In this document: positions 1 to 25,735 of the stretch, in pieces
How the letters are laid out: each line of letters starts with the position of its first letter
How positions within the stretch are numbered: position 1 is the stretch's first letter
Source: a virus
Taxonomy: Duplodnaviria; Heunggongvirae; Uroviricota; Caudoviricetes
Reading direction: 5' to 3' (one strand)
Length of the DNA: 25,735 bases
IMG/VR virus record: IMGVR_UViG_2534681655_000008
Position numbers and translations under genes: made by a program
Notes under the pieces: generated by a model
What the model was told of the DNA's origin: nothing
Database searches by the model: none
The model's input: the letters and a program-made list of their open reading frames with translations, nothing else

Positions 1-392
1 TACAGGACTTCATGCTGGGAGCGGTGGAACGCCGCTTCGGCAACGATCTTCCGTCGTCTCCAGTGGAGTGGCTGACGGATAATGGTTCATGCTACCGGGC
101 TAATGAAACACGCCAGTTCGCCCGGATGTTGGGACTTGAACCGAAGAACACGGCGGTGCGGAGTCCGGAGAGTAACGGAATAGCAGAGAGCTTCGTGAAA
201 ACGATAAAGCGTGACTACATCAGTATCATGCCCAAACCAGACGGGTTAACGGCAGCAAAGAACCTTGCAGAGGCGTTCGAGCATTATAACGAATGGCATC
301 CGCATAGTGCGCTGGGTTATCGCTCGCCACGGGAATATCTGCGGCAGCGGGCTTGTAATGGGTTAAGTGATAACAGATGTCTGGAAATATAG
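1..392 (+). CDS. insD: IS2 transposase OrfB (InsD) C-terminal fragment, 5' truncated by window edge
   Basis: Translation ...[28 protein letters not shown]...[24 protein letters not shown] matches the integrase-core (rve) C-terminus of IS2 OrfB; stop TAG at 390-392. Confidence 0.85.
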
Positions 393-403
393 GGGCAAAT
401 CCA
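1..403 (+). mobile_element. IS2 (IS3 family), 3' portion only; element continues beyond window start; right terminal repeat ends at GGGGCAAATCCA (392-403)
   Basis: Sequence matches recalled IS2 right end, including the orfB C-terminus and the terminal TAGGGGCAAATCCA; an adjacent phage ORF reads into the IS. Confidence 0.85.
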
Positions 404-829
404 CCAGTCTTCAATCCATTCTGCCAGTGACTTCTGGGAGTTACGCTCACCGTTAACAGACAACAGAGCAGAGAACGGTGCTGTCTTTTTCAGTTTGAGA
501 GTGGCGGTGTTATCTGCGTGACCTGGTTCATCAATAGTACCCAGATTAAGCACACTGACGGCACGCATATTATCAGCATCGATAAAGCAGCGGGTGCCTT
601 CATCTGCAAGATCTTTAGAATAACGGGTAAAGTCATCGATGCTGGCAGTGGAAAGCGCACCACGGAAACGTAAGCGATTTAAATTAAATTTTTCCAGATC
701 ATGAATGCGGAAATTCTCGGGCAATGCCACAGCATCGGCACCAATCTTACTGATAATTTCATTAACACCCTGAGCAGAAATAAGGGCATGGATTTGATTA
801 ATTGCGGTTGCGTCTAAGTTCTGAGACAT
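404..829 (-). pseudogene. Phage early protein of unknown function, N-terminal 142 codons only; 3' end replaced by IS2
   Basis: ATG at 829 with GAGGA Shine-Dalgarno 7 nt upstream; reading frame runs into IS2 at 403/404 and ends in IS-derived residues. Confidence 0.6.
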
Positions 830-894
830 AATAAGTCCTCACTATATAAAGATATTCAGTGATGAGATAAATAATCAGTTAATTAAGAACGATA

Positions 895-1257
895 TTAATG
901 ACCTGCTGCGCGGAGTTTTCCGTCAGGTTCACCGGCAAGAGTCAGTAATTGTCCCTGGTCTTCCTGCAGAATAGTCAGGCGACCACCGCGATTGACATAC
1001 ATCGGCGTTTCGGTGGTGTCTTCTTCGGAAATTTTCCCGCGGTTAGTCGGGCGGACATATGAGAGTTTATGTTTGATTTTCACACGGCTCTCATCAAACG
1101 GTTCGATTTCCAGGTTGAGTGAGACCTTACCTTTGGTTTTCGTGTTCATCACACCGGAAGCGACTTCACTGAGAACTGCGCCGATTTTGGTTTCAAATAC
1201 GCCGCCGTCCAGCTCCCCGATAAATGCCTGTACATCAGTACTGCGTTCGCTAGCCAT
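895..1257 (-). CDS. Hypothetical phage early protein (120 aa), first gene of the leftward operon
   Basis: ATG at 1257 preceded by GAGGAG Shine-Dalgarno; protein-like composition; the 182-aa upstream extension in the ORF track lacks a ribosome-binding site. Confidence 0.6.
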   Translation of the reverse strand: MASERSTDVQAFIGELDGGVFETKIGAVLSEVASGVMNTKTKGKVSLNLEIEPFDESRVKIKHKLSYVRPTNRGKISEEDTTETPMYVNRGGRLTILQEDQGQLLTLAGEPDGKLRAAGH

Positions 1258-1305
1258 TTTGCTGCTCCTCATCATATCGACCCTGCAAGGTCGGTTGGTT
1301 TCTCC

Positions 1306-1394
1306 ACAAAACAGAGAAGAACACCTGCGGTGGCAGCCGCCCGGATGGATTGGGTTATGAGCCCGTCGTCCGGTGATGCTCTTCTCTGTTTTGT
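1306..1394 (-). repeat. Perfect 15-bp inverted repeat ACAAAACAGAGAAGA (1306-1320) / TCTTCTCTGTTTTGT (1380-1394) enclosing a 59-nt GC-rich spacer with internal short stems
   Basis: Direct reverse-complement comparison; lies in the untranslated leader of the leftward operon. Confidence 0.7.
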
Positions 1395-1440
1395 AAAAAG
1401 AGCGGTACCAGCCGGAAGCAAGTGTACAAACTGGTACCGC
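1391..1440 (-). terminator. Terminator-like hairpin: 10-bp perfect stem GCGGTACCAG (1402-1411) / CTGGTACCGC (1431-1440), 19-nt loop, followed on the minus strand by UCUUUUUACAA; overlaps a boxA-like motif CGCTCTTTTTACAA
   Basis: Inverted repeat and U-tract read from sequence; GCUCUUU core resembles the recalled boxA consensus. Confidence 0.45.
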
Positions 1441-1885
1441 CAAAGCAGTGGCTGTTGTGGTGACCGGTGCTGATCTCCGGCTTGCGGTTATTTCAGACTC
1501 TCACGGGCGTTTAATTGCCCCGCCGAACAGCTCTTTTCCGCAATAGCTGCAATGTCTTTCGCGCATCAGCCTGCGCATTCACCACAACGCTGAGAGCACT
1601 TAGCCAGTTACGGCACCACACTTTGTCGCGGTTCCATAAATGCCCTCATCGTTGCACCCTGGTCTCTTCCCAGGCGTCAAACCGAATCGCCACGCTGGTT
1701 AGGCGTCTTATCAGCATCATCATTGACTTGCACATTCCGGCTACCTGGTTTGTTTGCTCGAGCAAGGAGTGGATTGTCCCCTTTAACGTCACCAGACCGC
1801 TAACGACGCATGTGCCATACGCCGTATTACAACCAAATTTTGTTAGTACCTTGTTTGTTGGTCTGGAAAGAAAGATAAAATGAAG

Positions 1886-1923
1886 TTGCGCATTATGCAA
1901 GTGTTTTATTGCGAGATGTGCAA
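1886..1923 (-). promoter_or_regulatory. Putative left operator / leftward promoter: two 15-bp imperfect palindromes TTGCGCATTATGCAA (1886-1900) and TTGCGAGATGTGCAA (1909-1923)
   Basis: Same TTGCG-N5-(A/T)GCAA pattern recurs beside the repressor start at 2692-2706; positioned just downstream of the repressor terminator. Confidence 0.45.
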
Positions 1924-1930
1924 TTTTATG

Positions 1931-1958
1931 GGAAATGAAAAGCCACCTTTGGGTGGCT
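1931..1958 (-). terminator. Rho-independent terminator of the repressor transcript
   Basis: 7-bp stem AGCCACC (1941-1947) / GGTGGCT (1952-1958) with TTTG loop, followed on the minus strand by UUUCAUUUCC; 21 nt downstream of the repressor stop. Confidence 0.65.
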
Positions 1959-1978
1959 AATTGATGAGGAGGTAAGGG

Positions 1979-2671
1979 TTAATTGTGTCGCTTAAGGGTT
2001 TGTGACTGGCTGATTAAGACCTTTCCAAAGACCATAAACCGGTGTTCATTTTCGCTGGTAATTCCCCATTCACGGTAAATCTGGTTATCAGAAATCACCA
2101 GTAGTTTGTCAGGTATCATTTGCAGTCGTTTGACATAAATTTTATCATCAAAACCAAATACATAGATACCATCTCCATCAAACTGATTGATACTGACATC
2201 AACGAAGATGAGATCTCCTGGCTCAATGGTTGGACACATACTGTCCCCACGAACGTTGATAACTTTAATGTGATTGGCTGGTCGTCCGCCAAACATCGAT
2301 ACAGCATTATCAGTTCTGTATTCAATGGCATGAATCACATCAATGACATCACCGCCCTGGATAAGGCCATTTCCCGCACTGGCACTGACATCCAGCATTT
2401 CAATACGGAATACATCCTTCACCTGCGCAACATCCTCACTAATACTGTTTTTACATACAGTATTACTTTTGAAGTCTGAGGTAAAGAGATCAGCAATATC
2501 AACACCTAAACTCCTGGCAATATTACTCAGGGCTTGTTCAGTGAATTGTTTCTGCTTACCTGTTTCCAGGCGCGAGATATTCGCCGCATCCACTCCTATT
2601 GCTTCAGCGAGATCGGCGATTTTCATGTTCTTCGCCTGGCGAAGTTGTCTGACTCGATTTCCTATGTTCAT
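1979..2671 (-). CDS. CI-like prophage repressor (N-terminal HTH_XRE domain, C-terminal S24 LexA-like autopeptidase domain)
   Basis: 230 aa; N-terminus IGNRVRQLRQAKNMKIADLAEAIGVDAANISRLETGK is a typical XRE HTH; C-terminal GDSM serine motif and downstream Lys; divergent from a cro-like gene; no Shine-Dalgarno before the ATG. Confidence 0.85.
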   Translation of the reverse strand: MNIGNRVRQLRQAKNMKIADLAEAIGVDAANISRLETGKQKQFTEQALSNIARSLGVDIADLFTSDFKSNTVCKNSISEDVAQVKDVFRIEMLDVSASAGNGLIQGGDVIDVIHAIEYRTDNAVSMFGGRPANHIKVINVRGDSMCPTIEPGDLIFVDVSINQFDGDGIYVFGFDDKIYVKRLQMIPDKLLVISDNQIYREWGITSENEHRFMVFGKVLISQSQTLKRHN

Positions 2672-2768
2672 GCGTTTATTACATTTCTTTATTGCGCGTT
2701 AAGCAAATCAACTTGCGCAAAATATTTGCGTGAAATAACATGCTCATCACGCAATATGTGGAGGTTAT
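2672..2768. promoter_or_regulatory. Immunity-region intergenic (right operator with divergent promoters)
   Basis: 97 bp between divergent repressor and cro starts; TTGCG/CGCAA half-sites at 2692-2706, 2713-2720, 2716-2730 (palindrome CGCAAAATATTTGCG) and 2726-2754. Confidence 0.6.
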
Positions 2769-3029
2769 ATGCAATCACCATTACGAAATGTGCGTAAGGC
2801 GCACGGGCTTACTTTGCAGCATGTTGCTGCGGGCGTTCAGGTTAATCCAGCAACGCTGAGTCGTATTGAGAGACTGGAACAAATTCCATCTATCGATCTT
2901 GCAGAGCGTCTGGCCAATTTTTTTAAGGGAGAAATCAGCGAAATGCAGATTCTCTATCCTGCACGCTTTCAATCTAGTCAAAACCGGAATGAGTTAAAAC
3001 CACAGGAACAGGAGGTAAGCCGTGGGTAA
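2769..3029 (+). CDS. Cro-like HTH regulator (86 aa)
   Basis: GGAGG Shine-Dalgarno 4 nt before ATG 2769; HTH motif LTLQHVAAGVQVNPATLSRIE; divergent from repressor. Confidence 0.75.
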   Translation: MQSPLRNVRKAHGLTLQHVAAGVQVNPATLSRIERLEQIPSIDLAERLANFFKGEISEMQILYPARFQSSQNRNELKPQEQEVSRG

Positions 3030-3566
3030 GCATCACTGGAAAGTGGAAAAACAACCTGAGTGGTACGTGAAAGCTATCAGAAAAACTATCGCGGCATTGC
3101 CAGGTGGTTACGCTGAAGCTGCTGACTGGCTGGATGTAACAGAGAACGCATTATTTAACCGGCCGATGGCGATCAGTTTTTTCCGTTGGGATGGGCAATG
3201 GTTTTACAGCGTGCGGCTGGTACTCACCACATTGCGGATGCTGTCGCACAGTCTGCTGGTGGGGTGTTTGTATCACTTCCTGAAATTGAGGAAGTAGAGA
3301 ACGCCGATATAAACCAGCGCCTGCTGGAAGTCATCGAACAGATCGGGAGTTACTCAAAGCAGATTCGTTCGGCAATCGAAGACGGGGTAGTGGAGCCACA
3401 TGAGCAGACAGCAATTAATGATGAGTTGTATCTGTCGATTTCGAAGCTCCAGGAACATGCGGCACTGGTCTACAAAATTTTCTGCGTTCCAGAAAAGAGT
3501 GACGCCCGCGAGTGTGCAGCTCCGGGCGTCGTGGCGTTTTGTGTCTGTGGAGAAACTAACGCATGA
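3022..3566 (+). pseudogene. Early gene downstream of cro with an apparent -1 frameshift at a T6 tract (3177-3182); function unknown
   Basis: Strong AGGAGGT Shine-Dalgarno before GTG 3022; 5' part protein-like to about 3180 then degenerates, while the other frame opens at 3159 and runs protein-like to a stop overlapping the next start (ATGA at 3563). Confidence 0.45.
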
Positions 3567-3891
3567 ACAGTTTAACGGCAAATAACCGTTGGTCGCAACA
3601 GCTGGTGGTCCGCGTGGCTGAACACCTGTTGTTACGGCATGAATGCAGATTACCAAATCACCTGGCTGTAAGTAACCACAGAGAACTTTACCTGACTGTG
3701 GGGGGCGAGTTGTGCAGGAACTTAACCGCTGGTTTCGTGACGGAAGAGGACTTTATGTTCATGTTATTCGTTGGGAGCCAGAAACACAGCGCGTTATCTA
3801 TCTTCGCAAAGACTACCCGCATGAGTGCTTTAGTCCTTTGTGGAAATTCAGGCGTGATTTTGTTGAGTGTGAAGGACCACCAGCACATTGA
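3563..3891 (+). pseudogene. Hypothetical early protein; start-coupled frame (3563 onward) and a better-looking frame (GTG 3712 to stop 3891) joinable at a G6 tract (3700-3705)
   Basis: ATG 3563 overlaps the upstream stop; the 3712-3891 frame encodes ...LYVHVIRWEPETQRVIYLRKDYPHECFSPLWKF..., more protein-like than the overlapping long-ORF frame. Confidence 0.3.
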
Positions 3892-4168
3892 TTCTGCCAT
3901 TCCGGGACGTTACACTGTTCAGGCACCTTATAAAGCGGGTGCCGGGCGTGGAAACCCGGAATTCACCAAAGCGCACAACCGCGCTCTTGCGGTTTTTTTG
4001 TGTCATGAGCAGCATTACGCCCAAATTATGGTGGGGCGTGCAGGGCCAACTTCGGTTGGGCCGGGTTCTTTGGTGACCGGTATTTCCACCCCTGTACGTC
4101 TCACCACCAATAAGGTCGTGGAAAGCCTTGGTGGTGAGTTATTTAAAATCACCAAAGAGGCTGCCATC

Positions 4169-4714
4169 ATGGCTACGATCCCAACCCTCACTCAACCTGA
4201 AATTGCCATCGTTGATGGTCAGGCTGTTACTTCATCCCTGGCTGTTGCCAACTTCTTCTCCAAACGTCATGACGATGTACTGAAAAAGATCCGCACGCTT
4301 GAATGCTCCGCATCATTCACTGCCCGCAATTTTTCGGTGAGTGATTACACCGATTGCACAGGCCGCAAACTACCTTGCTATCAAATAACCCGCGACGGCT
4401 TTGCGTTTCTTGCTATGGGTTTCACGGGTAAACGTGCTGCCCAGTTCAAAGAGGCATACATCAATGCCTTTAACCAGATGGAGAAACAGCTTTCAAGGCC
4501 CGCTGTACCGAGCGACGTTGCACATAACGCCAGCGTTCTCTGTTCCTACATTTCATCAATTCATCAGGTCTGGCTGCAGCAGCTTTATCCTATGTTGGCA
4601 AAAGCCGAATCTCCGCTGGCTGTTAGCTTATATGACTATATTAATGATGCTTCGGCGCTGGCCTGCCTCATAAATTTGTCGCTGAACCCTTCAGAGGTAA
4701 GGGGGCGCAAATGA
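4169..4714 (+). CDS. Phage regulatory protein Rha (antirepressor-like)
   Basis: ATG 4169 with AAGAGG Shine-Dalgarno; N-terminus MATIPTLTQPEIAIVDGQAVTSSLAVANFFSKRHDDVLKKIRTL...ITRDGFAFLAMGFTGKRAAQFKEAYINAFNQME is typical of the Rha family; the ORF track fuses it to 600 nt of dubious upstream frame. Confidence 0.7.
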   Translation: MATIPTLTQPEIAIVDGQAVTSSLAVANFFSKRHDDVLKKIRTLECSASFTARNFSVSDYTDCTGRKLPCYQITRDGFAFLAMGFTGKRAAQFKEAYINAFNQMEKQLSRPAVPSDVAHNASVLCSYISSIHQVWLQQLYPMLAKAESPLAVSLYDYINDASALACLINLSLNPSEVRGRK

Positions 4715-4935
4715 TCCGGAATATTTTCAAACGTTTTACCAATCAGACTTTCCGTTGTCCTCGTCCGGGTCAGTGGTACACCACGCCTGCAGGGCATGTT
4801 CTACGTGTTAGCCTGGTTGACCGTGAATGTCAGAAGGTGGTTTGTGAACCGCTGGGCCGTAATTACCGCGTCAGTATGCCGCTTATAGCCTTTCGCTCCA
4901 GAAAAAACATGAAGCATCTCGGAGGTGCAGCATGA
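4711..4935 (+). CDS. Small hypothetical protein (74 aa), start and stop overlap neighbouring genes
   Basis: ATGA overlap with rha stop and with the next start; several Cys residues; no recognisable family. Confidence 0.4.
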   Translation: MIRNIFKRFTNQTFRCPRPGQWYTTPAGHVLRVSLVDRECQKVVCEPLGRNYRVSMPLIAFRSRKNMKHLGGAA

Positions 4936-5750
4936 GTATGGAGCTGATGGTTAAAGCGATGAAAATTCGAGTGGGTAATCCATTGCGAAAACTGGTTCTG
5001 ATCAAGCTGGCTGATAATGCCAGCGATCAGGGTGAGTGCTGGCCCAGCTACCAGCATATTGCTGACCAGTGCGAGATTAGCAAACGTTCTGTGATGAATC
5101 ATATTGCGGCCCTTTGTGAGTCCGGGCTGGTAAAAAAAGTCACCCGGAAAGGTGAAAAAGGTAACTCAAGTAATATCTATCTCCTTCATCTGGATGGTGC
5201 AGGAGATTCACTAGGGGGTAGTGCAAATAATTCACTATCTGGTGCAGCAAATTCACCAGGTAGTGCAGGAGTTGCACCAGGGGGTAGTGCAGGAGATTCA
5301 CCCAGAACCAGTCACTCTTTTGAACCAGTCAAAGAACCAGTCAATGAACCAATAGCTGTTGGTGCATCAGTTGATGAGTCCGTGCGAGTTCGTTCAAACC
5401 GACCGGAATATTCTCCGGAGTTTGAGCAGGCATGGCTGGCATATCCCAAACGTGCTGGTGGCAATTCAAAATCTGCAGCCTTCAAAGCCTGGAAAGCCCG
5501 TTTGAATGAGGGGGTAAACCCCGAAACCATGCTGGAAGGTGTGAAACGCTATGCGGGCTGGGTATCTGCAATGGGTAACAGCGGCACACAATTTGTGAAA
5601 CAGGCTGTCACGTTCTTTGGTCCGGATCGTCATTTCGAAGAATCCTGGGAAGTTCCTGCGGTATCTGCAGCCAGACGTGAGGACCCGTACTTCAAATCCA
5701 GTTACGACAACGTGGACTACAGCCAGATCCCGGCAGGATTCAGGGGGTGA
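4932..5750 (+). CDS. Putative replication initiation / replisome organiser protein (N-terminal winged-helix domain, Gly/Ser-rich linker, C-terminal domain)
   Basis: GGAGGTG Shine-Dalgarno; N-terminus NPLRKLVLIKLADNASDQGECWPSYQHIADQCEISKRSVMNHIAALCESGLVKK resembles phage replication-protein HTH domains; position after the immunity region. Confidence 0.55.
   Translation: MSMELMVKAMKIRVGNPLRKLVLIKLADNASDQGECWPSYQHIADQCEISKRSVMNHIAALCESGLVKKVTRKGEKGNSSNIYLLHLDGAGDSLGGSANNSLSGAANSPGSAGVAPGGSAGDSPRTSHSFEPVKEPVNEPIAVGASVDESVRVRSNRPEYSPEFEQAWLAYPKRAGGNSKSAAFKAWKARLNEGVNPETMLEGVKRYAGWVSAMGNSGTQFVKQAVTFFGPDRHFEESWEVPAVSAARREDPYFKSSYDNVDYSQIPAGFRG
5196..5301 (+). repeat. Five iteron-like 16-bp direct repeats, consensus (A/G)GTGCAGGAGATTCAC, at 21-24 bp spacing (starts 5196, 5220, 5241, 5262, 5286); candidate replication origin inside the replication gene
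   Basis: Repeats read from sequence; followed by GAACCAGTCA direct repeats at 5305, 5322, 5334. Confidence 0.5.
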
Positions 5751-5752
5751 TC

Positions 5753-6241
5753 ATGAGTCTTTTGAATGACGTTCAGAAATTCATTGAAGCCCATCCGGGG
5801 TGTACTTCCGGAGACATTGCGGATGCTTTTGCAGGTTACTCACGGCAGCGCGTACTGCAGTCAGCAAGCAAGTTACGTCAGAGTGGGCGTGTGGCTCACC
5901 GTTGTGAAGGGGATACACGCAGACATTTCCCGCGCCTGACTGAGAGAGCGCAGGAGCCGGAACCACAACCAGTTCGTGAAACCAGACCTGTGCGCAATTT
6001 CTATGTCGGCACTAACGATCCCCGGGTGATTTTGTGCCTGACCCGCCAGGCTGAAGAACTGGAGTCAAGAGGCTTATACCGTCGTGCTGCAACCGTGTGG
6101 ATGGCGGCATTCCGTGAAAGCCACTCCCAGCCAGAACGAAACAATTTTCTGGCGCGTCGTGAGCGGTGCTTACGGAAAAGCAGCAAGCGCGCTGCATCGG
6201 GTGAAGAGTGGTATCTGTCAGGGAATTACGTGGGGGCTTAA
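5753..6241 (+). CDS. PerC-family-like transcriptional regulator (putative)
   Basis: C-terminal motif LTRQAEELESRGLYRRAATVWMAAF resembles the recalled PerC/Pch signature; ATG 5753 after a GGGGG ribosome-binding site. Confidence 0.4.
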   Translation: MSLLNDVQKFIEAHPGCTSGDIADAFAGYSRQRVLQSASKLRQSGRVAHRCEGDTRRHFPRLTERAQEPEPQPVRETRPVRNFYVGTNDPRVILCLTRQAEELESRGLYRRAATVWMAAFRESHSQPERNNFLARRERCLRKSSKRAASGEEWYLSGNYVGA

Positions 6242-6894
6242 TGAGTAATAAATATTGCCAGGCGCTGGTGGAACTGCGGAACAAACCAGCCCATGAACTG
6301 AAGGACGTGGGCGATCAGTGGCGCACGCCGGACAACATTTTCTGGGGAATTAACACCCTGTTTGGCCCGTTTGTTCTGGATCTGTTCACTGACGGTGATA
6401 ACGCCAAATGTGCTGCGTATTACACGGCGGAAGACAACGCGCTGGCGCATGACTGGTCAGAACGTCTTGCGGAGCTTAAAGGTGCTGCCTTTGGTAATCC
6501 CCCATACAGCCGCGCCAGTCAGCATGAGGGGCAATACATCACCGGCATGCGTTACATCATGAAGCATGCCAGTGCCATGCGTGATAAGGGCGGGCGCTAT
6601 GTTTTCCTGATCAAAGCTGCCACCAGCGAAGTTTGGTGGCCGGAAGATGCAGACCATATTGCTTTTATTCGCGGGCGTATTGGTTTTGAACTGCCTGCCT
6701 GGTTTATCCCGAAGGATGAGAAGCAGGTGCCGACAGGAGCGTTCTTCGCTGGTGCTATTGCTGTTTTCGACAAGACCTGGAAGGGACCGGCAATCAGCTA
6801 CATCGGGCGCGATGAACTTGAGGCATGTGGTGAGGCCTTTCTGGCGCAGGTTCGCCAGCAGGCGGAAAAACTGGTCAGGGAGATGGCGGCATGA
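6241..6894 (+). CDS. Phage DNA N-6-adenine methyltransferase (Dam-like)
   Basis: Catalytic NPPY motif (AFGNPPYS); ATG 6241 overlaps upstream stop (TAATG); typical phage Dam_MT family composition. Confidence 0.75.
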   Translation: MSNKYCQALVELRNKPAHELKDVGDQWRTPDNIFWGINTLFGPFVLDLFTDGDNAKCAAYYTAEDNALAHDWSERLAELKGAAFGNPPYSRASQHEGQYITGMRYIMKHASAMRDKGGRYVFLIKAATSEVWWPEDADHIAFIRGRIGFELPAWFIPKDEKQVPTGAFFAGAIAVFDKTWKGPAISYIGRDELEACGEAFLAQVRQQAEKLVREMAA

Positions 6895-7217
6895 CGACGT
6901 TAACTCAATGCCAGCAGCAGGTGCTGGATATGCTGATTTCTTACCAGAAAGAACGTGGCTTCCCGCCAACCAATCAGGAGGTGGCAACCATGCTGGGATA
7001 CCGTTCAGTGAATGCAGCGGTGGAGCATCTTCGCGCACTGGAGAAAAAAGGCGTCATCACGATAAAGCGTGGCGTGGCCCGGGGGATCACGCTTCATACC
7101 GCAGTGAAGGACGACGACAGCGAAGCGGTCGGGATTATCCGCTCACTGCTTGCCGGTGAGGAAAACGCAAGGCTGCGTGCAACCCACTGGTTACATGAGA
7201 GGGGCCTGAAAGCATGA
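6891..7217 (+). CDS. LexA N-terminal DNA-binding domain-like protein (winged HTH only, no peptidase domain)
   Basis: 108 aa; QQQVLDMLISYQKERGFPPTNQEVATMLGYRSVNAAVEHLRALEKKGVI resembles the LexA DNA-binding domain; ATGA overlap with dam stop. Confidence 0.6.
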   Translation: MTTLTQCQQQVLDMLISYQKERGFPPTNQEVATMLGYRSVNAAVEHLRALEKKGVITIKRGVARGITLHTAVKDDDSEAVGIIRSLLAGEENARLRATHWLHERGLKA

Positions 7218-7603
7218 AGCTGATCCTGCCTTTTCCGCCCAGCGTGAACACGTACTGGCGACACCCCAACAAAGGGGTGTTTGCAGGTAAGAGCCTGATA
7301 AGCGCGGCGGGGCGCAAATTCCAGAGCGCGGCGTGCGCAGCAATAGTTGAGCAGTTACGTCGTCTACCAAAACCAACGTCGGCACCTGCTTCAGTGGAGA
7401 TCGTGTTGTTTCCTCCGGATAACCGGATCCGCGATCTGGACAACTATAACAAGGCGCTGTTTGACGCGTTGACCCACGCGGGTGTGTGGGAAGACGACAG
7501 ACAGGTGAAAAGAATGCTGGTGGAGTGGGGACCGGTTATCCCGAAAGGGAAGGTCGAGATCACCATCAGTAAGTACGAGAAAACGGCGGGTGCAGCCGCC
7601 TGA
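7214..7603 (+). CDS. rusA: Holliday junction resolvase RusA
   Basis: 129 aa; motifs LPFPPSVNTYWRH and DLDNYNKALFDALTHAGVWEDD match the RusA family; ATGA overlap with upstream stop. Confidence 0.8.
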   Translation: MKLILPFPPSVNTYWRHPNKGVFAGKSLISAAGRKFQSAACAAIVEQLRRLPKPTSAPASVEIVLFPPDNRIRDLDNYNKALFDALTHAGVWEDDRQVKRMLVEWGPVIPKGKVEITISKYEKTAGAAA

Positions 7604-7622
7604 TCAAGAGGAGAAACGAAGT

Positions 7623-8420
7623 ATGAATAATCTGATGGTCATTGATGGTATTGAAGTTCGTCGTGATGCTTATGGTCGTTACAGCCTGAACGATCTGCAC
7701 AGGGCTGCCGGTTCTCTGGATAAGCATAAGCCTGCATTCTGGCTCCGCAATGAGCAAACTGAACGTTTAATAAGCGAGTTGCAGATTTGCAACTCGGTCA
7801 ATATAGAGCCAGTTAACGTTATTCGTGGCGGAAATAACCAGGGGACGTATGTCTGCAAAGAACTGGTGTATGCCTATGCAATGTGGATAAGCCCGTCATT
7901 CCATCTGAAGGTGATCCGTACTTTCGACATGGTAACCAGCGCACCGGAAAAATTATCCGGACAGGCTGCTGACAAGATGCAGGCTGGTGTGATTCTGCTG
8001 GACTTTATGCGCCGGGAATTAAACCTGTCTAACTCTTCAGTGCTTGGGGCCTGTCAGAAACTCCAGGAGGCTGTTGGCTTACCGAATCTGGCACCGCGCT
8101 ATGCCATTGATGCTCCTGCTGACGCGCCTGATGGCTCAAGCCGCCCCACGCTGTCACTGAGTGCACTGCTGAAGCAGTATGGTATCCGCCTGACAGCTAA
8201 TCAGGCATATCACCAGATGGCGAAGCTGGGGATCGTTGAACAACGTGAACGATACAGCCGCACTGCGATTAACAACATCAAAAAATTCTGGTCGCTGACG
8301 GCGAAAGGCTGCATGTTCGGCAAGAACATCACCAGTCCCGCAAATCCGCGCGAGACGCAGCCGCATTTCTTCGAATCCCGGTTCCCTGAGCTGTTAAAGC
8401 TGCTCGATACCGTTCATTGA
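7623..8420 (+). CDS. KilA-N domain protein (antirepressor-like)
   Basis: ATG 7623 after GAGGAG; N-terminal LMVIDGIEVRRDAYGRYSLNDLHRAAG...KPAFWLRNEQTERLI typical of KilA-N. Confidence 0.7.
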   Translation: MNNLMVIDGIEVRRDAYGRYSLNDLHRAAGSLDKHKPAFWLRNEQTERLISELQICNSVNIEPVNVIRGGNNQGTYVCKELVYAYAMWISPSFHLKVIRTFDMVTSAPEKLSGQAADKMQAGVILLDFMRRELNLSNSSVLGACQKLQEAVGLPNLAPRYAIDAPADAPDGSSRPTLSLSALLKQYGIRLTANQAYHQMAKLGIVEQRERYSRTAINNIKKFWSLTAKGCMFGKNITSPANPRETQPHFFESRFPELLKLLDTVH

Positions 8421-8421
8421 G

Positions 8422-9417
8422 GTGACCGTGAGAGCGCTACTGACCCCTGAAATTGCCCCGCGTATGGGGATCGTATTGTTCAGGCCAGGTTCAGAGCTGA
8501 TGCCCCTGTTTATGCAGGGGCGTGTCCTGCTGGAGCCTGAGCCGGAACGTTATTCATCTTTCGCCAGTGGTGCCGTTCCGGCTGCATCACAACCGCTGGC
8601 GGATGATCCTGCCGTTTGGGCCGTGTTCCGCAATGAGGCAGTGATTCGTCGTGCTGGTGGAGTGGAATGTCTTGAACGCTGGTTACTTCGTGAAAAAGGT
8701 TGCCAGTGGCCTCATTCCGACTGGCACAGCGAGAACATGACCACAATGCGACACACGCCGGGCGCAATCCGTCTGTGCTGGCACTGCGATAACCAGCTGC
8801 GCGATCAGTTCACGGAACGGCTGGAATCAATGGCAACGGATAACTGTACCCGCTGGGTGTTGTCTGTTGTGCGTCGGGATCTCGGTTTTGATGACAGTCA
8901 CGTTGTGACAATGCCGGAACTGTGCTGGTGGCTGATTCGTAATGACCTGGCGGATGCCTTACCGGAAAGTGCAGCCCGTAAGGCACTGAGATTACCGAAG
9001 CCTGTTGTGCCGTCTGTCACCCGGGAAAGTGACCTTGTGCCTTCGGTTCCTGCCACCAGCATCATCCAGGATAAAGCGAAAAAGGTGCTGGCGCTGAAAG
9101 TGGATCCGGAGTCGCCGGAGTCTTTTATGTTACGCCCAAAACGTCGCCGCTGGGTTAATGAAAAGTACACGCGCTGGGTTAAGACACAGCCGTGTGCATG
9201 TTGTGGAAAGCCTGCTGATGATCCCCACCACCTGATAGGTCACGGTCAGGGAGGAATGGGAACAAAAGCGCATGACCTTTTTGTGTTGCCTTTGTGCAGA
9301 AAGCATCACGACGAGCTGCATGCGGATACCGTGGCATTTGAAGAGAAGTATGGCTCCCAGCTGGAGCTGATATTTCGTTTTATCGATCGTGCGCTGGCAA
9401 TTGGCGTGCTGGCCTGA
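8422..9417 (+). CDS. DUF968-family nin-region protein with C-terminal HNH-like Cys/His motif
   Basis: C-terminal [43 protein letters not shown]; start ambiguous (GTG 8422 or 8428). Confidence 0.6.
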
Positions 9418-9434
9418 TTTTGTGGAGAAAGTTG

Positions 9435-9800
9435 ATGCGTGATATTCAAATGGTTCTTGAACGTTGGGGGGCATGGGTGGCAAATAATCACGAGGATGTC
9501 ACCTGGTCGTCTATTGCTGCAGGATTTAAAGGACTAATCCCTTCAAAAGTAAAATCCCGCCCGCAATGTTGTGACGATGACGCGATGATCATTTGTGGGT
9601 GCATGGCTCGCCTGAAAAAGAACAACAGCGATTTGCACGATTTATTAGTGGATTATTATGTAGGTGGTATGACGTTTATGGCGCTTGCCCGTAAACATGG
9701 GCGTTCTGATTGCTGGGTTGGGCGTTTATTGCAAAAGGCTGAAGGTGTAGTTGATGGCATGTTAATGATGTTAGAAATTGAGCTAGAGATGGATCGTTAG
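9435..9800 (+). CDS. Q: Late-gene antiterminator Q (phage 82 / 21-type)
   Basis: [35 protein letters not shown]...[19 protein letters not shown] matches recalled 82-type Q proteins; GGAG Shine-Dalgarno before ATG 9435. Confidence 0.8.
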
Positions 9801-9842
9801 AAGACCTCTTATTGAGGGGGTAATTGAATCAGTTTAATGTGT

Positions 9843-9864
9843 GGGGAGTCGATTTATTCTCCCC
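9843..9864. other. Hairpin GGGGAG-N10-CTCCCC between Q and the convergent lipoprotein gene, followed on the + strand by an AT-rich run
   Basis: Perfect 6-bp GC stem read from sequence; could terminate either convergent transcript. Confidence 0.4.
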
Positions 9865-9883
9865 ATTTATTTAATTAATTTAC

Positions 9884-10330
9884 TTAAGGTTTTAATTCAT
9901 CAAGACGTTGTTGGATAGTGTTTTTGCTTGCGTTGTCTGTTATAGCCATTTGTTGTACTTGCCCCATTGCCATTTGAGTTTCCATCCACATATCGGCCCA
10001 CACTTTTGTATCGTTATTAACTTGAGCGATAGTAAATCTGACTTTTGATACCGGGGTTGTTGAATAGGCATTTCCGATTAACATTTGTCCAAAAACAGCA
10101 GAGCCGCCTTCCAGTTCTTTACCACATATAACACTGCTGTTATCCGCGTTGTAAATTATCAACCCTCTACTATTGCAGTAATTCACAAGGGCATCTTTGA
10201 CTTTATCTTTTGTCGTATTTTGATAAACCCCCTCAGGTTTTCCTGATTGAGTTTTCTTTATCAATGGTACGGAAGAAGTACAACCTGAAATGATAGTTGC
10301 GCTAAGTAATAGTACAGTCATTTTATTCAT
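9884..10330 (-). CDS. Lipoprotein of unknown function (148 aa), AT-rich moron on the opposite strand
   Basis: Signal peptide MNKMTVLLLSATIISGC with lipobox-like ISGC; visibly AT-rich relative to flanking phage genes; own promoter-like and Shine-Dalgarno-like sequences upstream. Confidence 0.65.
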   Translation of the reverse strand: MNKMTVLLLSATIISGCTSSVPLIKKTQSGKPEGVYQNTTKDKVKDALVNYCNSRGLIIYNADNSSVICGKELEGGSAVFGQMLIGNAYSTTPVSKVRFTIAQVNNDTKVWADMWMETQMAMGQVQQMAITDNASKNTIQQRLDELKP

Positions 10331-10460
10331 GTTTCTTATCCATTGTTAAGGGTATACCCACACAATTATTTTTATTGGAGATGAATAATCAACCGTTTAC
10401 AATCGTAAAAAATCAAATATGCTGTTAAGAGTGGTTACTTCGCCACACAACTTAAACCCG

Positions 10461-10479
10461 CCGCTGAGCGGTTTTTTTT
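10461..10479 (+). terminator. Weak terminator-like hairpin CCGC-TGA-GCGG followed by T8
   Basis: Short stem and T-run read from sequence; upstream of the tRNA promoter. Confidence 0.35.
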
Positions 10480-10560
10480 GTACCTGTAAACTTGGTGCAG
10501 TACAGTAAACACGCTGGTGGACAAGTGAAAAACAGCATTTAATCAGGCCTTCTGAAGATA

Positions 10561-10589
10561 TTGCAGTATTAATTCTGTAACGTTATTAT
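10561..10589 (+). promoter_or_regulatory. Sigma70-like promoter for the tRNA cluster (candidate late promoter): -35 TTGCAG (10561-10566), 17-bp spacer, -10 TATTAT (10584-10589), GC-rich discriminator
   Basis: Hexamers and spacing read from sequence; GCGCGC discriminator immediately before tRNA +1 is typical of stable-RNA promoters. Confidence 0.45.
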
Positions 10590-10598
10590 TCTGCGCGC

Positions 10599-10674
10599 GG
10601 CCCTTTAGCTCAGTGGTGAGAGCGAGCGACTCATAATCGCCAGGTCGCTGGTTCAAATCCAGCAAGGGCCACCA
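10599..10674 (+). tRNA. tRNA with CAU anticodon, tRNA-Ile2 (lysidine type)-like
   Basis: Full cloverleaf folded by hand (7-bp acceptor, D stem GCTC/GAGC, anticodon stem, T stem GCTGG/CCAGC, encoded CCA); near-identical to recalled E. coli ileX. Confidence 0.8.
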
Positions 10675-10675
10675 A

Positions 10676-10752
10676 CTGCCACTAGCTCATCAGGAAAGAG
10701 CGTCAACCCTTTAAGTTGAGAGTGCGAGGTTCGAGTCCCCGGTGGCGGTCCA
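10676..10752 (+). tRNA. Atypical tRNA-like gene, anticodon loop CCUUUAA (nominal anticodon UUU)
   Basis: Cloverleaf folds (acceptor CTGCCAC/GTGGCGG with one G-U, D stem GCTC/GAGC, anticodon stem TCAAC/GTTGA, T loop TTCGAGT, CCA) but C at position 33, C1-G72 and one T-stem mismatch are unusual. Confidence 0.5.
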
Positions 10753-10754
10753 GT

Positions 10755-10830
<76 letters not shown>

Positions 10831-10833
10831 TGT

Positions 10834-10908
<75 letters not shown>

Positions 10909-10913
10909 GTTAG

Positions 10914-11092
10914 AGTCTTTCAGTCTGCGATGATGGGAAATCCCGGAGTGACTGAAAGACGTTTAAGTTATGAATGATCGCTTTTTTTGCAAAATTGCTG
11001 TGCAGAAATACTAACCTTCGGGCAGGCGATCATTCATAAGCACTCTGCTTTTATTCCGATTAACTGTGGGTGGTTTGTTGGATAGAGTGCTT
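10914..11092 (+). other. Highly structured non-coding segment downstream of the tRNAs (three nested inverted repeats); candidate small RNA or processing element
   Basis: Perfect inverted repeats 10915-10925/10950-10960 (11 bp), 10968-10981/11026-11039 (14 bp), 11038-11046/11084-11092 (9 bp); no plausible ORF. Confidence 0.5.
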
Positions 11093-11114
11093 CCCTTACT
11101 GTATATATCGTTTC

Positions 11115-11140
11115 GCCCGCTTTTGCGGGTTTTTCTTTTC
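11115..11140 (+). terminator. Rho-independent terminator (GCCCGC-TTTT-GCGGGT followed by TTTTCTTTTC) upstream of the lysis genes
   Basis: GC stem plus T-rich tail read from sequence. Confidence 0.6.
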
Positions 11141-11199
11141 AAATCCCTTTCATTTCTCAGTGTAAAACTACGCCATCCGTTATTTGCGGAGGTGAGGCT

Positions 11200-11415
11200 A
11201 TGAAATCCATGGACAAAATTTCAACGGGCATTGCCTACGGCACCTCCGCAGGCAGTGCTGGCTACTGGTTTTTACAGTGGCTTGATCAGGTCAGTCCGTC
11301 ACAGTGGGCTGCGATTGGTGTACTGGGGAGTCTGGTGCTGGGCTTCCTGACTTATCTGACAAATCTGTACTTCAAAATAAGAGAAGATAAGCGTAAGGCT
11401 GCACGGGGAGAGTAA
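11200..11415 (+). CDS. Pinholin / antiholin, phage 21 S21-type, dual start motif MKSM
   Basis: [71 protein letters not shown] closely matches recalled S21 (two TMDs, Met1/Met4 dual start). Confidence 0.85.
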
Positions 11416-11419
11416 TTCA

Positions 11420-11764
11420 ATGACACAAAAATATGAACTGATTGTGAAAGGGATCCGCAATTTTGAGAATAAAGTTACGGTAACTTTAGCATTACGGGAC
11501 AAAAAACGCTTTGACGGTGAAATTTTAGACCTGGACATCTCGCTGGACCGTGTTGAAGGTGCCGCGCTGGAGTTTTATGAGGCAGCAGCCAGAAGGAGCA
11601 TCAGACAGGTCTTCCTGGATGTTGCTGCCGGGTTATGTGAAGGGGATGAGCAGTCACCGGAAAAGCGCCCCATAATTTTAGAGGCGCAGGGTGTGTGGAT
11701 AACCTACAAAGGAAAACTGCCGGGAAGAATTACTGGTTCACTGAAGACTCCGCCGAAATGGTAA
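11420..11764 (+). CDS. DUF1327-like (YdfR-like) protein located between holin and endolysin
   Basis: 114 aa, protein-like; same position as ydfR in the E. coli Qin lysis region (recalled); GGGGAGAG ribosome-binding site. Confidence 0.5.
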   Translation: MTQKYELIVKGIRNFENKVTVTLALRDKKRFDGEILDLDISLDRVEGAALEFYEAAARRSIRQVFLDVAAGLCEGDEQSPEKRPIILEAQGVWITYKGKLPGRITGSLKTPPKW

Positions 11765-12002
11765 TTTCACCAGCATATTTTTCTTCCAGTAATACCGCCA
11801 GCCACTTGAAAGAATTTTGTTGTTGCTGGGACCATTTGGGGTTGAGTGATTCAAGCTGGAGCGATGCCAGTGTTGGTTGCATTTGTTCCTTGGGAATTGA
11901 GAATGCCAGATATGAAAATGCGACAGTAAGGGCATTTACATCATCCCGAAGCTTGGAAATGCAGTCGAGCAACTCCTGTAGAGAAATGGTGCTATTGTCC
12001 AT
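11730..12002 (-). CDS. Candidate small protein (90 aa) encoded antisense within the lysis cassette, convergent with and overlapping the DUF1327 gene 3' end by 35 bp
   Basis: ATG 12002 preceded by GAGAGGA Shine-Dalgarno at 6-nt spacing; non-repetitive protein-like composition; local GC lower than neighbours. Confidence 0.4.
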   Translation of the reverse strand: MDNSTISLQELLDCISKLRDDVNALTVAFSYLAFSIPKEQMQPTLASLQLESLNPKWSQQQQNSFKWLAVLLEEKYAGEITISAESSVNQ

Positions 12003-12107
12003 AAACAATCCTCTCTATTGTATTTAACTATTCCTTGCCTGATTCAACAGGCCGGGACAGATAAACATATCCAGGGTTCAGAAACCGATAAATCCTGATA
12101 AATATCC

Positions 12108-12641
12108 ATGAGCGCAAAAATCAAATACGGCCTGTCAGCTGCTGTTCTGGCGCTGATTGCTGCAGGCGCGTCTGCTCCTCAAATACTTGACCAGTTTCTG
12201 GATGAAAAAGAGGGTAACCACACTACGGCATACCGCGATGGTTCCGGTATATGGACCATCTGTCGTGGTGCCACAATGGTGGATGGTAAGCCCGTCATAC
12301 CGGGAATGAAGCTGTCGAAGGAAAAATGCGACCAGGTTAACGCTATTGAACGTGATAAGGCGCTGGCATGGGTGGAGCGCAATATTAAAGTACCACTGAC
12401 CGAACCACAGAAAGCGGGTATAGCGTCATTTTGTCCCTATAACATTGGCCCCGGTAAGTGTTTCCCGTCGACGTTTTATAAGCGGCTGAATGCCGGTGAT
12501 CGTAAGAGTGCATACGAGGCGATTCGCTGGTGGATAAAAGATGGTGGGCGCGATTGCCGCATACGTTCAAATAACTGCTATGGACAGGTTATTCGTCGTG
12601 ACCAGGAAAGCGCATTAGCCTGTTGGGGGATAGATCAGTGA
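12108..12641 (+). CDS. SAR endolysin (T4-lysozyme-like muramidase with N-terminal signal-anchor-release domain)
   Basis: N-terminal Gly/Ala-rich weakly hydrophobic segment [16 protein letters not shown] followed by the catalytic E...D...T region ([22 protein letters not shown]); pairs with pinholin. Confidence 0.8.
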
Positions 12642-13105
12642 GCAGAGTCGCCGCGATTATTTATGCTCTGGTTATCTGCATCATCGTCTGCCTGTCGTGG
12701 GCGGTCAATCATTGCCGTGATAACGCCATCGCCTACAAAGAACAGCGTGATAAAAAAGTCAGTGAGCTGAAGCAGGCGACCGCCACCATTACTGACATGC
12801 AGCAACGCCAGCGTGCTGCTGATGTACTCGATGCTAAATACACGAAGGAGTTGGCTGATGCGAAAGCTGAAAATGATGCTCTTCGGCGCAAGCTTGATAA
12901 TGGTGGTCGGGTGCTCGTCAAAGGAAAATGCTCTGTGCCATCCTCAGCCGAAACCTCCAGCGCCTCCGGCATGGGCAATGATGCCACCGTCGAACTCTCT
13001 CCAGTTGCTGGACGAAACGTTCTCGGTATCCGGGACGGAATCATCAGAGACCAGACAGCACTGAGAACGCTTCAGGAATATATCAGGACGCAATGCCTTC
13101 GATGA
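12638..13105 (+). CDS. Rz-like inner-membrane spanin (i-spanin)
   Basis: GTG 12638 overlapping endolysin stop; N-terminal [18 protein letters not shown] followed by charged coiled-coil-like region; contains an embedded +1-frame lipoprotein ORF. Confidence 0.7.
12858..13064 (+). CDS. Rz1-like outer-membrane lipoprotein spanin (o-spanin) embedded in the +1 frame of Rz
   Basis: AAGGAG Shine-Dalgarno 9 nt before ATG 12858; signal peptide [19 protein letters not shown] with lipobox, then Pro-rich [11 protein letters not shown]. Confidence 0.7.
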
Positions 13106-13734
13106 TAGCGATAATTTTACTCATCATCCTTCACATCTGGCTCTGTAGACAGGGTGGTGATCACTTCTGGAGTGAATCCAGATTAAACATCTCATTGCTG
13201 ATGCTTGAAGTTGAGCATCTGGCGCGCGGTAAGGGGCTGCGTTGAAATAAGAGCCAGTCATTACAAATACCAGGATTTAGCCTCGTATTCGCGGGGCTTT
13301 TTATTGCCATTACAAAAGCCACTCCCTACAGAGTGGCTTTGATAATGGCTTATACCCTACACGGGATAACTTAACTGATATCCCTTTTAACGGATAAAGG
13401 TATTCAAGCCTGACACATCATGCGCTGTATCGTCGCCGTATTCCCGTATTAACAGAGACCGTAGCCCGACGGGGAACTCCTTCTGCGAGAGTGTGCGGGA
13501 ATAATCAAAAACGATGCACACCGGGTTTTTACCGCGTTTATGGTTCGCGGGTTTGTCCCTCATGCTCGCCAGTCCTGTGCGGGGGTGGAAGAAACAGGAT
13601 ACTCACACAGATTCTTGTGGGCACGATGCTATTCCTTTCTGGATTATCCCGATGCCATTCATGCAAGGCGCTGTATCAGACGTTCGTCATGGCTGTCAGG
13701 CTGACGGGTCCTCCCGGTGGGGTGGCCTGCCACG

Positions 13735-13746
13735 GGGCGGGAGCGT
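13735..13746 (+). other. Putative cosN cohesive-end site (GGGCGGGAGCGT) with cosB-like AT-rich repeats downstream
   Basis: ACG|GGGCGGGAGCGT|CGCGG parallels recalled lambda cosN ACG|GGGCGGCGACCT|CGCGG; about 175 bp upstream of the Nu1-like gene start, as in lambda. Confidence 0.45.
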
Positions 13747-13919
13747 CGCGGAAAAAGGCTAGTTTTTGCATTTTTATCGGCCACCATCATCTTTGCATCT
13801 TATTGATTATTAATGTTATTTGTTTTTTGTATGTCGAATTGAGTGTTTTTTGTTCGACATCGAACGCGTTTTCTTAAAGTTGTTCGCACGATGCATGTTT
13901 AAAGCTCTCCGGAGGAAAT

Positions 13920-14411
13920 ATGGATCATGAGTTGAAAAACCTGGTGCTGAATATTAATCAACTGGCGGCTTTATCTGGTCTGCACCGCCAGACTGTCGTG
14001 GCAAGACTGAAAAACATTCGTCCCGCTGGTGGACATGACAAACTCAAGCTATACCGGTTGACCGATATTCTGACTGAATTTATGGGGTTACCACCGCCGG
14101 TTGCTGAGGGCGAAATGGATCCACATGAACGCAAAGCCTGGTATCAGTCTGAACGTGAGCGTCTTAAGTTCGAACAGGAAACGGCACAACTCATTCCGGC
14201 CAGTGATGTCAGACGGGAGTTTGCCATCTGGGCAAAAGCGGTCGTGCAGGTGCTGGAGACATTACCGGATATTCTGGAACGTGACTGCGGCCTGCAGCCT
14301 GTCGCTGTGAGCCGTGTTCAGTCCATTATTGATGATCTGCGCGATCAGATAGCCCTGCGGGTGACCGAAGCAGGTGCGGATGATGAGGAGGAATTACAGC
14401 AGGAGGAGTAA
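13920..14411 (+). CDS. Terminase small subunit (lambda Nu1-like)
   Basis: GGAGG Shine-Dalgarno; N-terminal HTH-like LNINQLAALSGLHRQTVVARLKN; directly upstream of and overlapping terminase large subunit start. Confidence 0.75.
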   Translation: MDHELKNLVLNINQLAALSGLHRQTVVARLKNIRPAGGHDKLKLYRLTDILTEFMGLPPPVAEGEMDPHERKAWYQSERERLKFEQETAQLIPASDVRREFAIWAKAVVQVLETLPDILERDCGLQPVAVSRVQSIIDDLRDQIALRVTEAGADDEEELQQEE

Positions 14412-16513
14412 TGCTGAATCAGGAAACCGCAAAGGCAGCACGAACCGATTCAGGTTATATCCTTCGCGCACCGAGACGAATGCGGGTTGCTGATGCCGTT
14501 GCTCAGTATATGCGAGTGCCCATGGGGGCCGGGAACTCAGTCCCGTGGGATCCGCTGGTGGCACCGTATGTTCTTGAGCCGATGAACTGCCTGGCCTCGC
14601 GTGAATACGACGCAGTGATATTTGTTGGTCCGGCACGAACCGGCAAGACTATCGGCCTGATTGACGGCTGGGTGATTTACAACGTGATTTGCGATCCTGC
14701 GGATATGCTGATCATTCAGATGACGGAGGAAAAAGCCCGCGAACACTCCAAAAAACGACTTGCCAGAACGTTTCGCGTCAGCCCGGAAGTGGTCAGTCGC
14801 CTGAGTCCGAACAAAAATGACAACAACGTTTATGACAGAACATTCCTTGCTGGCAACTACCTGAAAATCGGCTGGCCGTCAGTCAATATCATGTCCTCAT
14901 CAGATTATAAATGCGTGGCGCTGACGGATTATGACCGTTTTCCGGAAGATATTGATGGCGAGGGGGATGCCTTCTCTCTTGCCTCAAAACGTACCACCAC
15001 ATTTATGTCCAGTGGTATGACGCTGGTGGAGAGTTCCCCCGGCAGGGATGTGAAGGATGTGAAATGGCGACGGACTTCACCGCATGAGGCTCCACCAACC
15101 ACGGGGATACTGTCGCTCTATAACCGTGGCGATCGCCGTCGCTGGTACTGGCCCTGTCCACACTGTGGTGAGTATTTTCAGCCCTGCGGCGATGTGGTTG
15201 CTGGTTTCCGTGATATTGCCGATCCCGTGCTGGCAAGTGAGGCGGCTTATATTCAGTGTCCTTCCTGTTCAGGACGGATTATGCCTGAACAAAAACGTGA
15301 GCTGAACGGACGTGGGGTCTGGTTGCGGGATGGTGAATCCATCAATGCGGATGGCAGTCGTTATGGTGATCCCCGACGCTCACGTATTGCGTCATTCTGG
15401 ATGGAGGGTCCGGCAGCTGCTTACCAGACACTCTCGCAACTCGTTTACAAACTGCTTACTGCAGAACAGGAATACGAGACAACCGGAAGTGAAGAAACAC
15501 TCAAGACGGTTATCAATACCGACTGGGGATTACCTTATCTTCCCCGTGCCAGCATGGAGCAACGAAAAAGTGAACTGCTTGAGCAGCGGGCAGAGCCAGT
15601 TCCTTCCCGCAGTGTGCCGGATGGCGTTAATTTCCTGGTGGCGACAGTTGATGTGCAGGCGGGACGTCATCGCCGTTTTGTGGTTCAGGTAACGGGCTAT
15701 GGCAGCCGTGGCGAACGCTGGATTATTGATCGTTACAACATCACGCAGTCATTGCGCGGTGACAGCGACGGGGAGAGCCAGCGAATTGATCCGGCCAGCT
15801 ATCCGGAAGACTGGGATGTCCTGCTGACGGATGTTTTTCATAAAAGCTGGCCGCTGGCCTCCGATCCTTCTCAACAAATGCGACTGATGGCAATGGCGGT
15901 GGACTCCGGCGGTGAAGACGGGGTCACCGATAATGCCTATAAATTCTGGCGTCGTTGCCGTCGTGATGGCCTTGGTAAACGTATTTACCTGTTTAAGGGC
16001 GACAGCATCCGGCGCGCAAAACTGATCACCCGTACATTCCCTGATAACACCGGACGAACGGGCCGACGGGCGCAGGCCGCAGGTGATGTGCCGCTCTGGC
16101 TTCTTCAGACGGATGCCCTGAAAGACCGGGTGAATAACGCGTTATGGCGTGACTCGCCAGGTCCCGGCTATGTGCATTTCCCTGACTGGCTGGGGAGCTG
16201 GTTTTACGACGAACTGACGTATGAAGAGCGGAGTAGTGACGGGAAATGGAGTAAGCCGGGTCGCGGTGCCAACGAAGCTTTTGACCTGATGGTGTATGCC
16301 GAGGCTCTGGTCATTCTGCATGGATACGAAAAGATCCGCTGGCCGGATGCACCGGAGTGGGCGAGCCGGGAAACCTGGCTGGAGTGTGTCCCGGACAGTA
16401 CCGAACCGTCACCCTCACCGGAACCGGTATCCACGCCTGTTAAAAAACAAAAACGGAAGAAAACAGTAACTGACGATGTTAACCCCTGGCTGACTTCCGG
16501 AGGATGGTTATGA
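14411..16513 (+). CDS. Terminase large subunit (lambda gpA-like)
   Basis: 700 aa; Walker A-like VGPARTGKT; CPHCGEYF...CPSCSG segment parallels lambda gpA CPHCGEEQ... Confidence 0.9.
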   Translation: MLNQETAKAARTDSGYILRAPRRMRVADAVAQYMRVPMGAGNSVPWDPLVAPYVLEPMNCLASREYDAVIFVGPARTGKTIGLIDGWVIYNVICDPADMLIIQMTEEKAREHSKKRLARTFRVSPEVVSRLSPNKNDNNVYDRTFLAGNYLKIGWPSVNIMSSSDYKCVALTDYDRFPEDIDGEGDAFSLASKRTTTFMSSGMTLVESSPGRDVKDVKWRRTSPHEAPPTTGILSLYNRGDRRRWYWPCPHCGEYFQPCGDVVAGFRDIADPVLASEAAYIQCPSCSGRIMPEQKRELNGRGVWLRDGESINADGSRYGDPRRSRIASFWMEGPAAAYQTLSQLVYKLLTAEQEYETTGSEETLKTVINTDWGLPYLPRASMEQRKSELLEQRAEPVPSRSVPDGVNFLVATVDVQAGRHRRFVVQVTGYGSRGERWIIDRYNITQSLRGDSDGESQRIDPASYPEDWDVLLTDVFHKSWPLASDPSQQMRLMAMAVDSGGEDGVTDNAYKFWRRCRRDGLGKRIYLFKGDSIRRAKLITRTFPDNTGRTGRRAQAAGDVPLWLLQTDALKDRVNNALWRDSPGPGYVHFPDWLGSWFYDELTYEERSSDGKWSKPGRGANEAFDLMVYAEALVILHGYEKIRWPDAPEWASRETWLECVPDSTEPSPSPEPVSTPVKKQKRKKTVTDDVNPWLTSGGWL

Positions 16514-16722
16514 ACCAGAATGATATCGAAGCCATGATTCAGCGTTATACGGAAGCTGAAATGGCGGTGCTGGACGGAAAATCCGTCACCTTTAATGGTC
16601 AGCAGATGACCATGGAAAACTTATCTGAGATCCGGCAGGGACGGCAGGAGTGGGAGCGCCGCCTTGCGGCTCTGATTACACGACGACGGGGGCATCCCGG
16701 GTATCGGCTGGCGAGGTTCTGA
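16510..16722 (+). CDS. Head-tail joining protein (lambda gpW-like)
   Basis: 70 aa; ends ...RRRGHPGY resembling gpW (...RRRGPAGF); ATGA overlap with terminase stop; GGAGG Shine-Dalgarno. Confidence 0.7.
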   Translation: MNQNDIEAMIQRYTEAEMAVLDGKSVTFNGQQMTMENLSEIRQGRQEWERRLAALITRRRGHPGYRLARF

Positions 16723-18230
16723 TGGCTATTCTTGATGATGTGATTGGCGTTTTTTCACCAGGATGGAAAGCGGCAAGGCTGCGTTCCCGTGCGGTGATCC
16801 AGGCTTATGAGGCCGTAAAAACGACGCGGACACACAAAGCCCGGCGGGAAAACCGAACTGCCGACCAGTTAAGCCAGTACGGGGCCGTGTCGTTACGTGA
16901 GCAGGCCCGTTACCTTGATAACAACCACGATCTGGTTATTGGTGTATTTGACAAGCTGGAAGAACGGGTGGTGGGGAAAAACGGGATTATTGTCGAGCCA
17001 CATCCGGTATTACGCAATGGGGCCATTGCCCGTGACCTGGCTGCGGAGATTCGCACCCGATGGAGTGAATGGTCTGTCAGTCCGGAAGTCACCGGGCAGT
17101 TTACCCGTCCGATGCTGGAACGTCTGATGCTGCGTACCTGGCTGCGCGATGGTGAGGTGTTTGCCCAGATGGTTTCCGGGCGCATAAACAGCCTGACGCC
17201 TTCTGCCGGTGTTAATTTCTGGCTGGAGGCGCTCGAGCCGGACTTTATTCCCATGACCAGTGATGATAGCAACAGGCTGAATCAGGGCGTGTTTGTTGAT
17301 GACTGGGGGCGTCCCGAAAAATATCTGGTGTATAAAAGCCGTCCCGTATCCGGGCGGCAGATGGAAACCAAAGAAGTGGATGCAGAGCGAATGCTGCATC
17401 TTAAATTTGTTCGCCGTCTGCACCAGATGCGCGGGACGTCTTTGTTGTCCGGTGTGCTGATCCGCCTCAGTGCCCTGAAAGAGTATGAAGATTCTGAGCT
17501 GACTGCAGCAAGGATCGCCGCTGCTCTGGGGATGTACATCCGGAAAGGCGACGGGCAGAGCTATGAACCGGATGGTAATGGCAGCAAGGAGAATGAACGC
17601 GAGCTTACCATTCAGCCAGGCATTATTTACGACGATCTGAAACCCGGCGAAGAAATCGGAATGGTGAAGTCGGATCGTCCCAATCCTAACCTTGAAACTT
17701 TTCGTAATGGTCAGTTGCGTGCCGTGGCGGCGGGCAGTCGTCTGAGTTTTTCCAGTACGGCACGCAACTATAACGGCACTTACAGCGCCCAGCGTCAGGA
17801 ACTGGTTGAGTCTACTGATGGCTACCTGATCCTGCAGGACTGGTTTATTGGTGCCGTCACCCGCCCGATGTATCGTGCCTGGCTGAAACAGGCTGTGGCA
17901 TCCGGTGTTATCAGGCTACCCCGCGATCTTGACCGTTCTTCACTGTATACCGCGGTGTATTCCGGACCGGTGATGCCGTGGATTGACCCTGTTAAGGAGG
18001 CTGAGGCCTGGAAAATCCAGATTCGTGGTGGAGCGGCGACAGAATCAGACTGGGTACGTGCAGGTGGTCGTAATCCGGATGATGTCAAACGTCGGCGCAA
18101 GGCCGAAATTGATGAAAACCGCAAGCTGGATCTGGTATTTGATACCGATCCGGCCAGTGATAAAGGAGGCAGCAGTGCCGCAACGAAACGACAGGAGCCG
18201 CAGCACACCGACGACCAGTCCGAAGAATAA
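16722..18230 (+). CDS. Portal protein (lambda gpB-like)
   Basis: 502 aa; position after gpW; TGATG start overlap; composition and size typical of lambda-family portals. Confidence 0.8.
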   Translation: MAILDDVIGVFSPGWKAARLRSRAVIQAYEAVKTTRTHKARRENRTADQLSQYGAVSLREQARYLDNNHDLVIGVFDKLEERVVGKNGIIVEPHPVLRNGAIARDLAAEIRTRWSEWSVSPEVTGQFTRPMLERLMLRTWLRDGEVFAQMVSGRINSLTPSAGVNFWLEALEPDFIPMTSDDSNRLNQGVFVDDWGRPEKYLVYKSRPVSGRQMETKEVDAERMLHLKFVRRLHQMRGTSLLSGVLIRLSALKEYEDSELTAARIAAALGMYIRKGDGQSYEPDGNGSKENERELTIQPGIIYDDLKPGEEIGMVKSDRPNPNLETFRNGQLRAVAAGSRLSFSSTARNYNGTYSAQRQELVESTDGYLILQDWFIGAVTRPMYRAWLKQAVASGVIRLPRDLDRSSLYTAVYSGPVMPWIDPVKEAEAWKIQIRGGAATESDWVRAGGRNPDDVKRRRKAEIDENRKLDLVFDTDPASDKGGSSAATKRQEPQHTDDQSEE

Positions 18231-20202
18231 TTCCTGGTTCAGGATGCAGGCTGGTCACCAGAGTGACGCGGATATTTATATTTATGACGAGATTGGTTTC
18301 TGGGGTGTTACAGCGAAGCAGTTTATCAGTGATCTGAATGCACTGGGCGATATCACCCACATTAATCTCCATATTAATTCACCGGGTGGCGATGTCTTTG
18401 AAGGCATCGCCATTTTTAATGCGCTGAAAACACATGGTGCGTCCATTACCGTTTATGTCGACGGTGTGGCGGCGTCAATGGCGTCGGTCATTGCGATGGT
18501 GGGAAACCCGGTCATTATGCCGGAAAACACTTTCATGATGATTCATAAACCATTTGGCTTTACGGGCGGTGATGCGGAGGACATGCGCACCTATGCCGAC
18601 CTGCTCGATAAAGTTGAGGCGGTTCTGTTACCCGCTTATGCACAGAAAACCGGGAAAACCACCGATGAAATTGCTGCCATGCTGGCGGATGAGACCTGGA
18701 TGTCCGGTGCCGAATGTCTGGCACATGGATTTGCTGATCAGGTAACGCCAGCCGTTAAGGCAATGGCATGTATTCAGTCAAAACGTACAGAGGAATTTAA
18801 AAAGATGCCGGAATCCATTCGAAACATGATTACTCCGCCACGCAACAGTGCTCCACGCGTACAGGATGATGAACCTGCAGCCTCCCGGACGCCAGTGCAG
18901 GCAGCAGCACCCGTGGTGGATGAAAACAGTATCCGTGCGCAGGTACTGGCAGAGCAAAAAGCGCGTGTAAACGGTATTAATGATCTGTTTGCCATGTTTG
19001 GCGGGCGTTATCAGACGCTGCAGGCTCAGTGTCTTGCCGATCCTGAATGTTCGCTGGAGCAGGCCCGCGAAAAGCTGTTGAACGAGATGGGGCGCGAGTC
19101 CACGCCATCCAATAAAAATACCCCGGCTCATATTTATGCCGGTAACGGTAATTTTGTGGGGGACGGGATCCGCCAGGCGCTGATGGCGCGTGCCGGATTT
19201 GAAAAAACCGAACGTGATAATGTCTACAACGGGATGACCCTGCGTGAATATGCCCGTATGTCACTGACTGAACGGGGTATTGGGGTTTCCAGTTATAACC
19301 CGATGCAGATGGTCGGTGCGGCGTTCACACACAGTACGTCTGACTTCGGTAATATTCTGCTGGATGTTGCGAACAAAGCCATTCTGCAGGGCTGGGAAGA
19401 TGCTCCTGAAACCTATGAACAGTGGACGCGGAAAGGTCAGTTGTCTGATTTTAAAATTGCCCATCGTGTGGGTATGGGGGGCTTCAGTGCTCTGCGTCAG
19501 GTGCGTGAAGGGGCGGAATATAAATACGTCACCACCGGAGATAAACAGGCCACTATTGCACTGGCGACCTATGGCGAGCTGTTCAGTATCACCCGTCAGG
19601 CCATTATCAATGATGATCTGAATATGCTGACCGATGTCCCGATGAAGCTGGGCCGTGCGGCGAAATCCACCATTGCCGATCTGGTTTATGCCATTCTGAC
19701 GTCTAACCCGAAAATCTCCACAGATAATGTAAGTCTGTTCGATAAAGCGAAACATGCAAACGTACTGGAGAGCGCTGCAATGGACGTGGCATCGCTGGAT
19801 AAAGCCCGCCAGTTGATGCGCGTTCAGAAAGAGGGGGAGCGTCATCTGAATATTCGTCCTGCGTTCGTACTGGTACCGACGGCGATGGAGTCTGTTGCTA
19901 ACCAGGTCATTCGCTCCTCAAGTGTCAAGGGGGCTGACATTAACGCCGGTATTATTAACCCGGTGAAAGATTTTGCGACCGTTATTGCAGAGCCTCGTCT
20001 TGATGATAACAGCCAGACCACCTTCTACCTGGCTGCGTCCAAAGGCTCCGATACGATTGAAGTGGCTTATCTCAACGGTGTGGATACGCCATATATTGAT
20101 CAGATGGAGGGCTTCAGTGTGGATGGCGTGACAACGAAAGTGCGTATTGACGCCGGTGTCGCGCCAGTTGATCACCGCGGTCTGGTGAAATGTACGGCGT
20201 AA
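18175..20202 (+). CDS. Prohead protease (ClpP/S49-like) fused to major capsid protein
   Basis: GTG 18175 with AAGGAGG Shine-Dalgarno at 5-nt spacing (overlaps portal 3' end); N-terminal part SDADIYIYDEIGFWG...INSPGGDVFEGIAIFNAL is ClpP-like; C-terminal 400 aa capsid-like. Confidence 0.7.
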   Translation: MPQRNDRSRSTPTTSPKNNSWFRMQAGHQSDADIYIYDEIGFWGVTAKQFISDLNALGDITHINLHINSPGGDVFEGIAIFNALKTHGASITVYVDGVAASMASVIAMVGNPVIMPENTFMMIHKPFGFTGGDAEDMRTYADLLDKVEAVLLPAYAQKTGKTTDEIAAMLADETWMSGAECLAHGFADQVTPAVKAMACIQSKRTEEFKKMPESIRNMITPPRNSAPRVQDDEPAASRTPVQAAAPVVDENSIRAQVLAEQKARVNGINDLFAMFGGRYQTLQAQCLADPECSLEQAREKLLNEMGRESTPSNKNTPAHIYAGNGNFVGDGIRQALMARAGFEKTERDNVYNGMTLREYARMSLTERGIGVSSYNPMQMVGAAFTHSTSDFGNILLDVANKAILQGWEDAPETYEQWTRKGQLSDFKIAHRVGMGGFSALRQVREGAEYKYVTTGDKQATIALATYGELFSITRQAIINDDLNMLTDVPMKLGRAAKSTIADLVYAILTSNPKISTDNVSLFDKAKHANVLESAAMDVASLDKARQLMRVQKEGERHLNIRPAFVLVPTAMESVANQVIRSSSVKGADINAGIINPVKDFATVIAEPRLDDNSQTTFYLAASKGSDTIEVAYLNGVDTPYIDQMEGFSVDGVTTKVRIDAGVAPVDHRGLVKCTA

Positions 20203-20225
20203 ACGTCGCAGACAACAACTCTGAT

Positions 20226-20245
20226 GGCCCGTAAGGGCTTTTTTT
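20226..20245 (+). terminator. Rho-independent terminator after the capsid gene (GCCC-GTAA-GGGC followed by T7)
   Basis: Stem-loop plus T-run read from sequence. Confidence 0.55.
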
Positions 20246-20288
20246 GTACCTGAAATCAGCCTCTGAACGGGGCTGTGCGGAGACAGTT

Positions 20289-20612
20289 ATGGCAAAGAAT
20301 TTTGTAGAAGAAGGAAAAACGGTGGCGATTGTTGCCAGTGCAGCCATCAGCAGCGGAGATCTGGTGCAGGTGGGTGATGTTTTTGCGGTGGCGCTGACCG
20401 ATATTCCACAGGGTGAAACAGGCGACGGCATGACCGAAGGTGTGTTTATCCTGCCTAAACTGAAAACGGATGACATGAAAACGGGTAAGAAGGTTTATCT
20501 GAAGTCCGGAAAAGTTCAGCTGACTAACAGCGGCTCTGATCCGCTGGTCGGGGTTGTCTGGGCAGATGCCGGAACCAGTGCAGAAGAAGTGCAGGTAAAA
20601 CTCAATGTCTGA
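20289..20612 (+). CDS. DUF2190-like head protein (possible decoration / head-completion protein)
   Basis: ATG 20289 after GGAGA; 107 aa; position immediately after the capsid gene. Confidence 0.5.
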   Translation: MAKNFVEEGKTVAIVASAAISSGDLVQVGDVFAVALTDIPQGETGDGMTEGVFILPKLKTDDMKTGKKVYLKSGKVQLTNSGSDPLVGVVWADAGTSAEEVQVKLNV

Positions 20613-20880
20613 TCCCTTTTCCCGGCTGGCAGCGCGTATGGATGCGATCACGGTCAGAAAGATGGGAAAGACAGCCTCGATTAATGATGTCGATATGGCT
20701 GTGATCCCGGGCGAAACACTGGCAGAGCTGAATGCTCTGTCCGGACCTGCGGTCTCTCTGGTGGTGTTTTCTTCGGGATACCGCCCACGGCGCGGGGATC
20801 GCGTTGTTTATGACGGACAACAATGGACGGTCACACGGCATGAACGTTTTAACGGTAAGCCAATGATCTTTATTGAGTAA
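20605..20880 (+). CDS. Head-tail connector protein (lambda gpFII-like)
   Basis: 91 aa; RPRRGDRV motif and position before gpZ; start overlaps upstream stop. Confidence 0.5.
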   Translation: MSDPFSRLAARMDAITVRKMGKTASINDVDMAVIPGETLAELNALSGPAVSLVVFSSGYRPRRGDRVVYDGQQWTVTRHERFNGKPMIFIE

Positions 20881-20891
20881 AGAGGTGTGGG

Positions 20892-21470
20892 ATGAAGGGG
20901 CTTGAGAATGCCATCCGCAATCTGAACAGCCTTGATACCCGTATGGTGCCACAGGCCAGCGCATGGGCGATAAACCGTGTGGCACAGAAAGCGGTCTCGG
21001 TTGCCACCCGGCAGGTTGCCGGGAATACCGTTGCGGGAGATAACCAGGTGAAAGGGATCCCCCTGAAACTGGTACGTCAGCGTGTCCGGGTGTTTAAAGC
21101 CAGTCCGTCAGGAAAAATGACGGCCAGGATCCGCGTTAACCGGGGCAATCTTCCCGCCATTAAGCTGGGGACAGCCCGGGTCAGACTAGCCCGGCGTGGT
21201 GGAAAACTGCAGTACCGTGGCAGTGTGCTGAAGGTGGGTAAATATCTTTTCCGGGATGCGTTTATTCAGCAACTGGCGAATGGTCGCTGGCATGTGATGC
21301 GGCGTATTGATGGCAAAAATCGTTACCCCATTGATGTGGTGAAAATCCCGCTTTCCGGACCGCTGACACAGGCATTTGAAGATGCCCGCGACCGCATCAT
21401 TGCTGCGGAAATGCCGAAACAGCTGGGGTATGCACTGAAACAACAACTGAGGTTATGGCTGACCCGATGA
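20892..21470 (+). CDS. Tail completion protein (lambda gpZ-like)
   Basis: MKGLENAIRNLN...AINRVAQKA...IRVNRGNLPAIKLG...NGRWHVMRRIDGKNRYPIDVVKIP...ELGYALKQQLR aligns closely with recalled lambda Z. Confidence 0.85.
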   Translation: MKGLENAIRNLNSLDTRMVPQASAWAINRVAQKAVSVATRQVAGNTVAGDNQVKGIPLKLVRQRVRVFKASPSGKMTARIRVNRGNLPAIKLGTARVRLARRGGKLQYRGSVLKVGKYLFRDAFIQQLANGRWHVMRRIDGKNRYPIDVVKIPLSGPLTQAFEDARDRIIAAEMPKQLGYALKQQLRLWLTR

Positions 21471-21868
21471 ACCGACATACACAAATCCGCCAGGCCGTAC
21501 TGGCACGCCTTCGGGAACAGTGTGGAGACAGCGCCACGTTTTTTGACGGGCTTCCGGCATTTATTGATGCGCAGGAACTGCCTGCCGTGGCGGTGTGGCT
21601 GAGTGATGCTCAGTACACCGGAAAAATGACGGATGAAGATGACTGGCAGGCTGTTCTGCATATTGCTGTCTTCATCCGGGCACAGGCACCGGATTCAGAG
21701 CTGGATATGTGGATGGAGAGCACCATTTTCCCGGCCCTGAATGATATACCGGCACTTTCCGGACTCATCGACCCCCTGATCCCTCTCGGTTTTAACTATC
21801 AACGTGATAATGAGATGGCCACCTGGGCGATGGCGGAAATCACGTACCAGATCACGTACACGAATTAA
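21467..21868 (+). CDS. Tail terminator protein (lambda gpU-like)
   Basis: ATFFDG...PAVAVWL...AQYTG...DWQAVLHIAVF...PDSELDMWMES...DIPALS...ITYQITY aligns with recalled lambda U; ATGA overlap with Z stop. Confidence 0.85.
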   Translation: MNRHTQIRQAVLARLREQCGDSATFFDGLPAFIDAQELPAVAVWLSDAQYTGKMTDEDDWQAVLHIAVFIRAQAPDSELDMWMESTIFPALNDIPALSGLIDPLIPLGFNYQRDNEMATWAMAEITYQITYTN

Positions 21869-21879
21869 AGGAGGTGGCA

Positions 21880-22623
21880 ATGACCACACCAAATCCACTG
21901 GCAAAAACGAAAGGTGCGGGAACGACGTTCTGGATGTACACCGGCAAGGGCGATGCGTTTGCGAACCCTTTATCGGACACTGACTGGCTGCGTCTTGCGA
22001 TGGTGAAGGATCTGCAACCTGGCGAAATGACCGCTGATGCAGAAGATGACTCTTATCTCGATGATGAAGATGCAGACTGGAAAACGACAACCCAGGGGCA
22101 GAAATCCGTCGGTGATACTTCGGCGACGCTGGCCTGGCGTCCGGGTGACAGCGGGCAGAAAAAACTGGTTCAGTTGTTCGACTCCGGTGAAGTCTGCGCG
22201 TTTCGTATCAAATATCCCAACGGCACTGTTGATGTTTTCCGTGGCTGGCTGAGCTCACTGGGTAAAACCATTGCCTCAAAAGACGTGATGACCCGTACAG
22301 TGAAAATCAGCGGTGTGGGGCGTCCGTATCTGGCAGAGGAAGGCACTGAAACAGTGAGCGTTACCGGGCTGACGGTGGCACCGGCATCTGCCAGTGTAAA
22401 AGTGGGAGCAACCACCACGCTGACCTTTACAGTAAAACCTGACGGAGCCAGTGACAAAGCGATCAGTGTGCATTCGACAGATCCACAGACTGCCACGGTG
22501 ACCCTGAACGGGCTTGTGGCCACGGTGAAAGGCGTGAAGCAGGGCAGTGTCAGCATTGTGGGCATGACTTCTGACGGCGATTTTGTGGCAGTGGCTGCGG
22601 TGGCTGTCAGCGCCGCAGGTTAA
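21880..22623 (+). CDS. Major tail protein (lambda gpV-like) with C-terminal Ig-like domain
   Basis: AAGGAGG Shine-Dalgarno 5 nt before ATG 21880; KGAGTT.W.Y.G.GD..ANPLSD.DW...YLDDEDADW...GTVDVFRGW shared with recalled lambda V. Confidence 0.9.
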   Translation: MTTPNPLAKTKGAGTTFWMYTGKGDAFANPLSDTDWLRLAMVKDLQPGEMTADAEDDSYLDDEDADWKTTTQGQKSVGDTSATLAWRPGDSGQKKLVQLFDSGEVCAFRIKYPNGTVDVFRGWLSSLGKTIASKDVMTRTVKISGVGRPYLAEEGTETVSVTGLTVAPASASVKVGATTTLTFTVKPDGASDKAISVHSTDPQTATVTLNGLVATVKGVKQGSVSIVGMTSDGDFVAVAAVAVSAAG

Positions 22624-22643
22624 CAGGACGATACTCATCATTT

Positions 22644-22667
22644 GCCCCGGTTATCCGGGGCTTTTTT
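22644..22667 (+). terminator. Rho-independent terminator after the major tail gene (GCCCCGG-TTAT-CCGGGGC followed by T6)
   Basis: Perfect 7-bp GC stem and T-run read from sequence. Confidence 0.75.
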
Positions 22668-22680
22668 GCAGGTGGAGAAC

Positions 22681-23070
22681 ATGATGTTTCTGAAACAGGG
22701 CACGTTTAATTATGAAAAGCAGTCCGTGGTGCTCAGTGAGCTGTCCGGGCTGCAGAGAATTGAATATCTGGCGTTTGTTCAGCAGCGAACGGCAAAGTTT
22801 GATGCCGAAGAGGGAGAACTGCCGGAGGCTGAACGACAGATTGCTTTTCTGCGGATGGGGATGGATATCAATGCCTGGCTGGTTTCCCGCTCACTGTGGA
22901 ATGCGGAACAGTCTCAGGATGTTGAGACGCTTTGCGCATCCGTTATTACAACATGGTCGTATGATGCCCTGGGAGCGGGGGCGGAGATGGTTCTGTCGCT
23001 GAGCGGTATGGGAGCCATTGAGAATGCCGGGGATTTGGAGCATGAGGTGCTGACGCCGGAAAAGTCCTGA
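22681..23070 (+). CDS. Tail assembly chaperone (lambda gpG-like)
   Basis: MMFLKQGTF...VVLSELSGLQRIEYLAF parallels lambda G (MFLKTESFE...VTLSELSALQRIEHLAL); GGTGGAG ribosome-binding site. Confidence 0.8.
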   Translation: MMFLKQGTFNYEKQSVVLSELSGLQRIEYLAFVQQRTAKFDAEEGELPEAERQIAFLRMGMDINAWLVSRSLWNAEQSQDVETLCASVITTWSYDALGAGAEMVLSLSGMGAIENAGDLEHEVLTPEKS

Positions 23071-23306
23071 CGCGGGAAATGCAGTTTGTCATGCGGCTTG
23101 CCCGGGAGTTCCGGCGGGCAGACTGGCGGCGGATGCTGTCGGAAATGTCAGCCACTGAGCTTGGTGAGTGGGGCGATTATTTCCGGATGCAGAGCTTCAG
23201 TGATGTGTGGATGGATGCGCAGTTTGCCTCGCTGAAGGCATTGATCGTGAGAATGGTGTCCGGCAGCAGTGATGCTGCGGTGGCTGATTTCAGCCTTTTA
23301 CCGTAA
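23046..23306 (+). CDS. gpT-like -1 frame (expected to be expressed as a G-T fusion by programmed frameshift), 3' truncated by the IS66-family insertion
   Basis: -1 frame opens at 23046 and overlaps the G 3' end; putative slip site GGAAAAG at 23058-23064; stop TAA 23304-23306 is supplied by the IS terminal GTAAGCG. Confidence 0.55.
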   Translation, partial: GADAGKVLTREMQFVMRLAREFRRADWRRMLSEMSATELGEWGDYFRMQSFSDVWMDAQFASLKALIVRMVSGSSDAAVADFSLLP

Positions 23307-23339
23307 GCGTGCAGCAAGAACCGTATTGACGGGGATGTG

Positions 23340-24877
23340 TTATTCAGTCGGCAGTGCTACGCGCCAGGGGAGCAGTTCGCCGACCCGGTTTATCGGCCAG
23401 TCGGCTATGACGTCAAGGACATAGCGGAGGTAGCTTTCTGGCTCCACTCCGTTCAGTTTGCACGTCCCGATCAGGCTGTACAGCAGCGCTCCCCGCTCTC
23501 CTCCATGATCCGAACCGAAGAACAGGTAGTTTTTGCGGCCCAGACTGACCATCCGCAACGCATTTTCAGCGATGTTATTGTCCGCCTCAGCCCAGCCATC
23601 ATCTGCATAGTACGTCAGCGCCAGCCACTGGTTCAGGGCGTATGCGAACGCTTTCGCCAGTTCTGAGTGTCGCGACAGGGTTTTCATCTTTTCACGCAGC
23701 CAGCTTTCCAGGGATTTCAGCAGCGGTTTCGTTTTCAACTGACGTTCGGCAAGGCGCTGCTCCGCCGTCATTCCCCTTATCTCTGCCTCGATGGCGTACA
23801 GTTCGCCGATCCGTTCAGCGCTTCCTCCGTCAGGGCTGACGGGGTGCGAACGTGCACATCGTGGATTTTACGGCGGGCGTGAGCCCAACAGGCGGCTTCC
23901 GTTATCCGGCCATCCCGGTACAGCTCGTTGAACCCGGCGTATGCATCCGCCTGCAGTACACCACTGAACCCCGCAAGATGGGTCTGCGGATGGATGCCTT
24001 TTCTGTCCGGGCTGTAAGCGAACCACACCGCCGGCGCCAGCGTTGACCCGGCGTTACGGTCGTCACGAACGTAGGTCCATAACCGCCCGGTCTTCGTTTT
24101 CTTATTGCCTGGCAACAGCACCGGGACAGGCGTGTCATCAGCATGGAGCTTACCGTCAGTCAGCACATAGTCCTGAAGCGCTTCTTCCAGCGGTGACAGT
24201 AGCCGGCAGCATGCATCCACCCAGCCCGACAGCAGTGAACGACTCAGCTCCACGCCCTGGCGGCCGTACATTTCAGACTGGCGGTACAGCGGGGTGTGCT
24301 CTGCATACTTTGAGATCAGCACGCGGGCCAGCAGCCCCGGTCCTGCGATACCCCGCTCGATGGGCCGTGAAGGCGCGGGGGCCTGCACGATGGCATCGCA
24401 CTGAGTACAGGCATGCTTTTCACGTACAGTCCGGATAACCCGGAAGGCGCTGCGCATCAACTCCAGCTGTTCGGCGGCATCCTCACCCAGATAGCTCAGC
24501 GAGCCTCCACATTCCGGGCAGCATGACGCTGCCGGCAGCAGCCGTTTTTCATCGCGGGGGAGTGATTCGGGGAACGGTTTGCGGGTGCGGGTTTGACGCA
24601 GCGGGCGCTGCACGGCCGGGTCGTCAACCCGACCGGTAAGGGTATCACTTTCTTTCTGAAGTGCCTTCAGGTCAGCTTCCATCTGTGCGATACGACGGGA
24701 GACTTTTTCCGAGCGGCTGCCGAAGTTCATCCGGCGCAGCTTATCCAGCTGTGCCTGCAGATGGTCTATTTCGCGTTCACGCTCGTTCAGCTTTTCCAGC
24801 AGGGCACGGTTCAGCGCCTCCTGTTCGGCAAGGAGACGTTTCAGTGCATTGATATCGTCAGGAAGTGAGCTGCTCAT
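23340..24877 (-). pseudogene. tnpC: IS66-family transposase TnpC, split into two frames by an apparent 1-nt deletion near 23814-23818
   Basis: N-terminal ORF (24877-23777) and C-terminal ORF (23771-23340) both match IS66 TnpC; the C-terminal frame is open upstream and would read ...[22 protein letters not shown]... as recalled for intact homologues. Confidence 0.7.
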
Positions 24878-24936
24878 ACCGGGTATATTACCAGGCTCAT
24901 TCAGCGTCGACCAGGATAAAGAGGCTTACAACATAG

Positions 24937-25272
24937 TCAGGACGTAAGTAGTCTTTTAGGCTGCCGCCAGTCGATACCTTCCAGCAGCATCGCCAGCTGT
25001 GCCGGTGTGAGGAACACTTTGCCATCCCGGGCTGACGGCCAGGCGAAGCGGCCGCGCTCCAGCCGTTTGGTCAGCAGACACAGTCCATCGCCGGTAGACC
25101 AGAGGAGCTTTACCTGACTGCCATTACGCCCACGGAAGATAAAAACGTGACCTGACATCGGATCGTCTTTCAGCGTCGTCTGCACCTTTGCCGCCAGGCC
25201 GTTGAAGCCGTTTCTCATATCGGTGATGCCAGCGACCAGCCAGATCTTTGTCCCTGATGGTAATGGGATCAA
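24937..25272 (-). CDS. tnpB: IS66-family accessory protein TnpB (Orf2)
   Basis: 111 aa MIPLPSGTKIWLVAGITDMRNGFNGLAAKVQ... matches recalled IS66 Orf2. Confidence 0.85.
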   Translation of the reverse strand: MIPLPSGTKIWLVAGITDMRNGFNGLAAKVQTTLKDDPMSGHVFIFRGRNGSQVKLLWSTGDGLCLLTKRLERGRFAWPSARDGKVFLTPAQLAMLLEGIDWRQPKRLLTS

Positions 25273-25673
25273 CGTTTGAGCTCCCGTATCAGCAGGTTCA
25301 GGATATTTTCGCTGATGGCACCATTCAGACGGAGTGATCCGTGCCGGAACGTCACTTCACAGCTGATATTGAGTGATTCAGGTGTCGCAGCAGCTACAGG
25401 TTGTGACCGGGGGGAGGTTGTAGGGACAACATCTTCGGCATCAAGTGTTATCGGGAGCAGCTCAGGCACGTTGTTTTCTGTTGTTGAAGGAGGACGTAGT
25501 TTTCCTTCGCGCCAGTACTGGCGCCACTTGAACAGCAAATTATCGTTGATCCCATGCTCACGAGCGAGTTGCGCTACGGAGATCTCTGGTCGATGCGAGA
25601 GTTCCACCATTTTGATTTTGAACTCAACGGGATAATTAGGGCTTTTTTTACGCACTGCGGTTAATGATTTCAT
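25269..25673 (-). CDS. tnpA: IS66-family accessory protein TnpA (Orf1)
   Basis: ELSHRPEISVAQLAREHGINDNLLFKWRQ... HTH-like Orf1 signature; start may be at an internal Met (25610). Confidence 0.7.
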   Translation of the reverse strand: MKSLTAVRKKSPNYPVEFKIKMVELSHRPEISVAQLAREHGINDNLLFKWRQYWREGKLRPPSTTENNVPELLPITLDAEDVVPTTSPRSQPVAAATPESLNISCEVTFRHGSLRLNGAISENILNLLIRELKR

Positions 25674-25735
25674 GAATAGCGTCCACCATATTTGGTGTCC
25701 ACTATTCTCTCAGGAATTTCAGGATCTGCCAGACG

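Follow-up and report, generated by a model that had tools for sequence, protein, structure and literature searches.

A covariation-supported structured RNA adjoining a predicted terminator in the early-left leader of a prophage

The leader that precedes the early-left genes in this 25,735-nt stretch of DNA, which covers part of a prophage and is analysed here at its full length as the window, contains a routine terminator; the novelty is the structured RNA, supported by covariation, that adjoins it. This 89-nt element (LS#1; 1306..1394, minus strand, read 1394->1306) was delimited by folding, covariation and a covariance model (R1), adopts a three-way junction, and is matched by no Rfam 15 family. 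In prophages of the SfV/mEp460/ST64B/e14 type, terminator and element form a conserved pair that precedes the first early-left gene.

Organization of the leftward leader

Two operator-like sites, exact matches to the pattern TTGCGN6GCAA, are located at 1886-1900 and 1909-1923 (no strand assigned). Four exact matches to this pattern are present in the whole window, three of which, the third at 2692-2706, flank a cI-like repressor gene (1979-2671; Pfam Peptidase_S24 and HTH). A terminator scan detected a terminator-like hairpin with a T-run directly after this gene (1941..1958, minus strand). A promoter scan at 1886..1923 returned no strong sigma-70 consensus; based on the placement of the operators and on synteny with e14, we infer that the leftward early promoter lies at about 1886..1923. 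The first leftward gene is yfdP-like (895..1270 on the minus strand including the Shine-Dalgarno sequence GAGGAG at 1265-1270; start 1257, 120 aa) and is followed by a DUF2303 (yfdQ-like) gene that is interrupted by an insertion sequence. This early-left synteny is also seen in mEp460, LLS and phiNP. The untranslated stretch that separates the start codon (1257) from the operator-like sites (1886-1923) measures about 630 nt, which corrects the leader length of 450 nt given in the original prediction.

No candidate for an N-like ORF was found in the leader. The only antitermination gene that Pfam detects in the window is the late Q gene (Phage_antitermQ, 9420-9800), in agreement with the original prediction, which had seen no N-like gene. 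The 29 variable positions of the leader are distributed 11/9/9 over the three codon phases and show no periodicity, in a coding-potential test of low power, given the 98-99% identity among the available homologues. Duplicates of leader sequences were not found elsewhere in the window, its tRNA region included. Mosaic breakpoints coincide with the edges of modules: the similarity shared with SfV/SfII/SfIV stops at ~1442, and that shared with ST64B is confined to 1294-1400.

Upstream of the terminator, the remainder of the leader consists of tRNA-derived modules, of which two were delimited. The first is a second long-stem element (LS#2; 1582..1656, minus strand; fold −33.4 kcal/mol, z = −4.6), formed by pairing of the 5' strand GCAACGAUGAGGGCAUU with the 3' strand AAGUGCUCUCAGCGUUGU around an insert of some 40 nt; the 3' strand is a widely conserved '40-nt motif' present in 182 phage records. 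The second, domain X (1452..1600, minus strand), was recognized as cloverleaf-like and tRNA-derived by sequence comparison with homologous units. It has a closing stem (GUUGUGGUGA / UCACCACAAC; 1579-1588 / 1454-1463), a hairpin in the position of the D-arm (GCGCAGGCUGAUGCGC) and one in the position of the T-arm (CCGG-AGAUCAGCA-CCGG). In L369 and L338, homologous units retain the D-arm in canonical form, a T-arm of sequence GCCGGUUCAAAUCCGGC and an ACCA end. Taken alone, the window copy of domain X folds no better than shuffled sequences (z = −0.9). In HK620, domain X is located upstream of the annotated late terminator tQ.

At the other end of the leader, between the 89-nt element and the ribosome-binding site, lies a small hairpin, CGACCU-UGCA-GGGUCG (1278..1293, minus strand; fold −8.5 kcal/mol, z = −2.5), preceded by the conserved GGAGAAAC (1298-1305). 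Relatives carry a hairpin of different sequence at this position (e.g., GGCGGUGGCAGCCGCC), and the GGAGAA is conserved among them.

The terminator and the three-way-junction RNA

An inverted-repeat scan and folding of the leftward strand identified a 13-pair stem (1429-1441 / 1401-1413) with a loop and a CUUUUU tract at 1395-1400 (1395..1441, minus strand). The hairpin folds with −21.2 kcal/mol (z = −4.2 versus shuffles), and ten of its pairs form the perfect G+C-rich repeat described originally (I5; arms 1402-1411 / 1431-1440, 10 nt, 100% complementary). A 10-bp inverted repeat alone is unremarkable, and this one gains meaning because it is followed by a U-tract and because its position is conserved: a U-run abuts helix P1 of the 89-nt element, together with a strong hairpin, in 130 of 137 copies, in which at least eight different and mutually unrelated hairpin sequences occur. 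Hairpin 1401-1441 and its U-tract are thus predicted to constitute an ordinary intrinsic terminator on the leftward strand, fitting the class of rho-independent terminators fully and differing from it in nothing. The original prediction had called the hairpin terminator-like, and this assignment is upheld by the stem and U-tract, by a position that is kept in relatives, and by a location that separates the repressor-controlled region from the first leftward gene.

The boxA-like string described in the same prediction, CGCUCUUUUUACAA, is indeed present, but its significance as a boxA is not borne out, as the core GCUCUUU occurs in only 4 of the 32 types of junction between terminator and element. 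The string is composed of the last stem bases of the terminator, the U-tract and the opening bases of the next helix, and it resembles boxA because the terminator stem and U-tract produce such a sequence. The second commonest junction variant reads GUCCUUUUU; GCCCUUUUU also occurs, and GCA(C/U)UUUUUU is found in the Salmonella/Enterobacter types. A boxB-type hairpin is absent after the string; what comes next is the 20-bp helix that closes the three-way junction.

This helix, P1 (1375-1394 / 1306-1325), extends to 25 bp when wobble pairs to the U-tract are counted, and its outer 15 bp correspond to the perfect inverted repeat of the original prediction. In the repeat scan the same segment appears as I1 (arms 1306-1330 / 1370-1394), with a perfect outer 15 bp and 84% complementarity over 25 nt; both repeats of the original prediction were therefore recovered in place. 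A perfect 15-bp inverted repeat within ~100 nt is expected only ~0.002 times per 25.7 kb, and chance is therefore not a sufficient explanation for it. P1 encloses a long, irregular hairpin, made up of helix PA (1367-1373 / 1341-1347) and the tip GGG[CUCAUAA]CCC (1352-1364), and the short hairpin PB, GCGG[CUGCCA]CCGC (1327-1340), all on the minus strand. When the minus-strand RNA was folded, the minimum-free-energy structure was the three-way junction, at −45.5 kcal/mol (z = −7.3).

Covariation supports this structure. Across 31 distinct copies from Escherichia, Salmonella-type, Citrobacter, Enterobacter, Kosakonia, Trabulsiella, Buttiauxella and Mixta sources, 94.8% of the cells are paired and 16 of the 34 pairs have changed on both sides; the observed values were reached in 0 of 500 shuffles, and slid controls were 41-54% paired. 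In a divergent set from Klebsiella, Pantoea, Yersinia and phage P1, 93.9% of the cells are paired compared with 72% in shuffles, and 30 of the 34 pairs have changed on both sides. Fitting alignments A5 and A6 to the model biases them towards the structure. Moreover, G:U cells outnumber A.C cells by 66 to 33, with 23 of the latter at a single position, and because G:U pairs fit one strand only, this asymmetry places the RNA on the minus strand. Many homologues were retrieved by patterns that required the tip motif, and the apparent invariance of the tip is therefore partly a matter of ascertainment. Perfect long palindromes may stay complementary through template switching at the DNA level. Such a process could explain part of the covariation in P1, but neither the covariation in PA and PB nor the G:U asymmetry. 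The 15-bp inverted repeat is thereby the outer part of the helix closing a conserved RNA in which all three variable helices covary.

Searches of Rfam 15 returned no relevant match, either at gathering thresholds over the whole window or at E values up to 10 for positions 1150-2050, the swi2 element and the Klebsiella copy. A description of the element was likewise not found in the searchable literature, whether by topic or by literal sequence strings.

Distribution and tRNA likeness of the element

Of 5426 complete Escherichia coli genomes, 2811 (about half) carry a homologue of the stretch that spans terminator and element, and the element was found in phages of at least 12 enterobacterial genera and in phage P1. 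The K-12 copy lies in e14, where it is annotated as a protein gene, ymfH, and has the loop UUAAUAA instead of CUCAUAA. A pattern scan of 596 Gb of genome contigs gave mostly chance matches (~280 estimated), and filtering with model R1 left ~20 true copies, almost all of them from Enterobacterales. Two odd sources among the R1 matches are a 'Chryseobacterium' assembly (87.6 bits) and an Acidobacteriaceae MAG (36.4 bits).

The element occurs in distinct contexts. In the pL context, it is always located 45-70 nt upstream of the first gene and is followed by GGAGAA and a hairpin and then by the ribosome-binding site. In Klebsiella phages, tRNA arrays end with the core, which lies 6 nt after the CCA of a tRNA and has an A/G-CCA tail of its own; these copies possess U(-1) and a 6-7-bp acceptor-like stem, and the A/G-CCA end is found in 15 of 16 distinct Klebsiella-type copies. 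Phage P1 has four related copies on the sense strand of the ban operon, adjoining tRNA genes. One phage contig (L103) contains both types of context. Long conserved stems enclose the core in the ban operon of P1 and in late leaders.

The long stem itself belongs to a wider family, in which conserved stems surround very variable inserts in phage leader regions. Among 125 viral-contig copies, the 5' partner strand is present in 121, with 85 different inserts; related stems share a conserved A bulge and a U.U mismatch, and the copies are always co-oriented with the neighbouring genes and tRNAs. The prophage Pas sRNAs (Storz lab) are located in the Q-to-lysis region, adjoining TerB-type genes.

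The tip GGG[CUCAUAA]CCC appears to imitate the anticodon stem-loop of a tRNA with a CAU anticodon (methionine type), and in sequence comparison GGGCUCAUAACCC is identical to the core of the tRNA-fMet anticodon stem-loop. Compared with the CAU-anticodon tRNAs (tRNA-fMet, tRNA-Met and the tRNA-Ile2/ileZ of phage arrays), the element shares its tip core with tRNA-fMet, but its 'anticodon arm' spans 33 nt and contains an internal loop, and the window copy has a 20-bp helix without CCA in place of the acceptor-like stem. Relative to the cloverleaf, the window element has no D-arm and no T-loop motif. No copy was identified as a tRNA by Rfam RF00005 or ARAGORN: neither called one at positions 1200-2000, and the Klebsiella copy gave no call at E values up to 10; ARAGORN in normal, relaxed and mitochondrial modes yielded no credible tRNA, and nothing at normal thresholds. 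Among the Rfam matches obtained at E values up to 10 for the window copy, the Klebsiella copy and the swi2 element, there was no family of the bacterial Y RNA kind (YrlA-type tRNA mimics).

The idea that the tip is a specific mimic of initiator tRNA is weakened by the loops UUCAUAU or GUCAUAU in phage P1, by the G:U closing pair in Klebsiella and by the e14 loop UUAAUAA. The acceptor ends of the Klebsiella copies resemble tRNA-Ile2 more: these copies and tRNA-Ile2-type genes have in common the ends GGCC...GGCC-ACCA as well as CUCAUAAUC, with 49-50 identities over 70 positions in a gapped alignment.

Proposed fate of the leader RNA

Based on these structural predictions, we consider it an evenly balanced proposition that the terminator attenuates leftward transcription, whereas RNA that reads through is cut at P1 and releases a small tRNA-mimic RNA. 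Transcription from the repressor-controlled promoter would yield a non-coding leader RNA of ~480-490 nt that ends at the terminator (1441->1395) and, by ending the leader RNA there, the terminator would limit the transcription that reaches the early-left genes. In a read-through transcript, the 20-bp P1 duplex would be cut by RNase III, generating in addition a new 5' end for the yfdP mRNA. RNase III substrates contain ~20 bp or more of nearly uninterrupted double-stranded RNA, as at the RNase III site in the lambda N leader, and P1 is of this length (20 bp, extendable to 25 bp). In tRNA arrays, the core would instead be freed by tRNA-processing enzymes. Excision of the core as a small RNA is proposed because the core ends tRNA arrays with an acceptor-like stem, U(-1) and A/G-CCA and also lies inside long stems. 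The presumed product is a small, stable tRNA-mimic RNA that might be released and might act in trans; the efficiency of termination, RNase III cleavage and small-RNA release are all presumed steps of the scheme.

A further and rather doubtful proposal is that the conserved long stems serve phages as a 'display scaffold', cut from leaders to give short RNAs with inserts that imitate pieces of host tRNAs, with the window copy acting in trans as a mimic of the CAU-anticodon (initiator/Ile2-type) arm. If so, the RNA could be a decoy or competitor for a factor that recognizes the anticodon, with an initiator-tRNA-cleaving toxin of the VapC/MvpT type, TilS, MetRS and the ribosomal P site as candidates, and the hypervariability of the inserts (85 kinds in 121 copies) would be the outcome of an arms race with host defences directed at tRNAs.

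The element might alternatively stay on the read-through mRNA as an unexcised, cis-acting 5' element whose stable structure protects the yfdP-yfdQ...xis/int message or tunes translation of the first gene, its tip being a relic of its origin. The location 45-70 nt from the first gene in the pL context and the conserved GGAGAA and hairpin between them fit this reading, as does the phiNP-type loop GCUCAUA, which could pair with UAUGAGC at the start codon. We nonetheless consider it unlikely: the core is also found with no gene start after it, both where tRNA arrays end ahead of a terminator and in the ban operon of P1; complementary stretches downstream of the window copy stay below 7 nt; and conservation of the tip far exceeds what a mere stabilizer would need.

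Three other explanations are improbable to a higher degree. The original prediction offered a recombination site or a miniature inverted-repeat element as possible identities of the 15-bp repeat, and a DNA-level role of this kind (recombination site, cruciform or miniature-transposon ends, with the long stems as boundaries of cassette exchange between phages) would suit the mosaic breakpoints at module edges (~1442 for SfV/SfII/SfIV; 1294-1400 for ST64B), the conserved stems with hypervariable inserts and the possibility of several copies per genome, four in phage P1. Such a role is nevertheless very unlikely, given that covariation extends beyond the long repeat to PA and PB, that G:U pairs favour one strand, that orientation always follows transcription, and that neither target duplications at the junctions nor a recombinase accompanying the copies was seen. 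The repeat, as the closing helix of a covarying RNA, gives the recombination site no support. The miniature-element idea survives insofar as the long stem recurs in many phage contexts, but a transposon is made unlikely by arms that covary rather than keep a fixed sequence, by an orientation that always matches transcription and by the lack of target duplications.

We give equally little credence to an immunity-type antisense RNA of the P1/P7 C4 or P4 CI kind, a leader RNA processed like a tRNA whose loops pair with targets in the same operon to switch off the genes downstream and whose variable inserts confer specificity. The architecture agrees with the Rfam consensus of C4 (a long closing stem and two hairpins), the RNA is encoded in a leader, a conserved scaffold holds hypervariable inserts, and a genuine C4/isrK pair is present elsewhere in the window. 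The C4 model, however, finds that locus (4024-4111) and not 1306-1394, even at E values up to 10; in the window, complementary stretches stay shorter than 7 nt within 140 nt downstream and shorter than 8 nt within 450 nt upstream; complementary matches in relatives are sporadic, with no consistent targets; and the tip, instead of diversifying, stays conserved from genus to genus.

No more probable is a functionless relic, that is, a decayed CAU-anticodon tRNA gene (of the ileZ/tRNA-Ile2 or tRNA-Met type) recombined into the leader together with debris from tRNA regions. Such an origin would be in keeping with a leader that is a patchwork of sequences flanking tRNA genes elsewhere, with Klebsiella ends and CUCAUAAUC as in tRNA-Ile2-type genes, and with the mutated e14 loop. 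Compensatory changes, however, keep a three-way junction that is not that of a tRNA across at least 12 genera, and a decaying pseudogene would lose its pairing instead. The element is also found in 2811 of the 5426 complete E. coli genomes.

The nut- or put-like module of the original prediction, in which the boxA-like motif and the structures would modify RNA polymerase for read-through of early-left terminators, can draw on the resemblance of CGCUCUUUUUACAA to boxA and on a terminator that precedes all early-left genes and leaves read-through otherwise without explanation, yet it is barely credible: components of the nut, put or N-like kind were not detected (the boxA core is confined to the few junction types noted above and embedded in terminator sequence, no boxB-type hairpin or N-like gene is present, and HK022 pL-putL, located by its published primer, gave only chance matches of ≤9 nt to the leader), domain X lies upstream of the terminator here and also of HK620 tQ, where termination must work without Q, and the structured element cannot suppress a terminator that it lies downstream of.

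The preferred reading, a terminator followed by a processed tRNA-mimic RNA, suggests that such RNAs are carried by leaders, and the element links phage tRNA arrays with the untranslated early-left and late leaders, which are usually treated apart. Action in trans, if true, would bear on an old question, the reason for the presence of tRNA genes and tRNA-like sequences in phages, as well as on phage countermeasures to tRNA-targeting defences. The findings also pose a regulatory question, namely how a strong terminator before all early-left genes is passed in N-less lambdoid phages, and they flag probable mis-annotated ORFs: ymfH, upl and plp of P1, and gp36 and gp37 of mEp460.

Comparison with known phage leader RNAs

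The HK022 put RNA and the lambda nut sites are structured signals in lambdoid early leaders that govern read-through of terminators; in contrast to them, the window element shows no sequence similarity, its boxA-like string is not conserved, it follows the terminator, and no N-like protein accompanies it. A nut site of the lambda type combines a boxA that related phages conserve with a boxB hairpin, having a short stem and a purine-rich pentaloop, shortly after it, and works with a cognate arginine-rich protein of the N type. The put RNA is a two-stem element placed ahead of the terminators that it suppresses. Function of the HK022 put RNA requires binding to the zinc-binding domain of the RNA polymerase beta' subunit (PMC9378689).

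C4 of P1/P7 (RF01695, clan CL00128) and CI of P4 are phage regulatory RNAs that are encoded in leaders and released by tRNA-processing enzymes. C4 shares with the window element a long closing stem and two hairpins, whereas the window element has no match to the C4 model and no targets in its flanks, and its tip shows conservation instead of immunity-type specificity.

The lambda N leader contains an RNase III hairpin between nutL and the start of N that works together with both. This structure has neither a tRNA-like insert nor a preceding terminator, in contrast to the window element, for which cleavage is predicted; the two have in common their map position, with a long helix in the pL leader just upstream of the first early-left gene, and a helix length of about two turns or more, which suits RNase III.

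The leftward leader and its terminator

A lambdoid prophage of the SfV/mEp460/cdtI type, the window encodes a cI-like repressor (HTH and Peptidase_S24; 1979-2671, minus strand) and a cro-like gene (2769-3029, plus strand), followed first by a CII-like gene and, at 3923-4111, by an antisense pair of isrK and C4. The Q antiterminator gene (Phage_antitermQ) occupies 9420-9800. At 10599-10905 lies a group of four tRNA genes, of which the first is ileZ-like and has a CAU anticodon. The isrK Hfq-binding RNA (3923-3999) and the C4 antisense RNA (4024-4111) both fall inside a long ORF (3563-4714); therefore, the real antirepressor gene probably starts downstream of both, as in P1/P7-type ant control.

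The repressor gene is followed directly, on its left, by a terminator-like hairpin (1941-1958). Two copies of TTGCGN6GCAA are located at 1886-1900 and 1909-1923. The interval between cI and cro holds a third exact match, and the whole window has only four. We read these copies as operators and infer that the leftward early promoter lies at 1886-1923; a promoter scan gave no strong consensus at this presumed site. Of the leftward genes, the first is yfdP-like, with its start at 1257 preceded by GAGGAG (1265-1270); together with the operator-like sites, this start therefore delimits an untranslated stretch of ~630 nt. The following DUF2303 (yfdQ-like) gene at 317-829, for which just profile positions 2-138 of 269 were matched, is interrupted by an insertion sequence. 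The C-terminal part of a transposase (1-392), IS3-family-like by eye, adjoins and truncates it.

The original prediction placed in this leader a terminator-like hairpin with a boxA-like motif and a 15-bp perfect inverted repeat; hairpin and repeat were both confirmed at the coordinates predicted. On the minus strand, the hairpin extends to 13 pairs (1429-1441/1401-1413) followed by CUUUUU, with an energy of -21.2 kcal/mol (z = -4.2). It is an intrinsic terminator of an ordinary kind. Its U-run is kept at the same place in relatives, abutting the first base of the RNA element that follows (LS#1) in 130 of 137 copies examined, and the stems before it comprise at least eight unrelated sequences among these copies (for example, GGCGGUACC...GGUACCGCC, GGCGGCGUC...GACGCCGC, GGCGGUUAUCC...GGAUAACCGCC and GCCCAUC...GGUGGGC). 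A signal kept while its sequence is not would be the pattern expected from selection on termination. The boxA-like motif did not hold up: GCUCUUU occurs in just 4 of 32 junction types, all near-identical E. coli variants, and the second commonest type reads GUCCUUUUU. The proposed nut- or put-type antitermination module was rejected on four tested features.

A three-way-junction RNA with a tRNA-like tip

The 15-bp inverted repeat is present as predicted; it makes up the outermost 15 pairs of P1 (1375-1394/1306-1325), a 20-bp helix in a minus-strand structured RNA. The stretch 1394 to 1306 (89 nt) adopts a three-way-junction fold (-45.5 kcal/mol, z = -7.3). This minus-strand element further comprises PA (1367-1373/1341-1347), with an internal loop after it, the tip GGG[CUCAUAA]CCC (1352-1364), and PB, GCGG[CUGCCA]CCGC (1327-1340).

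A seed alignment (A3) and a covariance model (R1) were built first; copies of the element were then gathered from annotated phages and viral contigs, from E. coli genomes and from a set with one genome for each species. With the proviso that alignments A5 and A6 were themselves fitted to R1, which favors the structure, 94.8% of cells are paired and 16 of 34 pairs are altered on both sides among 31 distinct pL-leader copies, and the corresponding values for a divergent set (Klebsiella, Pantoea, Yersinia and phage P1) are 93.9%, versus 72% in shuffles, and 30 of 34. None of 500 shuffles matched the values observed for the pL-leader copies, and slid partners paired at 41-54%. G:U cells exceed A.C cells (66 vs 33, one site holding 23 of the latter); therefore, the RNA is read on the window's minus strand, in the sense of leftward transcription. 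Covariation is free in helix P1, outer PA and PB. The stretch GACGGG-CUCAUAA-CCCAAUCC is near-invariant, a conservation to be read with the fact that many copies were retrieved by patterns containing the tip motif. A DNA recombination site or miniature transposon, the alternative originally offered for the repeat, is disfavored because PA and PB covary, the pairing favors one strand and the orientation is constant.

Sequence comparison matches the tip to the anticodon stem-loop core of initiator tRNA. This identity is not absolute: the loop reads UUCAUAU or GUCAUAU in phage P1 copies, CCCAUAA in Buttiauxella and UUAAUAA in the e14 copy, and a G:U pair closes the tip in Klebsiella copies. What the copies have in common is a loop of 7 nt in which U33-like and A37-like positions flank CAU. 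Compensatory evolution across genera fits poorly with the idea that the element is a dead tRNA gene.

Genomic contexts and the long-stem family

In pL leaders, the order is terminator, element, GGAGAA, hairpin and yfdP ribosome-binding site. This arrangement is found in Escherichia/Shigella (SfV, SfII, SfIV, mEp460, cdtI and Stx2 phages), Salmonella (ST64B), Citrobacter (phiNP), Enterobacter, Kosakonia, Trabulsiella, Buttiauxella and Mixta, and a homologue of 1290-1450 is present in 2811 of 5426 complete E. coli genomes. The K-12 e14 copy (2517-2605 of the e14 sequence) lies upstream of xisE and is annotated as CDS ymfH (2480-2791), which covers, in sense orientation, the end of domain X (a tRNA-derived domain of the leader), the intrinsic terminator and the element; ymfH is probably not a protein gene. 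The hypothetical-protein ORFs gp36 and gp37 of mEp460 (3073-3216 and 3258-3626, corresponding to about 1330-1473 and 1515-1883 of the window, plus strand) are annotated opposite the structured leader. The variable positions of the leader (11/9/9) show no codon periodicity, so these ORFs are probably not genes.

In Klebsiella lambdoid phages, the core lies in tRNA arrays between Q and the lysis genes, after the last tRNA; it is preceded by GAUAAU and has a 6-7-bp stem (GGCCUG/CAGGCC) with A/G-CCA at the end. The Rfam tRNA model did not detect this array-type copy. Phage P1 has four R1 matches among tRNA genes on the sense strand of the ban operon; they overlap ORFs upl and plp, annotated on the opposite strand, which may be spurious. 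The same sense strand holds four long-stem elements (3611-3691, 3871-3968, 4105-4193 and 4550-4632), two with a CAU anticodon-arm mimic and one with a canonical T-arm. One viral contig (L103) carries both a pL-leader-type copy (6047-6137, 96 bits) and a tRNA-array-type copy (14600-14695, 40 bits). Outside Enterobacterales, R1 matched an Acidobacteriaceae MAG (36.4 bits) and 'Chryseobacterium sp. 18061' (87.6 bits); the latter copy looks enterobacterial-type and is possibly contamination.

Helix P1 of the window copy is a variant of a conserved long stem (5' strand ..ACAACAGGUAAGAGCAUU, 3' strand AGUGCUCUUUCCGUUGUGG..) with a conserved A bulge and U.U mismatch. A scan with the 3' strand alone retrieved at least 120 viral contigs. 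Among the matches listed, the 5' partner is present at most 170 nt away in 121 of 125 copies, which enclose 85 different inserts of 34-137 nt, some with a canonical T-arm, some with a CAU anticodon-arm mimic and most with neither. In the same matches, orientation is always the sense of transcription, tRNA genes, where present, adjoin the copies and share their orientation (21/21), and copies with recognizable neighbors lie mostly in the Q-to-lysis interval, with a few between cI and yfdP. Related phages have a long-stem element in the late region; none was detected at 9420-10905 in the window.

A second long-stem element, LS#2 (1656 to 1582, minus strand; z = -4.6), lies farther upstream in the leader, its 3' strand continuing into domain X (1600 to 1452, minus strand; closing stem GUUGUGGUGA/UCACCACAAC). 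Domain X, present in 182 phage records altogether, is common to the HK620 late leader (between qut and tQ), phage swi2 (next to tRNA-Met) and e14. The unit occupying this position in some contigs retains a canonical D-arm, T-arm (GCCGGUUCAAAUCCGGC) and ACCA end; domain X is therefore a tRNA derivative. Two viral contigs (L369 and L338) have a tRNA-like unit directly 3' of a long-stem element (about 150-265 of the extracts). It combines a canonical D-arm, T-arm, 7-bp acceptor stem and ACCA end with a 57-nt middle part in which a covarying stem caps a conserved 11-nt loop (UUGCCAUUGCU); ARAGORN made no tRNA call for it. Moreover, 1582-1838 is homologous to sequence adjoining tRNA-Ile in phage P1 and a tRNA in phiV10. 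Thus, with LS#2, domain X and this tRNA-flank homology, the leader resembles a tRNA-region module that has been transplanted and become heavily derived. Within 1452-1656, the LS#2 3' strand (..CGUUGUGG) shares its bases with the 5' side of the stem that closes domain X. Formation of one structure therefore partly excludes the other, and the pair could be a conformational switch immediately before the terminator.

Proposed function and relation to known RNAs

We propose that the terminator would halt most transcription from the leftward promoter, yielding a structured leader RNA of ~480-490 nt and limiting expression of yfdP and yfdQ as well as of the more distal recombination and excision genes. 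The element would be on read-through RNA only. Two settings that would allow release are seen for its core: a tRNA-type end in the arrays, and a duplex of at least 20 bp in the window and phage P1. The simplest reading common to both would be excision of the core as a small stable RNA. In the window, RNase III would cut helix P1, and the same cut would shorten the early-left mRNA at its 5' end. A cis-acting stabilizer or translational element is a possible alternative, but it leaves the array and phage P1 contexts unexplained. A C4/CI-type antisense regulator would share its architecture with the element, yet no model match and, in the flanks searched (450 nt upstream and 140 nt downstream), no consistent targets were found. 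If the core is excised, the most interesting remaining option is that the RNA serves as a decoy or competitor for a factor recognizing CAU anticodon arms.

No Rfam 15 family matches the element, and topic and literal-sequence searches found no description of it in the papers covered; the tRNA-mimic three-way junction and the long-stem scaffold family appear to be undescribed. The lambda N leader has an RNase III site, which offers a parallel for the proposed trimming of the early-left mRNA. More broadly, the element and the long-stem family belong to a known kind, the tRNA-like, processed, leader-encoded phage RNAs.

Follow-up and report, generated by a model that had tools for sequence, protein, structure and literature searches.

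The window analyzed here is the whole 25,735-bp contig APXH01000118.1 from E. coli P0298942.x (GCA_000356465.2). It carries a lambdoid prophage that spans positions 404–23307 and is bordered by an IS3-family fragment and by a copy of ISEc22/IS66. The prophage is defective and of the SfV/mEp460/ST64B-like type. The region of interest appears to be its early right operon, comprising a cro-like gene, ymfL, a ymfM-like ORF that encloses a DUF4222 gene, the isrK RNA, the C4 antisense RNA, and a gene for a Rha antirepressor. The features of the first part of this region are as follows.

1979–2671, minus strand: cI-like repressor gene
2769–3029, plus strand: cro-like helix-turn-helix gene, at the head of the early right operon (Pfam HTH_3, E = 1e-10; annotated as a helix-turn-helix protein in the intact loci L001 and L002)
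3022–3566, plus strand: pseudogene of ymfL, a CII/CP76-family regulator, read in frame 1 over 3022–3161 and then, from 3162 on, in the −1 frame as far as the TGA at 3564–3566
3161/3162, plus strand: junction of a 7-bp deletion (CCTTCGT lost), the true frameshift site, by alignment to L001 and L002
3177–3182, plus strand: T6 tract, native, encoding Phe-Phe in ymfL and of equal length in the intact L001
3563–4714, plus strand: composite ORF of 383 aa, named “Rha family” in the annotation of relatives; open throughout, coding-like in part only
3563–3711, plus strand: 5′ part unique to the ymfM-like ORF, whose ATG overlaps the ymfL stop codon (ATGA)
3700–3705, plus strand: G6 tract, Val-Gly-Gly in the ymfM-like frame, at a Shine–Dalgarno position 6 nt upstream of the DUF4222 GTG
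3712–3891, plus strand: DUF4222 gene of 59 aa with a GTG start, lying within the long ORF in its −1 frame

The same DNA is found, with 95–96% identity, in the viable phages mEp460 and SfV and also in cdtI and several Stx phages, and it is held by over 2900 complete E. coli genomes. Compared with the nearest genome, that of E. coli 510016, window positions 2701–4800 are identical apart from the 7-bp deletion in ymfL, which is also the only indel in the 11.7 kb common to the two (99.88% identity). The gene order, a cI-like gene, a cro-like gene, ymfL, and an ATGA-coupled ORF starting with MNSLT, is shared with the ymfL–ymfM (SfiC) region of e14 and with the cII–orf regions of SfII, SfV, mEp460, and ST64B, all of which also carry a DUF4222 ORF inside the ymfM-type ORF, in its −1 frame. 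Every component belongs to known families, and a signal of dual coding, described below, is the sole potentially new element.

The original prediction, made from the sequence of the window, held that the two genes following cro are interrupted at homopolymer tracts. Its observations are partly confirmed, and its interpretation is partly supported. A strong ribosome-binding site is present at 3022, where AGGAGG precedes a GTG; the T6 and G6 tracts lie where they had been described; the ATG at 3563 does overlap the upstream stop codon; and a protein-like ORF does occupy the −1 frame after G6, from the GTG at 3712.

The frame break in ymfL

The intact ymfL homologue is 552 nt long and encodes 183 aa. 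At the junction of the deletion, the window reads AACCG followed directly by GCCGATGG, and CGCCTTCGTGC is retained at this site in all 86 other loci compared. The deletion lies 16 nt upstream of T6 and is private in comparison with e14, SfII, SfV, mEp460, and ST64B. The T6 position itself reads TTTTTT or, in most intact homologues, ATTTTC, always in frame, and none of the 87 loci has a variant length of the tract. Hence, the reading frame of the first gene does change, as had been predicted, but by loss of 7 bp at 3161/3162, and a homopolymer slip at the native T6 is discarded. The shift could not be placed by reading alone because both frames are open over 3159–3297. As 7 bases equal 1 base modulo 3, the gene had seemed to need one extra base; the predicted one-base correction common to both genes is thereby accounted for in ymfL, whereas the second gene is unbroken.

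Profile searches gave a similar picture. The intact L001 homologue scored 172.4 bits with NCBIfam NF041471 (cut-off 90). The window gene matched the same profile in two pieces in different frames, with 34.5 bits for profile positions 2–33 and 108.9 bits for positions 46–143, and gave no full-length single-frame match to the YmfL/CII (CP76) family (NF041471, Pfam PF06892). The window ymfL is a pseudogene of a YmfL family member, apparently inactivated by a genuine clone-specific deletion. Its truncated product has 91 aa, translation being predicted to end at 3297 instead of 3566, and the deletion would also uncouple the following ORF, which is linked to the ymfL stop by ATGA.

Deletion-type sequencing or assembly errors had been put forward as one source of the frame breaks. 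The contig does derive from a draft assembly, and all three lesions found in it are deletions. The two other lesions, the first of which had been correctly recognized as a 1-nt deletion in tnpC, are located in the IS66 copy and sit in short homopolymers:

23813, minus strand: 1-nt deletion (T3 to T2) splitting tnpC of ISEc22/IS66 into 23777–24877 and 23340–23771, by alignment to the intact copy L125
24939, minus strand: 1-nt deletion (G3 to G2) altering the C terminus of IS66 tnpB (111 aa, not 115), by alignment to L125

In contrast, the ymfL lesion comprises 7 nt and lies outside any homopolymer. General indel noise in the contig is ruled out by the count of one indel in the 11.7 kb compared, and the lengths of both G6 and T6 equal those in intact phages. 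Furthermore, the frameshifted products recur exactly in isolates that were assembled separately. An exact protein look-up retrieved the 91-aa ymfL product on 14 contigs, from the siblings P0298942.1, P0298942.2, and others, and both fragments of the split tnpC are present on 32 contigs. The G2 allele of tnpB was found in four complete-genome records and on 53 contigs. Among complete genomes, the T2 allele of tnpC occurs in no other E. coli record, and none of the 2059 complete-genome E. coli records spanning the ymfL site has the 7-bp deletion; an exact search with the deletion junction returned no match in IMG/VR or in the JGI metagenomes.

The sibling assemblies with truncated ymfL represent one project and one clone, and a systematic artefact may be shared across the P0298942.x assemblies. 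Nevertheless, because the truncated product recurs on 14 sibling contigs and the deletion is the only indel in 11.7 kb, a real mutation is the more likely explanation. We consider it much more likely that mobile-element genes have really decayed in this clone than that sequencing errors are responsible, and it is very improbable that the frame breaks as a group are errors of the draft contig. The suggested pseudogenization of a decaying prophage is thus upheld for the first gene, by way of the 7-bp deletion, but not for the second gene, which is intact.

The G6 tract and the nested DUF4222 gene

The original prediction placed a second interruption at G6. The sequence around this tract is identical in E. 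coli 510016, the annotation of which carries the 383-aa ORF as intact. The same G6 is found in 83 of 87 related loci; the remaining four carry substitutions (e.g., GGGGGA and GGGTGG), and variants of run length are absent from all 87. The two-frame arrangement is the same in mEp460, SfV, ST64B, and SfII. Homologous intact phages with the same gene boundaries had been named in advance as the observation that would speak against a break, and this is what mEp460, SfV, ST64B, cdtI, and the Stx phages provide, sharing both the sequence and the frame arrangement. A frameshift at G6 is therefore rejected.

In every Enterobacteriaceae homologue, DUF4222 begins at this same position with a start codon of its own (ATG, GTG, or TTG), in front of which lies a purine-rich run (AAGGAG, GGAGGG, GGAG, or a G-run). 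In other families, the site equivalent to G6 reads AAGGAG, GGAGGG, or GGAG before the start codon, and in ST64B and C. braakii it reads GGGGGA. Because of this combination of an own start and a purine-rich run, we infer that G6 is best read as a Shine–Dalgarno element for the GTG at 3712. The apparent frame switch is not a lesion; it marks the place where DUF4222, a gene with separate initiation, starts inside an upstream ORF of another frame.

An alternative is that G6, and likewise T6, are slippage sites at which a programmed −1 frameshift or phase variation joins the ORF starting at ATG 3563 to the DUF4222 frame. The heptamer G GGG GGC formally matches X XXY YYZ, and, as no stop interrupts the DUF4222 frame from 3676 onward, a −1 slip at G6 would yield a continuous product. 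A programmed −1 frameshift is expected to combine a conserved slippery heptamer with the absence of an independent downstream start, and this combination is not found at G6. The G-run is GGGGGA or GGGTGG in some relatives, and the e14/SfII, Flotzy, Klebsiella, and Silvania families have no G-run at all while keeping the two-frame layout, with AAGGAG or GGAG followed by an own start. The DUF4222 genes of Providencia lack the upstream ORF part with which a fusion could be made, and the break in ymfL is not at T6. Length polymorphism among close relatives, the sign of a phase-variable homopolymer, was seen in neither the G-run nor the T-run (0/87 loci), and this argues equally against the slippage-based phase variation mentioned in the original prediction. 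Both programmed frameshifting and phase variation are rejected because there is no conserved slippery site, and we regard slippage as the least probable of the explanations considered, with hardly any likelihood left to it.

The reading of DUF4222 as a separate gene agrees with its family assignment. The protein matches Pfam PF13973 over residues 3–52 of 59 with 51.1 bits (cut-off 27) and phrog_1343 with E = 1e-36, and its relatives in databases are proteins of 57–70 aa bearing the DUF4222 name. By tblastn, it was detected in 115 phage records with identities down to 38%; the gene is present in 35 species-level genomes, and PGAP calls it in other genomes, including e14 of K-12. An AlphaFold2 model (pLDDT 85.7) predicts an SH3-like barrel. 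A fold search of the PDB with this model returned generic SH3/KOW/Tudor-like barrels only (best E = 0.04) and no functional lead. The idea that DUF4222 is an analogue of P1 Icd was dropped, the P1 icd ORF having no similarity on inspection.

Polymorphism in the overlap discriminates between the two frames. In the window's family, 40 haplotypes show 13 polymorphic sites within 3712–3891, of which 10 fall at the third codon position of DUF4222. The same polymorphisms comprise 11 synonymous and three nonsynonymous changes in the DUF4222 frame versus one synonymous and 13 nonsynonymous changes in the frame of the long ORF, with pN/pS values of 0.09–0.19 and 1.35–1.86, respectively. The DUF4222 frame is the one under amino-acid selection.

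The isrK–C4–Rha module

Past the DUF4222 gene, the long ORF crosses two RNA genes before it reaches the Rha domain. The features of this part are as follows.

3888–3916, plus strand: putative isrK promoter, TTGATT / 17-nt spacer / TACACT, read by eye, 7 nt before the start of the isrK match found with Rfam
3923–3999, plus strand: isrK, a small RNA of an Hfq-binding family with an intrinsic terminator (Rfam RF01394, 67 bits, gathering score 50, full length 1–77)
3977–3999, plus strand: isrK terminator, a stem at 3977–3994 followed by T7
3948–3954 and 3963–3971, plus strand: C4 target sites a1 and b1, inside isrK, by complementarity to C4
4024–4111, plus strand: C4 antisense RNA (Rfam RF01695, 83.6 bits, gathering score 45), with loops b′ at 4067–4076 and a′ at 4083–4089
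4118–4124 and 4149–4158, plus strand: target sites a2 and b2, with exact complementarity to the C4 loops over 7 and 10 nt
4028–4168, plus strand: orf45-like leader ORF across C4, continuing in frame into Rha; it corresponds in position to the first AUG (nt 107) of the Gifsy-1 isrK–orf45 region (PMC4825925)
4169–4714, plus strand: gene for a Rha-family regulator/antirepressor, 181 aa from ATG 4169 (Pfam PF09669, Phage_pRha)

The assignment of isrK is based on the RF01394 score together with the 3′ terminator, and Hfq binding is a family-based prediction. The putative isrK promoter agrees with the consensus at eight of 12 positions, where the scanner requires nine of 12; because the sigma-70 scan of 2600–4300 gave no hits at threshold, this promoter is proposed as a candidate only. 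The C4 RNA conforms to the C4/immI type in its score, in its loop–target pairing, and in the position of b2, which covers the ribosome-binding site AAAGAGG of ATG 4169. Exact complementarity to the C4 loops, over 7–10 nt, exists at the four sites a1, b1, a2, and b2, and loops and targets covary across six natural sequence variants, a pattern that reads as the signature of antisense control of the P1/P7 immI type. The Rfam c4-a1b1 model scored below its gathering score in the window (22.6 versus 46.7). Both isrK and C4 also occur in SfV, ST64B, and C. braakii. The Rha product matches PF09669 with 107.5 bits (cut-off 29.9; 181-aa product) and TIGR02681 with 102.6 bits (cut-off 45.95). The C4 loops a′ and b′ are predicted to pair with a1 and b1 in isrK and with a2 and b2 at the Rha ribosome-binding site, which would place Rha under antisense RNA control.

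This arrangement resembles the immI region of P1/P7 (a1 b1 – c4 – a2 b2 – icd – ant), in which the C4 loops are likewise complementary to an upstream and a downstream pair of targets and the downstream b2 overlies the ribosome-binding site of the gene leading into the antirepressor. The window differs in having no Icd homologue, in having an antirepressor of the Rha type rather than Ant1/2, and in the embedding of a1 and b1 in an isrK-type small RNA with its own terminator. The isrK–orf45–anrP region of Gifsy-1 is also similar, with isrK and a terminator followed by a C4-like RNA in a leader ORF and then an antirepressor gene; there, the C4-like RNA (STnc1160) is processed and lies within the translated leader ORF (Hershko-Shalev et al. 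2016, PMC4825925). In contrast to Gifsy-1, the orf45-like ORF of the window is fused in frame to the Rha gene, with no AUGA-overlap end, and it is also continuous with the upstream ORF.

The region 3892–4168 has five polymorphic sites in 278 nt without codon periodicity, and its variation is concentrated in the covarying loops and targets. In contrast to this pattern, 4169–4714 has 59 variable sites, distributed as 13/9/37 over the three codon positions. Because of the arrangement of C4 and its targets and because of this pattern of polymorphism, Rha is most likely translated from ATG 4169 or from the in-frame orf45-like ATG 4028, the start codons in use being deduced from these data. Pfam “Ash” (PF10554) matches residues 117–213 of the long ORF, i.e., nt 3911–4201, with 58.9 bits (cut-off 26). 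The matching stretch coincides with isrK, C4, and the targets, and its conservation is at the nucleotide level, without codon periodicity. A protein-family signal that overlies two known regulatory RNAs is a concern for annotation.

Overall, we have good confidence in an explanation that combines a deletion in ymfL, a separately started DUF4222 gene, and RNA-controlled Rha. Shown directly are the deletion itself, a sequence identical to that of intact phages, the matches to protein families and Rfam models, selection that acts on one frame and not the other, and loops that are complementary to their targets.

The open frame across DUF4222

The ymfM-like ORF corresponds to e14 ymfM by its position and by the motif MNSLT..R.SQ, which its unique N terminus shares with e14 YmfM and relatives. 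Apart from this motif, the N-terminal part belongs to a sequence family different from that of e14 YmfM, and phrog_1170 matches only the part derived from the overlap. Across species, 3563–3711 evolves as a coding sequence (pN/pS 0.39–0.50); in the close family, constraint on this part is weak, with 24 polymorphic sites lacking codon periodicity. Unlike e14 and SfII, which lack the isrK–C4–Rha module, the window is missing the stop that closes the ymfM frame shortly before DUF4222 ends, and the ORF continues into isrK, C4, and Rha.

None of 38 distinct and diverse DUF4222 genes, those of Providencia included, has a stop codon in the overlapping frame that corresponds to the long ORF, whereas the third frame is stop-free in none; resampling of synonymous codons gave an expectation of about 5% open. 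The avoidance is visible in codon choice. Before a codon starting with A, stop-creating Val codons were used in none of 94 cases in DUF4222 genes (all GTT or GTC), compared with 15 of 31 (48%) in neighboring genes, and stop-creating Leu codons in none of 28 cases compared with 33 of 41 (80%). Fisher tests gave p values of 1e-10 to 1e-12, which are nominal only since the sequences are related. Third-position identity between the families is only 0.2–0.55. These data suggest that the stop-free frame over DUF4222 reflects true dual coding. The simplest reading would be that translation through the ymfM-type frame is selected and that its peptide sequence is not. The layout recalls Rz/Rz1 of phage lambda, where a short gene with its own start likewise lies wholly inside an ORF of a different frame; here, however, the nested gene is the conserved one, and the enclosing frame seems only to avoid stops, with no amino-acid conservation.

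A stronger version of this idea takes the 383-aa ORF as one real protein, with a ymfM-like N terminus, “Ash,” and Rha, made from PR-derived transcripts, and DUF4222 as a true overlapping gene inside it. The ORF is open at full length in E. coli, Salmonella ST64B, C. braakii, and all six C4 sequence variants (69–100% identity), from 3563 to the Rha domain; the shunning of stop-creating codons and the Phage_ASH match within the 383 residues fit such a protein; and S. dysenteriae orf45 has been reported as fused to anrP (PMC4825925). The amino acids of the long ORF, however, are unconstrained over 3712–3891, with pN/pS above 1, and 3892–4168 is conserved at the nucleotide rather than the codon level. 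The ORF also contains two RNA genes and an intrinsic terminator, and PGAP splits this DNA into DUF4222 and an ash-family gene in other genomes. A single full-length protein is therefore improbable, though less so than either sequencing error or slippage. Nonetheless, all or part of the composite ORF may undergo translation, which would make it more than an annotation artefact. Tentatively, and at somewhat less than even probability, we propose that the frame switch at G6 marks a dual-coding segment maintained by selection in Enterobacterales prophages, in which DUF4222 is constrained in its amino acids and the enclosing frame is kept translatable.

Taken as a whole, the locus is mostly ordinary: the decaying prophage contains a single pseudogene specific to the clone, and a conserved gene overlap had been misread. 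The public annotation of this DNA exists in three incompatible forms, as a 383-aa “Rha family” protein, as DUF4222 plus an “ash family” gene, and as ymfM. If dual coding is true, an open frame through isrK and C4 into Rha could allow PR-derived transcripts to bypass control by the antisense RNA. There would also be consequences for e14, the ymfM of which was reported to be the SOS-inducible division inhibitor SfiC by cloning of the whole ORF (bioRxiv 10.1101/2020.11.19.390815, PMC3614548). The division-inhibition phenotype of YmfM/SfiC could then stem wholly or partly from the nested SH3-like DUF4222 protein, and the identity of e14 SfiC would be directly testable with changes that introduce a stop into one frame while leaving the product of the other unaltered.

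Reading frame overlapping DUF4222

The 59-aa DUF4222 gene (GTG start; plus strand) is nested in the −1 frame of a composite 383-aa ORF (3563–4714), whose 5′ part is ymfM-like. The overlapping ymfM frame was compared across the following intervals:

3712–3891 in the window, plus strand: ymfM frame over DUF4222
about 1501–1680 in the related loci L005–L043: the same frame
2079–2437 in L009, the e14 prophage of K-12: the same frame

No stop codon interrupts this frame in any of 38 diverse homologues (38/38; about 5% expected), and Val and Leu codons that would create such a stop are avoided completely in DUF4222 homologues. Because the frame is stop-free over DUF4222, K-12 e14 included, a conserved DUF4222 gene lies nested within K-12 ymfM (SfiC). 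In published experiments on ymfM (SfiC), the two frames were not told apart.

The DUF4222 genes of Providencia (L040–L043, about 1457–1666) lack the ymfM-like upstream part, and nonetheless the overlapping frame is open; it has Met-Lys at its start and a hydrophobic, membrane-helix-like stretch (e.g., IILIGCIWISAVFVFVSYV).

The only indel near the G6 tract (3700–3705) among 87 loci is a 1-nt deletion, GTTGTGCAG to GTTGTCAG, in the related locus L124 (IMGVR_UViG_2579778647_000005, about 1495–1501), by which the DUF4222 GTG start is lost and the long ORF ends early.

IS elements and prophage borders

24939, minus strand: second 1-nt deletion of the IS66 copy, G3 to G2 in tnpB
1–403 and 23307–25735: prophage borders, with a fragment of an IS3-family transposase and a copy of ISEc22

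The deletion at 24939 shortens TnpB to 111 aa, and the same allele occurs in four complete E. coli genomes and 53 contigs, other species among them. Strain 510016 has the same prophage remnant, but there IS100 and ISEc62 interrupt it instead, a difference that indicates independent IS-mediated decay.

C4 antisense RNA and its protein annotations

3946–3972 and 4060–4160: C4 loop and target variants (compared in related loci L118, L101, L010, L114, L122, and L130)
3911–4201: match to Pfam PF10554 (Ash protein family)

The a′/b′ loops of C4 and their a1/b1/a2/b2 targets vary jointly, defining at least six specificity types; these resemble hetero-immune versions of the antisense control module.

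The PF10554 match covers the same stretch as the RNA genes isrK and C4 with their target sites, and PGAP calls this DNA “ash family protein” in other genomes. The PF10554 family may largely represent in silico translation of conserved RNA genes. An old P1 record (X15639.1; L127, 120–320) likewise enters c4, an antisense RNA, as a protein-coding CDS, an ORF-over-RNA annotation like that of the window.

Follow-up and report, generated by a model that had tools for sequence, protein, structure and literature searches.

A putative lambda-type replication origin, with iterons and a conserved 38-bp element, inside the non-lambda initiator gene of a lambdoid prophage

Iteron plasmids such as RK2 (oriV/TrfA), F and R6K carry repeated 13-mers in the unwinding element, with initiator-binding iterons adjoining short direct repeats in the opening region, and the Rep protein of RK2 also binds one strand of the unwinding-element repeats. 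The Rep proteins of RK2, F and R6K are of the two-winged-helix Rep_3 type, and their origins are intergenic. In phage lambda, four 18-bp dyad-symmetric iterons lie inside gene O at spacings of 20, 24 and 23 bp, as checked directly; the likeness of the present locus to this architecture, claimed in a preliminary description of the DNA, was borne out. O-only replication modules, of which phage LLS offers an example, were counted in 34 of 314 Enterobacteriales lambdoid phages, and the same paper describes the replication of this type as neither studied nor understood (Genome Res 2025, PMC12315714). The Eru papers classify proteins only and propose no origin, and they declare the replication of Eru phages to be unknown (BMC Genomics 2022, PMC8951638). 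Effective toxin production has been reported to need Stx phage replication (PMC7466680). The present analysis addresses the gap for the Eru phages (PMC8951638) and for the O-like-only lambdoid phages (PMC12315714). New here are a precise map of a candidate origin and a recognition code that relates the type of helix to the iteron arm.

We analyzed a stretch of 25,735 nucleotides, hereafter the window, in which positions 5141-5360 are, with good probability given their sequence features, the replication origin of a lambdoid prophage, placed inside its only replication gene. The gene and the domains of its product are as follows.

4932-5750, plus strand: replication initiator gene, 272 aa (open reading frame; HTH_36; PHROG 270)
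4932-5195, plus strand: putative N-terminal winged-helix DNA-binding domain, aa 1-88 (AlphaFold, Foldseek, profile search)
5403-5747, plus strand: C-terminal helical domain, aa ~158-272, presumed helicase-recruiting module (PHROGs, AlphaFold)

The suggestion that this gene encodes a replication initiator was upheld by its match to the Pfam family HTH_36 (PF13730; E = 1.8e-11, 44.1 bits against a gathering cut-off of 25) and to several PHROGs replication-initiation families, some of them labelled O-like, with PHROG 270 ('replication initiation protein') matching at E = 1.8e-88. AlphaFold models the N-terminal domain with pLDDT 80-91 as helices at residues 3-11, 17-28, 40-47 and 51-63 and strands at 67-73 and 79-85, from which a recognition helix at approximately aa 50-63 and a wing at aa 67-85 are predicted. 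Foldseek matches to the model are winged-helix proteins, including DnaD-N (2v79), and in a profile search aa 50-61 align with the recognition helix of GntR/FadR-type winged-helix regulators. The window initiator belongs with the HTH_36/DnaD-N-like winged-helix replication initiators. Neither PF04492 (Phage_rep_O) nor a Rep_3 domain was found in it by Pfam, and the model contains one winged helix followed by a disordered linker. Alignment of the N-domain profile with lambda O by hhalign gave a probability of 3.7%, at which homology is not detectable; by N-domain homology the window protein thus appears to lie outside the lambda O family. The C-terminal domain (~160-230) is modelled with helices at 162-229 (pLDDT 60-77) and matches PHROGs 26426, 3729 and 1701 ('DnaD-like helicase loader'). 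This domain matched no Pfam family even at E = 1 and had no sequence relative in the PDB, and the Foldseek matches cover the N-terminal domain only.

The repeats follow directly upon the N-terminal domain, as listed here.

5197-5211, no strand assigned: iteron 1, GTGCAGGAGATTCAC
5221-5235, no strand assigned: iteron 2, GTGCAAATAATTCAC
5242-5256, no strand assigned: iteron 3, GTGCAGCAAATTCAC
5263-5277, no strand assigned: iteron 4, GTGCAGGAGTTGCAC, with perfectly palindromic arms GTGCA/TGCAC
5287-5301, no strand assigned: iteron 5, GTGCAGGAGATTCAC, abutting the conserved 38-bp element

Five 16-mers begin at 5196, 5220, 5241, 5262 and 5286, precisely as first described. Their start-to-start spacing was measured as 24, 21, 21 and 24 bp, in agreement with the claimed periodicity of 21-24 bp (about two helical turns), and Tandem Repeats Finder independently gives periods of 21, 24 and 12 at 5217-5351. 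The internal symmetry that had been noted resolves into a dyad-symmetric core 15-mer, GTGCA-N5-T(T/G)CAC. The locus therefore has what is seen at lambda-type origins, at least three dyad-symmetric direct repeats at about two helical turns. With up to one mismatch, the pattern GTGCANNNNNTTCAC has 11 matches in the window, as compared to 2.39 +/- 1.41 in shuffled windows, none of which got to 11 in 100 shuffles; the array accounts for six of the 11 matches because iteron 4, as a perfect palindrome, is matched on both strands. Within the window the repeats are restricted to a single array and are non-random. They had been placed in the linker-coding part of the gene, and this position was confirmed: the iterons encode aa 89-124 (aa ~89-141 with the 10-mers described below), within a stretch rich in Gly, Ser, Ala and Pro that AlphaFold models as disordered (pLDDT 31-48, residues 91-157). 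The repeats are thus predicted to occupy inter-domain linker coding sequence, as at a lambda-type origin. All five iterons share a single codon phase and encode the peptide repeat G-[AS]-A-x-x-S-[LP]. The array uses AGT (left arm) or TCA (right arm) for Ser, and for Leu the rare CTA, wherever the motif is thereby kept. Among 69 near-identical alleles, two of ten variable array sites fall in the arms, which is the expected direction with too few sites for significance.

A scan of species-representative genomes yielded 78 diverse homologues, picked with the peptide patterns GECWPSYQ and GTQ[FY]VKQA taken from the same initiator protein. Their hosts are Gammaproteobacteria, including Pseudomonas, Aeromonas, Shewanella, Marinomonas, Xenorhabdus and Erwinia. 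A scan of viral contigs yielded near-identical loci only, of no use for divergence. Absence or lack of conservation of the repeats in homologous genes had been named as evidence against an origin; we found that all 78 homologues have 3-7 repeats at the same position (gene nucleotides ~264-440), spaced by 21 bp (110 cases), 24 bp (95), 22 bp (34) and 23 bp (29), with a fixed distance from the last iteron to the conserved element in all relatives. At 34 of the 78 loci the copies occur in more than one codon phase, a 23+22 spacing pair restoring the reading frame, and one and the same iteron motif yields G-A-G-D-S or V-Q-E-I-H depending on the frame. The reading-frame argument rests on these relatives, since the window's iterons share one phase. 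The information content of class A iterons (107 copies from 21 loci) is mostly 1.7-2.0 bits in the arms, GTG(C)A and T(G/T)CAC, and does not exceed about 1 bit in the center; these iterons encode a variety of peptides (SAGAAP, VQQIHQ, GAPPAP, SESPAP and others). Matches to the arm patterns occur at 26.9 per kb in the arrays vs 0.077 per kb in the flanks of 59 non-redundant loci, an approximately 350-fold higher density. Near-identical E. coli initiators (242-302 aa) differ in copy number, with about 1, 2, 5, 8 or 9 repeats. Comparison of the 78 relatives shows selection on the repeat DNA rather than on the peptide, and in this family, as in lambda-type origins, conservation of the DNA is independent of frame.

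We also compared the iteron arms with the predicted recognition helices. Helices of the form S[KR]RSV[MI]xH pair with arms GTGCA or GTGAA, xRSTVKxH with GGGC[AG], DRSTVRKH with TAGGC, and SKSAVRNH with TGCC[AG]. Eru5-type Stx phages (Stx2a_F403) obey this rule, with the helix SRSTVKSH and three perfect GGGGCAGGAGCTGCCCC repeats. The Mantel correlation of the arms was r = 0.40 with N-domain distance, matched by none of 2000 permutations, and r = 0.09 with C-domain class, in a test that ignores phylogeny. At the level of sequence, these data show that the arms co-vary with the recognition helix and not with the C-terminal domain, and they suggest that the N-terminal domain of the initiator binds the iterons specifically.

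To the right of the last iteron lies a second set of repeats.

5301-5339, plus strand: family-wide near-invariant 38-bp DNA element, CCCAGAACCAGTCACTCTTTTGAACCAGTCAAAGAACC, following the last iteron
5305-5355, plus strand: direct 10-mers GAACCAGTCA at 5305, 5322 and 5334 and a degenerate copy GAACCAATAG at 5346, spaced by 17, 12 and 12 bp

The three 10-bp repeats of the preliminary description were recovered as exact copies of GAACCAGTCA, and the window contains no other exact copy. The first encodes R-T-S-H and the later ones E-P-V, so the same 10-mer DNA is read in two frames. An additional GAACCAGTCA found in class B/C relatives where the wing (LNQS) is encoded was rejected as a peptide by-product because its synonymous sites vary (Ser as TCC, TCG or TCA). 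The 38-bp element is present in 139 phage records and is ~90-100% identical across phages of Vibrio, Pseudomonas, Aggregatibacter and E. coli, the N-terminal domains of which are 40-70% identical. In 59 non-redundant loci its mean pairwise identity at codon positions 1, 2 and 3 is 0.89, 0.88 and 0.86, compared to 0.74, 0.82 and 0.44 for the N-terminal domain. In the 24 high-GC loci, Arg in the element is AGA in 24 of 24 cases vs 1% elsewhere, Glu is GAA in 47 of 47 vs 30%, and Ser is AGT or TCT in 96% vs 14%. Judged from these identities and codon choices, the 38-bp element is constrained as DNA, synonymous sites included. It forms a family-wide local GC minimum, 0.10-0.16 under the gene mean; conservation drops within 2 nt at its right edge, and C-domain classes are exchanged there, at least eight unrelated classes starting after it. 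Its single strands have no stable structure (z = -0.3 and +0.8), which led us to reject a hairpin-type primosome assembly signal, and the iteron region folds solely through its own dyad symmetry. In an unrelated initiator, Stx2_499, the equivalent place is occupied by a 12-bp tandem of different sequence. The element is putatively the constant part of the origin, an unwinding or loading region.

We examined the flanks of the array for duplex stability and for host-factor sites. The region right of the iterons (5290-5379) is mildly A+T-rich, at 42-45% GC vs 20-27% in lambda, and a strong AT-rich tract like that of lambda is not evident there. The least stable 40-mer of the window is located to the left of the array and not on its right side.

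5141-5195, no strand assigned: left flank of the array, holding the least stable duplex near the initiator gene; another candidate unwinding site

The nearest-neighbor free energy of a 40-mer here is -46 kcal/mol, as compared to a window mean of -56.1 +/- 4.1. As evidence for unwinding this is weak because the stretch also encodes the protein-constrained wing, and the right flank is the better candidate for the side that unwinds, as judged from sequence. No DnaA boxes or GATC clusters were found near the array, both being at chance level in the window; lambda is likewise without DnaA boxes or a GATC cluster near its array.

The genes that follow rep in the window encode PerC-like, Dam, LexA-like and RusA proteins, with no helicase or loader. 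A lambda-O-type C-terminal domain with a P gene is not found in the window, the C-domain being of a different class and the next gene PerC-like. In the complete genome of mEp460, the module of which is 98% identical to that of the window, helicase, loader and primase are likewise not annotated. The module is thus of the 'initiator-solo' or O-only lambdoid type, lacking helicase, loader and primase. The term 'initiator-solo', associated with a review by Weigel and Seitz (2006), was not found in the literature searched, and a full-text search for the motif sequences returned unrelated primers only. Directly downstream, relatives have a DnaC-like gene with DnaB, a lambda P-like gene or a primase-helicase; in most relatives with the window's C-domain class a DnaC-like and DnaB-sized gene pair comes next, Pfam-confirmed in two. 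N-domain/iteron classes and C-domain classes are shuffled among relatives, and in one of them, L094, a window-type N-terminal domain and iterons are joined to a lambda-O-type C-terminal domain (37% identity to lambda O, E = 3e-22). The O-only modules also have a single initiator gene without helicase or loader, LLS being compared by gene content, and the sections of that paper considered here give gene content and do not describe an origin, iterons or a conserved DNA element (PMC12315714).

The array was found in 925 of 5,426 complete E. coli genomes (approximately one in six) and also in phages SfV, ST64B, cdtI and mEp460 and in Eru6-type Stx phages. Matches in the plasmid collection were mostly phage-sized 'plasmid' records and give no evidence of autonomous plasmid replication. 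The Eru6 reference Stx2a_WGPS2 shares with the window the order cI, cro, cII-like, Rha/Ash, a 74-aa ORF, HTH_36 initiator, PerC-like, Dam, LexA-like and RusA. The ORF sizes are equal or close (Rha/Ash, the small ORF and rep have identical lengths), the 38-bp element is shared, and the cII-like genes have a mean column identity of 97%. By gene order and proteins downstream of cI, the window contains an Eru6-type replication region. Phages of the Eru5 type (Stx2a_F403, with Min27 and phi24B of the same type) share the N-domain family and the 38-bp element with the window and have different iterons, three copies of GGGGCAGGAGCTGCCCC.

The sequence-level predictions of the iteron and origin reading were supported with respect to the initiator family, the partner genes in relatives, the frame-independent repeats, the co-variation with the helix and the lambda layout. 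A lambda-type origin in a non-lambda initiator is the best and most likely reading, in which binding, unwinding and origin activity are inferred. We propose that the 272-aa initiator would be expressed from the early rightward operon and that dimers of its winged-helix domain would bind the five dyad-symmetric 15-bp iterons. Because the iterons are spaced by about two helical turns, the bound dimers could form a wrapped nucleoprotein complex like the lambda O-some. This complex would destabilize adjacent DNA, with the 38-bp element and its GAACCAGTCA repeats, which adjoin the array on its right, as the best candidate. The C-terminal domain would then recruit the replicative helicase, a role suggested by its sequence matches; as neither helicase nor loader is encoded by this phage type, DnaB of the host (with DnaC) would serve. 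The DNA elements may fit inside the gene because the stretch encodes a disordered inter-domain linker only.

A more specific proposal, which we make tentatively and hold to be possible although rather less than probable, is that the 38-bp element, with its two to four GAAYCAGTCA direct repeats, serves family-wide as a sequence-specific signal for origin opening or helicase loading, read by the almost invariant N-terminal half of the initiator or by a conserved host factor. Such a signal would replace the generic A+T-rich tract of lambda and let solo initiators load host DnaB without a phage-encoded loader. Of the 33 invariant N-domain columns, 27 fall in aa 1-48. If the element is a loading signal, the replication of a common unstudied class of lambdoid and Stx prophages would be explained. 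The element can be mutated without ambiguity, and the origin map, the recognition code and this mutable invariant element together make the replication question directly testable. The specificity between origin and initiator also predicts which co-resident prophages can cross-activate or compete.

Other explanations for the repeats were considered. They could be a by-product of a low-complexity, slippage-prone Gly/Ser/Ala linker and have no function as DNA, a reading that agrees with the shared frame and peptide repeat of the window's five copies, with the modelled disorder of the linker, and with copy-number differences between closely related genes, an expected outcome of slippage or unequal recombination. 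It does not account for the dyad symmetry and fixed 21/24-bp phasing, for the motif being kept in another frame by 34 of the 78 relatives, for arms conserved at three codon positions while the peptides differ, for their co-variation with the recognition helix, or for the use of Ser AGT/TCA and rare Leu CTA where the motif is kept; by these comparisons it is largely refuted, and we consider it extremely improbable. Alternatively, the repeats could be winged-helix binding sites for autoregulation or copy control (roadblock, handcuffing), the true origin lying elsewhere. Plasmid iterons also mediate autorepression and handcuffing, a precedent for this role; an initiator bound within its own gene could obstruct transcription of that gene, and no strongly AT-rich tract adjoins the repeats. 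We regard this alternative as unlikely. Neither the window nor the 5-kb flanks in relatives contain a second motif cluster, so an origin elsewhere would lack a binding array; moreover, the array always accompanies the near-invariant element and is placed where the domains join, which is also where the lambda and P22 records annotate ori features (iterons for lambda, rep_origin for P22). The two roles are also compatible and not mutually exclusive.

Two further alternatives concern the conservation of the 38-bp element. The element, possibly together with the entire repeat region, could owe its conservation chiefly to use as a recombination joint for swaps of N- and C-terminal modules and have no role in initiation, which would be in keeping with the fall in conservation within 2 nt at its right edge, the C-domain classes (at least eight) that start there and the shuffling of the two sets of classes. 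Selection for future recombination is, however, too weak for such identity across phages of Vibrio, Pseudomonas, Aggregatibacter and E. coli, the internal 10-mers in two frames resemble binding or unwinding motifs, and the unrelated Stx2_499 has its different 12-bp tandem at the same place, making this explanation very unlikely. Hardly any weight, in our estimate, attaches to an overlapping gene or a function at the RNA level (mRNA structure, a frameshift or pause site, an internal promoter, or the alternative ORF at 5221-5355) as the source of the synonymous-site constraint. A 44-aa ORF is present in the +1 frame at 5221-5355, but this frame is not open in relatives with phase-changing iterons. 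CTCTTTTGA has a U-run with a -1-frame stop codon after it, yet its TTTT run sits exactly on the element's variable positions (offsets 18-19), for which reason a -1 frameshift at CTCTTTTGA was rejected. A TTGAAC hexamer has no conserved -10 element downstream, and an internal promoter was rejected on this ground and because the promoter scan was empty there. Searches found no Rfam family, the sole match being a below-threshold miRNA model, and the element's single strands are without unusual structure at the z-scores given above.

The preferred reading, an origin inside the initiator gene, can be placed among the described systems by what it shares with each. With the iteron plasmids the window shares an iteron array beside short direct repeats; it differs from them in having one winged helix, an intragenic origin and no match to Rep_3. 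In P22 the origin is also mid-gene, in the 271-aa initiator gene 18 (rep_origin 32840-32984, NC_002371), and comprises iterons and then an A+T-rich tract. The P22 protein differs in that its N-terminal sequence is of the lambda O type (by eye), in that BLASTP finds the protein not to resemble that of the window (best E = 7.2), and in that P22 has its own DnaB-type helicase (gene 12) adjoining. P22 has a single GAATCAGTCA in its whole genome, right after the last iteron; it was rejected as a shared element, being probably a coincidence because it resembles a degenerate P22 half-iteron, GAATCGGTAAAAC, and some P22-like contigs have GAAA instead. The differences from lambda are the HTH_36 N-terminal domain in place of Phage_rep_O, the lack of a P-type helicase loader gene in the window, the single reading frame of its iterons as compared to three in lambda, and, in place of lambda's 40-bp tract of 20-27% GC, a 38-bp element of approximately 42% GC composed of GAACCAGTCA direct repeats. 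In lambda as in the window, cro and cII precede the initiator gene within the early rightward operon, the iterons lie in the linker-coding part between an N-terminal DNA-binding and a C-terminal partner-binding domain, iteron number differs among relatives, and a stretch of lower GC content is found 3' of the last iteron.

The repeats reported in the preliminary description were recovered in the window: the core 15-mer GTGCA-N5-T(T/G)CAC occurs at 5197, 5221, 5242, 5263 and 5287, with start-to-start distances of 24, 21, 21 and 24 bp, and the arms of copy 4 (GTGCAGGAGTTGCAC) are perfectly palindromic. Allowing up to one mismatch, this iteron pattern matched 11 times in the 25.7-kb window, 6 of these being the array itself; shuffled sequences gave 2.39 ± 1.41 matches, and none of 100 reached 11. 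Tandem Repeats Finder independently returned periods of 21, 24 and 12. The three 10-mers also described there (GAACCAGTCA) are exact at 5305, 5322 and 5334, with no other exact copy in the window and a fourth, degenerate copy at 5346.

The iterons lie within ORF 4932-5750, whose 272-aa product (the initiator) has an N-terminal Pfam HTH_36 match (E = 1.8e-11) and a weaker DnaD_N match. In PHROGs, residues 1-140 fall into 'replication initiation O-like' families and residues 145-272 into separate 'replication protein' and 'DnaD-like helicase loader' families. The AlphaFold model consists of a confident winged helix at residues 1-88 (pLDDT 80-91; recognition helix at about 51-63, wing at 67-85), a disordered stretch at 91-157 (pLDDT 31-48), and then a helical C-terminal domain; Foldseek matches were generic winged helices, DnaD-N among them. 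Based on the PHROGs split and the AlphaFold domain boundaries, the iterons and 10-mers therefore code for a disordered linker, in agreement with the location first assigned to them.

Among close relatives in E. coli and Shigella, the proteins differ in almost nothing but how many linker repeats they contain (about 1, 2, 5, 8 or 9 copies, at lengths of 242–302 aa). For distant relatives, one genome per bacterial species was scanned with peptide patterns taken from the initiator protein itself, giving 80 loci (from Pseudomonas, Aeromonas, Shewanella, Marinomonas, Xenorhabdus, Erwinia, Vreelandella and others). Using an iteron caller seeded from the last copy, 3–7 repeats were found in all 78 usable loci, at about nucleotides 264-440 of the gene, so that the repeats persist in homologous replication genes. 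Their spacings are almost all 21 bp (110 cases), 24 bp (95), 22 bp (34) or 23 bp (29). At least one copy lies in another codon phase in 34 of the 78 loci, the frame being regained by a 23-bp and then a 22-bp spacing (45 = 21 + 24); because of such phase shifts, GTGCAGGAGATTCAC yields G-A-G-D-S from one copy and V-Q-E-I-H from the copy beside it within a single gene. A logo of 107 copies from 21 non-redundant loci of class A, the half-site and N-domain subfamily that includes the window, assigns mostly 1.7–2.0 bits to the arms GTG(C)A and T(G/T)CAC and about 1 bit or less to the five central bases, and the hexapeptides that these copies encode vary widely. With each locus searched for its own arm pattern, the arrays contain 26.9 matches per kb and the flanking DNA 0.077 per kb. 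The phase shifts, the logo and this difference in density exclude a purely peptide-level or neutral account of the repeats. Some variants depart from the common arrangement: the E. coli protein P0040 (247 aa, alignment A1) lacks the last iteron and the entire RTSHSFEPV... element, and the initiator genes of Erwinia rhapontici (L106) and Pseudomonas bharatica (L113) are frameshifted inside the repeat region. These may be defective prophages, or their repeat number may have changed by steps not divisible by three.

In all relatives the last iteron is immediately followed by a shared element, CCCAGAAYCAGTCACTCTnnTGAAYCAGTCAnnGAACC. Across 59 non-redundant loci, mean pairwise identity of the element (39 nt) at codon positions 1/2/3 is 0.89/0.88/0.86, compared to 0.74/0.82/0.44 for the N-domain, where third positions do not exceed 0.58 in any 13-codon window. 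In 24 high-GC loci, the element encodes Arg by AGA at all 24 occurrences (elsewhere in these genes, 1%), Glu by GAA at all 47 (30% elsewhere), and Ser by AGT or TCT in 96% (14% elsewhere). Two frames are used to read the 10-mer: its first copy gives R-T-S-H, its second E-P-V. Over the whole family, GC content is lowest in the element, 0.10–0.16 under the gene mean, and the iterons are GC-enriched; folding of the element's single strands gave no structure. It is present in 139 phage records, from Vibrio, Aeromonas, Pseudomonas, Stenotrophomonas, Pectobacterium ZF40, Aggregatibacter S1249, Klebsiella, Salmonella and E. coli, and among the listed records with annotation it always lies in genes, mostly labelled replication or HTH proteins. 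At its right edge conservation is lost within two bases, and at least eight unrelated C-terminal domain classes start there.

The iteron half-site varies by subfamily and tracks the recognition helix of the initiator, which a profile search against the PDB aligned with its counterpart in GntR/FadR-type winged-helix regulators.

Recognition helices and corresponding iteron half-sites
S[KR]RSV[MI]xH: GTGCA or GTGAA
xRSTVKxH: GGGC[AG]
DRSTVRKH: TAGGC
SKSAVRNH: TGCC[AG]

Arm distance correlated with N-domain distance (Mantel r = 0.40, matched by none of 2000 permutations) and barely with C-domain class (r = 0.09), in tests that ignore phylogeny. An independent case obeying the rule is the Eru5-type Stx phage Stx2a_F403 (helix SRSTVKSH), in which GGGGCAGGAGCTGCCCC occurs as a perfect palindrome three times, at intervals of 21 and 24 bp; Min27 and phi24B are of the same type. 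Initiator residues 1-48 (window 4932-5075; MSMELMVKAM..VGNPLRKLVLIKLADNA.D.GECWPSYQHIADQCE) vary much less between genera than do the recognition helix and wing, and contain 27 of the 33 invariant N-domain columns, partly through ascertainment, as GECWPSYQ was a search pattern. This conservation suggests that the segment makes a second conserved contact, either to the invariant DNA element or to a host protein.

The genes that follow the initiator differ among related loci.

Gene after the initiator, by locus
DnaC-like (IstB) plus DnaB: L117, L081, L132
lambda P-like: L114, L085, L103, L128, L112
DnaC-like alone: L094, L131
primase-helicase: L160

Locus L094 combines a window-type N-domain, class-A iterons and the element with a C-domain that is a homologue of the lambda O C-domain (37% identity, E = 3e-22). 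Conversely, the 'O' protein of the Stx2a phage Stx2_499 (L162) has a C-domain 68% identical to that of the window and a different N-domain without a Pfam match; its gene carries its own dyad repeats (TTTCCCGAAATGGGG...) and then four 12-bp tandem repeats (CAGAGAATACAA) at the equivalent place (L162 1318-1495), and is followed by DnaC-like and helicase genes. The layout of iterons followed by short tandem repeats thus recurs, with different sequences, in an unrelated initiator. These exchanges indicate that N-domain and iterons behave as an origin-specificity module, as in lambda O.

Judged from sequence, the repeat region is most probably the phage replication origin. Dimers of the initiator would occupy the five iterons, all on one face of the helix, the nucleoprotein complex would open a neighbouring region, and the C-terminal domain would recruit the helicase. 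The least stable DNA in the window near the gene is the left flank (5141-5195), which counts against opening at the right-hand element. The element is still the better candidate for a putative opening site, because it is conserved, contains the 10-mer repeats, sits at the GC minimum and keeps a constant distance to the last iteron. In the window the initiator is not followed by any helicase, loader or primase gene, and none is annotated anywhere in the complete mEp460 genome; since there is no phage-encoded loader, phages of the window type presumably use host DnaB (with DnaC).

The gene order of the window, cI (minus strand), cro, cII-like, Rha/Ash, 74-aa ORF, initiator, PerC-like, Dam, LexA-like and RusA, is identical to that of Stx2a_WGPS2, the reference Stx phage of replication-region type Eru6. 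Over this region, mEp460, 1720a-02 and several Stx2c and Stx2k phages share 98% identity with the window, and SfV orf39 has 99.6% protein identity to the initiator. Directly after the initiator, at the position of P in lambda, 5747-6241 encodes 164 aa that include a PerC transcriptional-activator domain (E = 7.8e-9); the start of this gene overlaps the initiator stop codon. The 74-aa ORF (4711-4935; PHROG 1153, function unknown) overlaps the initiator start; an equal-sized ORF stands at the matching place in Stx2a_WGPS2 and a 77-aa ORF precedes the unrelated Stx2_499 initiator; the 74-aa ORF may accompany these replication genes as a conserved partner. The cII-like gene (3022-3566) is broken into ORFs 3022-3297 and 3186-3566 by a 7-bp deletion around 3161 when compared with Stx2a_WGPS2, where the gene is intact at 552 bp (97% mean column identity over the remaining alignment), so this lysogeny-establishment gene may be inactive in the window prophage. 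A 9-bp tandem repeat (TCAATGACA, 3.3 copies) lies at 2322-2351 within the cI-like repressor gene on the opposite strand.

The array is found in 925 of 5,426 complete E. coli genomes, nearly always in the chromosome. The initiator also occurs at 99% identity in several phage-sized 'plasmid' records of E. coli and Salmonella (e.g. NZ_CP148393.1, 44.6 kb; CP077666.1, 38.9 kb), with more distant relatives (36–72% identity) in similar records from Klebsiella, Shewanella, Microbulbifer and Arsenophonus; such records could be excised replicating phage genomes or phage-plasmids. In the Eru papers these regions are classified according to the proteins they encode, and their replication is said to be entirely unknown (PMC8951638). 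A 2025 study counts an O-like initiator alone in 34 of 314 lambdoid phages and remarks that no one has yet investigated how such phages replicate (PMC12315714). Our literature search found no description of these iterons or the element; the SfV genome paper lay outside that search, and an earlier prediction is possible.

The likeness to the lambda origin, part of the original proposal, held on direct reading: the lambda O gene contains four 18-bp dyad iterons, 20, 24 and 23 bp apart and in three codon phases (O nucleotides 349-433), followed by 40 bp of 20–27% GC. The annotated origin of P22 likewise lies mid-gene, in gene 18. P22 (L168, NC_002371) has a sole GAAYCAGTCA (0.11 expected in its genome) at 32913-32922, inside the annotated origin and right after the last iteron, the matching relative place in the window's family. 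It is probably a coincidence, because in P22-like contigs it resembles a degenerate P22 half-iteron (compare GAATCGGTAAAAC) and some contigs have GAAA instead. The window N-domain, however, is homologous neither to lambda O (hhalign probability 3.7%) nor to P22 gp18. The window locus belongs to the HTH_36 winged-helix initiators, outside the lambda O family, and its putative origin would be lambda-like in its working.

What the first reader, a model, noticed from the sequence alone, without database searches (positions are those of the whole stretch)
9801..10598. AT-rich lipoprotein moron inserted on the opposite strand between Q and the late promoter / tRNA region
The 148-aa lipoprotein gene (9884-10330, minus strand) is much more AT-rich than the surrounding phage DNA, runs against the direction of all flanking phage genes, and is bracketed by hairpins (9843-9864 and 10461-10479). 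This is the classic signature of a horizontally acquired, independently transcribed moron expressed from the prophage. The product is predicted secreted and lipidated, with no family I can assign; a cell-envelope role such as superinfection exclusion, receptor masking or host fitness is plausible but speculative.
Basis: partly seen in the sequence, partly recalled or inferred. Interest (0 to 1): 0.55.

Follow-up and report, generated by a model that had tools for sequence, protein, structure and literature searches.

The report
Prophage outer-membrane lipoprotein moron beside Q
An E. coli lambda-like prophage carries a self-contained, AT-rich add-on gene for an outer-membrane lipoprotein of a large uncharacterised family; in other phages this gene sits among the tail-tip genes, so it probably acts at the cell envelope, perhaps to keep rival phages out.

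Summary
ORF 9884-10330 (minus strand, 148 aa) has 37.8% GC against 51.6% for the window, the lowest in the window. It has a conserved lipobox (ISGC, Cys17) and is under strong purifying selection.

It occupies a roughly 600-bp cassette (about 9795-10394) between a Q21-family antiterminator gene and a conserved promoter-leader-terminator block (10395-10487). E. coli K-12 prophage DLP12 holds the porin gene nmpC in the same slot. phiP27 holds a SNIPE/PD-lambda-1-like defence gene there.

One correction: the right-hand "bracketing" hairpin is the plus-strand late-leader terminator, not part of the moron.

The protein has no Pfam or NCBIfam family; its only match is phrog_3152 (function unknown). 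An exhaustive search found 823 cluster representatives across Proteobacteria.

Of 25 divergent phage-borne copies, 23 lie inside siphovirus tail-tip modules (TMP-M-L-K-I-J), at five different junctions. Most have their own strong terminator. Some share a tail module with a bona fide Cor gene.

The fold is a generic helix-grip/KA1/Flpp3/BamC-like alpha+beta domain.

Best guess, inferred and not shown: an outer-membrane-anchored periplasmic protein that blocks entry of superinfecting phages. It is a new member of a known kind (envelope moron). Interest is moderate.

The parts
9420..9800 (+). Antiterminator Q gene (126 aa, Q21/QuuD family); left neighbour, convergent with the lipoprotein gene
   Evidence: It matches PF06530 at 2e-51 and Q21 structures 6P18/6JNX at E 7e-9. 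It is 82.6% identical in DNA to DLP12 quuD. The 3' half of this allele (9594-9800, at least 95% identity) occurs in about 185 complete E. coli genomes, the same number that carry the lipoprotein gene.
9795..10394 (-). The moron cassette (about 600 bp): downstream hairpin, ORF and upstream leader. It is the segment absent from DLP12 at this position.
   Evidence: Homology to DLP12 stops at 9794 and resumes at 10395. Homology to vB_EcoS-569R4 stops at 9593 and resumes at 10404. GC of 9801-10598 is 0.373 against 0.516 for the window.
9843..9862 (.). GGGGAG...CTCCCC hairpin between the convergent Q and lipoprotein genes
   Evidence: On the plus strand it folds at -14.4 kcal/mol with z = -3.7, and on the minus strand at -11.3 kcal/mol with z = -2.8. 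A U-rich tail follows only on the plus strand. It is absent from DLP12, so it is part of the cassette.
9884..10330 (-). 148-aa prolipoprotein gene of an uncharacterised family (phrog_3152)
   Evidence: ORF as listed. It matches phrog_3152 full length at 1.3e-104. It has no Pfam, NCBIfam or PADLOC family. It is under purifying selection. It is present in 185 of 5426 complete E. coli genomes, at 99% identity or more in 176. It is also in phages PhiR40_1 and PhiR55_1.
10280..10330 (-). Signal peptide and lipobox codons (M1-C17; lipobox I14-S15-G16-C17; +2 residue Thr)
   Evidence: Cys17 is invariant in A1 and A3. A strict lipobox occurs in 155 of 192 full-length family representatives, and the +2 residue is never Asp.
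10365..10392 (-). Candidate sigma-70 promoter of the lipoprotein gene (TTGATT-16-AATAAT), back-to-back with the plus-strand promoter
   Evidence: This is a consensus scan match, 9 of 12. The count of such matches in the region is not above shuffles (7 found, 4.0 +/- 2.4 expected). It lies inside the cassette-specific leader 10331-10394. A promoter here is required by strand logic but has not been shown.
10396..10423 (+). Conserved plus-strand promoter (TTTACA-16-TATGCT), inferred to be the late promoter pR'
   Evidence: Consensus scan match. The block 10395-10477 is 85.5% identical to the segment between nmpC and essD in DLP12. It is shared with vB_EcoS-569R4, mEp460_4F5, phage cdtI and phiP27.
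10460..10479 (+). Short GC stem plus T8: intrinsic terminator of the late leader (tR'-like).
   Evidence: Terminator scan match on the plus strand. The segment 10455-10520 is conserved in Stx2c phages, mEp460 and Ayreon, where it is annotated 'terminator'. It is not part of the moron.
10599..10908 (+). Four tRNA genes (CAU, called Met by ARAGORN and Ile by RefSeq; Lys-UUU; Thr-UGU; Gly-UCC); right-hand context
   Evidence: ARAGORN, Rfam and RefSeq annotation. They adjoin the cassette in only 2 of 185 genomes, where the full 798 bases are covered.

Best explanation
Identity (well supported, about 0.9). The region is a self-contained moron cassette of about 600 bp (9795-10394). It sits in the cargo slot between a Q21-family antiterminator gene and its promoter-leader-terminator unit.

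The cassette encodes a 148-aa prolipoprotein. Lgt, LspA and Lnt should lipidate it at Cys17. Because residue +2 is Thr and not Asp, the Lol system should deliver it to the inner leaflet of the outer membrane. There a roughly 130-residue alpha+beta domain, with a probable C52-C69 disulfide, would face the periplasm.

The gene is on the opposite strand and lies upstream of the late promoter. It can therefore only be transcribed from its own promoter in 10331-10394, so its expression is independent of the lytic programme and is presumably constitutive in the lysogen.

Mechanism (inferred, about 0.45). The lipoprotein acts at the envelope to exclude superinfecting siphophages at or after adsorption. 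It could do this by binding the periplasmic face of an outer-membrane receptor or channel. Alternatively it could intercept the incoming tail-tip or tape-measure apparatus as it crosses the periplasm. This would make it a functional counterpart of Cor, Llp, Ltp or HK97 gp15, built on an unrelated protein family.

Shown: composition, mosaic boundaries, lipobox, conservation, family size, fold class, genomic contexts. Inferred: lipidation, outer-membrane location, the disulfide, expression in the lysogen, and the exclusion function.
For: Cassette and slot:
- Flanks are shared and cargo differs in DLP12 (nmpC porin), vB_EcoS-569R4, phage cdtI, mEp460_4F5 and phiP27.
- The phiP27 cargo matches PD-Lambda-1 at 2e-89. 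That system is now named SNIPE and cleaves phage DNA during injection (PMC13190303).
- The textbook Q cassette is the Q gene directly followed by PR', a pause element and a terminator (bioRxiv 10.1101/651190).

Lipoprotein:
- Cys17 and the lipobox are invariant.
- The +2 residue is never Asp in 155 lipobox-bearing family representatives.
- C52 and C69 are invariant.

Real gene:
- dN/dS is 0.07-0.26.
- 823 family representatives were found.

Linkage to the entry apparatus:
- 23 of 25 divergent IMG/VR homologues lie inside the TMP-M-L-K-I-J module, at five different junctions, co-oriented with the tail genes. The same holds in Salmonella, Jejubacter, Proteus and Haemophilus prophages.
- One copy sits in the TAC-TMP slot. 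That is where the HK97 gene 15 exclusion moron sits (PMC3594210).

Moron anatomy across the family:
- 14 of 18 cassettes end in their own strong GC-stem plus T-run terminator just before the next tail gene.
- Their upstream leaders are AT-rich.
- The gene is more AT-rich than its flanks in all 7 hosts checked.

A signal peptide rules out a virion or cytoplasmic assembly role.
Against: - There is no experimental or expression evidence of any kind.
- Cor is encoded separately in the same tail module in at least six phages. The family is therefore not simply a Cor substitute, and its target is unknown.
- Simple consensus scans did not find clear promoters upstream of several tail-module copies. 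Those copies may be mainly late-expressed, which would suit a lytic-cycle role better.
- Longer relatives exist, some with a PDZ domain and an ordinary signal peptide rather than a lipobox. Some family loci have housekeeping neighbours and so are probably chromosomal. The domain's ancestral role is therefore not phage exclusion.
- Tail-module counts include closely related contigs and are not independent events.
- The E. coli copy lacks a canonical terminator on its own strand.
Confidence: 0.45

Rival explanations
1. It is a lysogenic-conversion fitness or virulence factor with no role in phage exclusion. On this reading the outer-membrane lipoprotein benefits the host in some other way, such as serum resistance, adhesion, envelope-stress tolerance or lipid/ligand binding, as Bor does in lambda and DLP12.
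For: - The architecture is the same as bor: a small outer-membrane lipoprotein gene on the opposite strand near the lysis region. DLP12 carries bor in this arrangement.
- The slot also hosts nmpC, a porin, which is a host-physiology gene.
- Carriers include the uropathogen UTI89 and an O157:H7 strain; listed sources include poultry, cattle, pigs and humans.
- Homologues with housekeeping neighbours exist.
Against: - It does not explain why homologues are embedded in the tail-tip operon at five different junctions.
- There is no Lambda_Bor (PF06291) match.
- The gene is present in only 3.4% of complete E. coli genomes, with no evident pathotype restriction.
Confidence: 0.2
2. It has a lytic-cycle function. 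On this reading it is made late with the tail genes and inactivates or masks the receptor or envelope component on the dying cell and its debris. Progeny virions are then not lost by adsorbing to the debris (the second role described for T5 Llp). Alternatively it conditions the outer membrane for release.
For: - In 23 of 25 divergent phage copies the gene is co-oriented inside the late tail operon.
- Consensus promoters upstream are weak or undetected in several of these, so late read-through would be their main expression.
- The terminators after the gene would be ignored by Q-modified RNA polymerase.
Against: - In E. coli the gene is antisense to all phage transcription and upstream of the late promoter, so late transcription cannot express it.
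- Most cassettes carry their own terminator and an AT-rich leader. That is the moron design for expression from a repressed prophage (PMC3594210).
- This rival overlaps mechanistically with the main explanation, since both involve masking a receptor or entry route.
Confidence: 0.15
3. It is a periplasmic immunity or inhibitor protein against non-phage attack. Possible targets are colicins, tailocins, or type VI peptidoglycan-hydrolase or lipase effectors, or a peptidoglycan hydrolase such as the NlpC/P60-type tail protein K.
For: - Periplasm-facing lipoproteins are a common form of immunity protein (my own knowledge, not a tool result).
- The gene often lies directly beside the NlpC/P60-domain tail protein K or a K-like DUF6950 protein.
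- Conserved polar loop motifs (TxSGxPE, GNxYSTTP, ETQMAxGQ) suggest a defined binding surface.
- Some homologues sit next to toxin-antitoxin genes on islands.
Against: - No cognate toxin or effector gene is conserved next to it, and there is no conserved neighbour at all.
- There is no similarity to known immunity or lysozyme-inhibitor families.
Confidence: 0.1
4. It is a decaying or hitch-hiking ORF with no current function.
For: It is AT-rich, annotated only as a hypothetical protein, and lacks a canonical terminator in E. coli.
Against: - Purifying selection is strong.
- The reading frame is intact at 99% identity or more in 176 genomes.
- The family has 823 representatives with invariant Cys and motif residues.
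Confidence: 0.03

Closest known systems
nmpC / lc porin moron of prophage DLP12 (and phage PA-2)
   Same: It occupies the same genomic slot and orientation. It is a minus-strand gene for an outer-membrane protein between a Q21-family Q gene (quuD, 82.6% identical to the window's Q) and the same conserved promoter-leader-terminator block upstream of the holin (85.5% identical to window 10395-10477).
   Different: NmpC is a 16-strand porin of about 365 aa, not a lipoprotein, and the sequences are unrelated. The mention of PA-2 lc rests on my own knowledge, not on a tool result.
Cor (phi80/N15/HK022/T1) and Llp (T5) superinfection-exclusion lipoproteins
   Same: They are small prophage- or phage-encoded outer-membrane lipoproteins genetically linked to tail-tip or receptor-binding genes. 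They are expressed to block entry through the phage's own receptor (their function is taken from the literature: PMC3594210, and my own knowledge).
   Different: There is no sequence relationship: the PHROG scan hits only phrog_3152, not Cor phrog_1119. The mature protein is about twice as large and has a different predicted fold. Cor is encoded as a separate gene downstream of J in the same tail module in at least six phages. The family sits inside the TMP-J operon rather than downstream of J.
HK97 gene 15 moron (gp15 exclusion protein)
   Same: It is the prototype moron, with its own promoter and terminator and deviant GC, lying between the tail assembly chaperone and tape-measure genes (PMC3594210). 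One family member (P0097, L058) sits in exactly that slot with its own terminator.
   Different: gp15 is a small inner-membrane protein of the YebO family. It is not a lipoprotein and is unrelated in sequence.
Bor (lambda/DLP12 serum-resistance lipoprotein)
   Same: It is an outer-membrane lipoprotein moron on the opposite strand in the late region of lambdoid prophages, expressed in the lysogen. DLP12 bor appears.
   Different: There is no PF06291 match. Bor lies downstream of Rz rather than between Q and pR', and it is a smaller protein.
Flpp3/DUF3568, BamC N-domain, DUF4468 and KA1/SRPBCC helix-grip folds
   Different: The similarity is at fold level only: TM about 0.4, 6-12% identity, and no profile match to any solved structure. 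It is not evidence of shared function.
SNIPE / PD-lambda-1
   Same: A SNIPE-like gene occupies the same Q-to-pR' slot in phiP27. Like the role proposed here, SNIPE acts at the envelope during genome injection and engages the tape-measure protein (PMC13190303).
   Different: SNIPE is an inner-membrane GIY-YIG-type nuclease. The lipoprotein has no nuclease domain and no PADLOC match.

Membership tests
Moron (Juhala/Hendrix sense) | An extra segment present in one phage and absent at the same place in close relatives | tested here: met
   DLP12, vB_EcoS-569R4, phage cdtI, mEp460_4F5 and phiP27 share the flanks but carry other cargo. The same gene is found at at least seven other positions in other prophages.
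Moron (Juhala/Hendrix sense) | Base composition different from the surrounding phage genes | tested here: met
   GC is 0.378 against 0.516, the lowest 1.4% of windows. The gene is also lower than its flanks in all 7 other hosts checked.
Moron (Juhala/Hendrix sense) | Own promoter | tested here: inconclusive
   TTGATT-16-AATAAT at 10392-10365 is only a 9 of 12 consensus match, and such matches are not enriched over shuffles. A promoter in 10331-10394 is required by strand logic. AT-rich leaders precede other copies, but the scans were mostly negative.
Moron (Juhala/Hendrix sense) | Own terminator | tested here: inconclusive
   In the window copy, hairpin 9843-9862 has no U-run on the gene's strand. 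Elsewhere in the family, 14 of 18 cassettes have a canonical terminator right after the stop codon.
Moron (Juhala/Hendrix sense) | Expressed from the repressed prophage | not testable with these tools
   No transcriptome or proteome data were found for this gene.
Bacterial lipoprotein (Lgt/LspA substrate), outer-membrane sorted | N-terminal signal peptide ending in a lipobox [LVI][ASTVI][GAS]C | tested here: met
   The N-terminus is MNK, then the hydrophobic stretch MTVLLLSATI, then I-S-G-C17. Cys17 is invariant. A strict lipobox occurs in 155 of 192 family representatives, and most of the rest have variant lipoboxes. The Pfam LPAM_1 match is weak (E 0.22).
Bacterial lipoprotein (Lgt/LspA substrate), outer-membrane sorted | No Asp at +2 (the Lol-avoidance signal in E. 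coli) | tested here: met
   The +2 residue is Thr in the window. Among 155 homologues it is Ala 106, Val 16, Thr 14 and Asp 0.
Bacterial lipoprotein (Lgt/LspA substrate), outer-membrane sorted | Actual acylation and outer-membrane localisation | not testable with these tools
   This needs globomycin or palmitate labelling and cell fractionation.
Cor superinfection-exclusion family (phrog_1119) | Sequence membership | tested here: not met
   The PHROG scan at E up to 1 gives phrog_3152 only. A true Cor (2e-27) is a separate gene in the same phages.
Bor (PF06291) and any other annotated envelope moron family | Sequence membership | tested here: not met
   No Pfam, NCBIfam or PADLOC match was found.
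o-spanin (Rz1-type) | A short, proline-rich mature lipoprotein encoded within or next to the i-spanin gene of the lysis cassette | tested here: not met
   PHROG spanin hits (E 0.02-0.035) cover residues 1-45 only, the signal peptide. The gene lies 2.3 kb upstream of Rz on the other strand and encodes a folded domain of about 130 residues. Homologues lie in tail modules.
DUF3568/Flpp3, BamC, DUF4468, SRPBCC/KA1 fold families | Profile-level sequence homology | tested here: not met
phrog_3152 (function unknown) | Full-length profile match | tested here: met
   E 1.3e-104, residues 1-148 against profile positions 1-148 of 148.
Q-dependent late regulatory cassette (context) | Q gene followed by PR', a pause element and a terminator ahead of the late genes | tested here: inconclusive
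   The Q21-family Q is confirmed. A conserved promoter-like site plus terminator block lies at 10395-10487, shared with DLP12 upstream of essD. The Q-binding and pause elements were not identified, and promoter activity was not tested. The cassette is split by 0.6 kb of cargo, unlike the textbook layout.

The most novel reading that the evidence does not exclude
The family (phrog_3152 and its roughly 800 cluster representatives, currently with no Pfam entry) is a previously unrecognised, widespread class of tail-tip-module-linked outer-membrane lipoproteins. On this reading they block siphophage genome entry from the periplasmic side, for example by engaging the incoming tape-measure or tip complex or the periplasmic face of the receptor. 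This would be a Gram-negative counterpart of the streptococcal lipoprotein Ltp. It would act alongside Cor rather than replacing it. In E. coli the gene would have been relocated to the Q-to-pR' defence hotspot.
Probability: 0.35. Interest if true: 0.62.

Novelty: new member of a known kind. Interest (0 to 1): 0.42.

Why it matters
Taken alone, this is a textbook moron: an AT-rich gene on the opposite strand, with its own leader, coding for an envelope protein, in a known cargo slot. Follow-up work turned up three things of wider use.

1. The lipoprotein belongs to a large family: 823 representatives at 50% clustering, spread across Proteobacteria and some fused to PDZ domains. It has no Pfam entry and no characterised member.
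2. Its phage-borne copies are repeatedly inserted inside the TMP-M-L-K-I-J tail-tip operon, at five different junctions. This gives a concrete, cheap-to-test hypothesis that it interferes with phage entry.
3. The interval between Q21-type Q genes and their late promoter is a recurrent hotspot. It holds a porin, a SNIPE-like entry nuclease and several unknown one- or two-gene cassettes, and could be mined for new defence or conversion genes.

Inducible carrier phages (PhiR40.1, PhiR55.1) already exist in a published collection, so the experiment is straightforward.

Tried and rejected
Approaches that gave nothing:

- Family searches. Pfam, NCBIfam and PADLOC scans of the protein found no family. 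The UniRef name "VirB7" on a Xenorhabdus homologue probably reflects only the lipobox and was disregarded.
- Structure comparisons. The profile search against PDB sequences found nothing. Foldseek against PDB and BFVD gave only weak, generic helix-grip matches with TM about 0.3-0.45. The afdb50 library was unavailable.
I replaced it with a degenerate ETQMA[MF]GQ DNA pattern scan.
- Conserved neighbours. The neighbours of 29 genome loci show no recurrent partner gene.
- RNA families. Rfam found only the tRNAs in 9300-11300.
- Literature. Nothing was found on WP_001038608 or PhiR40_1. The source paper of the PhiR phages (Brenes and Laub 2025, Cell Host Microbe) is not held and could not be read. 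It may contain relevant screening data.

Readings considered and rejected:

- o-spanin: the PHROG hits cover only the signal peptide, and the location is wrong.
- A Cor orthologue: Cor is a separate gene in the same phages.
- Late promoter immediately downstream of Q, with the gene lying antisense inside the late leader: there is no promoter-like site in 9801-9842, and the conserved promoter block lies at 10396-10423, as in DLP12.
- The hairpins as the moron's own bracketing terminators: the right one belongs to the late leader, and the left one lacks a U-run on the gene's strand.
Full report
**1. Observation.**
The window is an E. coli lambdoid prophage. It is 99.9% identical over the finding to strain 510016.

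The local gene order on the plus strand is:
- KilA-N, 7590-8420
- DUF968, 8422-9417
- Q, 9420-9800
- four tRNAs, 10599-10908
- holin, 11200-11415
- YdfR, 11420-11764
- lysozyme, 12108-12641
- Rz, 12623-13105

The 148-aa ORF at 9884-10330 runs the other way.

- ORF GC is 0.378 and the finding as a whole is 0.373, against 0.516 for the window.
- The ORF falls in the lowest 1.4% of 447-bp windows, and the window's GC minimum lies here.
- GC3 is 0.32 against 0.44-0.56 in neighbouring genes.

Both hairpins exist.
- 9843-9862 is strong: -14.4 kcal/mol, z = -3.7. Its U-rich tail lies on the plus strand, and no U-run follows on the gene's own strand.
- 10460-10472 plus T8 is a short plus-strand terminator-like site.

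**2. Anatomy of the locus.**
Pairwise comparisons define a cassette.
- DLP12 of E. coli K-12 is homologous through Q up to 9794 (82.6% identity) and again from 10395 to 10477 (85.5%). In DLP12 the interval between holds IS5 plus the porin gene nmpC on the minus strand, and the conserved block lies just upstream of essD.
- Phage vB_EcoS-569R4 shares 8832-9593 and 10404-10520 and carries two other minus-strand genes between them.
- Ayreon and the Stx2c phages share only 10455-10520. In Ayreon this segment is annotated as a terminator.

The conserved block has three parts: a sigma-70-like promoter (TTTACA-16-TATGCT, 10396-10423), a conserved leader, and a GC stem plus T-run. Q belongs to PF06530 and is related to the structurally characterised Q21.

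In the textbook Q cassette, the Q gene is followed directly by PR', a pause element and a terminator (bioRxiv 10.1101/651190). I therefore read 10395-10487 as the late promoter, leader and tR'.

The moron is about 9795-10394. It comprises the hairpin, the ORF and a 64-bp private leader. The leader holds a candidate minus-strand promoter (TTGATT-16-AATAAT, 10392-10365). Its -35 element lies 3 bp from the -35 of the plus-strand promoter, back to back. This promoter is only a consensus match. No minus-strand gene lies upstream and all phage transcription runs the other way, so some promoter must lie in this leader if the gene is expressed at all.

**3. The slot is a cargo hotspot.**
The interval between a Q21-type Q gene and the conserved block holds different cargo in different elements:

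| Element | Cargo in the slot |
|---|---|
| DLP12 | nmpC porin (minus strand) |
| vB_EcoS-569R4 | 182-aa and 286-aa ORFs (minus strand) |
| phage cdtI | orf53 and orf54, the latter DUF6731 (minus strand) |
| mEp460_4F5 | 308-aa ORF, phrog_2802 (minus strand) |
| phiP27 | 409-aa GIY-YIG/T5orf172 protein (plus strand) |

The phiP27 protein matches PD-Lambda-1 at 2e-89. PD-lambda-1 has since been renamed SNIPE. It is a membrane nuclease that cuts phage DNA during injection (PMC13190303).

In E. coli the lipoprotein gene is present in 185 of 5426 complete genomes, at 99% identity or more in 176. The 3' half of this Q allele, at 95% identity or more, is found in essentially the same number of genomes. 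Q and the cassette therefore travel together. To the right of 10520 the sequence varies: tRNAs here, a DNA methylase in UTI89 and PhiR40_1, and an O157-type late region in strain NE1092-2.

**4. The protein.**
*Signal peptide and sorting.* The N-terminus has a short charged stretch (MNK), a hydrophobic core and the lipobox I-S-G-C17. Cys17 is invariant. A strict lipobox occurs in 155 of 192 full-length family representatives, and the +2 residue is never Asp. By the E. coli Lol rule this predicts an outer-membrane lipoprotein facing the periplasm.

*Conserved residues.* C52 and C69 are invariant, so a disulfide is plausible. Three polar motifs are conserved: TxSGxPE, IGNxYSTTP and ETQMAxGQ.

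*Selection.* Against the Salmonella copy, pN is 0.18 and pS is 0.80. Between the Salmonella and Jejubacter copies, dN/dS is 0.07.

*Family size.* The protein has no Pfam, NCBIfam or PADLOC family and matches only phrog_3152, of unknown function. The word-indexed search found about 30 relatives. The exhaustive profile search found 823 cluster representatives at E of 1e-3 or better, and 408 at 1e-10 or better. Members occur in Enterobacterales, Haemophilus, Halomonas, Stenotrophomonas, sphingomonads, Caulobacter and others. Of 91 representatives scanned, 15 carry a C-terminal PDZ domain.

**5. Contexts elsewhere.**
Closer homologues are all on mobile elements, at different positions:
- between tail genes K and I in a Salmonella prophage
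- in a moron cluster before I and J in Jejubacter
- in the nin region in Phytobacter
- next to portal and DUF927 genes in Cribrihabitans
- on a P4-like island with AlpA, DUF927, HicAB and an integrase
- next to Phd/PIN toxin-antitoxin genes, for a PDZ-bearing form

A scan of IMG/VR gave 76 loci. Fifty are the E. coli type; Q is adjacent in 48, and in the other two the contig ends or an extra ORF intervenes. The other 25 are divergent, at 40-70% identity. Of these, 23 lie inside the siphovirus tail-tip module, co-oriented with the tail genes:

| Junction | Loci |
|---|---|
| TMP-x-M | 8 |
| M-x-L | 2 |
| K-x-I | 9 |
| distal tail protein-x-K-like-J | 3 |
| upstream of TMP | 1 |

Pfam and PHROG annotation confirmed these neighbours in Proteus, Haemophilus and an unnamed enterobacterium.

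In 14 of 18 representative cassettes, a canonical GC-stem plus T-run terminator follows the stop codon directly, just before the next tail gene. The terminator sequences differ between lineages. The upstream leaders are AT-rich. The gene is more AT-rich than its flanks in all seven hosts checked. This is the moron design described for HK97 gene 15, which sits in the chaperone-tape-measure slot (PMC3594210).

A bona fide Cor gene (phrog_1119, 2e-27) lies downstream of J in the Jejubacter locus L007; phmmer also finds Cor in L118 (the same sequence context as L007) and in L135-L138. The family therefore accompanies Cor rather than replacing it. PhiR40_1 has a lambda-like tail with Lom and Stf and no Cor. 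No neighbouring gene is conserved across the family.

**6. Mechanism.**
What is shown:
- It is a horizontally mobile, single-gene cassette.
- It encodes an exported, lipobox-bearing protein under purifying selection.
- In E. coli it is placed where only its own promoter can express it.

What is inferred:
- It is lipidated and delivered to the outer membrane by Lol.
- It has a periplasmic disulfide.
- It is expressed in the lysogen.

Evidence for an envelope-level block to superinfecting siphophages (about 0.45):
- The protein is exported, so it cannot be a virion or assembly component.
- It is nonetheless linked again and again to the genes of the apparatus that crosses the envelope.
- Known envelope morons linked to tail genes (Cor, Llp, Lom, gp15) include exclusion proteins.
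- The E. coli slot also hosts an entry-stage defence gene.

Evidence against:
- There are no functional data.
- It has no similarity to any known exclusion protein.
- It coexists with Cor.
- Promoters are weak or undetected before several tail-module copies.
- Some relatives appear to be chromosomal (housekeeping neighbours), and some carry a PDZ domain.

Rivals:
- a Bor-like host-fitness factor (0.2)
- a late lytic role, such as masking receptors on debris (0.15)
- immunity to, or inhibition of, non-phage envelope attack or peptidoglycan hydrolases (0.1)
- a functionless remnant (0.03, contradicted by conservation)

**7. Comparison and novelty.**
In architecture and location, the closest known case is nmpC of DLP12, which occupies the same slot. 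In likely function, the closest are Cor, Llp, gp15 and Ltp. Membership of every one of these families was tested by profile search and not met. The gene is catalogued but uncharacterised. As a feature it is a new member of a known kind: an envelope moron in a lambdoid prophage.

The more interesting results are at family level. The domain family is large and has no Pfam entry, and it is embedded in tail-tip operons to a striking degree. The Q-to-pR' interval is also a recurrent cargo and defence hotspot.

**8. Limits.**
- I could not inspect the model coordinates.
- The afdb50 library was unavailable.
- The paper that described the PhiR phages (Brenes and Laub 2025) is not held.
- The tail-module counts include related contigs and are not independent insertion events.

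Noticed in passing
window 9801-10394; L004 958-2353; L065 2012-3400; L066 1750-2979; L067 1993-2919; L064 5623-7711: The interval between Q21-family Q genes and the conserved late promoter/terminator block is a recurrent cargo hotspot. It holds the nmpC porin in DLP12 and a SNIPE/PD-lambda-1-like nuclease in phiP27. It also holds uncharacterised cassettes in phage cdtI (orf53/orf54, DUF6731), vB_EcoS-569R4 (182 and 286 aa) and mEp460_4F5 (308 aa, phrog_2802). Except for the phiP27 gene, the main cargo genes are on the minus strand, and none of the unknown ones matches PADLOC.
   Followed up: partly
window 10599-10908: The four phage tRNAs have anticodons CAU, UUU, UGU and UCC. ARAGORN calls the first Met, but RefSeq annotates it as Ile, which implies lysidine modification. 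On the Ile reading all four decode A-ending codons (AUA, AAA, ACA, GGA). The lipoprotein gene uses these codons heavily (ATA 4 of 10 Ile, AAA 11 of 12 Lys, ACA 4 of 13 Thr, GGA 3 of 10 Gly), and the lysozyme gene uses ATA for 7 of 15 Ile. The tRNA cluster adjoins the cassette in only 2 of 185 genomes.
   Followed up: partly
window 10365-10423: The candidate promoter of the lipoprotein gene and the conserved plus-strand (late) promoter are divergent and back to back, with their -35 hexamers 3 bp apart. The lipoprotein transcript has no canonical terminator before it would run antisense into Q. Either feature could couple moron expression to Q or late-promoter activity.
   Followed up: no
L007 12030-12260; L118, L135-L138 (about 11.4-12.3 kb): A bona fide Cor exclusion lipoprotein (phrog_1119) is encoded downstream of J in the same tail modules that carry the family lipoprotein between K and I. 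These phages would therefore carry two different outer-membrane lipoprotein morons in one tail operon.
   Followed up: partly
L011, L014, L019, L022, L048 (Stenotrophomonas); L018, L026, L042, L046 (alphaproteobacteria); plasmid NZ_CP031358.1: Longer family members of 250-320 aa occur in these loci, and most of them have an ordinary signal peptide rather than a lipobox. In the separate set of 91 family representatives scanned, 15 carry a C-terminal PDZ domain, and the Erythrobacter plasmid hit is annotated as a PDZ domain-containing protein. Some family loci have housekeeping neighbours (for example GlnE in L047), which suggests chromosomal members. This suggests an ancestral envelope-protein-binding role for the domain.
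   Followed up: partly
window 11730-12008 (minus strand): A 92-aa minus-strand ORF overlaps the end of the YdfR-family gene. RefSeq annotates it as a hypothetical protein in strain 510016. It is the only other minus-strand call in the late region.
   Followed up: no
window 11112-11138: A second strong plus-strand terminator-like site (GCCCGC-TTTT-GCGGGT plus a T-run) lies between the tRNAs and the holin gene. Late transcription would therefore have to pass two terminators.
   Followed up: no
window about 1771-2320: This is the only other stretch of the window with GC below 0.40 in 447-bp windows. It lies next to ORFs 1515-1883 (+) and 1979-2671 (-), probably the immunity region. It may be another acquired segment.
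   Followed up: no
L001 8308-11182 versus window 12108-13105: In strain 510016, the nearest database match, the prophage lysozyme gene is truncated by IS21-family (ISEc62) and IS1 elements and the prophage ends next to valS. The window itself has an intact lysozyme/Rz cassette followed by terminase and portal genes.
   Followed up: no

Follow-up and report, generated by a model that had tools for sequence, protein, structure and literature searches.

A tRNA gene labelled tRNA-Lys in a lambdoid late operon is probably a decaying relic of a phage tRNA-Arg

What is a tRNA gene for when its anticodon reads as lysine, its anticodon loop has lost the uridine of the U-turn, and it occupies the slot in which related phages carry a tRNA-Arg? 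This question is raised by the second gene of a four-tRNA array in the 25,735-nt stretch of phage DNA analyzed here, which we call the window (IMG/VR record IMGVR_UViG_2534681655_000008). The original prediction described the gene as a 77-nt element with a non-canonical loop, and considered that it might be a degenerate pseudo-tRNA, a diverged gene of the tRNA-Arg(UCU) type or a tRNA with unusual decoding. We propose, with a probability of about 0.58, that it is a dispensable relic, or pseudo-tRNA, of a phage tRNA-Arg that pipelines label tRNA-Lys, and that as a decoder it is crippled or inert. The sequence of the gene (window 10676-10752, plus strand, 77 nt) is CUGCCACUAGCUCAUCAGGAAAGAGCGUCAACCCUUUAAGUUGAGAGUGCGAGGUUCGAGUCCCCGGUGGCGGUCCA, and its two features are as follows.

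10676..10752, plus strand: odd tRNA of the argN family, derived from tRNA-Arg(UCU), with nominal anticodon UUU and encoded CCA (ARAGORN; Rfam, 40.4 bits; cloverleaf pairing; homology to argN and to the tRNA-Arg(UCU) of locus L083)
10708..10714, plus strand: its anticodon loop, CCUUUAA (sequence; register of the Rfam alignment; ARAGORN anticodon at gene position 35)

That the element is a tRNA gene with this loop is agreed on by ARAGORN, Rfam and RefSeq/PGAP. ARAGORN, run on the window, calls a tRNA-Lys(ttt) at exactly 10676-10752, and Rfam family RF00005 matches 10676-10749 at a score that passes the tRNA threshold (gathering score 29; E = 1.8e-5 for the whole window and 6.3e-7 for a 901-nt region). 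In the Rfam register, anticodon stem and loop read UCAAC, CCUUUAA and GUUGA, which places C32 at 10708, C33 at 10709, U34-U36 at 10710-10712 and A37 and A38 at 10713-10714. Explicit cloverleaf pairing leaves only two pairs that are not Watson-Crick, U2.G71 in the acceptor stem and A51.C63 in the T stem, and the termini carry C1-G72, U73 and the encoded CCA. The window copy also keeps U8, A14, G18G19, G53-U54-U55-C56, A58 and a purine at position 37. An identical sequence in strain ST95-32 is annotated as tRNA-Lys in RefSeq/PGAP, and Escherichia phage PhiR47_1 (PV340566.1; host given in its record as E. coli ECOR13) contains a 100%-identical tRNA cluster that is likewise annotated with a tRNA-Lys. 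PGAP tRNA calls rest on tRNAscan-SE. Because RefSeq labels the identical sequence tRNA-Lys with equal boundaries, no pipeline picks a different register, and the original description of the full cloverleaf with its CCA, of the loop with C33 and nominal anticodon UUU, and of the C1-G72, acceptor U-G and T-stem A-C pairs is borne out; no standard, high-scoring tRNA in another register emerged. Another loop register or another anticodon is ruled out, since ARAGORN, the alignment to Rfam and the boundaries given by PGAP all lead to a stem of 5 bp and the 7-nt loop CCUUUAA. The single-sequence minimum-free-energy fold of the gene is not a cloverleaf and is no better than the folds of shuffled sequences (z = -0.8). 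Because non-cloverleaf folds of this kind are usual for tRNA genes, this result says nothing for or against the odd tRNA.

The base at position 33 is what sets the gene apart. A canonical elongator tRNA has the U-turn uridine, U33, where the odd tRNA has C (10709). Among the 322 unique tRNAs that ARAGORN called in all loci fetched for this analysis, position 33 is T in 305, C in 16 and A in one, and 15 of the 16 with C33 are variants of this same element. C33 of the odd tRNA is a true outlier.

The surroundings of the gene are those of a lambdoid prophage late region, and the neighboring features are listed here.

9420..9800, plus strand: late antiterminator Q gene, upstream of the array (Pfam Phage_antitermQ, E = 2.1e-51)
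10460..10480, plus strand: terminator-like hairpin, itself at 10460-10472, with a T run, between Q and the tRNAs (consensus scan only)
10599..10674, plus strand: ileZ-type tRNA-Ile2, anticodon CAU, first gene of the array (ARAGORN, Met/Ile2-type; Rfam, 72.5 bits; 'tRNA-Ile' in PGAP)
10755..10830, plus strand: tRNA-Thr(UGU), an exact copy of host thrU (ARAGORN; Rfam, 73.8 bits; 100% identity to the chromosomal thrU locus)
10834..10908, plus strand: tRNA-Gly(UCC), an exact copy of host glyT (ARAGORN; Rfam, 64.9 bits; two-piece 100% match to the thrU-tyrU-glyT locus)
11200..11415, plus strand: holin gene, the first lysis gene downstream of the array (Pfam Phage_holin_2_1, E = 1.4e-35)

The complete order is RusA, KilA-N, DUF968, Q, hairpin, four tRNAs, holin, DUF1327, lysozyme and Rz, and the same order is annotated at another locus with an identical array. 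The holin gene downstream places the array in the late operon, and the position of the hairpin would fit a terminator of the tR' type that Q-modified polymerase reads through. No other RNA family and no minus-strand ORF of at least 70 aa was found over 10331-11199. Within the array the spacers are 1, 2 and 3 nt, and the host tyrU gene and its spacer are missing between the Thr and Gly genes. By explicit pairing, the ileZ, Thr and Gly tRNAs have one non-Watson-Crick pair apiece.

The original prediction saw the neighbors as tRNAs for rare codons, a pattern to which a UUU anticodon did not fit. The UGU (Thr) and UCC (Gly) anticodons of the neighbors stand, but these genes are not phage-specific rare-codon tRNAs, being exact copies of host thrU and glyT. 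The misfit of UUU is upheld. The phage uses AAA and AAG at 35 and 16 per 1000 codons, and host genomes have a median of 6 copies of the lysT type. There is no codon need for the odd tRNA: AAA and AAG are common codons that are already served by the host lysT-type copies. The arginine codons AGA and AGG occur at 5.6 and 4.3 per 1000 codons in the phage, yet no tRNA-Arg is left in the array.

The descent of the gene is shown both by its slot and by its body. The array aligns to the ileZ-argN-argO cluster of Stx-converting and other lambdoid phages, and the odd tRNA occupies the argN position, after ileZ and between Q and the holin gene. Like the odd tRNA, argN, a tRNA-Arg(UCG), follows ileZ after a 1-nt spacer, with Q on one side of the array and the lysis or stx genes on the other; argO comes next there, whereas the odd tRNA is followed by the copies of host thrU and glyT. 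The two genes are identical at 63 of 77 positions and have in common C1-G72, U73, A51.C63, an Arg-type D arm with A20 and the encoded CCA. They differ in the loop, which is CUUCGAA in argN and CCUUUAA here (U33C, C35U and G36U), and in the anticodon stem, where argN has G-C at 30-40 and U.G at 27-43 and the odd tRNA has A-U and U-A. Because Stx-phage argN already has C1-G72, U73 and A51.C63, these are traits of the family and not new damage; the original prediction was correct that C1-G72 and the T-stem A.C pair are present, but as signs of decay they do not hold.

The closest relative that we found is a canonical tRNA-Arg(UCU) in locus L083 (IMGVR_UViG_2568526681_000004), which came from an ileZ-anchored sample of IMG/VR prophages. 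It too follows ileZ and has a Thr-like sequence downstream, it is identical to the odd tRNA at 67 of 77 positions, and its acceptor stem, CCGCCAC/GUGGCGG, is the same. This sister has U33, C35, G30-C40 and an intact T stem (G51-C63), all of which the odd tRNA lacks, and in its phage the Thr-like gene has decayed instead of the tRNA in slot 2. In the loop, only two transitions, U33C and C35U, separate the two genes (CUUCUAA to CCUUUAA). Position 51 has changed from G to A, and the 30-40 pair, G-C in the Arg forms, has become A-U by a double compensatory change. The Rfam score declines from 56.7 bits for the sister through 43.0 for Stx argN to 40.4 for the window gene. The D-arm pattern UAGCUCAUCRGGANAGAGC occurs together with a tRNA-Arg anticodon loop of the CCU/UCU type at 114 of the 120 bacterial loci listed; as a scan of genome contigs this pattern was too general to trace the family, returning ordinary tRNA-Arg genes of unrelated bacteria, but two Arg(UCU) relatives with C1-G72 did come from it, one in Serratia and one in a Burkholderiales MAG.

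Comparison with the host lysine tRNA points the same way. E. coli tRNA-Lys(UUU), encoded by lysT, has the UUU anticodon and the U36-A37-A38 context in common with the odd tRNA, but it has A73, G1-C72, U33 and the anticodon-stem motif UAAUCA where the odd tRNA has U73, C1-G72, C33 and no UAAUCA, and the 46 aligned positions at which the two are identical are mostly universal ones. Based on the identity to the L083 gene and argN and on the D arm, which goes with Arg-type loops, we assign the body of the odd tRNA to the Arg(UCU) lineage and not to a lysine lineage, as the diverged tRNA-Arg(UCU) of the original prediction would have it. Judged by these alignments, the gene belongs by descent to the argN, or phage tRNA-Arg, family, with U35 in place of the C35 of an Arg anticodon (UCG or UCU). 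It is a tRNA-Lys by its anticodon only, since it has neither A73 nor homology to tRNA-Lys. An intermediate combining the A30-U40 stem with U33, which could have ordered the mutations, was found neither in IMG/VR nor in the JGI metagenomes (the 15 matches were unrelated tRNAs or coding DNA), and a literature search on ileZ, argN and argO found, among the papers that it covered, none on the function of argN or on the C33/UUU variant.

If a phage tRNA-Arg has acquired this loop, is the product being maintained? Of 5426 complete E. coli genomes, 771 contain the clade with the CCUUUAA loop, at 828 places in all. When 60 records were sampled at even spacing, 29 copies proved to be annotated as tRNA-Lys and 31 to have no tRNA annotation. 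The lesions in these 31 were classified by alignment span and identity, not from sequence: 16 cover the 75 query positions in a span of 74 nt, as expected after a 1-nt deletion, and another 13 show a signature attributed to a lineage with C4U, U8C and C11U. The haplotype with a D-stem deletion is the form found in prophages of the PPompW type; neither it nor the haplotypes with U8C match the Rfam tRNA family even at E <= 1. In a Yersinia phage, a gene that has the acceptor-stem sequence of the odd tRNA carries A33 and bears the annotation tRNA-Pseudo. Among the matches listed, slot 2 of 218 ileZ-anchored loci contains the C33/UUU gene in 105, Arg(UCG) in 71, Arg(UCU) in 2 and no callable tRNA in 40, the last group including anticodon-arm deletions and heavily scrambled copies, and ileZ itself is identical in 201 of these 218 loci.

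Diversity within the array was compared in the clade whose copies have Thr and Gly downstream, with damage scored as structure-damaging changes. Because 150-nt flanks proved mosaic (an alignment of 6789 columns), they were replaced as neutral yardstick by the tRNA core and homology-filtered spacers. Among the matches listed, nucleotide diversity (pi per site) and the fraction of damaged copies are 0.0175 and 19.6% for the odd tRNA, 0.0119 and 15.2% for Gly, 0.0080 and 8.7% for Thr, and 0.0016 and 1.1% for ileZ; pi is 0.0109 and 0.0225 in two homologous downstream non-coding spacers. The diversity of the odd tRNA is therefore similar to that of the flanking spacers and about 10-fold that of ileZ among these matches, figures that are approximate because the copies, from isolate prophages, are related and redundant and because two ascertainment anchors were used, each of which fixes part of a gene. 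The stronger claim of much heavier damage in slot 2 than in the genes around it had to be softened, as only ileZ stands apart, and part of the decay signal is general prophage decay, since Thr and Gly in the same prophages are damaged too. To this approximation, the odd tRNA changes about as fast as non-coding DNA does, and strong protection is seen for ileZ alone. With such a rate, and with 31 of 60 sampled E. coli copies lacking a tRNA annotation, the gene approximately fits what is expected of a pseudo-tRNA, which evolves near-neutrally while structure-breaking alleles spread. Within the clade, lesions fall mostly in the 5' acceptor strand, the D arm and the anticodon arm.

Some observations count against reading the gene as a relic. 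The commonest haplotype is structurally intact (among the matches listed, 62 of 178 copies called by ARAGORN and 59 of 92 in the clade sample), positions 33-38 of the loop, CUUUAA, are invariant in the clade among the matches listed while position 32 varies, the 30-40 change is compensatory, and C33 is tolerated in a yeast tRNA, as discussed below. Based on the change from G-C to A-U at 30-40, the anticodon stem was under selection at some point, which may predate the loop changes.

Whether such a molecule could decode depends on published rules of identity and modification. In E. coli, arginine identity lies in A20 and C35, A20 being the main determinant for ArgRS and U73 being among the bacterial Arg determinants; lysine identity lies in the UUU triplet and A73, and every other base at 73 lowers lysine acceptance (PMC9976931). 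C33 is a reported anti-determinant for TsaD-TsaB-TsaE, the bacterial enzyme that makes t6A37 (PMC9654439). The odd tRNA has kept A20 and U36, has lost C35, and has U73 instead of A73. Work from the Agris laboratory is said to have found that an unmodified UUU loop binds AAA-programmed ribosomes poorly in the absence of t6A37 or mnm5s2U34. Given these rules, we regard it as doubtful that the gene is a weak but working elongator that arose by an anticodon switch (tRNA gene recruitment), is charged by LysRS via UUU and adds slightly to AAA/AAG decoding late in infection. Each of its three anticodon bases counts among the Lys determinants, and in a human system transplanting UUU is enough to confer lysine identity (PMC9976931). 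The full cloverleaf, with U8, A14, G18G19, T loop and CCA intact, passes the Rfam threshold, and the intact haplotype is the commonest among the matches listed. Yeast tRNA-Leu(GAG) likewise has C33 in an otherwise normal cloverleaf and functions by experiment, with no substantial impairment (PMC13492127), but C33 of the odd tRNA is in an ANN-reading context, for which the block to t6A37 is reported (PMC9654439). To this are added the lowered lysine acceptance expected from U73 (PMC9976931), the lack of a codon need, the spacer-level diversity and the further lesions in about half of the E. coli copies. It is highly improbable that the tRNA is instead still charged with arginine via A20 and inserts it at Lys codons as programmed mistranslation; A20 and U36 are retained and U73 is among the bacterial Arg determinants, but the strong determinant C35 is lost (PMC9976931), no benefit is apparent, and the decay evidence applies likewise.

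Two further explanations were weighed. PrrC cleaves 5' of position 34, adjoining base 33. An anti-defense role, in which the gene would be a recruited tRNA-Lys(UUU) surrogate escaping PrrC or the AriB nuclease of PARIS, or an uncleavable decoy that engages these nucleases, and would form with Thr(UGU) and Gly(UCC) a late-operon replenishment cassette, appears very unlikely to us, the points in its support all being circumstantial. The anticodon arm is altered (C33 and G39-U40-U41), base 33 differs from that of the tRNA-Lys(UUU) which PrrC targets, and the AriB motif UAAUCA is absent, positions 36-41 reading UAAGUU. Thr(UGU) and Gly(UCC), the two tRNAs that come next in the array, are depleted by P2 OLD, a system that excludes lambda (bioRxiv 10.64898/2026.07.10.737580), and they match the reported top targets of PARIS and P2 OLD; moreover, phage can be rescued from retron-Eco7 when a tRNA of host sequence is expressed from a strong phage promoter. 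The nuclease-resistant tRNA-Lys genes of phages (T5 against PARIS; SP15 and others against PrrC170) resemble the odd tRNA in combining UUU with an anticodon arm unlike that of the host near cleavage or recognition sites. Those genes belong to virulent phages and their rescue was shown by experiment, whereas the odd tRNA belongs to a temperate phage, is Arg-derived, has C33 and U73 and is decaying. A surrogate must be charged and must decode, and with U73 and C33 it is doubtful that this tRNA does either; the neighboring Thr and Gly copies, being identical in sequence to the genes of the host, are cleavable; and the population decay, together with the different ways in which the slot decays in other phages, speaks against an important role. 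It is also unlikely that the gene is kept as a tRNA-shaped processing element, with an acceptor/T-arm minihelix that would provide RNase P and 3'-end sites to free ileZ and Thr whatever the anticodon arm. The array spacers are just 1-3 nt, the 3' half of the gene, with the T arm and the 3' strand of the acceptor stem, is the best-conserved part in the clade among the matches listed, and in degenerate E. coli copies and the Yersinia phage gene the acceptor stem survives the decay of the anticodon arm, all as such an element would predict. One scan, however, demanded an exact 3' end, which inflates apparent conservation; heavily degenerate copies with a ruined T loop stand beside an intact ileZ; and RNase P needs no folded upstream tRNA to cut 5' of tRNA-Thr.

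We therefore return to the relic of a phage tRNA-Arg as the reading that we prefer, and degenerate pseudo-tRNA, as in the original prediction, is the best-supported functional reading of the gene given its spacer-level diversity, the further lesions in about half of the E. coli copies and the lost identity and modification determinants. Unusual decoding, the third option there, may apply but gains no support. The gene is a derived allele of a phage tRNA-Arg in the second, or argN, slot of a lambdoid late-operon array, in which, by comparison with the Arg(UCU) sister, two loop transitions have made the anticodon UUU and removed the U-turn uridine. Its place after Q and the terminator-like hairpin and ahead of the holin gene makes it probable that the Q-dependent late promoter still drives it together with ileZ, Thr and Gly. 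RNase P and 3' trimming probably still release it, given that neither the acceptor stem nor the T arm nor the CCA has been lost. Decoding is then probably crippled or inert, as published rules would predict for a tRNA with neither C35 nor A73 and with a C33 that counters t6A37. Selection on the gene is weak or absent at the population level, with its copies decaying, and it probably persists mainly because of its position between genes that are kept.

These comparisons make clear the Arg lineage of an element that databases already annotate as 'tRNA-Lys'. About 14% of complete E. coli genomes carry it, and the routine label stands despite the Arg lineage and the defective loop, so tRNA gene counts, codon-adaptation analyses and phage tRNA surveys that trust the label are slightly wrong. 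If the anti-defense reading were true, tRNA-based evasion of PrrC, PARIS and OLD would extend from virulent T5-like phages to temperate lambdoid ones, and the gene would be a case of tRNA identity switching in nature. Ordinary decay of a gene is the outcome that we hold most likely. The argN slot behaves as a position prone to decay beside an ileZ that is very strongly conserved, and this contrast tells us which tRNA of the classic Stx-phage cluster is under selection.

Among the matches listed, 218 ileZ-anchored IMG/VR prophage loci (L006-L226) allowed us to compare ileZ with the adjoining argN slot, the second tRNA position. Whereas 201 of the 218 ileZ copies are identical, the argN slot is represented by 70 haplotypes, 40 of which are not callable as a tRNA. 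UCG-type argN copies from the same loci also frequently carry mismatches in the T stem or acceptor stem. Within clusters of the ileZ-argN-argO type, ileZ appears to be the sole tRNA under strong selection.

Decay can also fall on the neighboring slot. At 2637-2950 of IMGVR_UViG_2568526681_000004, the locus with the closest canonical relative of the window's odd tRNA (10676-10752, + strand; tRNA-Arg(UCU)-derived, C33, nominal anticodon UUU), slot 2 holds a canonical tRNA-Arg(UCU) (56.7 bits), and the Thr-like sequence in slot 3 is degenerate and yields no tRNA call. This pattern is the reciprocal of the window's: the Arg slot is kept and the Thr-like slot has decayed. A tRNA gene 3′ of Q in Yersinia phage YeP1 (MK733259.1; L005, 1002-1079) has the same acceptor-stem sequence as the odd tRNA, a scrambled anticodon arm with A33 and nominal UUG, and the annotation tRNA-Pseudo-TTG. 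If this gene belongs to the odd-tRNA family, its anticodon arm would represent independent decay in a different genus.

Further features of the window are as follows.

3923-4111: isrK and C4 antisense RNA, side by side (67 and 83.6 bits, respectively)
9884-10330, minus strand: 148-aa ORF between Q and the tRNA array, on the opposite strand
10915-10960: perfect inverted repeat just 3′ of tRNA-Gly, 11-nt arms, 24 nt between
10968-11039: perfect inverted repeat just 3′ of tRNA-Gly, 14-nt arms, 44 nt between
11115-11130: terminator-like hairpin, 3′ of both inverted repeats and 5′ of the holin gene

Neither inverted repeat has an Rfam match, and the 148-aa ORF has no Pfam match; it occupies a position at which lambdoid phages often have accessory cargo genes. 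Both isrK and C4 lie within a mechanical ORF (3563-4714, start provisional) whose translation matches two Pfam domains, Rha and Ash; the match to Ash (residues 117-213, ~nt 3911-4201) overlaps both RNA genes.

The remaining two tRNAs of the array (10755-10908) are exact copies of host genes, Thr(UGU) of thrU and Gly(UCC) of glyT, joined by 3 nt in place of the host tyrU and spacer (~209 nt). Thr(UGU) is among the prime targets of PARIS. For the lambda-excluding P2 OLD, a 2026 preprint (bioRxiv 10.64898/2026.07.10.737580) names Thr(UGU) and Gly(UCC) first in its list of depleted tRNAs. Replenishment is a candidate role for the captured pair.

Follow-up and report, generated by a model that had tools for sequence, protein, structure and literature searches.

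In the window, i.e. the whole 25,735-nucleotide stretch of viral DNA analysed (IMG/VR record IMGVR_UViG_2534681655_000008), the gene of a Q antiterminator (9420-9800, Pfam PF06530) is followed by a late leader, a tRNA array and a lysis cassette. The late promoter pR' (TTTACA-16-TATGCT, 10396-10423, + strand), found by a promoter scan, lies outside the RNA discussed below and is given for context. A terminator scan places tR', the first terminator of the late leader, at 10460-10480 on the + strand; it is homologous to the DLP12 terminator, and positions 10395-10477 share 86% identity with the sequence that precedes essD in K-12 DLP12. Those pR' transcripts that lack Q modification stop at tR'. 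Four tRNA genes follow (10599-10908, + strand, ARAGORN), then the segment under study (10909-11140), and then the first lysis gene, which encodes a P21-type holin S (11200-11415, + strand, Pfam PF04971, E = 1.4e-35). The prophage is of the lambdoid kind, and its tRNA operon is nested within the Q-dependent late leader.

The array, all on the + strand, consists of tRNA-Met(CAT) at 10599-10674 (Rfam tRNA, 72.5 bits), a tRNA-like gene 'X' at 10676-10752 that reads here as a low-scoring Lys(UUU) (40.4 bits), tRNA-Thr(TGT) at 10755-10830 (73.8 bits) and tRNA-Gly(TCC) at 10834-10908 (64.9 bits). In the tRNA-like gene the anticodon loop is hypervariable and often shortened. Just ahead of tRNA-Met sits a putative sigma-70 promoter of the operon's own (10562-10590, + strand), with TTGCAG at 10562-10567, a 17-nt spacer, TATTAT at 10585-10590 and a GC-rich discriminator, tctgcgcgc, after the -10 hexamer. 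It escaped a simple promoter scanner, as its -35 hexamer agrees with the consensus at only 3 of 6 positions. Among 53 distinct upstream sequences, TTGCAN and TAT(T/C)AT are kept with the 17-nt spacing, while the spacer and all sequence upstream of the hexamers diverge. From this sequence pattern we infer that 10562-10590 is active as a promoter.

On the + strand, a short way before the lysis genes, the segment 10909-11140 contains a terminator and three inverted repeats, all of them perfect. These features, together with small hairpins inside the loops, had been pointed out in a sequence-only reading of the window, and each of them was found: repeats of 11 nt (10915-10925/10950-10960), 14 nt (10968-10981/11026-11039) and 9 nt (11038-11046/11084-11092), the loop hairpins GGGAAATCCC (10935-10944) and CCTTCGGG (11015-11022), and, by terminator scan, a GC stem with a T-tail at 11115-11140 (GCCCGCTTTTGCGGGT plus TTTTCTTTTC). 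Folded as + strand RNA, the segment reaches -80.9 kcal/mol, compared with -55.9 +/- 4.7 kcal/mol in 200 dinucleotide shuffles, none of which folds as well (z = -5.3). The - strand also gives a stable fold (-61.3, z = -4.9), which inverted repeats would lead one to expect.

The element is a modular unit, composed of an optional hairpin (HP1), a conserved core of two hairpins (HP2 and HP3) and a terminator that is kept in position. HP1 (10915-10960, + strand) has a 13-bp stem (10915-10928/10948-10960) around a kink-turn-like internal loop, in which a C-stem GC (10927-28), a bulge GAU (10929-31) and GA (10932-33) are followed by a short stem UGGG-AAAU-CCCG (10934-45), GA (10946-47) and GU (10948-49); comparison of homologues marks its basal extension (10910-10914/10962-10966) as lineage-specific. 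HP2 (10968-11039, + strand) has an outer stem of about 15 bp (10968-10982/11025-11039), a conserved inner 8-bp helix (10984-10991/11001-11008) closed by the 9-nt loop AAAUUGCUG, and a mini hairpin CC-UUCG-GG at 11015-11022. HP3 (11040-11092, + strand), the most conserved module, has an 8-bp basal helix and, as seen when homologues are compared, extends inward by two more short helices; almost no variation is seen in its 3' strand, GGGUGGUUUGUUGGAU (11068-11083). An A/U-rich single-stranded linker, CCCUUACUGUAUAUAUCGUUUC (11093-11114, + strand), is unpaired in the MFE and centroid folds; its sequence differs between lineages, yet it is always A/U-rich and 12-26 nt long. A LexA half-site, TACTGTATAT, in the linker was rejected as a candidate signal, being not conserved outside the window lineage and having no second half-site. 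The intrinsic terminator (11115-11140, + strand) is formed by a 6-bp GC stem, a UUUU loop and a U-tail. Nearly all bases of the element's RNA are paired, and no long, conserved seed is left single-stranded.

Homologues are found in 540 of 5,426 complete E. coli genomes (about 1 in 10), including extraintestinal pathogenic lineages such as IHE3034 (NC_017628, 5047957-5048247), and in phage HK639 and four other phage records. Phages vB_EcoS-689R5 and PhiR47_1 also carry one. The enterobacterial homologues span six genera. Shigella, Enterobacter, Citrobacter, Yokenella and Phytobacter are among the carriers, as are many viral and metagenome contigs. The records examined have no RNA annotation on the element. 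Most homologues were gathered by exact motifs from the element itself, so that the conservation of those two motifs is partly ascertained, a bias that a reciprocal scan removes only in part. The three hairpins are shuffled, lost or replaced independently: some homologues lack HP1, locus L189 has HP3 without HP2, and locus L208 has HP1 alone, in another context.

Across 36-37 distinct variants, about 97% of the predicted pairs are kept, with compensatory double changes at 11-20 of the 42 pairs. In an independent MAFFT alignment 97.7% of cells are paired, compared with 39-50% with slid partners; double changes there affect 11 pairs and 91 cells, and none of 500 shuffles reaches this cell count and score. 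The model-fitted alignment shows double changes at 20 of the 42 pairs. All stems are retained by compensatory changes at about 77% identity. In HP2, 97% of cells are paired, double changes occur at 5-9 pairs of the outer stem, and the inner helix has compensatory changes in loci L149, L142 and L190. The basal helix of HP3 shows double changes at 5-7 of its 8 pairs, and in this hairpin the substitutions (A<->G) fall on the partner strand, the G/U-rich strand being constant. The HP1 stem, in 31 variants, has compensatory changes at two pairs and GU, AU or GC at a third. The sequence-only reading had made its case depend on conserved structure and covariation in homologues, and both are present. 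G·U cells outnumber A·C cells by 188 to 11, over 25 of the 42 pair columns, and the structure is therefore read as RNA, from the + strand; several helices form only with wobble pairs. The segment is an evolutionarily conserved, folded non-coding RNA that closes the tRNA operon of the prophage.

These data also bear on explanations in which the RNA has no part. The repeats could act at the DNA level, as protein-binding sites, cruciforms or recombination joints at a boundary between mosaic lambdoid modules; they are perfect in the window, the modules are shuffled, lost or replaced independently, and both strands fold more stably than shuffles. However, double-stranded DNA or a cruciform would not tolerate such an excess of G·U over A·C cells, and several helices exist only through wobble pairs. 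We therefore consider a DNA-level element highly improbable, and the protein-binding DNA site that the sequence-only reading had offered as one option is disfavoured by the strand asymmetry of the wobble pairs; a protein-binding RNA is possible. Similarly little credence can be given to a neutral remnant, left by a decayed tRNA or a lost gene and carried along with the tRNA genes. HP1 does resemble the variable-loop/T-arm region of tRNA-Gly in a naive alignment, a truncated tRNA-Gly stands beside the element in HK639, and one record has a hypothetical protein annotated here, but every stem is kept by compensatory changes at this level of divergence, several genera carry the element, and drift does not explain the invariant motifs. 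Least probable of all is a small protein. Two short frames do exist in the window, a 32-aa TTG ORF (10987-11085, + strand) and a 43-aa ORF (11011-11142, - strand); one is annotated in two phage records, and the 43-aa frame is a hypothetical protein in ON470583. However, no conserved reading frame was found on either strand among 37 variants, in which the longest open frame changes both strand and frame; the antisense frame is broken by stops and frameshifts, with a stop also in the window lineage; and the element has no clear 3-base periodicity. The starts of the small ORFs are TTG, with no evident ribosome-binding site. The earlier judgement that no credible ORF is present agrees with this, the segment holding only frames of 32-45 aa with TTG or GTG starts, none of them conserved.

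The surroundings of the element are also largely kept. A tRNA lies immediately upstream in 70 of 84 contexts, tRNA-Gly abutting the element in 62; the other 14 have no intact tRNA within 420 nt upstream. A truncated tRNA-Gly adjoins the element in HK639. Downstream, a strict rule finds a hairpin and T-run 12-26 nt past HP3 in 53 of 76 contexts, and by reading of the listed sequences 17 of the remaining 23 have the same terminator with its stem weakened to 4 bp. The weakened stem occurs in many variants of the window type, and the terminator is absent in a few contexts. Since some contexts lack an intact tRNA or a terminator, the trailer role is not obligatory. At least three unrelated terminator sequences occupy the same position in different lineages. 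An attenuator ahead of the lysis genes, also suggested from the sequence alone, is not favoured: the terminator sequence changes completely while the core stays the same, and consequently core and terminator share no alternative pairing that is conserved. A riboswitch-like attenuator was rejected for the same swapping of terminators between lineages over an unchanged core. In every case a Q-type gene stands on one side of the element and a lysis cassette, of variable type, on the other. In HK639-like phages the element is separated from the lysis genes by further RNA modules and terminators, and STnc100 is found just downstream of the element in these loci.

No family in Rfam 15 matches the element. 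At E <= 10, only the four tRNAs pass between 10300 and 11500, all scores over the segment being below 16 bits; at the gathering threshold, the whole window yields only tRNAs, C4 and isrK, all elsewhere; and nine homologous loci compared with Rfam gave no family over the element. A CsrA sponge was rejected as a candidate, the echo of rsmX being weak (29 bits, with a threshold of 56) and only one or two GGA motifs being present. Full-text literature searches with the invariant sequence strings returned one match, an unrelated vaccine paper in which the string is probably a primer, and searches on HK639, on external transcribed spacer with prophage and on kink-turn with prophage returned nothing relevant. 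The element is in no RNA family database, and it is apparently a prophage small RNA that has so far not been described.

The interval from Q to the lysis genes is known to carry other RNAs. The sequence-only reading had compared the segment with the toxin cargo that Stx-type phages hold at the equivalent position, and the positional analogy with cargo between Q and the lysis genes of lambdoid phages is sound. PasA, PasC, PasD1 and STnc100 are found in the same slot. PasA, PasC and PasD1 are Hfq-dependent prophage sRNAs located directly upstream of holin-lysozyme operons (bioRxiv 10.64898/2026.05.13.724894; PMC8550237). Like the Pas sRNAs and STnc100, the element lies in the non-coding leader that runs from Q/pR' to the holin-lysozyme operon, has an intrinsic terminator at its end and is spread by prophages in E. 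coli and Shigella; unlike the Pas sRNAs, it is attached to a tRNA array. Identity with a Pas sRNA was rejected, since the shared slot upstream of the holin is accompanied by no blastn or covariance-model similarity: the four Pas-containing intergenic regions of E2348/69 had no match to the window or to any of the homologues at E <= 0.01-0.1 (blastn, word size 7), and the covariance model of the element did not match the E2348/69 Pas loci. STnc100 (RF02076) is not found in the window, and its matches in other loci fall outside the element. Judged by these comparisons, the resemblance appears to be one of shared position class, with no homology. Near-full pairing and the lack of a seed are atypical of base-pairing sRNAs of the Hfq type; the terminator, U-tail and A/U-rich linker are no more than compatible with Hfq binding.

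Another parallel is found among chromosomal tRNA operons. 3'ETS-leuZ (glyW-cysT-leuZ) and RtT (tyrT operon) are RNAs that lie between the last tRNA of their operon and its intrinsic terminator; they arise as by-products when tRNA 3' ends are processed, and the terminator hairpin with its U-tail is part of them. The element has the same position and strand: tRNA-Gly ends at 10908, the terminator follows at 11115-11140, and a promoter precedes the array. An RNase E-like sequence, AGUU(U/A), in which the cut would fall between AG and UU, can be read just 3' of the CCA. However, at about 230 nt the element is much longer and more structured than 3'ETS-leuZ, and it is prophage-borne while both of these RNAs belong to the chromosomal core. 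Neither RNA matches it in sequence, nor does the RtT family in Rfam.

HP1 shares with kink-turns a C-stem, a 3-nt bulge (GAU), tandem G·A/A·G pairs and a short non-canonical stem (10927-10949), and its AUGAUGG...CGGA may be compared with box C (RUGAUGA) and box D (CUGA). All 31 variants keep the GA...GA residues unchanged. HP1 could thus be called kink-turn-like by its match to the published consensus, which is a pattern match only: its 3b·3n pair is U·G and not U·U or A·G, and unlike box C/D RNAs it has no guide region. To our knowledge, there is no L7Ae-type protein in Enterobacteriaceae. In Rfam, HP1 has only a chance-level match to a C/D snoRNA (15 bits, E = 7.6). IpeX, the RNA of the nmpC 3' UTR in DLP12/PA-2, is like the element a prophage RNA in the lambdoid Q-to-lysis interval. 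IpeX reportedly belongs to the 3' end of nmpC, according to its original report. Identity with it was rejected: K-12 DLP12 lacks the element, and nmpC in K-12 is on the opposite strand, beside quuD.

Taken together, we consider the segment 10909-11140 to be the transcribed 3' trailer of an autonomous prophage tRNA operon, encoding a conserved, modular structured RNA (probability roughly 55%). Among the options that the sequence-only reading had offered, a small RNA co-transcribed with the tRNAs fits best, as suggested by the covarying structure, the G·U bias on the tRNA strand, the adjoining tRNAs, the promoter upstream and the terminator downstream. In a lysogen, the promoter at 10562-10590 would drive a transcript of the four tRNAs and the trailer, which would end at 11115-11140 and leave the holin gene silent. 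RNase E, cutting between AG and UU just after the CCA in the course of tRNA 3' processing, would release the trailer, yielding a stable RNA of about 230 nt, or of about 170 nt in variants lacking HP1, with hairpins at its 5' end and the terminator and U-tail at its 3' end. It is probable that such an RNA is released in lysogens, and it may act in trans. Upon induction, Q-modified polymerase from pR' would pass tR', the tRNAs, the trailer and its terminator and reach the lysis genes. Because one and the same core occurs with many types of Q, holin and endolysin, a phage gene is a less likely partner for it than a conserved host component, whether RNA or RNA-binding protein. Weighing against the trailer RNA, no complementary site for either of the two invariant motifs turned up in the window apart from the motifs themselves. 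It is also conceivable, with a rather low probability, that the trailer RNA and the neighbouring tRNA-like gene form a prophage cassette for counter-defence or host manipulation. The box C/D-like kink-turn hairpin and the invariant G/U-rich strand would then serve as a decoy or inhibitor of some conserved protein of the host, either a nuclease or one that binds RNA, such as ProQ, Hfq, RNase E or an anticodon nuclease, and the trailer RNA would not be a base-pairing regulator.

The trailer RNA has to be weighed against roles in cis, in which the element would serve the late transcript or the tRNA precursor and no trans-acting RNA would exist. Once RNase P and RNase E cut out the tRNAs, the Q-antiterminated late mRNA would be severed, and the hairpins, as its new 5' end, could shield the lysis/morphogenesis mRNA of about 15-25 kb from 5'-end-dependent decay by RNase E; alternatively, the element could be a platform for processing of the tRNA precursor, protect its 3' end, or insulate the holin from the tRNA promoter. 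The tight linkage to tRNAs, the position upstream of the lysis cassette whatever the holin type, and the nearly full pairing with no obvious seed or target are all consistent with such roles. However, they are open to any stable hairpin, yet pairing would require far less conservation than is seen in the apical part of HP2 and in the 3' strand of HP3. A 5' stabiliser would not need the terminator of its own that is nearly always present, nor is the element the 5' end next to the holin in HK639-like phages, where RNA modules and terminators intervene. A purely cis-acting role thus seems to us possible, if rather unlikely. Processive antitermination of the put type (HK022, HK639), in which two hairpins of the nascent RNA bind RNA polymerase and make it resist downstream terminators, is very unlikely. 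The two adjacent conserved hairpins directly upstream of one or more terminators do recall it, and HK639 is one of the phages with known put-like RNAs. Put RNAs are roughly half the size of the core, which is about 125 nt and has a branched HP2, and the element is not beside an early promoter. Moreover, these phages already encode antitermination in Q, and with a constitutive-looking tRNA promoter ahead of the element, antitermination would express the holin in lysogens.

An RNA with strong covariation support, present in about one in ten complete E. coli genomes and in several other enterobacterial genera, has thus had no entry among the RNA families; its alignment and covariance model could seed an Rfam family. 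It adds a tRNA-linked class to the prophage sRNAs that cluster in the Q-to-lysis leader. This suggests that the leader is a general landing pad for RNA cargo, including tRNAs, the element, STnc100/PasD and PasA/C. If the element is expressed in lysogens from a tRNA promoter of the growth-rate type, the prophage would be making a constitutive product, one that could act on the physiology of its host, and the element would offer a simple system for how tRNA processing makes regulatory RNAs.

Our preferred reading of the element at 10909-11140 (+) is a prophage tRNA operon's 3′ trailer that has taken on the form of a functional structured RNA. It lies in a lambdoid E. coli prophage, between the Q antiterminator gene (9420-9800; Pfam Phage_antitermQ, E = 2e-51) and a lysis cassette with a P21-type holin S (11200-11415), a lysozyme (12108-12641) and Rz (12623-13105). 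From Q to the holin, the order is a minus-strand ORF, the late promoter pR′ (10396-10423, promoter scan), its terminator tR′ (10460-10480, terminator scan), four tRNA genes (Met, a low-scoring 'Lys', Thr and Gly; 10599-10908) and the element. The pR′/tR′ region is 86% identical to the stretch upstream of essD in K-12 DLP12. The ORF between Q and pR′ (9884-10330, minus strand; 148 aa) is lipoprotein-like, with the signal sequence MNKMTVLLLSATIISGC..., and had no match in a Pfam search; it sits in the slot held by nmpC in DLP12 and is probably a moron. Two other stretches of the window match Rfam families at gathering level: isrK (3923-3999, plus strand, 67 bits), the Gifsy-1 sRNA, and C4 (4024-4111, plus strand, 83.6 bits), the P1/P7-type antisense RNA controlling an antirepressor module. 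Both are known families without relation to the element.

A repeat search returned exactly three perfect inverted repeats, of 11 nt (10915-10925/10950-10960), 14 nt (10968-10981/11026-11039) and 9 nt (11038-11046/11084-11092), and a terminator scan returned GCCCGCTTTTGCGGGT followed by a T-tail at 11115-11140, so that the anatomy described in the sequence-only reading holds in every feature and position. As RNA, the plus strand folds at -80.9 kcal/mol, 5.3 SD under 200 dinucleotide shuffles, in agreement with the structure proposed there. The minus strand is likewise unusually stable (z = -4.9), because any set of inverted repeats must fold so. No Rfam 15 family matched the segment, even with the cutoff relaxed to E <= 10. 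On A1, a MAFFT alignment of 37 distinct core sequences, RNAalifold predicts two adjacent hairpins. In HP2 (10968-11039), a 15-bp outer stem encloses an 8-bp inner helix, closed by the loop AAAUUGCUG, and a very small CC/GG hairpin; HP3 (11040-11092) is built from an 8-bp basal helix and, further in, two short helices. The A/U-rich linker before the terminator contains TACTGTATATAT (11096-11108), a perfect LexA-box half-site lacking a matching second half; it is not conserved in other lineages and is probably due to chance.

Among the 5,426 complete E. coli genomes searched, 540 carry the 291-nt segment, in every case on the chromosome and mostly at >95% identity; none of the 40 E. coli records listed has an annotated feature under the match. 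It is also present in five distinct phage records. The match in HK639 is only 77% identical and lies between annotated late-leader terminators, right after a truncated tRNA-Gly of which only the 3′ half is left (2440-2492 of locus L001), with tRNA-Asn before it. More than 100 further instances came from viral contigs (by two conserved motifs), one genome per species and a metagenome scan, the named hosts being Escherichia, Shigella, Enterobacter, Citrobacter, Yokenella and Phytobacter. Since these homologues were collected by exact motifs taken from the element itself, the conservation of those motifs is partly built in.

The homologues carry compensatory changes, as expected of the structured RNA suggested earlier. 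In A1 (n = 37), 97.7% of pair cells are standard, versus 39-50% with the 3′ partners slid by 1-3 columns; both sides have changed in 11 pairs (91 cells), and neither the observed number of compensatory cells nor the covariation score was reached by any of 500 shuffles. A covariance model made from A1 retrieved 40 instances from 99 sources; in the resulting alignment, which is fitted to the model and hence favourable to it, 20 of 42 pairs show double changes. The inner helix of HP2 has compensatory change in more distant variants (for example, UUUUUAU/AUAAAAA in locus L149). Conservation peaks in HP3, whose 3′ strand, GGGUGGUUUGUUGGAU, hardly varies; the opposite strand switches between A and G (AU to GU or the reverse), and the 3′ strand is thus more constrained than pairing alone requires. 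In a separate alignment of 31 variants of the optional hairpin HP1 (10915-10960), two pairs of the 13-bp core stem have changed in a compensatory way and a third occurs as GU, AU and GC; the window's basal extension is not conserved. We consider it very likely (about 85%) that a selected plus-strand RNA structure exists, and the idea that the segment is remnant sequence is disfavoured.

A DNA-level site, such as one extruded as a cruciform, is disfavoured too. Across the 42 pairs, G·U or U·G accounts for 188 cells, spread over 25 columns, and A·C or C·A for only 11, a count to be read with the caveat that the structure was predicted on the plus strand with wobble pairs allowed; the G·U bias is also seen within those stems that form perfect inverted repeats in the window. 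Read from the opposite strand, or in duplex or cruciform DNA, all 188 would be mispaired, which points to plus-strand RNA, the strand of the tRNAs and late genes, as the selected structure. An encoded peptide, likewise disfavoured, would fit the annotation, in two phage records, of an antisense frame as a hypothetical protein. However, this frame is interrupted by a stop codon in the window lineage and by frameshifts elsewhere, and the longest core frame changes strand and phase among the 37 variants, upholding the earlier statement that no credible ORF is present. Column variability among core variants gave no clear signal of 3-base periodicity.

The interior of HP1 reads ...CUGC / GAU / GA / UGGG on the 5′ strand and, after the loop, CCCG / GA / GUGAC... 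on the 3′ strand. By pattern match, this interior resembles the published kink-turn consensus, in which a bulge of three nucleotides, tandem G·A/A·G pairs and a short second stem follow on a canonical stem. Both GA dinucleotides and their flanking pairs are invariant in 31 of 31 HP1 variants. The sequence pattern is similar to box C (RUGAUGA) and box D (CUGA), which probably explains a chance-level C/D snoRNA echo in Rfam.

The element is modular. HP1 is missing from several lineages, in which the tRNA-Gly CCA joins HP2 directly; another sequence takes the position of HP3 in one lineage (L006/L061), and a different hairpin that of HP2 in L189. On a metagenome contig (Ga0207713_1003676; L208, 6154-6182), HP1 stands alone, followed by unrelated sequence and a different terminator, and is thus an independent mobile RNA module. 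An IS3-family insertion separates HP2 from HP3 in L083 (about 9650 onward) and L202 (about 2150-2200), one contig carrying the HP2 side and the other the HP3 side.

The 53 distinct sequences immediately ahead of tRNA-Met have in common TTGCAN and TAT(T/C)AT, set 17 nt apart, and then a G+C-rich stretch of 9 nt; the spacer sequence and everything further upstream differ. In the window, the putative hexamers are TTGCAG at 10562 and TATTAT at 10585. Hexamers and spacing kept in this way mark a tRNA/rRNA-type sigma-70 promoter under selection, and its activity is predicted from them. At the other end, a strict rule places a hairpin with a T-run 12-26 nt past HP3 in 53 of the 76 contexts; of the remaining 23, 17 have, as read from the listed sequences, the same terminator with a stem reduced to 4 bp. 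The terminator at this position differs between lineages, with at least three unrelated sequences. In many close relatives of the window (L009, L031, L033, L045 and others), GCGGT or GCGTT takes the place of GCGGG in the terminator 3′ arm, which cuts the stem to about 4 bp right before the holin gene. A tRNA immediately precedes the element in 70 of 84 contexts, with tRNA-Gly(UCC) adjoining it in 62, and an RNase E-like AG/UU sequence follows the CCA of tRNA-Gly. Promoter, tRNA array, structured trailer and terminator thus make up a self-contained unit inside the Q-dependent late leader, and the lysis cassettes that follow 60-650 nt further on belong to several unrelated types.

The tRNAs themselves vary. 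The second gene (10676-10752 in the window; also in L008, L018, L021, L028, L040, L068, L083, L089, L097, L119 and others) keeps its body and has a hypervariable anticodon loop, which in many cases is shortened to some 5 nt. ARAGORN assigns it to Lys(ttt), Phe(aaa or gaa), Arg(tct) or 'Stop'(tta), or reports malformed anticodons of 2 nt, and its Rfam tRNA score in the window is only 40 bits. An arms race with anticodon nucleases may lie behind this variability, or the gene may be a decoy. The tRNA adjoining the element is sometimes a tRNA-Gly derivative with a switched anticodon, Glu ttc in Yokenella (L130, 2303-2377) or Val tac (L107, 2795-2866).

In a lysogen, transcription of the unit would start at its own promoter and end at 11115-11140, keeping the holin silent, and ordinary tRNA 3′ maturation would free the trailer RNA; upon induction, polymerase modified by Q would pass through all of the unit. 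Promoter, processing, kink-turn and any target are what we infer from these patterns. Release of the trailer as a discrete stable RNA is somewhat favoured, and its action in trans is plausible at most. As the same core occurs with different Q, holin and endolysin genes, a partner would more probably be a conserved host factor than a phage gene. The main rival is a purely cis role, in which the element protects the new 5′ end of the late mRNA after tRNA excision, serves as a processing platform or provides insulation. Such a role accounts for the linkage to tRNAs, but explains neither the sequence invariance of HP3 and HP2 nor the dedicated terminator. A put-like antiterminator is disfavoured.

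The RNAs closest in kind are those of the 3′ external transcribed spacers in chromosomal tRNA operons (3′ETS-leuZ, RtT) and the sRNAs that prophages carry in the Q-to-lysis leader (PasA, PasC, PasD1). IpeX was rejected, since its home, K-12 DLP12, lacks the element. In EPEC E2348/69, PasA, PasC and PasD1 lie directly upstream of holin-lysozyme operons (10.64898/2026.05.13.724894; PMC8550237). Identity with a Pas sRNA, STnc100 or a tRNA-operon 3′ ETS RNA was likewise rejected, as neither sequence nor covariance model gave a match, and a full-text literature search found no paper bearing on the element, the sole paper with one invariant string being unrelated. The kind of RNA is already known, yet judged by these comparisons the element matches none of its members and would be a new one. 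STnc100 (RF02076), which a Storz-lab preprint relates to PasD (10.64898/2026.05.13.724894), gave no Rfam match in the window; in HK639-like leaders it lies about 100-250 nt downstream of the element terminator (L028, 751-984; L147, 854-1060; L030, 317-514; L046, 340-546). Such a leader is thus a string of terminator-ended RNA modules.

Follow-up and report, generated by a model that had tools for sequence, protein, structure and literature searches.

A 90-codon antisense gene on a variable cassette between ydfR and the lysozyme gene of a lambdoid Escherichia prophage

The lysis cassette studied here raises the question of whether a 90-codon ORF located between the holin and endolysin genes, on the strand opposite to them, is a gene, and whether its convergent overlap with the neighboring late gene serves to control lysis. 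The window is a stretch of 25,735 nt (IMG/VR record IMGVR_UViG_2534681655_000008) from a lambdoid prophage of Escherichia. The initial annotation, made from the sequence letters, described a DUF1327-like gene and the 90-codon ORF as two extra genes in the lysis cassette; it proposed that convergent overlapping transcription could modulate endolysin expression or that the ORF may be an unannotated moron product. We found that the antisense gene is real, but it is already annotated and very common; it is an ordinary gene and not a new lysis-control device. The outcome is mostly a clean-up, in that one of two mirror ORFs is identified as the gene and the overlap is best explained as an insertion junction.

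The holin gene, the DUF1327 gene, the minus-strand ORF and the lysozyme gene were all located exactly where the initial annotation had placed them. The Q antiterminator gene is found at 9420-9800. Four tandem tRNA genes (Met-CAT, Lys-TTT, Thr-TGT and Gly-TCC; 10599-10908, plus strand) lie between Q and the holin gene, with a terminator-like hairpin at 11115-11130, 3' of the tRNA genes. The terminase genes are at 13920-16513. An Rfam scan of 10400-13400 detected the tRNAs only and nothing within 11000-12700. The S gene (11200-11415, plus strand) encodes a 71-aa class II (phage 21 S-type) holin, which matches PF04971 (E = 1.4e-35, 121.5 bits) and phrog_20/9876 ('holin'); the PGAP name in homologues is 'class II holin family protein' or EssD. 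The translation begins with MKSMDK, a Met1/Met4 dual start. With the PF04971 domain, a length of about 71 aa and the dual start, the protein has the sequence characteristics of a phage 21-type pinholin, and small-hole formation is predicted. The R gene (12108-12641, plus strand) encodes a 177-aa RrrQ-like SAR-type lysozyme (PF00959, E = 2.2e-23). SAR endolysins have a lysozyme domain after an uncleaved, weakly hydrophobic N-terminal segment rich in Gly, Ala and Ser. The R product aligns from residue 12 to the phage 21 SAR endolysin R21 (3HDE) and to RrrD (4ZPU), and the Gly/Ala-rich N-terminal segment is thus included in the alignment. By sequence it qualifies as a SAR endolysin, with membrane release predicted. 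The Rz-type spanin gene (12638-13105, plus strand; PF03245, E = 9e-29) carries the PGAP name 'lysis protein' and has a 4-nt overlap with the end of R in locus L001. The stretch of about 55 nt before the R start codon (12052-12107) is conserved in phages with and without the cassette described below, and it has no obvious Shine-Dalgarno sequence.

The ydfR gene (11420-11764, plus strand), which had been recognized as DUF1327-like, encodes a 114-aa protein with matches to PF07041 (E = 4.2e-42, 142.7 bits versus a cut-off of 25) and to phrog_406 (1-114 of 114), and it is oriented with the late operon. Its listing as an extra gene did not hold up: E. coli prophages with a P21-type cassette usually have ydfR between the holin and lysozyme genes, and ydfR is an ordinary late gene in its own right in such cassettes. 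The E. coli K-12 Qin prophage (essQ-ydfR-rrrQ) has the same order and the same families of holin, DUF1327 protein and lysozyme as the window. For the K-12-lineage strain MC4100, the match covers only 64% of the search query in two pieces, and no hypothetical protein is annotated there between ydfR and rrrQ. Homology of YdfR to sister phages ends at about codon 112. In the YdfR-family loci compared (11420-11764 of the window; L005 533-1084; L006 461-1267; L007 460-1095), the first ~112 residues are shared and are followed by unrelated C-terminal extensions, giving proteins of 114, 116, 183, 211 and 268 aa. The divergence point falls at the left joint, where the variable slot recombines.

The minus-strand ORF starts with an ATG at 12002 and ends with a stop codon at 11730. 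Its length of 90 codons alone is within chance, since the window holds 70 ORFs of at least 90 aa and a 110-codon ORF on the plus strand (11695-12027) spans the same DNA. The case for a gene is made by conservation and not by length. Pairwise NG86 omega values were 0.28 to 0.79 in the minus frame and 0.13 to 0.69 in the plus frame, and they cannot separate the two frames because the mirror ORFs share third-codon (wobble) positions. Pairwise dN/dS was dropped as a means of choosing the frame and was replaced by the distribution of stops, the variability by codon position and cross-genus homology. The 11695-12027 ORF, with pairwise dN/dS equal to or lower than that of the real gene, is a concrete case in which dN/dS alone would choose the wrong strand.

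The frames were compared in 29 unique sequences, 10 of them with less than 93% nucleotide identity. One or two stops interrupt the plus frame in eight of these 10 sequences, and the minus frame is open in all 10, i.e., in every divergent lineage. When a second IMG/VR set was included (37 unique DNA sequences), minus-frame stops were found in four near-identical tips only. On a parsimony tree with 230 substitution events, plus-frame stops appeared at the neutral rate (8 observed versus 8.9 expected) and minus-frame stops were depleted (5 observed versus 11.1 expected). The minus frame on the same tree has a synonymous excess (99 synonymous to 126 non-synonymous changes versus 64 to 155 under neutrality). 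Outside the overlap, the variable sites are distributed 35/21/53 over minus-frame positions 1/2/3, a normal coding pattern for the minus frame only. The Shine-Dalgarno sequence GAGAGGA is present at 12015-12009 (minus strand), 6 nt before the ATG, and was described as good in the initial annotation; neither the start codon nor the AGG core varies among 11 diverged homologues. That annotation had also suggested examining conservation of the antisense frame and its synonymous versus non-synonymous pattern in homologous prophages, and both results favor the minus frame, which is intact in 174 of the 178 fetched copies (a few contigs are counted twice). The antisense frame therefore withstands the refuting condition set there, loss of conservation in homologues. 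These comparisons indicate that the minus-strand ORF is the gene and the plus-strand ORF its shadow.

It may still be argued that the minus-strand ORF is non-functional, being only the mirror image of the plus-strand ORF or what is left of a decaying gene and is taken up by gene callers. The lower omega values of the plus frame, the weak selection and the stops or frameshifts in some copies would fit such a proposal. In the same pairs of loci, omega of the antisense gene ranges from 0.30 to 0.67 and is put at about 0.4 to 0.5, versus 0.04 to 0.16 for S and R, and selection on the antisense gene is real but weak. A tally of member sequences gave about 8% of distinct protein variants as truncated or frameshifted, and the closest complete genome has an internal stop in the gene. 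The proposal is countered by the broken plus frame and open minus frame in the divergent sequences, by the conserved start codon and Shine-Dalgarno sequence, by a confident AlphaFold2 fold and, most decisively for coding status in our sequence comparisons, by cross-genus protein homologues with E values of 1e-20 to 1e-30. A non-functional ORF is very improbable, and this explanation can be regarded as largely refuted by the alignments and the model. In the protein set, independent 94-aa variants (P0045, P0049, P0051 and P0058) shift to the -1 frame between about codons 48 and 60, in most cases at the WSQ(E/Q)QQ stretch (codons 57-62), which suggests recurrent frameshifting in this part of the gene.

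The 90-aa protein matches the phrog_2411 HMM over its full length (E = 4.3e-59; residues 1-90 aligned with positions 1-90 of the 90-position profile). It is the same protein, with no difference, as the PHROG 2411 member WP_000370546.1, which the Rac prophage of E. coli B REL606 encodes as ECB_RS07100; no function has been assigned to this family. The PGAP label is 'hypothetical protein' in every genome listed, and the gene is also annotated in phage Chlobot. REL606 matches a 286-nt cassette query (11765-12050) at 100% identity, and 100% identical copies of the cassette were found in REL606, in Rosetta2(DE3), which derives from BL21(DE3), and in uropathogenic CFT073. The cassette is found in 1221 of 5426 complete E. 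coli genomes, about a fifth. Since the gene is present in standard laboratory strains, its expression and function would be cheap to test.

Homologues were collected by a profile search of 1.8 billion representative proteins and by a word-indexed search. Proteins of 80 to 97 aa with 26 to 40% sequence identity were found in Serratia, Sodalis, Chania, Yersinia and Atlantibacter, and one with 63% identity in Citrobacter. They share the core ELL..I...L..AFSYLAFS...E..N.......F..LA. When the Serratia, Sodalis, Atlantibacter and Citrobacter homologues were tested against the independent PHROG library, phrog_2411 was the sole match. A second IMG/VR scan seeded with the distant homologues returned the E. 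coli clade only. Searches of the 90-aa protein against Pfam, NCBIfam and PADLOC gave no match, and a sequence-profile search of the PDB gave YibL as the best hit with E = 0.29; no structural or sequence link from the protein to any characterised protein was found. In a literature search, the protein accession was mentioned in no paper and DUF1327 only once. The 90-aa protein belongs to a small Enterobacterales family without a Pfam model.

The protein has a mass of 10.1 kDa and a pI of 4.4, with no TM segment (maximum 19-residue hydropathy 0.88). An AlphaFold2 model built from a 40-sequence alignment has three helices (residues 8-34, 38-52 and 59-76) with a mean pLDDT of 80.8 and a pTM of 0.57. 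The best reading of the product is a predicted acidic, soluble three-helix cytoplasmic protein.

Comparison with sister phages indicates how the gene came to its position. BLAST alignments to four sister phages break at two shared joints, 11755-11759 and 12052-12064. In vB_EcoS-689R5, which has no insert, 19 nt lie between the joints and ydfR stops two codons later. The slot of 2H10 and PhiR5_1 contains a longer YdfR C-terminus and an unrelated 86-aa antisense ORF (phrog_2572), and that of Stx2-86 a different YdfR extension and a 104-aa antisense ORF (phrog_1853). The slot is therefore variably occupied at one position with conserved flanks in the four phages. The insert in the window is a variable low-GC cassette of about 295 bp (about 11757-12051) which carries codons 1-81 of the antisense gene together with the region 5' of it. 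Its composition is unlike that of the surrounding operon (41.8% versus about 50% GC). The antisense ORF has 44.3% GC and the spacer at 12003-12107 has 38.1%, compared with 50.0% for S, 50.6% for R and 51.6% for the whole window; the lower local GC remarked on earlier is thus confirmed for both the ORF and the cassette. The best explanation of these alignments is that a cassette carrying the antisense gene is gained and lost by recombination at a fixed slot that separates ydfR from the endolysin gene in P21-type cassettes. They flag a recombination hotspot with fixed joints inside these lysis cassettes. BLASTP of the slot proteins of Stx2-86 (phrog_1853) and PhiR5_1 (phrog_2572) showed no homology to the 90-aa family, and hhalign, run against the phrog_2572 family only, gave a probability of 0.4%. 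The slot ORFs are not detectably homologous to the 90-aa family by these comparisons. The phrog_2572 ORF of phage 2H10 (LR595862.1; L005 1032-1298, minus strand; 86/88 aa) overlaps the long YdfR gene by 53 bp; it is unannotated in that record and annotated in PhiR5_1 (L007 1043-1303).

The 35-bp overlap of the converging 3' ends is present as first described, at 11730-11764. The left joint falls within the 90-codon ORF. In sister phages, the DNA that supplies the last ~9 codons and the stop of this ORF serves solely as the 3' end of ydfR, and the overlap DNA is common to phages without the cassette. Because of this joint, translation runs about nine codons into ydfR-derived DNA to the first stop, which produces the overlap. 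Residues 81-90 are the sole part of the 90-aa protein that is both unconserved and predicted to be disordered. The pair is unlike a genuine dual-coding antisense pair, in that the shared DNA is limited to 35 bp, is derived from ydfR and codes for the disordered, unconserved tail. The convergent overlap is best explained as a by-product of the insertion junction and not as a designed regulatory feature. In the same locus pairs (L100, L089, L091 and L101), dS is about 0.9 to 1.0 for S, 0.2 to 0.7 for R and 0.1 to 0.26 for the antisense gene. The contrast between adjacent genes points to recombination breakpoints inside the lysis cassette and to an antisense module that has spread comparatively recently.

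In Escherichia, the antisense gene lies beside a P21-type holin gene in every locus with a recovered flank. It is intact in L092 and L093, where ydfR is mostly lost, and it is therefore independent of ydfR. In L091 and L099 it is followed by a different lysis cassette and in L090 it is accompanied by an IS66 element, arrangements that make it independent of the downstream lysozyme as well. In L091 (785-1822) and L099 (5-391), the block of holin gene, ydfR and antisense gene leads into another lysis cassette unrelated to the first (holin_8, holin_3_7 and M15 peptidase). In L090 (1-1927), from a Stx-encoding phage, the IS66 element is inserted immediately upstream of the -35-like site of the antisense gene. 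The gene is also intact in the isolated phage Chlobot and is thus compatible with lysis by a functional phage. Outside Escherichia, the Atlantibacter homologue is antisense between tail genes M and L, the Citrobacter homologue is antisense just upstream of a holin gene, and the Serratia homologue is chromosomal, between dinI and bssS, and is preceded by the dinI terminator. In Serratia marcescens (MJAO01000001.1; L185 4001-4282) a 93-aa homologue lies between dinI and bssS on the same strand. The chromosomal homologues of Serratia and Sodalis (e.g., P0092, between dinI and bssS) have the same family assignment, length and conserved core as the 90-aa protein; they differ in being only ~26 to 35% identical, in lying on the chromosomal backbone rather than in a prophage and in being co-oriented with their neighbors. 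Clusters from many Serratia species, Chania, Gibbsiella, Sodalis and Acerihabitans suggest vertical inheritance of the chromosomal homologue. The occurrence of homologues in a tail operon and on the chromosome of Serratia shows that the family is not restricted to lysis; it appears to be a family of general small cytoplasmic proteins, carried by phages as cargo and usually placed against late transcription. What emerges is an uncharacterised small-protein family of Enterobacterales with both a chromosomal form (by dinI in Serratia) and an antisense moron form in prophage late operons.

The expression signals of the gene are weak. A promoter-like element, TTGAAT-15 nt-TAAATA (12021-12047, minus strand), lies inside the cassette and is a putative promoter. 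It is part of a conserved block, GGTAAATACAAT, and TTGAAT is found in most homologues; the element is below the threshold of the consensus scan. Scans for sigma-70 consensus promoters and intrinsic terminators, here and in three other contexts, gave none above shuffled expectation, and no intrinsic terminator was found downstream of the antisense gene. A LexA box, considered because of the dinI neighborhood, was rejected: the upstream CTGT...ACAG has a spacing of 15 nt, not 8, and the repeat is broken in the window.

Morons in the sense of Juhala and Hendrix have their own promoter and terminator and are expressed from the repressed prophage. With moderate confidence, we consider the antisense gene to be an uncharacterised moron on a low-GC cassette, with presumed transcription of its own and a soluble, putatively partner-binding protein product. 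The gene would be transcribed on its own, against the late operon, from the weak promoter inside the cassette, mainly in the lysogen, and the product may bind a partner of host or phage origin instead of having a role in lysis. The suggestion of an unannotated moron product holds in part: the gene is moron-like in its variability between fixed joints and its lower GC, but it is not unannotated, being labeled a hypothetical protein by PGAP and belonging to PHROG 2411. Points counted against the moron reading are the lack of a consensus promoter or terminator, the weak selection, the broken variants, the missing link to a characterised protein and the three unrelated cassettes that all have a minus-strand ORF at the slot, which could hint at a position-tied role. 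Modulation of endolysin expression by convergent transcription is disfavored because no consensus promoter or terminator was found, homologues occur outside lysis cassettes and the overlap is explained by the junction.

One rival reading is a device at the RNA level, in which terminator-less transcription antisense to ydfR and the holin gene, or colliding with late transcription, would tune or silence the lysis genes, the protein being secondary. Without a minus-strand terminator 3' of the ORF, antisense read-through into ydfR and S is possible, and the ORFs of the three unrelated cassettes are all convergent with ydfR. We consider this reading unlikely in view of the weak promoter-like element, the many P21-type cassettes without any insert and the conservation of the protein sequence between genera and outside lysis cassettes. 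The late operon of lambdoid phages is also transcribed very strongly under Q antitermination, a further point against it. The locus does not resemble a cis-antisense RNA of the lambda oop or P22 sar type either, as it has a conserved ORF with cross-genus homologues and no Rfam match within 11000-12700. In a further reading, the ydfR-endolysin slot would be a dedicated position for at least three unrelated small antisense genes (phrog_2411, 2572 and 1853), whose read-through into ydfR and the holin gene would be a fail-safe against leaky lysis genes in lysogens or whose products would work with YdfR. This would be a new layer of lysis control if true, and we regard it as improbable.

The remaining proposals give the protein a partner in the cassette. 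As a lysis accessory protein, the 90-aa product would regulate the pinholin or the SAR endolysin, e.g., as an antiholin-like inhibitor or a timing factor. The constant P21-type holin neighbor in Escherichia and the Citrobacter homologue, which also abuts a lysis cassette, would agree with such a function. An accessory protein is nevertheless quite doubtful: the gene is on the strand opposite to the late operon and so is not co-expressed with S and R, its product is soluble and acidic (pI 4.4) with no TM segment, homologues occur in a tail operon and on the Serratia chromosome, and most such cassettes lack the gene. An equally slim chance is given to a two-gene module in which the antisense protein is the partner or antidote of the DUF1327 protein, e.g., modulating RNase E or RNA binding. 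K-12 YdfR has been reported to bind the N-terminal domain (catalytic half) of RNase E and to co-purify with RNA (2026 study, PMC13232886), the two genes overlap convergently, and different YdfR C-terminal variants travel with different antisense ORFs. This co-variation is explained by the shared recombination joints. Obligate co-occurrence, as in a toxin-antitoxin-like module, was not seen: most ydfR loci, those of the K-12 lineage included, have no antisense gene, L092 and L093 keep the antisense gene without an intact ydfR, and the distant homologues of Atlantibacter, Serratia and Citrobacter have no DUF1327 neighbor.

Among known systems, lambda bor is the closest textbook analogue of the antisense gene. 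It is likewise small, opposite to the late operon, adjacent to lysis genes and variably present among lambdoid phages; it differs in lying after Rz and not between the holin and endolysin genes. Lambda bor is expressed from the prophage, whereas expression of the antisense gene is presumed. The bor product is an outer-membrane lipoprotein with a known function, and the soluble, acidic 90-aa protein is unrelated to it in sequence. The slot also resembles the P22-type 'ant moron', a hypervariable segment inside the late operon with different gene sets in sister phages (PMC2629481). The ant moron is much larger, has characterised repressors and an antisense RNA and sits ahead of the tailspike gene rather than among the lysis genes. 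Transcription across it has been proposed to influence the late gene that follows (PMC2629481), and it is a precedent for a moron with an incidental effect on a late gene downstream of it.

Two further gene arrangements were observed. In L092 (589-1123), a ParD-like/ParE-like toxin-antitoxin pair is found directly 3' of the lysozyme gene, at the place of the spanin gene in other loci. In the window, a minus-strand ORF of 148 aa (9884-10330) with a match to phrog_3152 (function unassigned) and no Pfam or PADLOC match lies in a stretch of 33 to 40% GC that separates Q from the tRNA genes, and it is probably another antisense moron.

What the first reader, a model, noticed from the sequence alone, without database searches (positions are those of the whole stretch)
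23046..23070. gpG / gpT programmed -1 frameshift window with a non-canonical slip site (GGAAAAG)
The T frame (-1 relative to G) opens at 23046 and G terminates at 23070, so a G-T fusion must arise in 23046-23067. Lambda uses G GGA AAG. Here the corresponding heptamer is G GAA AAG (23058-23064): the A-site Lys codon can slip AAG to AAA, but P-site re-pairing GAA to GGA is imperfect. This suggests either lower-efficiency slippage or single-tRNA (Lys) slippage.
Basis: partly seen in the sequence, partly recalled or inferred. Interest (0 to 1): 0.45.

Follow-up and report, generated by a model that had tools for sequence, protein, structure and literature searches.

The report
Phage tail G-T frameshift site
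This is the ordinary ribosomal frameshift signal that lambda-like phages use to make a second, longer tail-assembly chaperone; its "odd" heptamer GGAAAAG is the commonest version in this gene family, is already annotated in phage N15, and sits here in a prophage whose T gene is cut by an insertion sequence.

Summary
G (22684-23070) ends at TGA 23068-70. The -1 (T) frame opens at 23046. The only slip-prone sequence in the 22-nt overlap is G GAA AAG (23058-23064).

Homology is firm: TIGR01674 phage_lambda_G and TIGR01715 phage_lam_T both pass their cut-offs.

The heptamer is not a local oddity:
- It is identical in the isolated or inducible phages Ayreon, mEp460, cdtI, Gifsy-1/-2 and Fels-1.
- It lies at exactly the position of lambda's G GGA AAG.
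- The RefSeq record of phage N15 annotates GGAAAAG as the "slippery sequence for -1 translational frameshift".
- In a scan of viral contigs that did not select on the heptamer, it was the most frequent form: 61 GGAAAAG, 47 GGGAAAG, 7 AAAAAAG of 120.

The first G sits at a four-fold degenerate codon position yet is G in 61 of 62 contigs. This favours two-tRNA slippage (tRNA-Glu GAA to GGA through a second-position G·U pair, tRNA-Lys AAG to AAA) over Lys-only slippage.

No conserved downstream RNA structure was found. An SD-like GAGGTG lies 8 nt upstream but is not general.

In this window an IS66-family element truncates T at 23303/23304. The signal is intact, but its product here would be crippled.

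Verdict: real, ordinary, already known.

The parts
22644..22667 (+). Rho-independent terminator-like hairpin plus T-run between the tail tube gene V and G
   Evidence: GCCCCGG-TTAT-CCGGGGC followed by TTTTTT. The same site is annotated as a terminator in Ayreon, mEp460 and N15.
22684..23070 (+). Gene G, tail assembly chaperone (128 aa from the second ATG; an ATG also lies at 22681); stop TGA 23068-23070
   Evidence: TIGR01674 phage_lambda_G 188.6 bits (cut-off 74.45) and PF06894 133 bits. Translation. PGAP annotates the 387-nt version in relatives.
23043..23045 (+). Last stop codon (TGA) of the -1 frame; the T frame is open from 23046
   Evidence: Translation of the -1 frame.
23044..23049 (+). 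SD-like GAGGTG, complementary to CACCUC of the 16S rRNA 3' end, 8 nt upstream of the heptamer (GAGG core 10 nt upstream); a possible auxiliary stimulator
   Evidence: Duplex with the anti-SD is -6.9 kcal/mol. An SD-like element at about -16 to -9 is present across the window/Gifsy/Fels/Citrobacter super-clade and in roughly 10 of 26 GGAAAAG context clusters. It is absent in N15 and in all GGGAAAG lineages. Inferred, not shown.
23058..23064 (+). Slip heptamer G GAA AAG (P-site GAA, A-site AAG in the G frame; GGA AAA in the -1 frame)
   Evidence: Sequence. Identical heptamer at the homologous position in Ayreon, mEp460, Gifsy-1/-2, Fels-1 and N15, and in six further enterobacterial genera. Annotated as the slippery sequence in N15. 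Columns invariant.
23064..23306 (+). T-frame segment of the predicted G-T fusion (VLTREMQFVMRLAREFRR...), truncated; its stop TAA 23304-23306 is created by the IS end
   Evidence: TIGR01715 phage_lam_T 95.4 bits (cut-off 77.35), covering only profile positions 1-75 of 111. Intact relatives continue for 102 nt. The fusion is 207 aa here against 242 aa in relatives.
23304..25735 (-). IS66-family (ISEc22-like) insertion sequence that interrupts T and runs to the end of the window
   Evidence: Homology with Ayreon/mEp460 breaks at 23304, and (G)TAAGCG... begins there. Hits are annotated 'IS66-like element ISEc22 family transposase'. ORFs tnpA 25269-25673, tnpB 24937-25272 and tnpC split into 23777-24877 and 23340-23771.

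Best explanation
This is the programmed -1 ribosomal frameshift site of a lambda-type tail assembly chaperone pair.

How it works:
- Most ribosomes translate G to TGA 23068-70.
- A minority, with tRNA-Glu on GAA in the P site and tRNA-Lys on AAG in the A site, slip back one base on G GAA AAG (23058-64).
- tRNA-Lys re-pairs perfectly with AAA.
- tRNA-Glu (anticodon xUUC) re-pairs with GGA through two Watson-Crick pairs and a second-position G·U pair.
- Translation then continues at GTC 23064 in the T frame, giving the fusion ...TPEK-VLTRE...

In intact relatives this fusion is the GT chaperone. In lambda, the GT chaperone links the tape measure protein to the tail tube protein.

GGAAAAG and GGGAAAG differ by a single base at one homologous position, and AAAAAAG occurs at that same position in other members. 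GGAAAAG is the most common of the three in this family.

What is shown: homology, frame arrangement, positional identity with lambda's and N15's sites, and strong conservation, including the synonymous first G. What is inferred: that slippage happens here, that both tRNAs slip, and its rate.

In this genome the signal is intact, but T is cut by an IS66-family insertion 240 nt downstream and no tape measure gene follows within the window. The local product would be a truncated, probably non-functional GT.
For: - **Family membership.** G and T match their NCBIfam equivalog models and Pfam families. The lambda-type tail tube gene lies directly upstream.
- **Frame geometry.**
- **Same junction in known phages.** CCGGAAAAGTCCTGA occurs in Ayreon, phi458, cdtI and mEp460, and in 1848 of 5426 complete E. 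coli genomes. At 67-71% nucleotide identity it occurs in Gifsy-1, Gifsy-2 and Fels-1.
- **Homologous position.** The alignment downstream of the heptamer is gapless across the family, so the position is homologous to lambda's G GGA AAG.
- **Prior annotation.** N15 record NC_001901 marks 10027-10033 (GGAAAAG) as 'slippery sequence for -1 translational frameshift'.
- **Heptamer-agnostic sample of viral contigs.** GGAAAAG 61, GGGAAAG 47, AAAAAAG 7 and four singletons of 120.
- **Tree.** GGGAAAG falls in two separate clades among GGAAAAG clades.
- **First G.** It is the third base of CCG, GCG, GTG, ACG or CTG, all four-fold degenerate. It is G in 61 of 62 NGAAAAG contigs and in 26 diverged context clusters, against a background G3 frequency of 0.38. 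It lies upstream of the first translated T-frame codon, so coding in T cannot explain it.
- **Published precedent.** X_XX = G_GA or G_GU slip sites are recognised (T7 gene 10, several RNA viruses; PMC5009743).
Against: - No trans-frame protein has been observed for this sequence.
- In a reconstituted E. coli system AUG GAA AAG was chosen as a sequence 'unfavorable for slippage' and gave mainly 0-frame product (PMC6924986).
- The A_AAG tetramer alone is barely above background without a stimulator (0.147% against 0.112%; PMC4066793).
- I found no conserved downstream structure: z = -0.63, covariation term +1.56.
- The SD-like element is absent from many GGAAAAG lineages, N15 included.
- One contig has AGAAAAG at the site.
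- Public annotation, PGAP included, lists T as a separate ATG-initiated gene.
Confidence: 0.82

Rival explanations
1. Lys-only slippage. Only the A-site tRNA-Lys slips on A_AAG (23061-23064). The P-site tRNA-Glu does not re-pair productively, and the GG in front is irrelevant.
For: A_AAG is by far the most shift-prone tetramer in E. coli, reaching 5.6% with a strong pseudoknot (PMC4066793). [quoted passage not shown] B. subtilis cdd shifts on CGA AAG (reference listed). One contig carries AGAAAAG at this position.
Against: The first G of the heptamer sits at a four-fold degenerate third codon position of five different codon families. It is G in 61 of 62 contigs and in 26 diverged context clusters, against a background of 0.38. 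Nothing but P-site re-pairing to GGA explains that. Without a stimulator the tetramer is at background level, and no conserved stimulator was found.
Confidence: 0.15
2. No frameshift. T is made as a free protein from its own start codon ATG 23079, as GenBank and PGAP annotate it in relatives.
For: An ATG lies at 23079, and separate T CDSs are annotated in mEp460, Ayreon and RefSeq E. coli genomes.
Against: The ATG is not conserved: Gifsy-1 and Fels-1 have CTG there, Gifsy-2 has CTT, and lambda and N15 have CTG. The T-family profile TIGR01715 already aligns two residues upstream of that Met. The -1 overlap and the heptamer are conserved throughout the family. In lambda, GT is made by frameshifting, and the G:GT ratio of about 30:1 is reported as crucial for tail assembly (review PMC5009743; about 4% shifting per PMC3296357).
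Confidence: 0.03
3. Transcriptional slippage. RNA polymerase stutters on the A run and makes an mRNA with one base fewer or more.
For: None here beyond the presence of AAAA.
Against: The run is only four A's. By established knowledge, known bacterial transcriptional slippage sites need runs of about seven or more identical bases. The conserved G at both ends of the heptamer fits ribosomal slippage instead.
Confidence: 0.01

Closest known systems
Phage N15 genes 14/15 (lambda G/T homologues)
   Same: Identical heptamer GGAAAAG at the homologous position, annotated in NC_001901 as the -1 slippery sequence. Same V - terminator - G - T - tape measure order. G is homologous (30% identity, E 7e-10).
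   Different: In N15 the G stop is five codons after the heptamer, against one codon here. N15 has no SD-like element upstream. Its T and tape measure genes are intact.
Phage lambda G-T frameshift (G GGA AAG)
   Same: Same gene families, same position in a gapless alignment, same A-site AAG to AAA slip, and no required strong RNA structure. About 4% shifting gives a high G:GT ratio (PMC3296357; PMC5009743).
   Different: Position 3 is G rather than A. In lambda the P-site tRNA is tRNA-Gly re-pairing GGA to GGG (third-position G·U). Here it is tRNA-Glu re-pairing GAA to GGA (second-position G·U). The G-frame residue is Gly rather than Glu.
Phage T7 gene 10 frameshift (G GUU UUC) and G_GA-type sites of RNA viruses
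   Same: Heptamers in which X_XX is not a homopolymer (G_GU, G_GA), so P-site re-pairing is imperfect yet still used (review PMC5009743).
   Different: Unrelated genes. T7 depends on a distant 3' element. The G_GA cases cited are decoded by eukaryotic ribosomes.
E. coli dnaX (A AAA AAG with an upstream SD-like element) and B. subtilis cdd (CGA AAG)
   Same: A-site AAG to AAA slippage by tRNA-Lys. In dnaX, by established knowledge, the SD-like element lies about 10 nt upstream. Here a GAGG core lies 10 nt upstream of the heptamer.
   Different: dnaX also needs a downstream stem-loop, and none is conserved here. The SD-like element is not conserved across GGAAAAG lineages.

Membership tests
Lambda-type G/GT tail assembly chaperone with -1 frameshift | Upstream ORF is a lambda G homologue | tested here: met
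   TIGR01674 (equivalog) 188.6 bits against cut-off 74.45; PF06894 133.3 bits.
Lambda-type G/GT tail assembly chaperone with -1 frameshift | The -1 frame overlapping the 3' end of G encodes a lambda T homologue | tested here: met
   TIGR01715 95.4 bits against cut-off 77.35; PF06223 37.9 bits. Only profile positions 1-75 of 111 are present because of the IS insertion.
Lambda-type G/GT tail assembly chaperone with -1 frameshift | Located between the major tail (tube) gene and the tape measure gene | tested here: inconclusive
   The tail tube gene (PF16461 plus Big_2) lies directly upstream. Downstream, an IS66-family element replaces the rest of T and runs to the window end, so no tape measure gene is visible. 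Intact relatives have it.
Lambda-type G/GT tail assembly chaperone with -1 frameshift | Slip-prone heptamer inside the G/T overlap at the family's conserved position | tested here: met
   GGAAAAG lies 27 nt upstream of the conserved T motif, as in N15 (annotated slip site), and at the position of lambda's GGGAAAG.
Lambda-type G/GT tail assembly chaperone with -1 frameshift | A trans-frame G-T protein is actually produced at a low percentage | not testable with these tools
   Needs a reporter assay or mass spectrometry.
Canonical X_XXY_YYZ tandem-slippage heptamer | The first three bases are identical, so the P-site tRNA re-pairs cognately | tested here: not met
   XXX = GGA. GAA to GGA re-pairing gives a second-position G·U pair.
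dnaX-type stimulated -1 frameshift | SD-like element about 10 nt upstream and a stem-loop a few nt downstream | tested here: inconclusive
   GAGGTG is present 8 nt upstream (-6.9 kcal/mol) but is not conserved family-wide. No significant or covarying downstream structure was found.

The most novel reading that the evidence does not exclude
G GAA AAG, which in vitro work classes as unfavourable for slippage, may be the ancestral and preferred G-T heptamer of lambda-type siphophages. It would work by genuine two-tRNA slippage that tolerates a second-position U35·G pair of tRNA-Glu in the P site. Both slipping tRNAs (Glu and Lys) carry mnm5s2U34. The G:GT ratio of these phages would then be even more tightly coupled to the host's 2-thiouridine (Tus/MnmA) status than lambda's. 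SD-like elements would top up the rate in some clades, such as this one.
Probability: 0.3. Interest if true: 0.45.

Novelty: already known. Interest (0 to 1): 0.2.

Why it matters
It matters little for discovery. The G-T frameshift is a textbook recoding event. This heptamer is already marked as the slip site in phage N15, and the same junction is present in about a third of complete E. coli genomes.

Two practical points remain:
1. Automated annotation (PGAP, many GenBank records) still lists T of this clade as a free-standing gene rather than as a frameshift fusion. Pipelines that search only for X_XXY_YYZ patterns will miss the commonest heptamer of the family.
2. Biochemical studies use G GAA AAG as a poorly slippery control, while nature uses it widely for a dosage-critical protein. 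An in vivo measurement of its efficiency and of its dependence on P-site pairing would be informative for frameshift rules in bacteria.

Tried and rejected
- **Decayed lambda heptamer.** I first suspected a G-to-A mutation of lambda's heptamer in a decaying prophage, because T is cut by an IS. Rejected: isolated phages and distant relatives share GGAAAAG.
- **Downstream stimulatory RNA structure.** The 100 nt after the site fold no better than shuffles (z = -0.63). A five-phage alignment gives an unfavourable covariation term (+1.56).
- **Nearby stop codon as a conserved stimulator.** Rejected: the stop is one codon away in some clades and five in others.
- **Upstream SD-like stimulator.** Present in this clade and in about 10 of 26 GGAAAAG context clusters, absent in N15 and in all GGGAAAG lineages. 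Suggestive only: the region is rich in acidic codons and the lineages are not independent.
- **Literature.** Searches for GGAAAAG with 'frameshift' and for 'G GAA AAG' found no paper describing it as a natural slip site, only its use as an unfavourable control. Xu, Hendrix and Duda 2004 is not held, so I could not check whether it lists this heptamer.
- **Genome of origin.** A search for the phage/IS junction found no complete E. coli genome covering it.
- **First viral-contig scan.** The scan with the window's G protein returned only near-identical loci. Diversity came from the genome-contig scan, from scans seeded with distant G proteins, and from the motif scan.

Full report
**1. Observation**

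The sequence is as described. In the G frame the window reads CAT GAG GTG CTG ACG CCG GAA AAG TCC TGA, with the stop at 23068-23070. In the -1 frame a TGA lies at 23043-23045, and the frame is then open from 23046 (GGT GCT GAC GCC GGA AAA GTC CTG ACG ...) to 23306.

GGAAAAG occupies 23058-23064, with GAA and AAG as G-frame codons. Going through the seven G-frame codons of the overlap, no other codon pair allows -1 re-pairing. The bare heptamer is common: 9 copies in the window against 3.8 +/- 2.2 expected. Its meaning therefore rests on frame, position and conservation.

**2. What the genes are**

- The predicted fusion matches NCBIfam TIGR01674 phage_lambda_G (188.6 bits, cut-off 74.45) and TIGR01715 phage_lam_T (95.4 bits, cut-off 77.35). 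It also matches Pfam PF06894 and PF06223.
- The gene upstream is a lambda-type tail tube protein with a C-terminal Big_2 domain.
- A strong terminator-like hairpin separates it from G.
- The T profile is matched only over positions 1-75 of 111.
- Alignment with phages Ayreon and mEp460 shows that homology stops at 23303/23304. There (G)TAAGCG..., the end of an IS66-family (ISEc22-like) element, begins and supplies the TAA that closes the T frame.
- Intact relatives continue T for 102 nt and then encode the tape measure protein. In the window the IS runs to the end.
- The local fusion would be 207 aa instead of 242 aa.

**3. Is the heptamer a local accident?**

No.
- The 665-nt G-T region is 97-99% identical in the phages Ayreon, phi458, cdtI and mEp460. 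It occurs in 1848 of 5426 complete E. coli genomes. All of these that I read carry CCGGAAAAGTCCTGA.
- At only 67-71% nucleotide identity, Gifsy-1, Gifsy-2 and Fels-1 have the same CCGGAAAAG(T/C)CCTGA, although the sequence just upstream is unalignable.
- A scan of one genome per species found GGAAAAG at this position in Citrobacter, Superficieibacter, Atlantibacter, Phytobacter and Pluralibacter. It found GGGAAAG in lambda-like prophages and in Serratia/Symbiopectobacterium. Scans seeded with the distant G proteins added more GGAAAAG lineages.
- Downstream of the heptamer the family aligns without gaps, so the position is strictly homologous to lambda's G GGA AAG.

**4. A census that does not select on the heptamer**

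I then read the heptamer in each.

| Heptamer | Contigs | Unique contexts (of 77) |
|---|---|---|
| GGAAAAG | 61 | 41 |
| GGGAAAG | 47 | 28, mostly near-identical lambda-like |
| AAAAAAG | 7 | 4 |
| AGAAAAG, AGGAAAG, GGCAAAA, CGCAAAG | 1 each | 1 each |

On a neighbour-joining tree of fusion proteins, GGGAAAG sits in two separate clades among GGAAAAG clades. GGAAAAG and GGGAAAG differ by one base at this position, and the 'non-canonical' form is the plurality. One caveat: three of my seeded scans used GGAAAAG lineages as queries, so the tree over-samples them. The census does not have that bias.

**5. Already known**

The RefSeq record of phage N15 (NC_001901) carries a misc_feature 'slippery sequence for -1 translational frameshift' at 10027-10033. 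That sequence is GGAAAAG, between gene 14 (the G homologue, 30% identical to the window's G) and gene 15. This settles novelty.

**6. Mechanism**

- *Shown.* Conservation is confined to the heptamer. Across 15 clade representatives, positions 1, 2 and 4-7 are invariant and position 3 is A or G, while the flanking upstream columns are close to random.
- *Key inference.* The first G is the third base of CCG, GCG, GTG, ACG or CTG, all four-fold degenerate. It lies upstream of the first T-frame codon that would be translated, so no protein constraint acts on it. Yet it is G in 61 of 62 NGAAAAG contigs and in all 26 diverged context clusters, against a background G3 frequency of 0.38 in the same genes. 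That fits P-site re-pairing of tRNA-Glu from GAA to GGA (C36:G, U35·G, U34:A) together with A-site re-pairing of tRNA-Lys from AAG to AAA. This is tandem slippage with one G·U pair, as in lambda, where the G·U pair falls at the third position.
- *Published precedent.* The Atkins et al. review lists such intermediates: G_GU in T7 gene 10 and G_GA in several RNA viruses (PMC5009743).
- *Against a high rate.* Peng et al. used AUG GAA AAG as a sequence unfavourable for slippage and saw mainly 0-frame product in vitro (PMC6924986). Sharma et al. found the A_AAG tetramer barely above background without a stimulator (PMC4066793).

**7. Stimulators**

- The 100 nt downstream fold no better than shuffles (z = -0.63), and a five-phage alignment gives no covariation support.
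- The G stop is one codon after the heptamer in some clades and five in others.
- Upstream, the window has GAGGTG (23044-23049), complementary to the 16S 3' end. Its GAGG core lies 10 nt from the heptamer, the dnaX spacing.
- An SD-like element is present throughout the window/Gifsy/Fels/Citrobacter super-clade and in about 10 of 26 GGAAAAG clusters. It is absent in N15 and in all GGGAAAG lineages.
- I treat it as a possible auxiliary element of this clade, not as part of the general mechanism.

**8. Rivals**

- Independent initiation of T at ATG 23079, as PGAP and GenBank annotate it, is unlikely. That ATG is not conserved in Gifsy-1/-2, Fels-1, lambda or N15, and the T profile starts upstream of it.
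- Lys-only slippage is disfavoured by the conserved first G.
- Transcriptional slippage is implausible on four A's.

**9. Verdict**

The finding is real and correctly read, but ordinary. It is a standard lambda-family G-T frameshift site with the family's commonest heptamer, already annotated in N15. Here it lies in a prophage whose T gene has been broken by an insertion sequence. The remaining open point is quantitative: how efficient G GAA AAG is in vivo, and how far it depends on P-site pairing, tRNA thiolation (PMC3296357) and the SD-like element.

Noticed in passing
window 23303-25735 (minus strand): An IS66-family (ISEc22-like) element is inserted in gene T and runs to the window end. 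Its tnpC is split into two ORFs in different frames (23777-24877 and 23340-23771), so the transposase gene itself looks frameshifted. No complete E. coli genome in the collection carries this phage/IS junction.
   Followed up: partly
window 22644-22667: A strong terminator-like hairpin (7 G-C pairs plus T6) lies between the tail tube gene and G. It is annotated as a terminator at the same place in Ayreon, mEp460 and N15. It may set the V:G expression ratio.
   Followed up: partly
window 23281-23299: The hairpin GGCTGA-TT-TCAGCC followed by TTTTA lies inside T. mEp460 annotates a rho-independent terminator at the equivalent position. The IS insertion point is about 5 nt downstream of it.
   Followed up: no
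L182, L193, L255, L265 (viral contigs), heptamer 27 nt upstream of the T motif: A third heptamer, A AAA AAG (the dnaX type), occupies exactly the same position in some members of the G/T family (7 of 120 contigs).
   Followed up: partly
L222 and L223 (viral contigs): There are two exceptions to the conserved first G: AGAAAAG in one contig, and AGGAAAG in an otherwise lambda-like contig. They may be defective prophages or tolerated variants. GGCAAAA (L229) and CGCAAAG (L260) at the position suggest lineages whose slip site lies elsewhere.
   Followed up: no
L105-L117 (genome contigs): Assemblies of unrelated organisms hold short or low-coverage contigs (coverage about 1x where the contig names give it). 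Examples are Kitasatospora, Neobacillus, Oceanobacillus, Leeuwenhoekiella, Shewanella, Pseudoxanthomonas and Psychrobacter. These contigs give the same tblastn score as lambda-like G, and in L105 and L106 (the two I read) the G-T junction is identical to phage lambda. Most likely this is lambda control DNA contaminating the assemblies.
   Followed up: partly
window 17983-20202: One long ORF combines a ClpP-like protease/scaffold region with what looks like a capsid-protein C-terminal part. Relatives annotate it as a 'ClpP protease-like/scaffold protein'. I did not examine it further.
   Followed up: no
L147 (E. coli LD93-1), L001, L002: RefSeq/PGAP and GenBank records of this clade annotate T as a separate ATG-initiated CDS, with no ribosomal-slippage join. 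The frameshift product is therefore missing from protein databases for the most common G-T type in E. coli.
   Followed up: yes
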